Assembly (NCBI RefSeq): GCF_003704095.1 | Contig: NW_020847002.1 | Location: 1-64,000 of the forward strand | Origin: Pocillopora damicornis | Taxonomy: Eukaryota | Direction of reading: 5' to 3' | DNA: 64,000 nt | Part shown: in pieces, positions 1 to 64,000 of the stretch | Layout of the letters: every line of letters begins with the position of its first letter | Position numbering within the stretch: the first letter of the stretch is position 1 | Translations under genes and position numbers: made by a program | The notes under the pieces: model-generated | Seen by the model: the letters and a program-made list of their open reading frames with translations, nothing else | What the model was told of the DNA's origin: nothing | Databases searched by the model: none

Positions 1-298
1 CTTTCGTAAAAGTTTCTCAGAAAAACAATTGAACATAGGAGTATCAGAGTGCATCAGGTTAACATCGATTCCTTCGCTGCGATCATCTTTTAGTTTTTCT
101 GTTCTTCGTGCTCGCAAGTCACACAACGATTGTAAGTGTCTTTCCTTGTCCAATTGTATTTCCTCTGTTGTTTTGCGTTTTCCTATTCCTTCTCCCTCGT
201 AATAATTTGTAATTACTTGTTTCTTTTTAGCAACAAATGCAAATAAATCTTAAAGCGTTCGCGTGTTGAAATCTGACTTTGTTGGGAGTCACACAAAG

Positions 299-567
299 AG
301 TACAAAAGTTTTGCAAAAAATGCAAAAACTGAAAGGGAAGTAACAAAACTTCAATTTTTGTCGTAGTCGTTCGTCGTGGGTCATTGAGCTCTTGCCTGAA
401 TGGCTCGTCTAAATGCACGGGTTTTTAGCGCGCACGATTTTTCTTTTTAGCACCATTCATTCCAAGACAAAATACAGAAGGGCCTCGCAATGAGTACAAA
501 CGTTTTGCACTAAATGCACTAACTGAAAGCGAAGTAACAAAACTTCAATTTTTGTCGTAGTCATTCG
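299..567. repeat. Two diverged direct copies of a ~75 bp interspersed-repeat segment
   Basis: AGTACAAAAGTTTTGCAAAAAATGCAAAAACTGAAAGGGAAGTAACAAAACTTCAATTTTTGTCGTAGTC starting near 299 recurs with few substitutions starting near 493. Confidence 0.7.
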
Positions 568-733
568 CGTTAAAGTGATCCCTCTATCAAAATAGCAAAA
601 TATGATGTGAATTAAGCCATAGTTATTATTTTTCACGGGCTTTAAATATACTTTTTTCTGTTTAGTCATAGCTGAAATGATAATAAAATGACCGACAAAA
701 CTTGGAAGAAAAATTAAAGCTTGTGCTATCCGC

Positions 734-810
734 CAGGCCTCAGTTGTTCAAAGGCTAGATGGTACTATTTATCGGAAAAATTGCTATCCGGTGATTAAGT
801 GTTTACCAAA
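734..810 (+). mobile_element. Truncated end of a MITE-like element
   Basis: CAGGCCTCAGTTGTTCAAAGGCTAGATGG...GCTATCCGGTG resembles the GGCCCAGTTGTTCAAAG...GCTATCC terminus I recall from invertebrate MITEs. No partner TIR seen. Confidence 0.4.
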
Positions 811-1539
811 TATACACGCTATTTTAAGTGCTTTATTTGCATGAAAAATTTTGGTTCGACTTTCTAATAGCACAATCTTCACATCTGTGTGTTTTTTTAC
901 CCCTCAAGGTTATCTCTGAATAATCCGTTAATGCTTTAGATTGTTTGTTAGACATGGTTATATTTGCAATAAAAATAATTAATAATAAAACCTGATTATA
1001 AATTTAAATCAATTATTAATAGAAATCAACCCCCGACATGTCCATATCACTACTGAACCTCGACCTGGTACCCTAGACCCTCGACCAAAAGACGGACTCA
1101 GCGAAAAAAAACCCTTATTCATGTATATTTATGCGAATGTGTCTTCGTTGAACTAATTTTTAGGGTAAGAAGATTTGATGGGTTTCCTTGAAATCTGGTT
1201 TATGAAGACTCCTGTGATGACAACCAAAAAGCCGTTAGAGGGAGGCCGAAGTCTCCACGGTGCGATCAGATTTAATACTCGATTAATTCAGTGAAAGAAA
1301 CATCGTCCCTTCCGAATTGTCGCGTCCTAGTCGATTAAATATTAGACTAAGCTAAAGGAAGCAAGTATAGTCAGATTCAGTATATTTCATAAAATTTTCA
1401 TGTACGAGTAGTTTATGGTCTTTACGTTGCAAATATGGCGTTGACTTTTTTTTGAGCGAAGGACAACCTGGATGTTGATACAGGTGGTTTGTAAATATGT
1501 TACTCTGTCAATGGCATAGGGTAAGATATGAACTACACC

Positions 1540-1745
1540 AAAGGGCCCTTGCACTGATGAACTTTTCGTCGTTGACGGCGGAGTAATTGACGTTTCCACA
1601 ACCTGAATGAGTTGTGAGTGGTCAGTCGAATTTTAAAAGTCAGGTTCTTGAGAGTTAATTGGTTACTGGCCGAAAGACTTAGGTGGCTTACGTCAGTTGT
1701 GATTGGTCAGTTTCGATAATTACGTTAAGTAGGATGGTCCTCTTC
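1540..1745 (-). mobile_element. Penelope-like terminal repeat relic with a partial hammerhead-type segment
   Basis: Minus strand has ACCAATCACAAC-type repeats followed by CAGGTTGTGGAAACGTCA, the 3' half of a hammerhead-bearing repeat recalled from corals. The CTGA-x-GA half is absent on this strand. Confidence 0.4.
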
Positions 1746-3886
1746 AGTTTTGGCCAATTAAATGATTAAACGAGAAACAGAAGAATAGAAAATCCTGCTT
1801 TAATCGCAGAAACTTTGAATTTTTATTATCATTATTTTGAGTCACCCTCCGCACAACTTTGCGCGCACGAGCTTGTGCTTTTCTAATCACCTTTTTCGAC
1901 GTAGAATTCTGAATCATAATAGTTTGATAAAGAAAATGAAACAATTCATTTTTGGTGATTTCATTTCCATGTTGGTGGAGCTACTTCTTGACTTCGAGCT
2001 ATTTTACTTCCAGGCCTCTCACTTGGCTGCAACATTTGTCCACCCCATGAGCGGAAGGATCTATCCGCTCATATCGCACACTCGCCCCAGGAATGTAAGA
2101 ATTATGATAACGCTTGCTTCTTTTGATACCCAGGAAAGAATAAAGAACACGGGCTGTGGCCGTGACTGGTACAAACCTGCGGGAAACTGGTTACTGATCT
2201 GTTTGGCGGTAGCTCGATGTTATCGGCTGCTTCAGTTTTTTGTACTCTTGCTATTTGCTTTTGTGCAGTGGTCTTCCCTTCAGAATCGATAAATACCCCT
2301 TTTTTTCTTAAGTTCTTGACTGTAATATAGTTCTCTGTGCTCTGAAATCAGCTAAGGGGTACCGTTTGTGTCCTCCGAATAAACTGCGTTCTTTAGTAAG
2401 ATTATCACATTCTTTGATAGCGAGTTACTGCTCCTCCCATTTCAATTAAGAGCTTACTCCTGGTATTCTGTTTGTGTTTGCAAGTGAGTATATACACACG
2501 AAGATAAACGTTTTAAGTGGTACTTATCCCAAAAGCTGTTTAAGATGTTGTCCATTTTTTCTCTTTATTGTTTTGAGGCAACAATACTTTGCAGAATTAT
2601 ATCATTTTGCTTTAGGGAGTAACGCATTTGATAGATCGTTTAATTATCTAAGCAGAGCAAAGTCAGTCGTAATACACCGCCGTTCAACTGTATATATAGG
2701 CTACCAGTTGTGCCAACATGAATGCCTGCCGCTCAATAAATAATGAAAATCAATTTTGTTATAATATTTTAAGGTCGACAACTAGAAATTACACCATGTT
2801 TTGTCTTATTTCAATGAATAAGCAAGTCAAAAAGAGAAACAGAAGCGTCGTTTAGTATTGATTTAGAGAGTGCAACCATGAGTGTAAACGGTAGATAATT
2901 TTTTGGTATGCTAGATGAATTTCTGGCACAAGCCGGCATAACCCATTCTTGCCTTTCTAATTTCATGTCCCACGGCGAGGTGATACAAATCGCCAGCTTT
3001 ATTTTGGTTGTCACCTGGTATGGTCGACAAACCAATCAAAATATAGAATTACACGTCCTTTTCTCCAGAAATGACAAACAGGGCTCTTGTAGGTGAAAAT
3101 TACGGACTTCTCTCTTCAATTAGAGAAAATTAGATCCTTCATTTGCATTTTAAAAAAAAGGTTGCTTGGGATTACCAGCTTCTCGTTTATTTGCTCAAAC
3201 TTTCATCGGCTTAGAAGCATAAGCACCGCAGGGTAAAAAGGAGAAAACATTAGTACAGGTGAGTTAGGATAAGTAGATCGAAAAAGCTGAAACAGTTAAC
3301 TTTTTTTGTAGATTGCATTGTTTCTAACTTCCATTACGTTTGGTTAATCATGTGAATTATATAGCTTTTAAAATTCACCTACTTCGGTTTCTCTAGAGTC
3401 GCTTATTTTAACTGCATGAGTGCCGCCACAATAAAGTTCTCTGATAAATATAGTCATTCAGGAAACTTTGGTCGTTCAGTGAGGCAAAGGGAGTGAATTT
3501 GTAGTTTAGTTGAAAGTTCTTCGTGGTCTTGATGTTTGCAGTGGACTCTACTGATTCTTCCAAGAAAGATACCGTAGCGAATACTTATATGATGAATTCC
3601 GTCTCCGTGGGGTGGCTATTGCCCAAACTACATAGTAACCAGATAATGAGTGGTGTAATGTATTTCTTTTCAGAATCTCTTCGTGAAACCAAGAAGCAGC
3701 CCGTCAGGGATTGTGACAGCAATAAATATAAGAAAAAACCCAATTGATCTCAATAAATAACTCTCAAAGGTGTATAAACGTAATTTTATCAAAGCATGAA
3801 GGGCCAGTTTTATGGAATTTGGTGACTACAGCATTCTACAGTAGAGTGACGAATGTCGTAAAGCAAGTGGATTATTTCATTAAGTC

Positions 3887-4915
3887 ATGAATATTACCAA
3901 CACCTCGTCAACCTCCAATCCAGTTTTCATTCCACCAGAGGTGAAGACAGCTCTTTACTCGAGTATTTTTGTCCTTGGGTTGTTTGGGAACTCTTTCGTT
4001 ATTACAGTTTTGGCCAGAAAAAGGTCTTCTCGCACCTGCCATGACATCTTCATCTGCAATCTTGCAATATCTGATCTAATTCTTCTCCTGACATATTTTC
4101 CTATGTTTTTTGCCCATGCTGTAGGAAACTTTAAAGCACCGAGAGTATTTTGCAAGCTGATATGGCCATTGATCACAATTTCGTATCTCTCCAGCATCTT
4201 AATCATCACATCTATGGCTATTCATCGCTCCAGGATGATTGTTAATCCTTACACTTCCGAAATAAGTCGAAGAAATGTCTACATCTGGATTTTCTGTTTG
4301 TGGATCATGTCGTTTGTTTGTATTCTGCCTGGAATGGTTTTTGCTGAGGTCAATCGAATGGGAATGTGCCACGTAGCTTGGCCTTCAGTGGAAGCTCACG
4401 TAGTATTTCGATTTTTCATGTTAATGGTTCAGTATCTCTTGCCATTGACAATAACAGCAGTCGCCTACATACGCATTGGGCTGGCCATAAATAGATCTAA
4501 ATTTCACCGTAAGTTTTCAAAGCAGCCCAAAGCCCTGAGCCAGACGCGACGGCGAGAAAACGCACAGGTTGTGCGGACCATAGCAACAATTGTGATAATA
4601 TTCGCTATTTGTATGTTTCCGAAACATCTGGCCTCTATCTACTATTACTTCGGAGAAAATGGCAAGGAAAAGGGAAAAATCCTCTTCAGGCTTCTCCATA
4701 TTTCCGAGATTTTCGCTGTTTTTCACAGTTGTTTAAATCCGCTTGTTTACGGCACAGTCATGAAGCATTTTCGCGCTGAGTACTTTAAATACCTTCAAGG
4801 TATCTTCTGTTATTGCTGGAAAACACGTGCAGAAAGAATGTCCAATCCAGGAGATCAAATGACTTCCTTAAATGACCCGCGGTCCTCCAGTAAAATGACT
4901 GCTTCGTCAGAATAG
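3887..4915 (+). CDS. Class A GPCR, peptide-receptor-like (galanin/allatostatin-A-like), intronless CDS
   Basis: 342 aa with 7 hydrophobic segments: TM1 GN, TM2 LAISD, TM3 HRS in place of DRY, TM5 YLLP, TM6 CMFP, TM7 NPLVY. N-terminal N-glycosylation sequons. Confidence 0.93.
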   Translation: MNITNTSSTSNPVFIPPEVKTALYSSIFVLGLFGNSFVITVLARKRSSRTCHDIFICNLAISDLILLLTYFPMFFAHAVGNFKAPRVFCKLIWPLITISYLSSILIITSMAIHRSRMIVNPYTSEISRRNVYIWIFCLWIMSFVCILPGMVFAEVNRMGMCHVAWPSVEAHVVFRFFMLMVQYLLPLTITAVAYIRIGLAINRSKFHRKFSKQPKALSQTRRRENAQVVRTIATIVIIFAICMFPKHLASIYYYFGENGKEKGKILFRLLHISEIFAVFHSCLNPLVYGTVMKHFRAEYFKYLQGIFCYCWKTRAERMSNPGDQMTSLNDPRSSSKMTASSE

Positions 4916-5312
4916 GTCATGAACACGTAAAACACCGGCAAAAGGGCTTCGGACTTCTTCATAATTTGGGTTGGAAGATGTTCATCAAACTGACATGGGC
5001 TTTTCGCTGTTCNNNNNNNNNNNNNNNNNNNNNNNNNNNNNNNNNNNNNNNNNNNNNNNNNNNNNNNNNNNNNNNNNNNNNNNNNNNNNNNNNNNNNNNN
5101 NNNNNNNNNNNNATTTTAACAGTGATGCATTTTTGTCACTTGACCTCTCTCTTTCTTAATCACCATATCCATGAATAAACCATTGCCTCACTTCGAAACT
5201 TAACCGAACAATAGAGCGAACCAAAGATGGAGTTTTTTTATCAAATTTGTTGCTATCGTTGCTGTTCCTAGTTGTGCAATCTTTGCCAACTTTAAACAAA
5301 GAAGCTGCCAAG

Positions 5313-6398
5313 CTATATTATTTTCGGGATCAGTGCGGTTGATTGAGTGGGTCCTCGGTAATCCATTTCTAGTAGATCTGTGGTTTGTCCACCTCTTGTC
5401 CATGTATTGAACCTCTCGCTAGCTTGGTGCTGTTGACACGGTTTTGCTTGGAGAATTCTTTTGTAGCGACAAACGAGAGTAGATTTGAGATATTGAACGT
5501 AATCTTGGCGAAACTGGCGAGTTACTGTCCCGTAGATTAAAGGGTTCAAACAACTGTGAAATACAGCTAATAAGTCGGAAAATTTGAAAATAACTTCTGC
5601 TGTCTTCCGGCCACCATTGCCACCAAAATCGACCAGCAACCAGGCTACGTGAGTGGGAAGCATGCACACAGCAAAGGAAACAACTATGGTTGCAAGTACT
5701 TTGGCAATTTTTTTGTTTTCTTGTTTCCTCGCCTCTTCCGCAGGTCTTGGCGGGGAAGTAAAAGACCTACGCCGCTTTGAGAAAAAGAGTTCTCCCCCAA
5801 TCATGACATATGCAACAGCAATGATGATTAGAGGAAGGAAGTATTGGAGCGCGGCGAGCACAGCAGTATAACCTCGCTTGTGCTCTTTTGTAGGCCAATC
5901 TTCAAGACAGCCTCCTGATGGTCCAACTCTAGCCACGATGATAAGTGGCAGGGCAACAAGAAAAGAAAGAACCCAAATAACCAAAAAACACAAAAAGAGC
6001 TGCCTTTTTTCAAGTACTCCCTCGAAAGGGCGAAGGATTGCTTTGCAACGATGAACTGCCATCAAGGTCACGGTAAAAATCCCTGCACAAAAGGATACAG
6101 TCATCATAGGCCAGATAATCTTGCAGTACACTAACGATCCGAGGAAATCAGACACTTGCATGTAGATAAATACTGGTAAACATAAAAGAATAAAACTTAA
6201 ATCAGAAACCGCCAAATGGATGATAAAAATGTCGTTTAAAGTACGAGTGTGCTTCTTGGCGACGACGAGGAGAACCAGAAGATTTCCTGTAGAGCCAAAT
6301 AAGAAAGTCAAAACAAAGATCGTTAGAGTGGCCATTCTTGCTGCTTCGTCGACTGCCGTGCCCCGTTTGTTGTTAAAAATATCCGATGAAATATTCAT
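5313..6398 (-). CDS. Class A GPCR, paralogue of 3887 and 13091
   Basis: 361 aa; GN, LAVSD, CKIIWP, HRC, QYFLP, CMLP, FHSCLNPLIYG. Confidence 0.93.
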   Translation of the reverse strand: MNISSDIFNNKRGTAVDEAARMATLTIFVLTFLFGSTGNLLVLLVVAKKHTRTLNDIFIIHLAVSDLSFILLCLPVFIYMQVSDFLGSLVYCKIIWPMMTVSFCAGIFTVTLMAVHRCKAILRPFEGVLEKRQLFLCFLVIWVLSFLVALPLIIVARVGPSGGCLEDWPTKEHKRGYTAVLAALQYFLPLIIIAVAYVMIGGELFFSKRRRSFTSPPRPAEEARKQENKKIAKVLATIVVSFAVCMLPTHVAWLLVDFGGNGGRKTAEVIFKFSDLLAVFHSCLNPLIYGTVTRQFRQDYVQYLKSTLVCRYKRILQAKPCQQHQASERFNTWTRGGQTTDLLEMDYRGPTQSTALIPKII

Positions 6399-9300
6399 AT
6401 TCAGGCTGGAGTTCTATTCAAAGCCTCTAGCTTTGTAGTAGTGTTCGTAAAGATTTAATTGCTGGCATATGTGATTTCATCACCTCGATATCCAAGGATC
6501 TGCGGGCAGAAACCTGAAACTTTAATCCAGTCGAACTGCGGAAGTAGCCCTAATGATTACGAACTTTGGCTGTCACAAACGACGAGCAAATTATATGGAC
6601 TCGTGGCGGCAGTCGGTTTCACTTTGTATTCCTAACAGGTAATAATTGTTCGGCTTAGCTCTTATTTAAATACTTATCACCTCACAATCAGTTGAGAACA
6701 ATGCTCACCGTATCACAGTAAACTCGCTCAAATCGCGGTGTAATGAAAGTTTTCAAGTAAACTGATTCTAGGCCTGATAGTAATCAAAAGGAAGTATAGG
6801 CTTTCAAAGCTTTTCGACCACTGAAATATGCAGATGTACAACTTCCATCATTATATCAGGTGAGAAAATACATAAAATCTTCGCTTTTAAAATGTTTATT
6901 ATAATGTAAAATATAAAAAACAATTATCAGTTTCTTTTAGAACACAGTAATTAAATCGAACTTTTTAACCCGATCTCGCTTTGGTTTGAGTGGTCATTTC
7001 ATTTTGCAGCTAAATGTGGCTGCCTACTTAACACTTAACTGGGAAATTATAGTATTTGCACTCCACGAGAAACCAACGAGACCAAAAGCACACGTATACA
7101 ACAAAACCTTTAAAATTTGAAGCTACTTTGAATCACGTTTTCCCCCTTTTTTGTATTCAATTGCTTACATTGTGTGTCATCAAGTTGTTCAACAGTTTTT
7201 AAGTTTCCTTTTTTTCTGATGCTGATGCTTGCCCGTAAATTGAATTAAACAATAAAACATCGAACAAAAACAGACACAAACAAAACCTTTTTCATTGGTT
7301 GCAACTGAACTACAATGATATGAAAATTATATTTTTCCAGTTTTAAAATATGAAACGAAATTTTTGTAGGTGTGAAATGTTTTATATTGATATGCAATGT
7401 TTGTTTTTTGAGTTTGTTTTATTTAGGCAGCAAAAAAAAATAACTATTGCATGTAAAACATCGATTCACATATCTGATTAAAGAGAAATTCGGCTGTGTA
7501 CTTGAAACCTTAATTTTTAAATGATAATCCTATACCAAACATTGTTATTGCAAAAAGAATTAAAGTATCCGTCAATTATTTGTGTGATGCTTTAATTCAA
7601 TTCCAAAAATATCTTATGCTGTCATTTTAAATTGAAAGAGGTTAAGTTTGTTAACAGTTAGGCGGCCTTCCCTTGCGAAATAGTGGTAAATGTAGGGTCG
7701 AATGTGCTGCATAAGAGAAATCAAAGAAGATGAATTGCGTTTAGCAGTTAGAAAAGGTTCATTCTAATCAATTAAGAGATCAACCCTAAGGCCTAAGATA
7801 GAGGTTTGGAGGCCAGTATCGGTTGTATGCTTCATCAATTACCACTGGATTGTGTCTATTTCCGCAATTTCGTTTTTGCAATGTTGACGCACGGAAATGC
7901 GGTAAAATCAAATGTAACACGGCATATGGATAACATAAGTGAAATGTCGTGGGTAATTTAAACCGTCCATGTGATCGCAATCGCATCTAGAATCAGAACT
8001 GAACTCTGACCGGGACTAGAACTGACGAAGCTATCTTGAAAACAGCTAGCAAACCATCGAGGAGCAGGCACTTTAACCAGCGGTAGAGTTGTACTTGATT
8101 CTAGCGTGTATGATGACTATGGAAGGTCGCTGGTCGCTTGAATCTTTTCAGTTGTTTGAGAAAAGACTCTGCGGCTAACTGTCTTTAAACAATTCCAATG
8201 GTATGGATCCCCATATAGTGATGTTACTTATTTTGTTGCTACAGGAGTGTTGCGTCGATCGACGCGAATGCTTTGACTACATTGTCGAAGAAGCCGAAAA
8301 GAAAAGAGTAATTGTTCAGATCAACATCCCGAAATAAAAGAAATATATCTTAACAGCAGTGGATGTGACTAAAAGTCAGATATTTTCATGTAGATCGTAA
8401 TAATATTTTCATCTTTTGCTGTAACGTTTTTTATTTCCAAATAATTTACTCTGATAAATGTCAATAGATCATGAAACCACAAAAAGAAAGGTAAACATTG
8501 CGTACGCGCATGCATGAACAATATACGACTGTTTCATCGAACAGCAAATGGTGAGGCCACGCCAAAGCGTAATGTTAGAATGAGTATTTTCCTTGAAGAC
8601 CATGCCATTAAATTAGAGACATAACTCATACGACTTTTTCTCGATAAAATGCCAGAATAATGATTGCATCTCTGATACCAAGCCCAGTTCACATAACAGG
8701 TGGTTATAAAAATTGATAATCAGAAATTTAGCTTTTGAAGCTTGACACGATGATCGGTGCCGCACTGTCGCTACTTTGGGCACAAAGTAGAGGTAATAAA
8801 ATTGAGGTCATATTTTGTGTTTACTGACGCGCGCATGGTGCCAACGATGTCTTTGCGCTCGTCGTTTTTAAGTCGTTAGCTTTATTCAGAAGCCACAATT
8901 CACGCAATTTGATGCAAACTGGTGGCTCTGGATTTAAAATGCTCGTTAGAAAATTATAAACAAAGGTCAACAAAAACTTCCTGAAATGTTTTCAATGATG
9001 CGTTTATTTGAATTAATTACATTAGCATTACTGAATAGGTTTGGCTTTTTATGTATGCCGCTCGCGCTCTCAATACAAACACATAAGTGATGTATTACTG
9101 TTACTCCTATTTGGTTTTTCCTGGCTTTAATGCTGTATTAGAGAATTCTCAGGTAATGTTTAAAGGAAACTATGTATGATTTGTTAGTTAATAGTCAACT
9201 TATTCCATGGAAAGTGACCACTTTATATGGACAGTGAATTTGCCATAATGGCCGGCAAATGGCTGCTTCATTTTGGTCCCAGGAAAATTTTTCGTTCTTA

Positions 9301-12300
9301 GAATTAAAAGGTAAGTTTTTATTGCTGATGATAACCTATAAATACTATTTTTTCATCTTATGCGGGGTACTACAATTTGAATCAAGTATTTAAGTCAATA
9401 AAAGGATCTTACTTCTTTTTTTTTTTCGCATGTAAATATGCGTGGATTTTCGAGCCGACAAAAAGGTAGTAGAAAGGTTTATCTTTTTACTTAGTTCCTA
9501 TTTATTTATTTTTTGAACAGGGAACAGAGCCCAATGCGTTAACAAATTCAAATATTTGCTTAATTTCGGATTAAGAAATTGCGTCTACCTTTCGCTTCCT
9601 ACCTCCCCTTAGGTTTTAGAGAAGTTCTAAACTTCTAGTTTAAAAGACTGATTTAGTCATTGCGACCATGTAAATTATTTAGTATTTGTGCATGAAACGG
9701 ATAAAAAGCTTAAACGCTTTTGATTAAGTTAACCATTGGGGAAAACGGAGATATTAATTACAAACAGGTAGAAAGAAACGTATTCTTGTTTTAACCTGAT
9801 CCTATTATTTCATCCCTTCACTTTAAAAGCGACGATTAAAGTCCGAACGCAGTCAGGATGAAGATAACACCAAAACACACGTTTATTCCAATTATTAGGA
9901 TTTTTCCCGTTTTTTTTTTAAATAACGTCAACTTCTCAGTTTCTCTGTAGTATTTTGTTGATTTTTCGCAGCATGTGAAAGTTATGAAATCCAAGATGAA
10001 AATTAAAAGAGGGCGCCATCGATTGAAAGTGAAGAAGCGTTTGAAAAAGCTCAGCGCGTAAACTTTCATTAAACTGGACGGGATGAGAGTATTCCAACTG
10101 CCATTTGAATAGATAAGACTTTTCATCGTCAGAACTGTTAGCTTCTTTTCACAAGGTACTCTTTTTTGCCGCCTTCAGCCCTTCAAAGGAACAAGTTGAG
10201 TTTGAAAACTTAACGAGTTCCTCTTTCGAGTAATTTCTTTCTTACGAATGAAACTCATTTGACCTGTTAAATTTCATTTATAGGAGAGAACAAGCATTTT
10301 TTAGCAAATGTGGTTCTTCAGTTTCTGTTGGCTAAAACTGTATTCAATGTAATAAACCTAAATGGTCGGTGTACATATCAGTCGCTACGAAATAGATATT
10401 TAAATGACTGTTTGTTACAAAATTCTACCTGAGAGCCAATTTAATTATTTTTCATATTTTGCCAGTTATCATTCCAATCGTTTATCTGACCTAAGGTCAG
10501 ACTACAGGTAATTCAGGCTCAAAGTGAAACAAAGAAAGTTTGCATTTTTCATCTCAGCAACATCATGATGGCTGGATTATGCTGAAAACGCAAGCAGCTG
10601 GGTTGAGATGAATACATCAATAATTCATGATTACTGCCTGGCTGCAAAGCTGCTCACGTGTGCATACTGATTTGGGAGTCACTCTCTCCTTTTGTTGGAC
10701 TTTTATACCATAAACTGACCTGCTGCAACACAGCGTGTCGGATTTGAATGAACCTTGTCATCTTACGTCCAATCTGAGGCTTACAGAATTTGTGTAAGGT
10801 GGTGAAGACATAGACTAATAAACAATGCGTATCAATACTTCTTTTGGCATGAATAAGTGATCAGTGAAAGAGAAATATCTTAATAAAACCGGAACACTGG
10901 TCACGAATTTCCGCGCTGTCAACACAAACAATGTAAGAGTGACTGGTATTTCCTTGATACAGTTTATAATACTGCAATTTCATTTGGACGGAAAACACGA
11001 TCGATAAGCTTAAGTTCAAGTATGAGTTTCAGTGCTTCCTAAGCTGTTTAAAAGCTATCAATTGAAAGCTTCCGTCATCTTTGAGGAGCAGTAAAAGCTG
11101 TAGACATTTATTAGTCATATTTTTGACAAAATTCCGGAAGTTTTGAGTGGAAAAAGAAATGGTATTAAGGATATGAAAGAGTGTCAAATTTTATTCCCTT
11201 TTTAGTGAAGTACTATATAATTAATATCGCTGGTATGAAAAAATTAAAATGTGATTATCATAAGTAATGATATTGTAGGATAATGTTGATTTTACTGACC
11301 GAATTCATCGTTATCACGATCATGGTCAACTTCACTGTGGATCTGAAGTAGGTTTGTAATTCTATGCTCAAGATACCTCGCAAAAAATTCTGCTGATCGA
11401 TTGCAAAATGGTGGCGGAAACTCGTGTAATGATCAATGAGATCTTTGTTGTAAGTTTCCTGTGCTTTGCGCACTTTACACAAACAAAACTTCTTGAAAGA
11501 AGTGTCTCGATTAAATAACTAAAGCCAGGCTACAATTGTCTTTCCGTTTATTTTTGAAAACAGTTGTTAATTTTTTTGGGTGCGAATAGCGTTAAAAAAG
11601 ACTTGTTATGCAAATTAGGCGTAGTTTGTGCATGACATCAATCACAAATATTCTTCCGATGATCTCAGTTACTCAGGTGAGTTATGAAGCTTGCCAGTTT
11701 CGATCGCCAAGTTACGCTGCCCCAAAAGTCACAGATTCTCCTGAGATAACAATCTCAACTATTTATGCAAAATGGTGCATTGGAGCTGAAACAAACAGAA
11801 TGTATAGACGAGGGCAATTAAACGATTTACAGCCGCCTAACAAGGTGACCGCCGAGTCTAGCATAATATTTTCTTCCATCTTCACATCTTAAACGATTAG
11901 GTGTTGATGGCTAATTGATGTCACCAAATTTGCTTTGATAGCGTAATTAACGTCAAAGATAGATCCATAAAAGTGAAGTGCTCATAACGTATTCGTAAAC
12001 GTATTTTTTCTGGACAAAATCTTTCCCTTTTTTATCAAGTAAGGATGGATGAGAGAACTGTGATGTAATATATGAATAGATTCAACAATTCACTATTTAT
12101 TAAGGACCATGCTCCAATCATTATTTTGTTTAGATATTGCGAACAGATAGGGCTCAGAATTATATACTAAGTTAAATTACGAGATGCACCTGGTGTCTTA
12201 TTAATGAAACCTTAGAGGTTGCCTGATTGGTATCCATGATGCACGGTGAGCATCAATCCAGGGATCAAATACCCTCCTCCCATTCTGAGTACTATTCAGT

Positions 12301-13090
12301 TTTGTGTCACTCGTCAGTGGTGAATTTCCTTGAAGAAAAAGCCAGGTCTTAGACAAGTCAGATTTATGGAATTTAAGTGGCAACGTTAGTAAAAGTTTAC
12401 AGTTTGTAACAACTCGCACTCTGTTTATCAACACCAGTCAAGAGACTAGAAAAAGTTTCAATTCTCCCGCAGTAATTCATTAAAAAATTTCTTGCATGAG
12501 TTGATAAAAAATTCGATTATAAATTCCCTCCACCGCAAAAACCTGTTACTCTTTTTTTTTTTTTTTCTGTGAAATATTTGTGGAAAATGTGGGTGACCTA
12601 CCTCATTTCTTAGCGAACAGCACCTGCAGTAAACACTAAGGAATGTTTACAGTGGGTTGTCCGGTTGGCATAGTAACTCGTTAAGATAGAAAATAGATAT
12701 TGTTTCCTTTTTATGTTGATACCATCATGATAATGATTACCTATCATAATTAAAAAAAGAAATAACTCTAAAAAATCACACGCATGCACCCTGATCGTCC
12801 ATTTCCTCCATCCCATCGATAAAGTAATCAAAATTCTTATTTATTACATTTTTGCAATGTTTATATTTTTGAAACATCAAAACAGTGATATCCATAGTAT
12901 TTAAAGACAGGAAAAGATAATGAAAAAGATTGGTATCTTTGCAGGTGGTGTAGGACGATCAGGGATATGACATTTTGAAGACAAGAAAGATTTCAAGAGT
13001 GAAAAGCTGTTCATCTTGCTTTAGTGCGAGCAGACAGGTTTCATCTTCGATATAAAGCGACAATACTAAGAGGAGAGTCTAGCAGACAAA

Positions 13091-14209
13091 ATGTCTGCGA
13101 ATTCAACTCAACTTACACAAAGCCCTACGGAAAGAAATGTGCGCTTGGGTTTTTACATCGCCACTTTTGTTATTGGACTTATCGGAAACCTTCTGGTGCT
13201 AATCGTAATCATTGCCAAGCGAGCAAAGAAAACTGTCAACGATTTGTTCATCATGAATTTAGCTGTGTCGGACCTGATGCTTATCTTCTTTCTCCCGCTG
13301 CATATCTACAATATGTTTGACACTATTCGTGTCACGGTATTTTTCTGCCATTTTATTCGTCCTCTCATGACAGCATCGTTCTTCGTCAGTGTCTACACCC
13401 TCACCTCAATGGCCATCCATCGGTGTCACGTGATCTTACATCCCTTCAAACAGGAAATTCGCCACAGGTCTGCTGTTTTATGGATAATAGTGCTGTGGAT
13501 CATGTCATTTGCAAATGTTCTTCCATTGATGATTGTCACCACACCTTACCCACCATTCGAATGTCTTGAAAAATGGCCGAGTCTGAGTCACAGGCGAGCA
13601 TATACAGCTGCACTCTTTGTTCTTCAGTACATCCTTCCACTGGTGATCATCGCAATAGCATATATCAGAATAGGTTTAGATCTGAACCGCTCATGTTCTC
13701 GTAGTTTCCGGAATGCCAGGGCTGCCAAAAGCCCGGAGAACCAGGCAAGACGGCGAGAAAACTTTAAAGTAACTAAAACTCTGGCAATAATCGTAATGAT
13801 ATTTGCTGTGTGTATGCTACCCAGTCAAGTGGGATGGATGTTGTTGGATTTTGGTGACAAAGAACAAAAAGCGATTGCCATCAAGGTGGTTTTTAAATTT
13901 TCCCTTGTTCTTACAGTGTTTCACAGTTGCCTGAATCCTCTTGTTTATGGAAGCATCACTAAACAGTTTCGTCGTGGCTACATCAGATATCTGTCGTATT
14001 TCTGTTGCTGCTTTAGAGGTTCCATCCTAAGAGAGTTTAAGATCATTTCAGAAAGCTCGTCACAAAATCGCCGTGACGACTTCAAACACACGCACAATGG
14101 ACTTAAAAGAAATGGCGAACTCGAAACGATATGTTCTTTAAAATCAAGAGAAATTCAAGATGAATCATCTTCAAGCAACGAGATATTTGACGTTGTGACC
14201 GTAATATAG
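13091..14209 (+). CDS. Class A GPCR, paralogue of 3887 and 5313
   Basis: 372 aa; GN, LAVSD, HRC, QYILP, CMLP, FHSCLNPLVYG, C-terminal CCC palmitoylation-type motif. Likely 5' UTR intron acceptor TCTTTGCAG near 12944. Confidence 0.94.
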   Translation: MSANSTQLTQSPTERNVRLGFYIATFVIGLIGNLLVLIVIIAKRAKKTVNDLFIMNLAVSDLMLIFFLPLHIYNMFDTIRVTVFFCHFIRPLMTASFFVSVYTLTSMAIHRCHVILHPFKQEIRHRSAVLWIIVLWIMSFANVLPLMIVTTPYPPFECLEKWPSLSHRRAYTAALFVLQYILPLVIIAIAYIRIGLDLNRSCSRSFRNARAAKSPENQARRRENFKVTKTLAIIVMIFAVCMLPSQVGWMLLDFGDKEQKAIAIKVVFKFSLVLTVFHSCLNPLVYGSITKQFRRGYIRYLSYFCCCFRGSILREFKIISESSSQNRRDDFKHTHNGLKRNGELETICSLKSREIQDESSSSNEIFDVVTVI

Positions 14210-14869
14210 AGAGGACTTTAAAAATGTCGCACTGTATCGTTTAGAGATAGAATAACCTTCCAGTGTGTTTTGAGATTTATACAGCAATGACACAAAATAC
14301 ATATCCTTAACTTTGTTGTAAGCCGGGATAAAATGTATAGTCTGCACAATACATCCTATGGAGTACAAGAATATATTTGCCTATCTATTTAGTATTTGCT
14401 GTCGGATGTTTTACTCGTGATTAACTTTCTGTTCCCTAAGTTTTCAGTGTCCTTCAACAAGTTCAAGAACGTGCCGGTCAGTAGGGCGGCTATTGGTTTA
14501 TGATATGAACGCAATTTATATGATGTTGTTAAATGTATTTTGACCACTGAATGGTCAACATCTTGAATTATGTATTGTGTTTTATAGCTGAAACACATGC
14601 AACTACGTCAACTTAAGATTTAATGGGCAAAATTGTTTTATAAAAACAATTAACCATACAACCATTTGTTAACAAAATTACTGGACACCAGGGAAAAAAA
14701 GATGGTTGCATTAAGACAATGTTCTTTCTCCCTATTGCGCTATTGTGGGCGTGGTCTCTCCACATAGAGATCTGAAATCTAGAGTAAATTCGTGTACATG
14801 GATGTGGTTGTTCACAAATGAGTGCTATTCAGTCTATTCATGGCTGAACTGCGTTATATCACTATCACT

Positions 14870-17800
14870 TTAAATATACATTTGTTCCACTTTAAAACAT
14901 GGAAAGTCCATTGTAACTCTTCCTCTCAAACGGTTCATTTCTTGATTTGTCTTGTTGATATCTTGCTCAGACGCCGCAAAACGTATTTGAATTTCACGAG
15001 CTTTTTTCATGTTTTCTAATGCTTCTTCAGTTGAACCAAGGATTCCAAGAGCACATCCCAAACCATAGTAAGCTCTGGCAGTGTCCAAATGATTGTCACC
15101 TAAAATATACAAAACAAAATCAGGACTAAGAAAACTTCCACCATAAATTGTGGGAAAACCTCCAGCTGAAAATGTAAGTGGCAGTTTATCAGGATTTGAA
15201 AATGGAATGTGGTCATTACAAGGAGTGTCGGCTTATTGGCTAGCATGTTGGTTTGAGTTTGAGCCATGACCAGGTCTTTGTAATATATGCCTGAAGAGTA
15301 TGATATAACTCTTTCAGAGCTTCTATCACACAGCCTTAGTGTATTACTCAATTCACTAATTAAAAGTATTAAACAGCAAGTTGGATATTCACGTCACATT
15401 TCACGTTACTTATTGTGTTTTCTGCGGTTTCAACAACTAGCAGACATTTACCAATACTAAATCCAATCTATAATGACAATGGACAGGCACAACTTTTAGG
15501 AGTAACTAAAACCCTCTGCACTGTCTTGTCACATTTGTTATAACTCTAAAAACTCACTCAGTATTAGAAATGCAAAGTCCTATTGCATATTTCTCACATC
15601 CTGTCGTAAGGAAGGTTGTTTAAAGACCTCTGATTTGAGAATACATACCTAAAAGGTATTTCCTCATTTCAAGGGACTCTCTCTTGAACGCTACTGCACG
15701 CTTAAGATCACCAAGACACTGATAAGCATCTCCAAGGTAATGTAATAAGGAGGCTGTGAAGGGGTGTTGCCCCAGTAGCTCTCTGTATCTGACCAGACAG
15801 ATGTTTGTCCAGATGTTGACAGCAGCTCTCAAATTTCCACTGACAAACATGGCCACTACAAGAATAAAGATGAACAACAAAAAGTTATTGCCAGGTTATG
15901 GAAGATATGGGTGCATTACTTACCACTTAAAAAAAAGCTGTATTTTAATTTTTTTAAATAAAAATCATTCAACATTGAAGTGCAAAGAGCTCAGTTGTTA
16001 ATTCTCAACACTTACTAGCTAAATCACAGAAGCCACCAGCAAGAAGCATGCGTTCCACTTTACCAGATCCATCAGAGCATACCCTCCTCTTCCGTATAGC
16101 AATGCCTTGTGCTATGAGTGAGATGCCTTTCTTTTTGTCCCCAGAAATGAAAGTGCAAAGACCCAGCTTGCACTTACAGTGTCCCTCACATTCTGTACCA
16201 GAAATCGAAAGTTCACTTTGAAGTTCATGTGCTTGCTGGAGGCTTTCTTTTGCAGATGTGCGGAATGCATCCTTGTAGCCATAGTAACACAGCTGTTTAA
16301 ATCCAATGGAAACAAGACACCCACTGAGAAGGATTTTGTCATTCAGTTTCACAGCTGCCTGAGAACACTGTGAATACACAGACATAAATTCACCTATGTT
16401 TAAGACTTTTGCCAAGAAGTTCACAGCATTGGTAGAGATGGTCAGTCCATCACGCTTTAACTGATCATCCCCTTCTTCAACTGATGCTACAAGCGCATGA
16501 ATGATGTTAGTCTTGCTGATGTGATATTTGTCAATGGCAACTTTACCATCTGTACCAATAAATTTATCACTCAGATCTTGCAGAAGTGTAAGGTAATGCC
16601 TTGAAAAAAGTTTAATGGCTGTGTTATATTCCATGCAGGTCTCTTCCTGTGATGACTTGCAAAATGCTTGTACAAGAGGATGCAAGCTATAGTATAGATG
16701 ATTGTTGACTTCATCTAGCTGTACGAGTGAATGTTGCTCAAGATTGTCAAGCATGTACTGGAAATCTAGGAAATCCTCAGTTGGGAACAACACGTCTTTT
16801 GCTTCCTCTTTGGTAAATGATCTTGGGAAGGAAGCCAAAAAACCAAGTACTTTCTTCATTTCAGGTTGTAAATTGTTGTAAAATACTTTAAGATGGGAAT
16901 TTAACTCTTGAATTTTTTGGCTCTTTCCTTTCAGAAAACTGTGAGGACAGTTTTGTAGCTTTCTGTGGAGATCACTAGGGTTAACTGCCTTTTTTTTTAA
17001 AAATGATGCTGTTATGTTCAGTAGCAGGGGAATACCACGACAAGCAGTAGCAAATTCCTTTGCACTTTGACGTGAGATGTCGGGCACACAGTTCTTGAGA
17101 AAGAGCAATGAGTCTTCATTAGCTAGTGGTCTTAGGGGATAATGTTTGGTGGCAAAAGACCAGAGATCTAATGTTGAGATAGGGGTCCTGCTCGTGATAA
17201 GTGTGACAAGATTTTTGGCATGGACACCAACATTCTCCAAAAGTTTATAAAAGTTTGACTCATCTTCAGCTTGCAAGTCTTCAGCATTATCCAGAATCAG
17301 CACTGTTGGATTTCGCAGGGAAGTTAAATACCTTTTCAGCTGTGAAACTGCATCTTTCTGATCAGCATGAGAACCAACTGCTTCCTTTAGCAAGTATTCC
17401 GCTGCACATGCAAGAGACGACACTGATCTGAGGCACATGTATATCACATCTTTTTTTCCTTGACTCAGTATCATGTTTCCGACAGTTTTGGCAAGTGCAG
17501 TTTTTCCAAATCCTGGAGGGGCAACAACAGTGACAAGGCAAGTTATGTCATCCTCATCTGTGGTCAACAACCCTGTGATTTCTTCACAAATATCCATCCT
17601 TCCAACAAAATTAGGAACCTTTCTGGGAAGGCCAATAGATCTTGGTCTCCATTCATTACCCTCACTGGGCTGTACACCTGCAAATAAAAAAAATTAAAAT
17701 ATTTTTAGTGACCACTACAACTCAGTAATTGCATCATTCAGTGCATTATGAGTAAATATGTGGTAATACCTAGCCACATTCCTCCCTTTTGAATTAAGGC

Positions 17801-19042
17801 TTTTTCAAGATGAGTATAAACCCCTCCTCCTTGAAAATCTCCAGATATACTCCCTCTCAAATATGAAAAACTTTTTAACAAGAAAATATTTGATTAAATC
17901 TGCCTCATAAAAATGCCATTTGGTCAAACAACATCACTTTTATCAACTAAGACCAGTGACAAATACATTCATTGACACCTGCACCAATAGAACTGCATTT
18001 GAAAATTTCAATGAACTGGCTACCGAGAGAACTTTAGAATATTAATTATGAAAGGTACTTTTTCCCACTGTGAAATATATTTCAAGTGAGCAACCAGCAA
18101 TTTCTGGGCTAGATTTCCAACAAAACTGGCCTTCTCAAATTTTTTTTCCAAAGGAAATCCCCTCTGCAATGGGTGAAGGGCATGAACATTTTCTGGAACT
18201 AGACATAATTGCCAAAAGAACCCAAATGATTTAGGGCTGTAATTACAGAAAGATCTTCTTTACACTGAGCAATTTTCAAGCAAGTAAATGGCAGTAAAAA
18301 TAGAGATAATGCAAATTATAGAAAGAGGCTTCACTGAAAATGTTTATTTAGGTAGCAGATAAAGATGATTTAGAAGGCTTCCAAACAAACTTTGTACACT
18401 TTTGAAAAAAACAATGGTACTAGTTTAGCAAACAAACTGTCACGACAAGTTTTTCTTCAAAAAATTCAATGATCTCACGGAAAGTATCATACACTTCCAT
18501 CGATATTATTGTGGAAGAATATCTTTGTTCAGTCAGTAAATGGCTAGGAAAGTAATTGCAAGTAAATTTATTGACAAGTTTTGAACTTGTGGGCATTTGC
18601 TCATTTGTTTGCTGCATTGACGCGTGTAAATCTGGCCTTTTTTAACCATAACACTAAAATAAAATGAGACACCTTTATTAGACCCAAGGAGAATTTAGTA
18701 CGGTTTTTCTTNNNNNNNNNNNNNNNNNNNNNNNNNNNNNNNNNNNNNNNNNNNNNNNNNNNNNNNNNNNNNNNNNNNNNNNNNNNNNNNNNNNNNNNNN
18801 NNNNNNNNNNNGCCATGAAGAGCATTCAAAAACGATTCAAAAGCATCAGGACCACTTCGAGAAAGCTCATCCAAGAGGCAAAATGCCTTCCCCTCACTTG
18901 TAGTTTGAGCAAGAATGGATTCTTTGCTTGCTTCGTCCAAAATTTCTTTGGTAAACAGTACTTCTGTTATTCTCCTTGCATCAATATTTCGCGAGATGTG
19001 AAGCCGAAACTTTCTTAAGACTTTCCTGTGTGATTCCTCCAT
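14870..19042 (-). CDS. CARD (death-fold) - NB-ARC/STAND NTPase - TPR protein, APAF-1/NLR-like architecture
   Basis: Exons: 19042-~18812 (CARD-like MEESHRKVLRKFR...LLDELSRSGPDAFESFLNAL, runs into a gap), 17677-16016, 15855-15649, 15099-14870. The last three are joined in phase by GT-AG introns. Motifs: LP..FVGR, Walker A APPGFGKT, Walker B LILDNAED, LITSR, GIPL, LHPLVQ, then TPRs of the LGQHPFTASLLHYLG / LGDNHLDTARAYYGLG type. The CARD-to-NTPase junction is unresolved. Confidence 0.85.
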
Positions 19043-19096
19043 GTTCTAACATATCAGGAAAAGTTATTTCTGAGTAAAGCAAACGTTTTCGGCCAG

Positions 19097-19340
19097 TTTA
19101 TAGGACGACCTCTCAGTTACTGGCTTTACGGAACAAGGTCCTTCAAGCTTTCCGGGAAATTCCGGAAATTATAGAAGAACGCCTGCGTGGTGAGGCCACC
19201 GGAAACTGAACCCAGCTCAGCCCACCATGAACAATAGTAATGGAAAGTCCCGCCTGCCCTTTTGTACGATACAAACCAATCATTACAAAATAAACATTTT
19301 CCACGGGGAAACTGGCCCAGTTCTCTTCGAAATGTAAACA
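19097..19340 (-). promoter_or_regulatory. Proximal promoter of the CARD-STAND-TPR gene with TATA, STAT, NF-kB, ETS and IRF-like motifs
   Basis: TATAAA on minus at 19102-19097; TTCCGGGAA 19150-19158; GGGAAATTCC 19154-19163; CCGGAAACTGAAC 19199-19211; GGGACTTTCC on minus at 19251-19242; CCAAT 19276-19280; GTAAACA 19334-19340. Confidence 0.7.
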
Positions 19341-20459
19341 TAGCTGTGTGTTTTACATTTAACTGCCTTTTCAAGGTTTTTCGCTGTCTTTGGAGTGTTT
19401 TGATGATACTTTATTCTCTATGAGCCGCAAGCCGAAAGCCGCAACCCGATTCGTTACCGTATAATTTCCTTTGAAGATTAACCATTTATAATTTGCGAAT
19501 GGAAACAACTGTCGGCTTAGGGTGGTAGTTTTTAGGAGCACTAAGTGTGCTAAGCCAGCTGTGTATTGTGTACTTCCTTATTTAAAAGTCCCTCATTAGT
19601 GATTGTAAATGTATTGGATTTCCGCTGAGCTTTACTCTTTCCTGTCACATAGGGACTTACTCCCGGGGCACTTGTTAAAAACAAAAATAAACATCAAAAG
19701 TGGAAAACGTTTTTTTTTACAGCCAAAATTTCAACAGTAAAAAAGACACATCAAAAATAGTACTCAGGCTACACCACTGTCTCTCCTAAGTCTATAACAT
19801 TACTAGGCCTGACAAATATGAAGGGTTCGTCCATATTACCTTAAAAGTCCTTAAAAACCACAGTGTAAAGATAACTGCAATGGTAAATGTTAAACATTAT
19901 CCTCGTTTGAGTGCGGGCCGTGTTTGCTCTCCCGTTATCGATAAGGCCGACTATGAATTGACCTAAGCTCATGTAGCGTGACGGTCAGCAGATGTTTTAC
20001 AAGTCAATAGACTTCTAATGTACTCCAAAGATCAGAACCACGGCAAGACAGGAAACGTAACCGTTTACGCGCATGTGGCAAATTCTGCAGAAGATAATGG
20101 CCGGGTCGAAGCTTGTAAAATTAGTGTTTTATTTTTCAGCATTCCCTACATCCAATATAGACACTTCTAGCGTGAAATAAGGCGCTCTTAAAATTTTAAA
20201 ACCTAAAGCCACATCGAATACAATTAAAACATAAGTGACTAATAACTTAACGCTTGGGATGGTTATTGTTAAGACAGCCAATCAGAGGACAAGTAGCGAA
20301 TTCCCCATGACGACTGCTTTAGTTTACGACTTGCGGTTTGTCTTAAGAGCTGACTTATGTCGATTTCTCGTGGATGTCGATACAAAAGACTTTCCTGCAT
20401 TACAGTAACGGCGAACAGATTTCATCTAGCCACCTTTAAAGTGCATTTTGTCGCTAAAA

Positions 20460-23400
20460 ATGCCACAGTGGGTACAATTGCCTCCGAATTTGCTACCGGA
20501 GAAACACACGATGGGAAAGTCAATCTACACTACTGATTATTCTAGCAAGAGACCTGGCTTTCAACTTCATCTTCAAAAGGCTCGCGGATTTCCAAGCAAC
20601 AAACATCATCCACCGGTACCAAAGGTTCGCCGTCCTAATATACTCGCTTGATCTCCCAGTTAAGCCGAGTCATGTAGAAGTTAGTTAACATTTAAACTTA
20701 ATATTTGCGCCACATAAATTCGCATGACCTCCTTTCAGGATCCCGGCTTTTCCGCAGTATTAAAGCAAAGTCACCATTATACTATGTTTCTCTGTCGGTC
20801 GAATTTCACTGTTTACTAAGCAAAATGATTTTCATCAGTTTAAATAGTAATGAATGATTATAACACGAATCTTTTCCCCTCAGAAACCCGACAGAAAGAC
20901 GATGCGAGCGCATCAGACCGGCAATTACCTCAATTTTAAAGAAGATTTCGAGAGAGCCTTGTCCACTGTAAGCTCACACCAAATGCGGAATTTTCGATCA
21001 GATGTTGACATAAAAACACCCGACGACTCAAGATCGGCAGGTACTTTAATTAATTTTCAGAACTGGATAATTCCGTGTCTACCACTGTCCTTACATTTCA
21101 TGACGCAAATTTCTTTAATGAGTTGCCAATATGTTGTTACAGAACGCATTTGAATCACGAAAATTCAAGTAGGAAGGTCACAAAGAAGCCAGCGAGAATT
21201 TTTTGGTACAATCCATAGTTTTCATGTAAAAGCGCATACTTTAGACAATACAGATATTAGCCGAAAGCTTTTAATCCTTCAGACGCACCAAGTTGTGAAG
21301 CCGATGTATCTTACTGTTTATTTGAGTGATCCAAAATGTTTATTCAAACGATAATTTCAAGAGGACAAGGGAAAATATGACCTTAATTACTCTTTTTTGG
21401 TCTTAATTCTGAGAGACCAAGGAATTTCACTGAATGAATCCTGAGAGGAAAAAAGTAAACACGTGCAGATTATTTTGAAAATATCTCTTCGCTAGTTGTC
21501 GCCCAAAGTAAACTTGAGACACTAAAGGACTTTGACAGCTGGGTTTTTAGCACACGAGAGGTGTTAAAACGGCGAGTAAGAACTGAATCGAGCATGAGCA
21601 ATGAAAAAACAAATGATTAAATCGGATGAAAGCAAATTACACTTGCGATATATACATATTTATGATTTCGTTAGGCTTGTGTTTTTTACTGTTTTTTCTT
21701 AGATTTGTTTTTCTTGCCTAGCCACGCACTCGGAAAGGGCATTGTTACAGAAATTTATTCAGCCAACACTAGAATTAGTGGAGGAGGCATGGCGAGGAGA
21801 AGCGACCAGCACAAAACGGAATAGAGGTATTTGAACAATGGATAGAAAGTTGGTTTCACACCTGTGTATGGGTAATATTCATTGAAATGATTTTTTCCAT
21901 TTTATCGGCAGATCGCCTTTATGGTGTGGCTGGACAGAAAGTTGAGCTACACAGTAGACCTGAAAGACGCGAGGTATGACATCAACAGAGTAAGAACTTA
22001 TTTGAGTGAGGAATTGCAGCAGACGTTTTCCACCCTTTTTGTTTTGAAGCTATACTTTTGCTAAAATTGATTTTCATTTCTTAATCTAGTTAGTGAGGTC
22101 AAAAGAAATGTCTACTTAGCAGTTTCCTGAAGTAGAATTTGCGAACTGAAAGAATAATGGGAAGAACAGAATCTAGCGAAATGATCGCCGGCACAACGTG
22201 AAGAAGAGAAATTCTATTCTGGGCACATTACAAGATTATTTGTACAAACGCACTGGGGGAGGTGTACTCTCTTATGTCTTCCAATTAAATGAACTTACAT
22301 TTGTTTTCCGTTCAGGCGAAAATGGAGCGCCCTGTTCTGCCTGGTGTTAACAATTGGTTACGGTCTTCAACCGAATATGGTAATTTTAATGCTTTTCCTT
22401 TGAGAATGTTTTCTTCCATGATTTCCCGATCACCAGTGTTCTCCAGTTGTTTTGGGTTAAATTAGTTTGTTCTTTTCCTCCCAGAGAAAGCAGTTGTCCA
22501 CAACTTCATAGATACATTAAACAAGGCGTCCTCGAGTGTTGTACAAGTGAAACAGAGTGCACCCAGAGCCGCAGAGAAAACTACGAAACCTCAATTTTCA
22601 AAGGAATTGTATTTCCAACAACGGGCAAAAAGTGCTCGCTCCAAAAGAGTATCAGAACGCCCCACACTTCCACCGCGTCCCAAATCTGTTGGATCAGTAA
22701 GGTTAGTGACTTTCTCAAGGAAAAGTGTGTGTAAGTGTGTGTCACTGAAGCTGAAAATGACAATTCTTTATTCGCTGAACTTCAGAAAGTGTTGCAAGGC
22801 GGACCATAGAGAGTTGTAAAGTCAGTATTTTTGGATTTGTTTTGATCGCTATGTCTTTTTTTACCCGACGAGCTGCTCTGAGTACGATAATGTAGGATCA
22901 CCACTGCCGGTCTTTCGCGATCTTCAACTCTGCCTGACTGACACAAAAGTGAGAAAATATCGAATGGAAAGTAAAGGATCTGGGAAGAGTGCTAACTCTT
23001 ACTAGTTTGCCTCCTCCACTCATTCATTCCTGTCAGTCCACGCATGGTATTATTTCAGCGGAGTATGCACTTTTCTTACAACTGATCAAATTTTGACTTA
23101 CTCATCAGGAATGAAGGCAAAGTTGCTGAGATAACCCAAAATCAAGTCGTGGAACATGCACACCCCCATCACTTTAATCACGGGGAAGGAAAGTGTGAAT
23201 TTTGTGATTATTTAAGAGTGAAGAGATTATTGGAACACCTTAACAAGTAAGTTGCACGCCTTCTGTGAAGTAGTTTGTAATGTTTTGCAGACAACAAGAC
23301 GGGAAGCACTTTTCCTGTTTCAAAGCAAGGGTTTAATGCTTTGGGCCATTGGTTATTCCCTATTCCTTCCTGGTTCTCCTTGACTGTGGTTACACTCTGC

Positions 23401-23859
23401 GCACATTTTTTGGAAGTGTGTGAAGGGAAGAGTAAAGTTATAACCGCTATGATAAGACCAAAACTTTAGTTACAAGACAACAAAAGAGAGTAACGATGAA
23501 GAGAATTAAACCAACGTCCAAAATGGGTTGATGCTAGATAAGAGGTCTCTGTTACGCAATGTCGTTGTCAGTTCATAATATGTACAATTCGCGATGAGAG
23601 TTCGTAATTTGTCAAATTAAATGATTTGTTTTAATTTCATGTCTCCAGGTACGGATCCTGTGGTATAGGAGAAGCAACCCTAACACACTTACTAAGGCCA
23701 CGAGTGGACCCTACATACCACACAAGTTTTGAAGATTACGACTACGTACACGAAAATTCATTTTTCACTAACACGAGCGCAAGAGATCGAGGCTACTTCA
23801 TAATAGCTCCTGACTGGGTTTCAGAAAGGAAGGGTGTTATGTCTACCCATTACCAATGA
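20460..23859 (+). CDS. Uncharacterised multi-exon protein-coding gene
   Basis: Phase-consistent 3' exons 22316-22379, 22485-22701, 23109-23246, 23649-23859 (ends RGYFIIAPDWVSERKGVMSTHYQ*). Probable 5' exons at 20460-20624, 20884-20967, 21722-21826 and 21912-21989 have plausible splice sites, but I could not resolve their phases. Confidence 0.6.
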
Positions 23860-24402
23860 CCAGCGGTCATTTCTACGTTCCACATGCTCCCTACGGATCG
23901 AGATGAAGTTTCTCAACAGTTAAACAGAGACACAGCACTTGATGGTGACCCATGCATCCTTCTTCGCTGATGAGGGACTATTAAAACATTCAAAATCGAA
24001 AAAAATGTAATGTGTCAATACGCCCGATTGGAACGTCAAAACTATTTACAATTATATTGTCCCAGTCGCGCGCCTTGAAAAGTTTCTTGCTACTAGTAAT
24101 ATTTGTTATCGTGCAAAGAAAAAAGAGACTTTTTTAGAGTTAATATATTTTCATCTGTACGATCTCACGACTAAGAACATAGATTTCACTAAACATTTGA
24201 TTTCGTAAACTATTTAAACGGTAGATGTAATTTTGTTTGATGTAAATATTAATCTAAGAAGACCCGCTCTATGATATTTAATATATTCTAAAAATCCAGT
24301 TATCAGTGTCTGTGCAGAAGGGTTTACATTTAACAAAGCGGATCAACAGCCGACGTCCTTCACCTAACTCATCCTAGACTCGTCTTCTTCTTGTTACCTA
24401 GC

Positions 24403-30565
<6,163 letters not shown>

Positions 30566-31403
30566 CTTTAAAAGCAAAACAATTTGCAGGAATGATCTAC
30601 ATAACATGAAACAGTTGCATCGCCAACCTCATCGACGCACATGTTGATCTGAAAGATGGAACCAACCGCGGTGGTGTTGTGGTATAGTACCAACTTTGAA
30701 TCCCTATGCGCCCGTTGTGCATCGCGCTGGCCAATATTACGTAATAACTCTACTCCACCCTGGAACTTTAATCAAACCATTCCACCCCAAAGTTTCAGTG
30801 CACCCGAATAACAAAGATTCCAATATCCTCTGGAGATTGAGATACAAACTAACAAACCATAATAATAAGTAGAAAAAGAGAGAGACCTGAAACCACTTTT
30901 TGCAAGATGAGGAACAGAGTTCACAGTATATCTGCAGGATATTTCCTTCTATTATTAGTAAAGTGACAGTCTAGTCTAGTCAAAGAAAAAGAAATTCAAG
31001 ACGTGCGCTCGATGATTTCTTTATTTTAACGCAAAAAGAGTTTCTAGGCACGAAGAAATGCAATTTTTGAAGATGCCTTTGAGCAGGTTATCCAAGGCTT
31101 GAACTGAGGGTTGCAAAGTCCGAATGTTGCCGGACTTTGAGCAAGAAAATATAAACCAATTTTGACATTTTATTATCTCTTGCTTCGAGATGTAATTTTT
31201 TCAGGTTATAAATGTACTGTTTCAGTTAATATATTGTGCGCACGATATGAAGGTGGAGCTAGGATACGAACATTATGAAATAAGGAGTGTTGTGGTTAGG
31301 TAGCATTCCTCCGATTAAATCACTGGAAGAGCGTATCTAAGTTCCCTCAACTGACCCACTACAGGCCTAGAACTATTGAATAAGTTAGGAATTGCATGAA
31401 TTG

Positions 31404-31880
31404 AATGTATGTATGTAGTCTATATAAATTACACAACAATATATACTTGCAAACAAACGTGCAAGGTTTACAAAAATTCATCACTTAAGAGAAAACTAGT
31501 TGTAATCTGGATAAAACTAAAAAGACATCTGTTAATAAAAGTTCGCTTAAAACGTTCCGTACGAATACGAGGTAAAATGTAGTTATGGCCGCAAGAACGG
31601 AGCGACCTTCCCTCTGCATGGGAAGTAGGTCACGTAGACAATGATCGTAGTCTTTCGTGATCTGTTCCCATAACAATTTATCTCTGACACGAAGAATATC
31701 TTTAATGGGTGTAAAATTCAATAAATAACTATATTTGTGGGCACGTTTACAGAACTTATCGATTCGGCTAAGGTGTTTACATTCTAATGTGCTTCCCCAA
31801 ACTTCAATTGCACACAAAAATAATGACATAACTATGCTATTAAAAAGAACCGTCAATCCCTCCTGCGAATAGCCATTAGG
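31404..31880 (-). mobile_element. 5'-truncated non-LTR retrotransposon (L2/CR1-type, post-RT C-terminal region)
   Basis: GYSQEGLTVLFNSIVMSLFLCAIEVWGS...LSRIDKFCKRA...HCLRDLLP, with a (TACA)n tail at about 31404-31418. Confidence 0.75.
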
Positions 31881-60627: not shown

Positions 60628-60898
60628 TATCACACAAGTGACGTGCAATATCACCTGGAATCAGCACGGTAACGGTCAGTAAATCAACACAAGCCAAGTT
60701 CGCTATCAAGATGTTGGAAACTGTTGAGAAACGAAGCGCAACAAAAATCACTGCTAATACGAGAAGGTTTCCTAACGTTCCAAATATGGAAATGAGTCCA
60801 TCAAGCGCAATAACAGCTCCACCTGTCGCATCAGTTAAGATGGTCGGTGTTTGACGACTTAAATTTAAAGTGGTGAGTTGAGTGGTGTTTTCATACAT
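60628..60898 (-). CDS. Class A GPCR, 5' part (N-terminus, TM1, TM2); remainder lost in an assembly gap
   Basis: MYENTT...VIALDGLISIFGTLGNLLVLAVI...SNILIANLACVDLL runs into the 100-N gap at 60528-60627. A splice acceptor lies just upstream of the ATG. Confidence 0.75.
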
Positions 60899-62584
60899 TC
60901 TGCTTAACACTCGATGTGGAGAACTGAAAAAGATAAAAATGGAAGGCATTTTAAACACGTTATGAACCTCGTAATTCACACATAAAGAAATATTAACAAT
61001 TAGCACCATCAGAAAAAAGCATAAACTTTAAGTGGTCATTCATGGTTTTAAAATCTTTTTTCATGCATACCATTTAAAATATAGATATTGTTACATTACA
61101 TTCACCATTTATAGTCAAATCATTGGATACAAAAACGTAGCTAAAATATCATTAACTGGCTTGCTCTACCGAGGACGCCATGTAAAATCCGTGGATGGTA
61201 GCTGCTAGAGGGAGACTGGATATGTAAAAATATATATTTTTAAATAATTCTCTTAAATAATCAGTCGACGCGATGTGACGAAATCCTTAGCGGCTCAGGC
61301 TGTGAGTTCAGCCAGCGTTTGGATAGGAGAATTGCTTTCTGTTTTAAAACATTCTTAGCTGGTAGAGCATCTTATACAAATAAAAACGTCATCAACTAAT
61401 GGGTTAACGACAACTGTTTCTTGTAAAAAACGTTTATTCCAATAGTAAGGCCCCAATCGCCTATCACCAGTGTTGCTATACGCAAACCAGAAAATATTGT
61501 AGATAAAGAGAGCGCTTTAGTGTTTGATTCTACCTTACTTGCTTTGGCAACTGTGAACAGTTAACCTCTGTCAGCTCCGCTTTTGAAAGTTCACTCGACT
61601 GAAATTCGTGGTGAAGTAGTTTCTCTGCCTGGAGGTAGTCAAAGAATGTAATAACAACTTGTTTTTTTTCCACATGCATTAAGTGAAACACCTACTCATT
61701 ACAAGCCCGAACAATATTGTAAATTTTCACATGGTTGAATGAACTGCGCCTATATATTTGTCTCATTAAGATTCCCAGGCTATCTGTACGCCGACAATTG
61801 ACACACATGTTACGAAGTTTATTGATTTGAACATATCTCTCACTCATCTCTATTGAAGATGAAAAAGATACATATATTTCAAGAAGATTGCCTTCCGCTC
61901 ACCCCAAAGTCTTCGTCTGTAGGGCTTGAAAAATTTTTATGAGTGTTTGAAGGATCACTTCTTATTGTGGTAAATGAAACGGCGTAAGTAAAGTTAATTC
62001 TTATATTGCGCTCATATTTCAATACCTAACGACACTGACTGTCCGTTTTACCCAACAAACCAATCGGAACACAGAGATCAGTTGTCAATGTTCCGTCATC
62101 ATTCGCTAATGTTTAGGTGCAGCTCGCCAGACGAACCTTGTCAAGACGCGGGATTGACCTGACCAAAAGGGTTGAGATTCAATCAATTTTTGTCGTGTAA
62201 ACATAATCTCAAGAAGCCTTTTCAGGCTTCTTGAGATCAAAAATCTGGAACCACAACTATCCCGTCGTACTCGAGTTTGAAATAATTTTTATCACCACTA
62301 TTGTCTCTCCTCTTTTGACGTATTTGGTCACCAAAAATACTGACCCGGGTCAGTCTCGAGGTAAACCACGCCAAGTTCAGTCTGGGAAAGCAAACCTCCA
62401 GGTTATTACTGCAGTAATTCGTCCCATGCAACTGAACAAATCAACCAGGGGTCGTACAAAGAGACAAAATAAACTGAAGTGGAGAGGCCGGGTCATCTCT
62501 TCCTGCCGCGTTACCCCTGTTGACAAATTCTTAGAGGTGAAACAATTAACGGTGAAAATCTTTTCAGTAAAACTCTTTACTTTA

Positions 62585-62642
62585 CTCTCTGAAACTCTTT
62601 TCGGCGGCAAATTTACGTTATCAACTCAGCTGATGGTACTTT
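62585..62642 (+). repeat. 3' fragment of the same short repeat family as 26520-26618
   Basis: AAACTCTTTTCGGCGGCAAATTTACGTTATCAACTCAGCTGAT parallels AAACTCTTAACTGTGGCCAGTTTACTGTATCAGCTCAGTTGAT on the minus strand at ~26530-26575. Confidence 0.5.
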
Positions 62643-63276
62643 GTTGACACTCAGGTTTGAATTTCTCTATTTTTCCAATGTAAAGACCGGTCTGAAAGCT
62701 CTCTCGGTCTTGTACTTTCTCTAAAGTAACAATTTTTGTCTCGCCGTGGCTATTCTTTCTTTTTCTTTATCCGCTGACATATTATTAGGTGTTTGGTTGC
62801 CAGAAAGGTTGGACCAGGTCATTCTCATAGCAAACAATACACCAGTAGAGACTGGCTCCTCGGGTTCGTGTATAAAGTACTTGTATTATTTGGCGCTCTT
62901 TATGTTGATTCAAATCGGGCTCGTGATCAGAGGCACATGAGGGCAATTTTAGAGGAAAACCAAGCTGAAAAGGAGCGCAGTAGGTATAATTTATGTCCGA
63001 TTTCCTTTAATTTCGTTAAAAAGGTGAGAGATCTCTGAAACCTTTCCTGCGATGTACTTCACTCCGAAACCATTGCTGTAATGTTAATCATACAGTAAAT
63101 TTCAAAAAATACTTTTGCATATATCTGAATTTAAAGATAGTTTAATTTTGAATTTAAAACTTTCTTAGCTTTATAACAAATATAATCTTTCTCCTGTCGG
63201 CTATCGTGTCATGTTCCATGCCGTGACAAGGCTCTTCGAAAACTCCGTATAGTCATTGCATAGTCCTGGCCAGTTG

Positions 63277-64000
63277 TCAGCTGTAACGAATCATACAAGA
63301 CTTCACCATCTTTCTCATTGTCTTCCGAAAGTTAGCGCTTCGTACGCAGTAGATGTATGGATTTAAAGAGGCATTTAAATAGTATATTATGTTAATCCAG
63401 TTCTGTATGTCGAAGTATCGTGGATCACTTGGAAAAACTACTGAGTAAAATATAAGAGCTGGGATCCATGCAGCACAAAATACACCAAGAATTATTGCCA
63501 TTGTTCTCGTCGACTTTCGTTCATGTAAGAAGTTTGTATTTCTTTGCACGTTTGAAATCTGCAAGCTGGCAATCTGTCTTTCTTTTTTCAGAGCAAACAG
63601 GAAGATATGAATGTACAAAAATATTGTCACCAACATGATGACAGTGCAGTATGCAGGCTGTATATATATAAAGTTTAGTACCATAAAAACAGCTGATATA
63701 AATGCCCCTAACAGCCACGTAAGGGAGATAATGACGACAGCACGTCGTTTTGTCATCATAGAAGTGTACTTGAATGGATATTTAATGGATAAAATACGGT
63801 CTACAGCGATCGATAATAAACTTGAGACTGCAGCAGGCGCGATAAACTGTGAAAGTCCACGATTTGCCACAACAAACGTTTCTGGGACGTGACAAAAACC
63901 TTTCCTGCACATATATTTATAGATACCACCAGGAGAGACGACAAACAGACTTAATAAATCAATTAGGGCCAGGTTTCCAAGAAGTAGGTTAGATGGTGTT
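63277..64000 (-). CDS. Class A GPCR (adenosine/amine-receptor-like), 5' end beyond the window
   Basis: Open frame from the window edge: PSNLLLGNLALIDLL, AVDRILSIKYPFKY, ERKSTRTMAIILGVFCAAWIP, NASLNPYIY. Confidence 0.9.
   Translation of the reverse strand, partial: TPSNLLLGNLALIDLLSLFVVSPGGIYKYMCRKGFCHVPETFVVANRGLSQFIAPAAVSSLLSIAVDRILSIKYPFKYTSMMTKRRAVVIISLTWLLGAFISAVFMVLNFIYIQPAYCTVIMLVTIFLYIHIFLFALKKERQIASLQISNVQRNTNFLHERKSTRTMAIILGVFCAAWIPALIFYSVVFPSDPRYFDIQNWINIIYYLNASLNPYIYCVRSANFRKTMRKMVKSCMIRYS

Follow-up and report, generated by a model that had tools for sequence, protein, structure and literature searches.

The known animal proteins of the NB-ARC clade, such as APAF-1, CED-4 and Dark, activate caspases. 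In APAF-1, the WD40 part reads cytochrome c. An architecture in which a CARD, Death or DED head is followed by an NB-ARC or NACHT NTPase and by TPRs has already been described in corals, sea anemones and placozoans (Zmasek 2007, PMC2246300; Hamada 2013, summarised in PMC4083563 and PMC7642931; Kamm 2019, PMC6321704). The same set of surveys gives 57 TPR-bearing members for Acropora digitifera. Placozoan members mostly have a CARD as their head, followed by repeats of the WD40 or TPR kind (Kamm 2019, PMC6321704). The expanded CED-4/Apaf-1 homologues and the NACHT/NB-ARC-TPR "NLR-like" proteins of cnidarians, amphioxus, sea urchin and placozoans belong to the same architecture class as the gene addressed here. 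The cnidarian and placozoan surveys describe counts and lineage-specific expansions, whereas this coral gene is single-copy, syntenic and under purifying selection. It lies in Pocillopora damicornis, within a window of 64 kb, which is the whole stretch of DNA that was analysed.

A four-exon gene and its transcripts

The locus is a four-exon stony-coral gene, intact and transcribed, which runs on the minus strand from the ATG at 19042 to the TAA at 14870 and encodes 791 amino acids. A CARD exon is followed by a 1662-nt STAND NTPase exon and by two TPR_12 exons (19042..14870), and all introns are in phase 1. The three modules, CARD, STAND NTPase and TPR, occur on the minus strand, in the interval that an earlier note on this DNA had given for them. 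The features, in the order of transcription, are listed below.

19043..19152, minus strand, 5' UTR, minimum extent (RNA contigs extend to 19102, 19111 and 19152)
18812..19042, minus strand, exon 1, visible part: ATG at 19042, 77 codons, CARD helices 1-5
18712..18811, assembly gap of 100 N, covering the last 46 nt of exon 1, the donor and the start of intron 1
17678..18711, minus strand, intron 1, visible part, phase 1, acceptor TTTGCAG/GT (RNA joint 18812 to 17680)
16650..17677, minus strand, exon 2, first part: FVGR linker, then NBD-HD1-WHD of the STAND NTPase
16016..16649, minus strand, exon 2, second part: ten-helix arm in the style of HD2 or degenerate TPRs, by the helices of the model
15856..16015, minus strand, intron 2, 160 nt, phase 1, GT..AG (RNA joint in three runs)
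15649..15855, minus strand, exon 3, 207 nt, TPR_12/TPR_10 repeats, the most conserved part
15100..15648, minus strand, intron 3, 549 nt, phase 1, GT..AG (RNA joint, "cut +2")
14870..15099, minus strand, exon 4, 230 nt: last TPR_12 repeat, C-terminal tail, stop TAA at 14870-14872 (RNA-covered)
14322..14869, minus strand, 3' UTR, approximate (RNA contigs go 76, 298 and 378 letters past 14700)

The 5' UTR is given as a minimum because the contigs cannot set the start site, and the 3' UTR holds one signal of the AATAAA/ATTAAA type, which starts at 14624. In each of three polyA runs from two studies, one RNA contig crosses all four exons. The path runs from 19102 or beyond to 18812, through 43 letters, then 17680..16016, 15855..15647 and from 15097 to below 14700, with GT..AG ends. 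Between these contigs and the window, about 0.8% of the positions differ, and the RNA source is therefore a near-identical genotype or a sister species, not surely the assembled individual. The visible parts of the exons, outside the gap, are all open for reading. Searched with the four exons by tblastn, the whole 64 kb contains no second copy.

The assembly gap falls at the end of exon 1. It hides 46 nt, or about 15 codons, in which CARD helix 6 would lie. The RNA contigs place 43 letters between 18812 and 17680 and keep the frame. Exon 1 therefore measures 277 nt, made of the 231 visible letters, the 43 letters of the RNA contigs and the CAG aligned at 17680-17678. This length gives phase 1, as exon 2 requires, because the frame of exon 2 has a codon from 17678. 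The linkage of the CARD exon to the NTPase exon, which the earlier note had assumed, is thus borne out as a splice in all three runs. In run X18, DNA contigs reach into the gap on each side, with loose ends of 205 and more than 255 letters that do not join up again, and the real gap may therefore be longer than 100. Domain searches and fold models were run exon by exon, and whole-length comparisons used the Stylophora database protein P0002.

The modules and their relatives

The translated CARD exon (18812-19042) matches Pfam CARD PF00619 at 39.7 bits (cut-off 23.9, E 4.8e-10), or 38.5 bits in the scan of its own genome, and CARD_2 at 29.5 bits (cut-off 28.2). The match ends early, at position 71 of the 85 in the profile, because the gap cuts exon 1. 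The AlphaFold model of the 77 residues (pLDDT 82) has five helices, at 3-19, 22-31, 37-44, 49-61 and 65-76. Its Foldseek matches in the PDB are almost all CARDs, e.g., those of APAF-1 and NOD1, with TMq about 0.8. The visible part therefore folds as the death fold that had been proposed for it; of the "six-helix CARD" the CARD fold stands, while the helix count is unreadable because the sixth helix lies within the gap. The closest solved sequence relative in the PDB profile search is the CARD of RAIDD (E 3.7e-7). CARD9 and BCL10 are weaker matches than RAIDD, yet they stand above caspase-9 and APAF-1 among the solved structures. CARD-CARD similarity is not a predictor of binding, and the matches to RAIDD, CARD9 and BCL10 leave room for a non-caspase adaptor.

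The NTPase carries a complete series of motifs, all of them read directly, as the earlier note had listed them: FVGR (17598-17609), the P-loop or Walker A motif APPGFGKT (17499-17522), Walker B LILDNAED (17277-17300), sensor-1 ITSR (17187-17198), GxP as GIPLL (17022-17036) and LHPL (16674-16685). In the AlphaFold model, the LHP, with its His at the MHD position, comes after a beta-hairpin at 318-331. Across 23 homologues, the P, G, G and K of the P-loop, the D-N-x-E of Walker B, T-x-R, G-x-P-L and L-H-P-L are invariant. The classical P-loop pattern is [AG]xxxxGK[ST], and the Ala at the first position fits it and is therefore not unusual. The Walker B Asp is followed by Asn and no acid, so the protein may hydrolyse its nucleotide slowly or not at all.

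The assignment of this NTPase to one family is less simple. Pfam NB-ARC matches at 33.3-33.4 bits (cut-off 23.5) over positions 5 to 247 of the 248 in the profile, which cover NBD, ARC1 and ARC2, and AAA_22 matches as well, while NACHT reaches 26.6-26.7 bits at a cut-off of 26.7. Among the 23 homologues, NB-ARC is matched in 14 and NACHT in 16. The Walker B pattern of NACHT proteins is D-G-x-D-E, and the D-N-A-E-D of the coral NTPase resembles it more than the D-D of APAF-1. The best PDB profile matches are Sr35 (E 3.5e-14), NRC4, AfsR (5e-12) and APAF-1 (2.6e-11). Foldseek matches the AlphaFold model (pLDDT 87) to PH0952 (6mfv, the top match), APAF-1, plant resistosomes and CED-4; the matches listed include MalT and Avs3 as well. 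No NACHT-LRR receptor occurs among the best 60 PDB profile matches or the approximately 50 Foldseek matches listed. Among the matches listed, those nearest to the NTPase by profile and fold are plant NLRs, AfsR, APAF-1 and an archaeal TPR-STAND, and in Pfam it is borderline for NB-ARC and for NACHT alike. The label "NB-ARC-type" of the earlier note is the better one, though not a clean one, given the NACHT score at its cut-off and the NACHT-like Walker B.

The arm occupies model residues 343-553 (211 residues) and forms ten helices. Its search (16008-16649) gives no TPR and no other Pfam family even at E 10, and it is the helix hairpins of the model that suggest a TPR-like arm. The C-terminal TPRs that had been claimed are found above cut-off in both last exons: TPR_12 scores 34.2 bits in exon 3 and 31.4 bits in exon 4 (cut-off 30.1), and exon 3 also matches TPR_10 (28.2 against 27.5), so that the repeats are of the KLC type. 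The recognisable array is short, with about three repeats.

Like APAF-1, CED-4 and Dark, the coral protein has an N-terminal CARD, then NBD-HD1-WHD and a helical arm, and it shares with them the P-loop, the sensor-1 Arg, GxP and the WHD His. To APAF-1, the likeness extends to the profile match given above and to fold matches with both the ADP-bound form and the active apoptosome (TMq about 0.5 over about 530 columns, with 526-536 for the apoptosome). It differs in its TPR sensor, where APAF-1 has WD40 propellers, in the Walker B, in its single CARD as compared with two CARD exons at the coral APAF-1 locus, and in its lower NB-ARC score of 33-35 bits, as compared with 138 bits for the canonical APAF-1. 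The NTPase has its best profile matches in plant CC-NLRs (Sr35, NRC2/4, ZAR1; E 3.5e-14 to 1e-11), whose resistosomes superpose with an rmsd of 4-6 Å over about 360 columns. The head of these plant proteins, however, is a coiled coil and their sensor an LRR, they come from another kingdom, and their likeness to the coral NTPase is limited to the NB-ARC core. The prokaryotic STAND-TPR proteins AfsR, PH0952, MalT and Avs3 share the NTPase-plus-TPR chassis, and a bacterial-like HTH-P-loop-TPR_12 protein (P0069) is among the matches of the homologue search. Unlike the coral protein, the prokaryotic ones carry a DNA-binding or nuclease head and no death-fold head, have no introns and show 12-22% identity. 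With plant NLRs, APAF-1, CED-4 and TPR-STANDs as the top matches, "apoptosome-like", the term already used in the earlier note, is the best analogy.

Two stricter assignments were rejected. The gene is not an APAF-1 orthologue, since Pfam finds no WD40 in its C-terminus, which is TPR_12, and the canonical APAF-1 is a separate locus on contig C1619 (NB-ARC 138 bits, two CARD exons). It is not an animal NLR in the strict NACHT-LRR sense, since neither its exons nor the named orthologues match any LRR family in Pfam.

Orthologues, paralogues and selection

The whole protein is 99% identical in P. verrucosa, 86% in Stylophora and 48-52% in Acropora and Montipora. For the visible part of the CARD, identity with residues 1-77 is 96% in P. 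verrucosa and 90% in Stylophora. The Stylophora locus is free of gaps and has four exons of matching order, spacing and size; its 277, 1662, 207 and 230 nt are exactly the sizes inferred for Pocillopora, and its exon 1 ends CAG/GT. In both genera, the downstream neighbour is a convergent 7tm_1 GPCR. Six named orthologues hold CARD, P-loop and TPR in a single protein. Acropora and Montipora have two lineage-specific copies each. No paper that uses the LOC identifiers of the orthologues was found in the literature searched. The STAND phylogeny proposed in the earlier note was done as a quick tree with a midpoint root, SH-aLRT as its only support, and two partial sequences (L007, L011) and most unnamed hits left out. 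It places the orthologues in a clade with SH-aLRT 100 and a long stem, apart from the paralogues of the same genome.

The gene is under purifying selection, and its orthologue group is conserved in both major stony-coral lineages. Against Stylophora, dN/dS is 0.14 for the CARD, 0.28 for the NOD, 0.33 for the arm, 0.10 for exon 3 and 0.30 for exon 4. Exon 3 is 94% identical to that of Stylophora and 62-64% to that of Acropora. A low dN/dS over whole domains is still compatible with a few positively selected contact sites.

Within its own genome, exon 2 has 26 matches, or 25 besides the gene itself, the nearest paralogue being 33% identical in the genome search and 32% by tblastn. The nearest paralogues (26-32% identity) have a matching exon layout and a DED or Death head, such as DED, NB-ARC and TPR_12 on contig C472, or Death, P-loop and TPR_12 on C3883. 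Read from the sequence alone, the DED head exon on C472 has a consensus phase-1 donor and a matching phase-1 acceptor. None of the approximately 20 CARD exons in the genome lies on a paralogue-bearing contig. The gene is single-copy in the genome and the sole CARD-headed member. Possible partners are also present. Caspase exons on C2633, C3714 and C905 have CARD exons 1.4-4 kb upstream, and within the genome the CARD of the window is most like these three (35, 34 and 31% identity), together with the CARD on C1975. Most of the CARD exons are not beside a caspase exon. The CARD-Death (RAIDD-like) gene on C1211 has a CARD with no significant similarity to that of the window.

Proposed function and its alternatives

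The explanation that we prefer as a whole, and consider probable, is that this intact gene encodes a nucleotide-switched, oligomerising adaptor, which recruits a CARD caspase in response to a conserved cue. At rest, the NTPase would hold ADP and be kept closed by the arm and the TPRs, and the invariant His of the LHP would sit on the nucleotide. A cue bound on the TPR side would let the nucleotide be exchanged and a ring assemble. The CARDs, clustered in this way, may then draw in and activate a partner with a CARD of its own, for which one of the three CARD caspases is the most likely candidate. Since conservation extends over the whole protein and is strongest in the TPR exon, with no expansion in the genome, a conserved cue is favoured over a fast-evolving pathogen effector. 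Such a cue would be a danger signal from the host itself, or else a microbial or symbiont molecule that does not vary.

In a classical non-self receptor from the NLR-like repertoire that has expanded in cnidarians, by comparison, the TPR side would bind a variable molecule of a pathogen, virus or symbiont in an arms race, and the output would still be CARD-mediated death or inflammation. This fits a family of several members, which have exchanged their death-fold heads and in part lie in tandem clusters, of a kind that surveys take as immune receptors (PMC4083563, PMC7642931), and it fits the two lineage-specific copies each in Acropora and Montipora and the bacterial TPR-STAND Avs3 among the fold matches. 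It is nevertheless unlikely, given one copy in the genome, a nearest paralogue at about 32-33% identity, exon lengths as in Stylophora, conserved synteny, and dN/dS values of 0.10-0.33 with TPR exon 3 as the most conserved segment. The output itself could differ, with the CARD signalling to a non-caspase adaptor (BCL10-, CARD9- or RAIDD-like) and on to transcription of the NF-kB/MAPK type. The ranking of RAIDD, CARD9 and BCL10 above caspase-9 and APAF-1 among solved relatives points this way, as do the CARD exons that mostly lie away from caspase exons, including that of the CARD-Death gene. We regard it as doubtful, because the closest relatives of the window's CARD in the genome are the three caspase CARDs, with no significant similarity to the RAIDD-like CARD, and because APAF-1, CED-4 and Dark act through caspases.

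It could also be argued that the CARD and NTPase exons come from different genes joined by a mis-scaffolded gap, or that the copy is broken inside the gap, which is of uncertain length, lies exactly at the end of exon 1 and is left unbridged by the X18 DNA contigs. This is hardly credible, since in each of three runs one RNA contig links the two sides of the gap in frame, the gap-free Stylophora locus matches in its four exons, the six named orthologues carry CARD, P-loop and TPR, and the visible exons are open and under purifying selection.

The known picture of these proteins is unchanged, because publications have described this combination of domains since 2007-2013. We know of no animal STAND-TPR protein with a known ligand, and each tractable example is therefore useful. 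The caspase-recruiting adaptor proposed here is tractable, being encoded by a single-copy gene, expressed in polyA RNA, 791 residues long and conserved in both major coral lineages. Its CARD head, closest in the genome to three CARD caspases, gives a short and testable list of partners. The NB-ARC-TPR chassis is, in addition, a clean natural case in which a separate first exon is CARD, DED or Death. Caspase-dependent death is tied to coral bleaching and disease. A stronger reading, which we hold to be improbable, is that stony corals have a second, APAF-1-independent apoptosome, formed by this one conserved CARD-NB-ARC-TPR adaptor. Its strongly conserved TPR module would read a host-derived or symbiosis-related cue, much as the WD40 part of APAF-1 reads cytochrome c, and the adaptor would fire one of the CARD caspases. 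If true, this second apoptosome would be a dedicated, ligand-defined switch of cell death, relevant to bleaching or to the control of symbionts.

Gene model across the gap in exon 1

The genome searched comprises 234,350,878 bases in 4393 contigs, and the window has a G+C content of 35-40%. The earlier note had placed a CARD - STAND NTPase - TPR gene at 14870-19042. The gene lies on the minus strand, from 19042 to 14870, and the ORF listing bears this out with four open pieces in the order expected for four exons.

Features of the window (coordinates, strand, description; Pfam bit scores with cut-offs in brackets)
19042..18695, minus, open piece of exon 1, across the N run
18812-19042, minus, visible part of exon 1: CARD, 39.7 bits (23.9)
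17597..16005, minus, open piece of exon 2; exon 2 matches AAA_22, NB-ARC at 33.3 bits (23.5; profile positions 6-247 of 248) and NACHT at 26.7 bits (exactly at cut-off)
15880..15620, minus, open piece of exon 3; TPR_12, 34.2 bits (30.1)
15112..14870, minus, open piece of exon 4; TPR_12, 31.4 bits (30.1)
13091-14209, plus, single-exon rhodopsin-family GPCR gene, convergent on the 3' end of the gene under study
3887-4915, plus, single-exon rhodopsin-family GPCR gene
5313-6398, minus, single-exon rhodopsin-family GPCR gene
63277-63912, minus, single-exon rhodopsin-family GPCR gene, partial (7tm_1 for the whole GPCR set: 157-172 bits)
38646-39740, minus, single-exon Forkhead-domain transcription factor gene, 364 aa; Forkhead, 118 bits
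56470-57081 and 58661-59215, plus, two exons of a homologue of mitochondrial ribosomal protein S30 / PDCD9; PDCD9, 52.7 and 66.5 bits

Exon 1 is interrupted after 77 codons (231 nt) by an N run at 18712-18811. The gene is expressed: when RNA contigs of three polyA runs (X1 and X10 of study P1, X3 of study P3) were aligned to 14700-19200, one contig in each run was found to start between 19152 and 19102, to continue to 18812, and then to carry 43 unplaced letters followed by 17680-16016, 15855-15647 and 15097 to below 14700. The skipped segments have GT..AG ends on the minus strand. With single contigs spanning both parts in all three runs, the CARD exon is spliced to the NTPase exons, and the objection that it might not be falls away.

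The reading frame agrees. A codon beginning at 17678 and the acceptor TTTGCAG|GT place the start of exon 2 at 17677, with one base taken from the preceding exon and intron 1 in phase 1. Exon 1 measures 231 + 43 + 3 nt (the last being the CAG aligned at 17680-17678), or 277 nt, which leaves a remainder of 1 on division by 3 and hence the same phase that exon 2 needs. An independent check is given by the gap-free Stylophora pistillata locus of the orthologue, with exons of 277, 1662, 207 and 230 nt and an exon 1 ending in CAG|GT. Exons 2-4 of the window gene are likewise 1662, 207 and 230 nt, and the total of 2376 nt (791 codons plus stop) equals the length of the Stylophora protein. The RNA contigs, the phase sum and the Stylophora exon sizes thus establish that both gap flanks belong to one transcript, in frame. 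A stop codon within the hidden 46 nt of exon 1 in this assembly is conceivable but improbable. About 0.8% of the aligned positions differ between RNA contigs and window, which points to a sister species or an almost identical genotype as the RNA source. Contigs of the DNA run X18 extend into the gap by 205 letters on the left side and by more than 255 on the right side but do not meet, so the true gap may exceed the nominal 100 N.

The first aligned positions of the RNA contigs are 19102, 19111 and 19152 (all within 19097-19340), which do not fix the transcription start site. An upstream ATG at 19051-19053 (minus strand), 11 nt before the start codon and in another frame, opens a short uORF overlapping the CDS start. 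Intron 1 contains a dispersed repeat; the depth of run X18 rises from about 6 in other parts to about 110 at 18173-18323, and there are short unrelated contigs that match at 18212-18246 only.

CARD head, NTPase core and sensor side

Domain searches were run exon by exon, not on the spliced protein. The Pfam CARD match ends at profile position 71 of 85, and five helices are readable in the AlphaFold model (pLDDT 82); the sixth would fall within the 15 hidden residues. The six-helix CARD-like exon of the earlier note therefore stands as a CARD, with five helices readable and the rest behind the gap. Among solved structures its sequence is closest to the RAIDD CARD (E 3.7e-7); the CARDs of CARD9, BCL10, caspase-9 and APAF-1 come next. 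Foldseek matches of the model, built from the 77 readable residues, are nearly all CARDs, the exceptions being a few proteins designed from the APAF-1 CARD. TMq is 0.79-0.80 for the APAF-1 and NOD1 CARDs, and the E-values are weak, which is usual for so short a chain. Given these near-exclusive CARD matches, the readable part lends no support to the suggestion that the domain does not fold as a death-fold.

In exon 2 the whole motif series (FVGR, APPGFGKT, LILDNAED, ITSR, GIPLL, LHPL) is read as claimed, and none of its key residues varies among 23 aligned homologues. The Ala replacing the first Gly of Walker A is present, but it is no anomaly, since the classical P-loop pattern [AG]xxxxGK[ST] allows Ala at that position. 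The AlphaFold model of exon 2 (pLDDT 87.4, pTM 0.81) contains a P-loop alpha/beta domain, a helical HD1 and a winged helix ending in a beta-hairpin, with LHP directly after the hairpin, and ten more helices at residues 343-553.

The label "NB-ARC-type" has to be weighed against NACHT. A profile from the 23 homologues, searched against all PDB sequences, matched best wheat Sr35 (3.5e-14), NRC4, NRC2, Streptomyces AfsR (5e-12), APAF-1 (2.6e-11), ZAR1 and the archaeal TPR-STAND protein PH0952, and no NACHT NLR was among the best 60 matches listed. Foldseek ranked PH0952 first, then APAF-1, then plant resistosomes, MalT, CED-4 and Avs3; APAF-1, both ADP-bound and in the apoptosome, gave a TMq of about 0.5 over roughly 530 columns. 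On these profile and fold matches NB-ARC-type is probably the better label, with reservations: Pfam NACHT is found in 16 of the 23 homologues against 14 for NB-ARC, and the Walker B context D-N-A-E-D is closer to the NACHT pattern than to the D-D of APAF-1.

The C-terminal TPRs are likewise present, TPR_12 scoring above cut-off in exons 3 and 4. About three KLC-type repeats are recognisable across the two exons, in the last ~145 residues only. The preceding arm of 211 residues is helical in the model, and a Pfam scan of the arm alone gave no match up to E 10.

Relatives in the genome and in other corals

Exon 2 has 26 matching places in the genome, 25 besides the window gene, the nearest paralogue being 33% identical by genome search and 32% by tblastn. 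None of the genome's CARD exons (about 20) lies on a paralogue-bearing contig; the window gene is single-copy in the genome and, within its sub-family there, alone in having a CARD head. The nearest paralogues have the same exon layout with different heads.

Paralogues and APAF-1 in the same genome
Contig C472, paralogue: DED exon (72.5 bits) 1.6 kb upstream of the NB-ARC exon, then TPR_12 exons
Contig C3883, paralogue: Death exon, then P-loop exon, then TPR_12 exons
Contig C1619, 662057-665511, minus, canonical APAF-1: NB-ARC exon (138 bits), with two CARD exons upstream at 663737-663979 and 665266-665511

From sequence, the C472 DED exon is predicted to have a consensus donor (AAG|GTTAGT) in phase 1, and its NTPase exon a phase-1 acceptor just before VPNFVGR, a motif common to the window gene, all three of whose introns are phase 1. 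Heads and repeat exons would thus be frame-compatible cassettes, consistent with the published idea that effector heads are shuffled (PMC4083563). The nearest paralogue belongs to a tandem cluster of DED-headed NB-ARC-TPR genes at 613000-690000 of C472, in which the two strands together hold at least 8 DED and 6 NTPase exons. APAF-1 is a separate locus with two CARD exons and an NB-ARC score of 138 bits, whereas the window gene has one CARD exon and 33.3 bits; the two CARDs agree with those reported for Nematostella APAF-1 (PMC2246300).

Outside this genome, the best database match to exon 2 is a Pocillopora verrucosa protein (99% identity). Full-length orthologues with CARD, P-loop and TPR_12 are found in P. 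verrucosa, Stylophora, Montipora (two) and Acropora (two), and as split gene models in Oculina and Desmophyllum. These genera cover both robust and complex coral lineages. In a quick maximum-likelihood tree (SH-aLRT support, midpoint root), the 15 included database proteins (48-99% identity) and the window protein form a 16-row clade with support of 100 and a long stem, to which the own-genome paralogues do not belong; the two copies in Acropora, like the two in Montipora, are duplicates specific to their lineage. In the comparison with Stylophora, dS is 0.23-0.44 and dN/dS is 0.14 for the CARD, 0.28 for the NOD, 0.33 for the arm, 0.10 for exon 3 and 0.30 for exon 4, whole-domain values that are compatible with a few selected sites. 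Synteny is also conserved, as a 373-residue 7tm_1 gene in Stylophora occupies the position equivalent to the GPCR gene at 13091-14209. The orthologues are named "uncharacterized protein" or "CARD domain-containing protein" in the databases, and none of the papers in the literature searched names them.

Known architecture and proposed mechanism

The CARD - NB-ARC - TPR architecture is already known. Expanded sets of CED-4/Apaf-1 homologues, with CARD, DD, DED or TIR heads and with WD40 "replaced by TPR repeats", were reported by Zmasek et al. 2007 from Nematostella, amphioxus and sea urchin (PMC2246300). For Acropora digitifera, Hamada et al. 2013, as cited in later papers, counted about 500 NACHT/NB-ARC loci; the heads are CARD, DED or Death, and 57 of the loci have TPRs (PMC4083563, PMC7642931). 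Placozoan NOD proteins combine a head that is mostly a CARD with either WD40 or TPR repeats (Kamm et al. 2019, PMC6321704). Added here are a verified gene model spanning an assembly gap, evidence that the gene is a single conserved orthologue and not part of a fast-expanding cluster, the finding that no other member of its sub-family in this genome has a CARD head, and a short list of candidate CARD partners.

Candidate partners exist in the genome. The own-genome CARDs closest to the window CARD are three caspase CARDs on contigs C2633, C3714 and C905 (35, 34 and 31% identity), where CARD exons adjoin caspase exons, plus one on C1975. A RAIDD/CRADD-like adaptor gene lies on contig C1211 at 170067-171286 (plus strand), with a CARD exon and, 0.75 kb later on the same strand, a Death exon; the within-genome CARD comparison gave no significant similarity between its CARD and that of the window gene.

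The apoptosome-like reading of the earlier note is confirmed in its observation and supported in its interpretation. By analogy with APAF-1, CED-4 and plant resistosomes, we infer a nucleotide-switched mechanism in which the resting protein would stay ADP-locked until a cue binding to the arm/TPR side released it. The nucleotide would then be exchanged and a ring would form, and the clustered CARDs would activate a CARD caspase by proximity. Constraint on the whole protein, strongest in the TPR exon, together with the single copy in the genome, makes a conserved cue more likely than a variable effector of a pathogen.

What the first reader, a model, noticed from the sequence alone, without database searches (positions are those of the whole stretch)
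19097..19340. Compact NF-kB/STAT/ETS/IRF-like promoter on the CARD-STAND-TPR gene
Seen: within ~150 bp upstream of a correctly oriented TATA box lie an exact GGGACTTTCC, an exact GGGAAATTCC overlapping a perfect GAS element TTCCGGGAA, two CCGGAA ETS cores and a GAAACTGAAC IRF-like half-site pair. Known: these 10-mers are the Ig-kappa and IFN-beta PRDII kB sites, and cnidarians encode NF-kB, STAT and IRF. Inference: the receptor is transcriptionally primed by immune signalling, like NLRP3 priming. The overlapping STAT and kB sites may be competitive or cooperative.
Basis: partly seen in the sequence, partly recalled or inferred. Interest (0 to 1): 0.78.

Follow-up and report, generated by a model that had tools for sequence, protein, structure and literature searches.

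The report
Conserved kB-ETS-STAT coral receptor promoter
The DNA just upstream of a stony-coral CARD/NB-ARC/TPR death-fold receptor gene holds an NF-kB-type site kept letter for letter across at least six coral lineages, next to conserved ETS and STAT-type sites, so it is a credible, testable immune-type promoter, though binding and induction are unproven.

Summary

I compared 17 orthologous promoters: Pocillopora, Stylophora, Oculina and unnamed coral contigs.
- **Distal kB site:** GGGACTTTCC (19242-19251) is present in 15, on the same strand, 175-237 bp upstream of the ATG (one variant, GGGAGTTTCC). Its flanks are unconserved. It is the only 10-mer of the 400-bp promoter shared with at least 3 of 4 distant orthologs. 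It is absent from one rearranged copy and one pseudogene.
- **STAT-type site:** a TTCN3GAA palindrome is kept in 13 of 15, with a free spacer.
- **ETS cores:** two are conserved.
- **Second kB site:** GGGAAATTCC is Pocillopora-only, created by changes in the spacer of that palindrome. The "overlapping kB/STAT switch" is therefore a recent lineage feature.
- **IRF-like pair:** not conserved, and no ISRE is present.
- **TATA and start site:** TATAAA is conserved in only some lineages, and one RNA contig starts 14 nt upstream of it, so the start site is unresolved.

The genome encodes one Rel-homology gene, a STAT and four IRF loci. Binding and induction are untested. The same motif combination was already reported as enriched in induced immune genes of a sea anemone. 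Verdict: a real, constrained promoter and a new member of a known kind.

The parts
19242..19251 (-). Distal kB (Rel-homology) site GGGACTTTCC, 209 bp upstream of the ATG. It is the best-conserved element of the promoter.
   Evidence: Exact match. Same strand and similar distance (-175 to -237) in 15 of 17 orthologous promoters: 14 identical, 1 GGGAGTTTCC. It is the only Pdam 10-mer shared with at least 3 of 4 distant orthologs, matched in 0 of 1000 shuffles. The column profile is ****9*****.
19199..19206 (-). ETS-core block GTTTCCGG (CCGGAAAC on the other strand), 42-46 bp downstream of the kB site.
   Evidence: GTTTCC is invariant in the 11-promoter alignment. GTTTCCGG is at the same relative place in Pdam, Stylophora, L015, L016 and L018. 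The second half, GAAC, is not conserved, and there is no GAAANNGAAA in any promoter.
19180..19188 (-). Conserved ACGCAG(G/A)CG(CA) block. The factor is unknown.
   Evidence: ACGC and CG are invariant in the alignment. ACGCAGACGCA appears as a tandem ACGCA repeat in L018, L019, L025, L027 and L028.
19160..19167 (-). Palindromic ETS core TTCCGGAA. In the other lineages it is ACTTCCGCGA, a CGGAAG ETS core.
   Evidence: A CCGGAA or CGGAAG core sits directly upstream of the GAS in 14 of 15 promoters.
19150..19158 (-). GAS-type palindrome TTCCCGGAA (TTCN3GAA), 116 bp upstream of the ATG.
   Evidence: TTCN3GAA is present at -87 to -126 in 13 of 15 kB-bearing promoters and in the distant homolog L020. 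The spacer varies (CCG, CGA, CGG, TCG, GCG) while the TTC and GAA halves are kept.
19154..19163 (+). Proximal kB match GGGAAATTCC, a lineage-specific gain in Pocillopora.
   Evidence: Exact match. Stylophora has CGGAAATTCC, and no other ortholog matches GGGRNWYYCC here.
19097..19102 (-). TATAAA, 55-60 nt upstream of the ATG.
   Evidence: TATAAA is at -60 in Pdam and Stylophora, -53 in L015 and Oculina, and -64 in L030. It is absent in L016, L018 and most metagenome copies. It lies inside the RNA contig L022.
19069..19073 (-). Initiator-like TCAGA. Its A at 19071 lies 31 nt after the first T of the TATA box.
   Evidence: (G)TCAG(T/A) is at -23 to -33 in most orthologs. TCAG scores 9**9 in the alignment. 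The role as start site is inferred.
19043..19116 (-). Minimum 5' UTR: sequence present in a spliced RNA-seq contig upstream of the ATG.
   Evidence: L022 (Logan SRR15101721, encodes the 791-aa protein) maps at 98.6-100% to 19116-18812, 17680-16016, 15855-15647 and 15105-14337.
18812..19042 (-). Exon 1 coding part: the CARD domain. It runs on into the N gap at 18713-18811.
   Evidence: Pfam CARD, E = 4.8e-10.
19297..19319 (-). Upstream conserved block GGCCAGTTTCCCCGTGGAAAA (GGCC...TTTCCC...GG). The factor is unknown.
   Evidence: It aligns in all six first orthologs. TT, CC and GG columns are conserved.

Best explanation
Window 19097-19320 (minus strand) is the working proximal promoter of the single-copy CARD/NB-ARC/TPR gene. 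It has an ordered set of short elements: kB site, then about 43 bp, an ETS core, an ACGCA block, a second ETS core, a GAS palindrome, then a TATA/initiator region.

The most likely mechanism is as follows. The coral's single Rel-homology factor (NF-kB, p50/p100-like) binds the distal GGGACTTTCC(C). ETS factors and probably the STAT bind the sites nearer the gene. Transcription of the receptor would then follow NF-kB activity, and perhaps STAT activity, in the cell.

What is shown: the motifs exist, their order and spacing are conserved, and both kB half-sites are constrained. What is inferred: which proteins bind, and whether the result is stimulus-induced 'priming'.

In Pocillopora, two substitutions in the free spacer of the GAS created a second kB match that overlaps it. 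This is a young addition, not part of the ancestral design.
For: - The motifs are verified.
- The promoter is single-copy, and the kB-N-GTTTCCGG composite is unique in 234 Mb.
- The kB 10-mer is kept in 15 of 17 orthologous promoters, representing at least six groups whose CARD exons are only 62-85% identical at the DNA level. The flanks are unconserved, and 13 of the 15 read the 11-mer GGGA(C/G)TTTCCC.
- k-mer test: it is the only shared 10-mer, matched in 0 of 1000 shuffles. Blocks from -800 to -2400 share almost nothing.
- The GAS half-sites are kept while the spacer varies, as expected for a dimer site. A single ETS core would not explain this, because the GGAA core is not on a constant side.
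- Natural controls: the pseudogene copy L034 and the rearranged L033 lack the kB and GAS sites.
- Trans factors are encoded: one RHD locus, a collinear STAT_bind/linker/SH2 gene, and four IRF loci.
- Literature: cnidarian NF-kB proteins have kB-site specificity close to the vertebrate proteins, and bind a kB site upstream of the Nematostella IkB gene (PMC13042239, PMC2751831).
- Literature: poly(I:C)-induced Nematostella genes are enriched for TATA boxes and for STAT, IRF, NF-kB and ETS motifs (PMC8476169). A CARD/NB-ARC Apaf-1-like gene is induced by poly(I:C) (PMC11251625).
Against: - There is no binding, chromatin or expression evidence for this gene in any coral.
- The start site is unresolved. 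An RNA contig begins at 19116, upstream of the TATAAA. The TATA box is missing in several lineages.
- GAS is lost in 2 of 15 promoters (L027, L030).
- The more distant homolog L020 has an ETS-like GGAAGTCC in place of the kB site, so the kB site is not universal in the family.
- STAT or IRF knock-down had no measurable effect on cGAMP-induced genes in Nematostella (PMC8713801).
- All three motif classes share a GGAA/TTCC core, so assigning factors from sequence alone is uncertain.
Confidence: 0.6

Rival explanations
1. The kB site is functional, but it sets cell-type-specific, constitutive expression in cells with nuclear NF-kB (for example cnidocyte-lineage or gastrodermal cells). It would not then provide stimulus-induced priming.
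For: Conservation says only that the site matters, not when it acts. NF-kB has developmental roles in Nematostella, where it is required for cnidocyte development (cited in PMC13042239). The gene is present in ordinary RNA-seq assemblies: L022 is a full-length contig, and cluster P0001 holds spliced 791-aa members from several runs.
Against: The TATA + kB + GAS + ETS combination is the signature reported for induced immune genes in Nematostella (PMC8476169). A related CARD/NB-ARC gene is inducible (PMC11251625).
Confidence: 0.2
2. The conserved blocks are generic GGAA-core (ETS-type) promoter elements of a TATA-poor promoter. The kB and GAS matches would then be by-products, read by ETS or another factor rather than by NF-kB or STAT.
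For: Every motif contains TTCC/GGAA. ACTTCCG-type ETS sites close to start sites are common promoter elements (general knowledge). An RNA contig starts upstream of the TATA. L020 has a perfect ETS core, CGGAAGT, where the others have the kB site.
Against: Both kB half-sites, GGGAC and TTTCC(C), are invariant, and an ETS factor would constrain only one. The base before GGAA on the reverse strand (T or G) is poor for ETS binding. In the GAS, TTC and GAA are kept while the GGAA core changes side.
Confidence: 0.13
3. The motif cluster is a chance coincidence without regulatory function.
For: Short degenerate motifs are frequent. The two 10-mers occur 272 and 511 times in the genome, no more than composition predicts for the first.
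Against: The conservation test is independent of that choice. It gives 15 of 17 orthologous promoters with fixed order and spacing, against saturated flanks, and loss in a pseudogene.
Confidence: 0.03

Closest known systems
NF-kB-dependent transcriptional priming of mammalian NLRP3 (kB sites in the NLRP3 promoter)
   Same: A STAND-type death-fold receptor gene with a canonical kB site in its proximal promoter, in an animal that has the TLR/NF-kB pathway.
   Different: The protein is a CARD/NB-ARC/TPR (Apaf-1/plant-R-type NTPase), not a PYD/NACHT/LRR. No induction or binding data exist. The comparison rests on my knowledge of the NLRP3 literature and was not tested here.
Promoters of poly(I:C)-induced genes in Nematostella vectensis (PMC8476169)
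   Same: The same combination is reported as enriched: TATA box plus STAT, IRF, NF-kB and ETS motifs.
   Different: That result is a genome-wide statistical enrichment using vertebrate matrices in a sea anemone. Here it is one locus with a multi-lineage footprint in stony corals. The IRF part is not supported here.
kB site upstream of the Nematostella IkB gene, bound by Nv-NF-kB in EMSA (PMC2751831)
   Same: A cnidarian promoter-proximal kB site with GGG...CCC ends, suited to a p50-like dimer.
   Different: The sequence differs (GGGGAATCCCC there). That site has in-vitro binding evidence and this one has none. This one has much broader evolutionary evidence.
Ig-kappa / HIV-LTR kB element GGGACTTTCC
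   Same: Identical 10-mer.
   Different: Identity of letters only. It is an independent occurrence in a coral promoter. In vertebrates the element is also bound by NFAT dimers (my knowledge), but only one RHD locus was found in this genome.

Membership tests
kB (Rel-homology factor) response element | Match to GGGRNWYYCC | tested here: met
   GGGACTTTCC at 19242-19251 and GGGAAATTCC at 19154-19163.
kB (Rel-homology factor) response element | Both half-sites under evolutionary constraint in orthologous promoters | tested here: met
   Distal site: 15 of 17 promoters, invariant apart from one C-to-G at the central N, with unconserved flanks. Proximal site: not met, Pocillopora only.
kB (Rel-homology factor) response element | A Rel-homology DNA-binding protein encoded by the organism | tested here: met
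   One RHD_DNA_bind locus over Pfam's cut-off, in two exons, at G000:C998:730183-731681.
kB (Rel-homology factor) response element | Bound by NF-kB and required for NF-kB-dependent transcription | not testable with these tools
   Needs EMSA/PBM, CUT&RUN and reporter mutagenesis.
GAS (STAT) element | TTCN3GAA palindrome with conserved half-sites and free spacer | tested here: met
   Present in 13 of 15 kB-bearing promoters and in L020. Spacers are CCG, CGA, CGG, TCG and GCG. Lost in L027 and L030.
GAS (STAT) element | A STAT encoded by the organism | tested here: met
   Collinear minus-strand exons at G000:C1014 hit STAT_bind 1-18, STAT_bind 85-123, STAT_linker and SH2, in N-to-C order. Only SH2 passes Pfam's cut-off on its own. 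Three whole-genome Pfam scans at default thresholds were blank.
ETS-binding site | CCGGAA / CGGAAG core, conserved in position | tested here: met
   The GTTTCCGG block is at about -160, and an ETS core adjoins the GAS in 14 of 15 promoters. ETS genes in the genome were not searched.
ISRE / IRF element | GAAANNGAAA (tandem GAAA half-sites), conserved | tested here: not met
   No promoter matches GAAANNGAAA. GAAACTGAAC is found only in the window's genome, and only the half that overlaps the ETS core is conserved.
TATA-box core promoter | TATA element about 25-35 nt upstream of the mapped start site | tested here: inconclusive
   TATAAA to CTCA(19071)GA is 31 nt, the canonical spacing, and TCAG is conserved. 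But a spliced RNA contig begins at 19116, upstream of the TATA. TATAAA is also absent in L016, L018 and several metagenome copies.
NLRP3-like transcriptional priming | Transcript rises after immune stimulus in an NF-kB-dependent way | not tested
No paper names the gene.

The most novel reading that the evidence does not exclude
A hard-wired link from NF-kB to a CARD/NB-ARC/TPR receptor has been kept across robust stony corals (Pocilloporidae, Oculina and at least four other lineages). Feed-forward 'priming' of an apoptosome/inflammasome-like sensor by NF-kB would then be an old feature of coral immunity rather than a vertebrate invention. Pocillopora has recently added a second kB site on top of the STAT site, which would make the two factors compete or cooperate there.
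Probability: 0.3. Interest if true: 0.65.

Novelty: new member of a known kind. Interest (0 to 1): 0.5.

Why it matters
Direct NF-kB target sites in cnidarians are almost all predictions from vertebrate matrices. A 2026 review states that chromatin-binding and knock-down studies are still needed (PMC13042239).

This locus offers a compact promoter of about 250 bp with one of the best evolutionary footprints one could ask for: an invariant 10-mer in at least six coral lineages. It would serve well as an EMSA probe, as a CUT&RUN positive control, and as a reporter of NF-kB activity in corals or Aiptasia.

It also links NF-kB to a death-fold STAND receptor whose ligand is unknown. That suggests when and where the receptor is made. 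The Pocillopora/Stylophora difference (GGGAAATTCC against CGGAAATTCC, over the same GAS) is a ready-made natural experiment on overlapping kB/STAT sites.

Tried and rejected
- There is therefore no read-level start site and no expression comparison.
- **Complex-coral orthologs:** P. verrucosa, Acropora and Montipora proteins gave 'no gene on record', so no named complex-coral promoter was obtained. L020 (50% identity) is probably one, but it is unnamed. L017 and L021 had no recognisable CARD exon within reach.
- **Paralogs:** the nearest paralog in this genome is only 32% identical, so paralog promoters could not serve as a footprint.
- **Gene names in papers:** a search for the Stylophora and P. 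verrucosa gene names found nothing. A search for coral single-cell motif papers gave only unrelated hits.
- **Bacterial-type scan:** the promoter/terminator scan is irrelevant here and found nothing.
- **Ideas rejected for the distal site:**
  - NFAT5/TonE fits only the Pocillopora flank.
  - Su(H)/RBP-J: the flank is not conserved.
  - EBF: the half-site order is wrong.
  - A coding or uORF explanation fails because the conserved blocks are 6-11 nt long and separated by indels of variable length.
- **Intron site:** the third kB match at 18153-18162 in intron 1 is absent from Stylophora.
- **N gap:** when I displayed the first 420 nt of the RNA contig L022 to see its 5' end, the part beyond position 305 corresponds to the window's N gap (18713-18811). 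I did not use it to fill the gap, and I report none of its letters.

Full report
**Where and what**

The window belongs to a 234.35-Mb, 4,393-contig stony-coral assembly. The size and scaffold number match my recollection of the Pocillopora damicornis assembly. The nearest named protein is P. verrucosa LOC131778323 at 99%.

The finding lies just upstream of a minus-strand gene.
- Exon 1 encodes a CARD: ATG at 19042, coding to 18812, then the N gap at 18713-18811.
- A 1.6-kb exon encodes an NB-ARC/NACHT-type NTPase.
- Two further exons encode TPRs (Pfam).

A spliced RNA-seq contig from another Pocillopora sample (L022, encoding 791 aa) maps to 19116-18812, 17680-16016, 15855-15647 and 15105-14337. 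The gene has no close paralog (best 32%). The 350 bp around the finding are single-copy in the genome.

**Observation**

All the motifs are present as described. Positions relative to the ATG, on the gene strand, are:

| Element | Position | Window coordinates |
|---|---|---|
| GGGACTTTCC | -209 | 19251-19242 |
| GTTTCCGG | -164 | 19206-19199 |
| TTCCGGAA | -125 | 19167-19160 |
| GGAATTTCCC (reverse of GGGAAATTCC) | -121 | 19163-19154 |
| TTCCCGGAA | -116 | 19158-19150 |
| TATAAA | -60 | 19102-19097 |

The chance expectation per 64 kb is 0.06, 0.09 and 0.34 for the two kB 10-mers and the GAS 9-mer. All three kB-consensus matches of the window lie within 1.1 kb. This is the only place in the window where the kB, GAS and ETS patterns fall within 250 bp, and 4 of the window's 11 CCGGAA cores are here.

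In the whole genome the 10-mers occur 272 and 511 times, against reversed-pattern controls of 352 and 344. About 0.1 pairs within 100 bp are therefore expected genome-wide. The composite GGGACTTTCC-N(25-55)-GTTTCCGG occurs once.

**The decisive test: orthologous promoters**

From the NB-ARC exon I found orthologs and fetched their genomic DNA.
- Stylophora pistillata: L014, 86% identity.
- Oculina patagonica: L019.
- Three unnamed ENA coral assemblies: L015, L016 and L018, at 63-70%.
- A more distant homolog: L020, 50%.
- Eleven further loci from a scan of metagenome contigs with the aligned CARD exons: L024-L034.

The CARD exons fall into at least six groups that are only 62-85% identical in DNA between groups. 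Unconstrained sequence between them should therefore be scrambled. Indeed, 400-bp blocks from -800 to -2400 share essentially no 8-mers.

Against that background the proximal 300 bp shows short islands in a fixed order.

*Distal kB site.* The 10-mer is on the gene strand at -175 to -237 in 15 of 17 promoters. Fourteen read GGGACTTTCC and one reads GGGAGTTTCC, a change at the free central position. The flanks come in 13 distinct versions with no 5' conservation, and a C follows in 13 of the 15, giving GGGA(C/G)TTTCCC with symmetric GGG...CCC ends. It is the only 10-mer of the window's 400-bp promoter that recurs in at least 3 of 4 distant orthologs. None of 1000 shuffles gave any.

The two promoters without it are informative. 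L034 has stop codons in its CARD and an unrelated upstream sequence, so it is a pseudogene copy. L033 has a rearranged upstream region and also lacks the GAS.

*ETS and ACGCA blocks.* The ETS block GTTTCCGG lies 42-46 bp downstream of the kB site, and GTTTCC is invariant. It is followed by an ACGCAG(A/G)CGCA block whose factor is unknown.

*GAS palindrome.* A second ETS core (ACTTCCGCGA in most lineages, TTTCCGGAA in Pocilloporidae) directly abuts a TTCN3GAA palindrome. The palindrome is present in 13 of the 15, and in L020. The TTC and GAA halves are kept while the spacer reads CCG, CGA, CGG, TCG or GCG. That pattern is what a dimeric STAT-type site predicts. A single ETS core predicts something else, because the GGAA core is not on a constant side.

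*What is not conserved.*
- The PRDII-like GGGAAATTCC exists only in the window's genome. Stylophora reads CGGAAATTCC, and the others have no kB match there. In Pocillopora it arose from changes in the free spacer of the GAS.
- The 'IRF-like pair' GAAACTGAAC is likewise unique to the window. Only the half that overlaps the ETS core is conserved, and no promoter has GAAANNGAAA.
- The intron-1 kB match at 18153 is absent from Stylophora.
- L020 carries GGAAGTCC, a good ETS core, where the others carry the kB site. The kB site is thus a feature of this ortholog group in robust corals, not of the wider family.

**Core promoter**

TATAAA is at -60 in Pocillopora and Stylophora, -53 in L015 and Oculina, and -64 in L030. 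It is missing elsewhere.

An initiator-like (G)TCAG(T/A) at -23 to -33 is widely conserved. In the window its A (19071) lies 31 nt after the first T of the TATA box, which is the canonical spacing.

However, the RNA contig L022 starts at 19116, which is 14 nt upstream of the TATAAA. At least some transcripts therefore begin at or above -74. An assembled contig cannot fix a start site. The start is unresolved, but all the kB, ETS and GAS elements still lie upstream of the transcribed sequence seen.

**Trans factors**

The genome has the following.
- One Rel-homology locus.
- Four IRF loci.
- A STAT gene, recognisable as collinear small exons hitting STAT_bind, STAT_linker and SH2 at G000:C1014. 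Default-threshold scans missed it.

With a single RHD gene detected, NF-kB is the obvious candidate for the distal site.

**Literature**

- Cnidarian NF-kB proteins have binding specificities close to the vertebrate ones. Predicted kB sites are enriched near heat-induced Aiptasia genes. Chromatin-level target mapping is still called for (PMC13042239).
- Nv-NF-kB binds a kB site upstream of the Nv-IkB gene in EMSA (PMC2751831).
- Poly(I:C)-induced Nematostella genes are enriched for TATA boxes and for STAT, IRF, NF-kB and ETS motifs (PMC8476169).
- A CARD/NB-ARC Apaf-1-like gene is induced by poly(I:C) (PMC11251625).
- NF-kB knock-down blunts part of the cGAMP response, whereas STAT or IRF knock-down had no measurable effect (PMC8713801).

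The general idea is therefore known. What is new is a single, sharply footprinted locus on a death-fold STAND receptor.

**Verdict**

| Point | Verdict |
|---|---|
| Observation | Confirmed |
| Interpretation | Partly supported |
| Distal kB site | Strongly supported as a constrained element |
| ETS cores | Supported |
| STAT-type site | Supported with two losses |
| Proximal kB site and its overlap with the GAS | Pocillopora novelty |
| IRF-like pair | Not supported |
| TATA and start site | Open |

Probabilities:
- A working promoter in which NF-kB drives or tunes this receptor: 0.6.
- NF-kB-dependent but constitutive, cell-type-specific expression: 0.2.
- Generic ETS-type promoter elements with incidental kB/GAS resemblance: 0.13.
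- Chance: 0.03.

It is a new member of a known kind. Interest is moderate (0.5), mainly as a ready-made, evolutionarily validated test site for coral NF-kB.

Noticed in passing
window 19620-19650 (minus strand), about -580 to -605 from the ATG: A second conserved module, TGACAGGAAA followed about 13 nt later by CGGAAATCC. It is shared with L015, Oculina L019 and L016 at -700 to -765. It may be a distal enhancer or an alternative promoter, again GGAA-cored (ETS/NFAT/kB-half-like).
   Followed up: partly
window 19297-19319 (minus strand): An upstream conserved block, GGCC(A/T)(G/C)TTTCCC..GG(G/A)A, present in all first six orthologs. It is loosely palindromic (TCCC..GGGA, EBF-like). No factor is assigned.
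   Followed up: partly
window 19180-19188 (minus strand): An ACGCAG(A/G)CGCA block, a tandem ACGCA repeat in several lineages, conserved between the two ETS cores. I could not match it to a known factor. It resembles NRF1 and C/EBP-ATF half-sites only weakly.
   Followed up: no
window 18153-18162 (minus strand, intron 1): A third kB-consensus match, GGGGATTTCC. It is not present in the Stylophora intron.
   Followed up: yes
L034 (Ga0126343_10049679) and L033 (Ga0126339_10008324): L034 is a pseudogenised CARD-exon copy with in-frame stops. It keeps only the last 35 nt or so before the ATG. L033 has an intact CARD but a rearranged upstream region without the kB or GAS sites. Both are natural loss cases.
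   Followed up: partly
window 3887-4915 (+), 5313-6398 (-), 13091-14209 (+): Three intronless ORFs of about 340-370 aa that look like rhodopsin-type GPCRs flank the receptor gene. In Stylophora the neighbour in the matching position carries a 7tm_1 Pfam hit (L014). Oculina has an upstream 373-aa neighbour with no domain call (L019).
   Followed up: no
G000:C1014:61600-65600 (minus) and G000:C998:730183-731681 (+): The genome's STAT gene is split into many small exons and is missed by default-threshold domain scans. Its single detected Rel-homology (NF-kB) gene is at the second location.
   Followed up: partly
L017 and L020 (both ENA sample ERZ26168041): The same assembly holds a 66%-identical ortholog on a 2.8x-coverage contig and a 50%-identical homolog on a 90x contig. 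This suggests that two coral genomes are mixed in that sample.
   Followed up: no
window 32001-34000: G+C is 0.178 in the composition table, far below the 0.32-0.42 of all other 2-kb bins. This may be an artefact of an N run, but I did not look.
   Followed up: no
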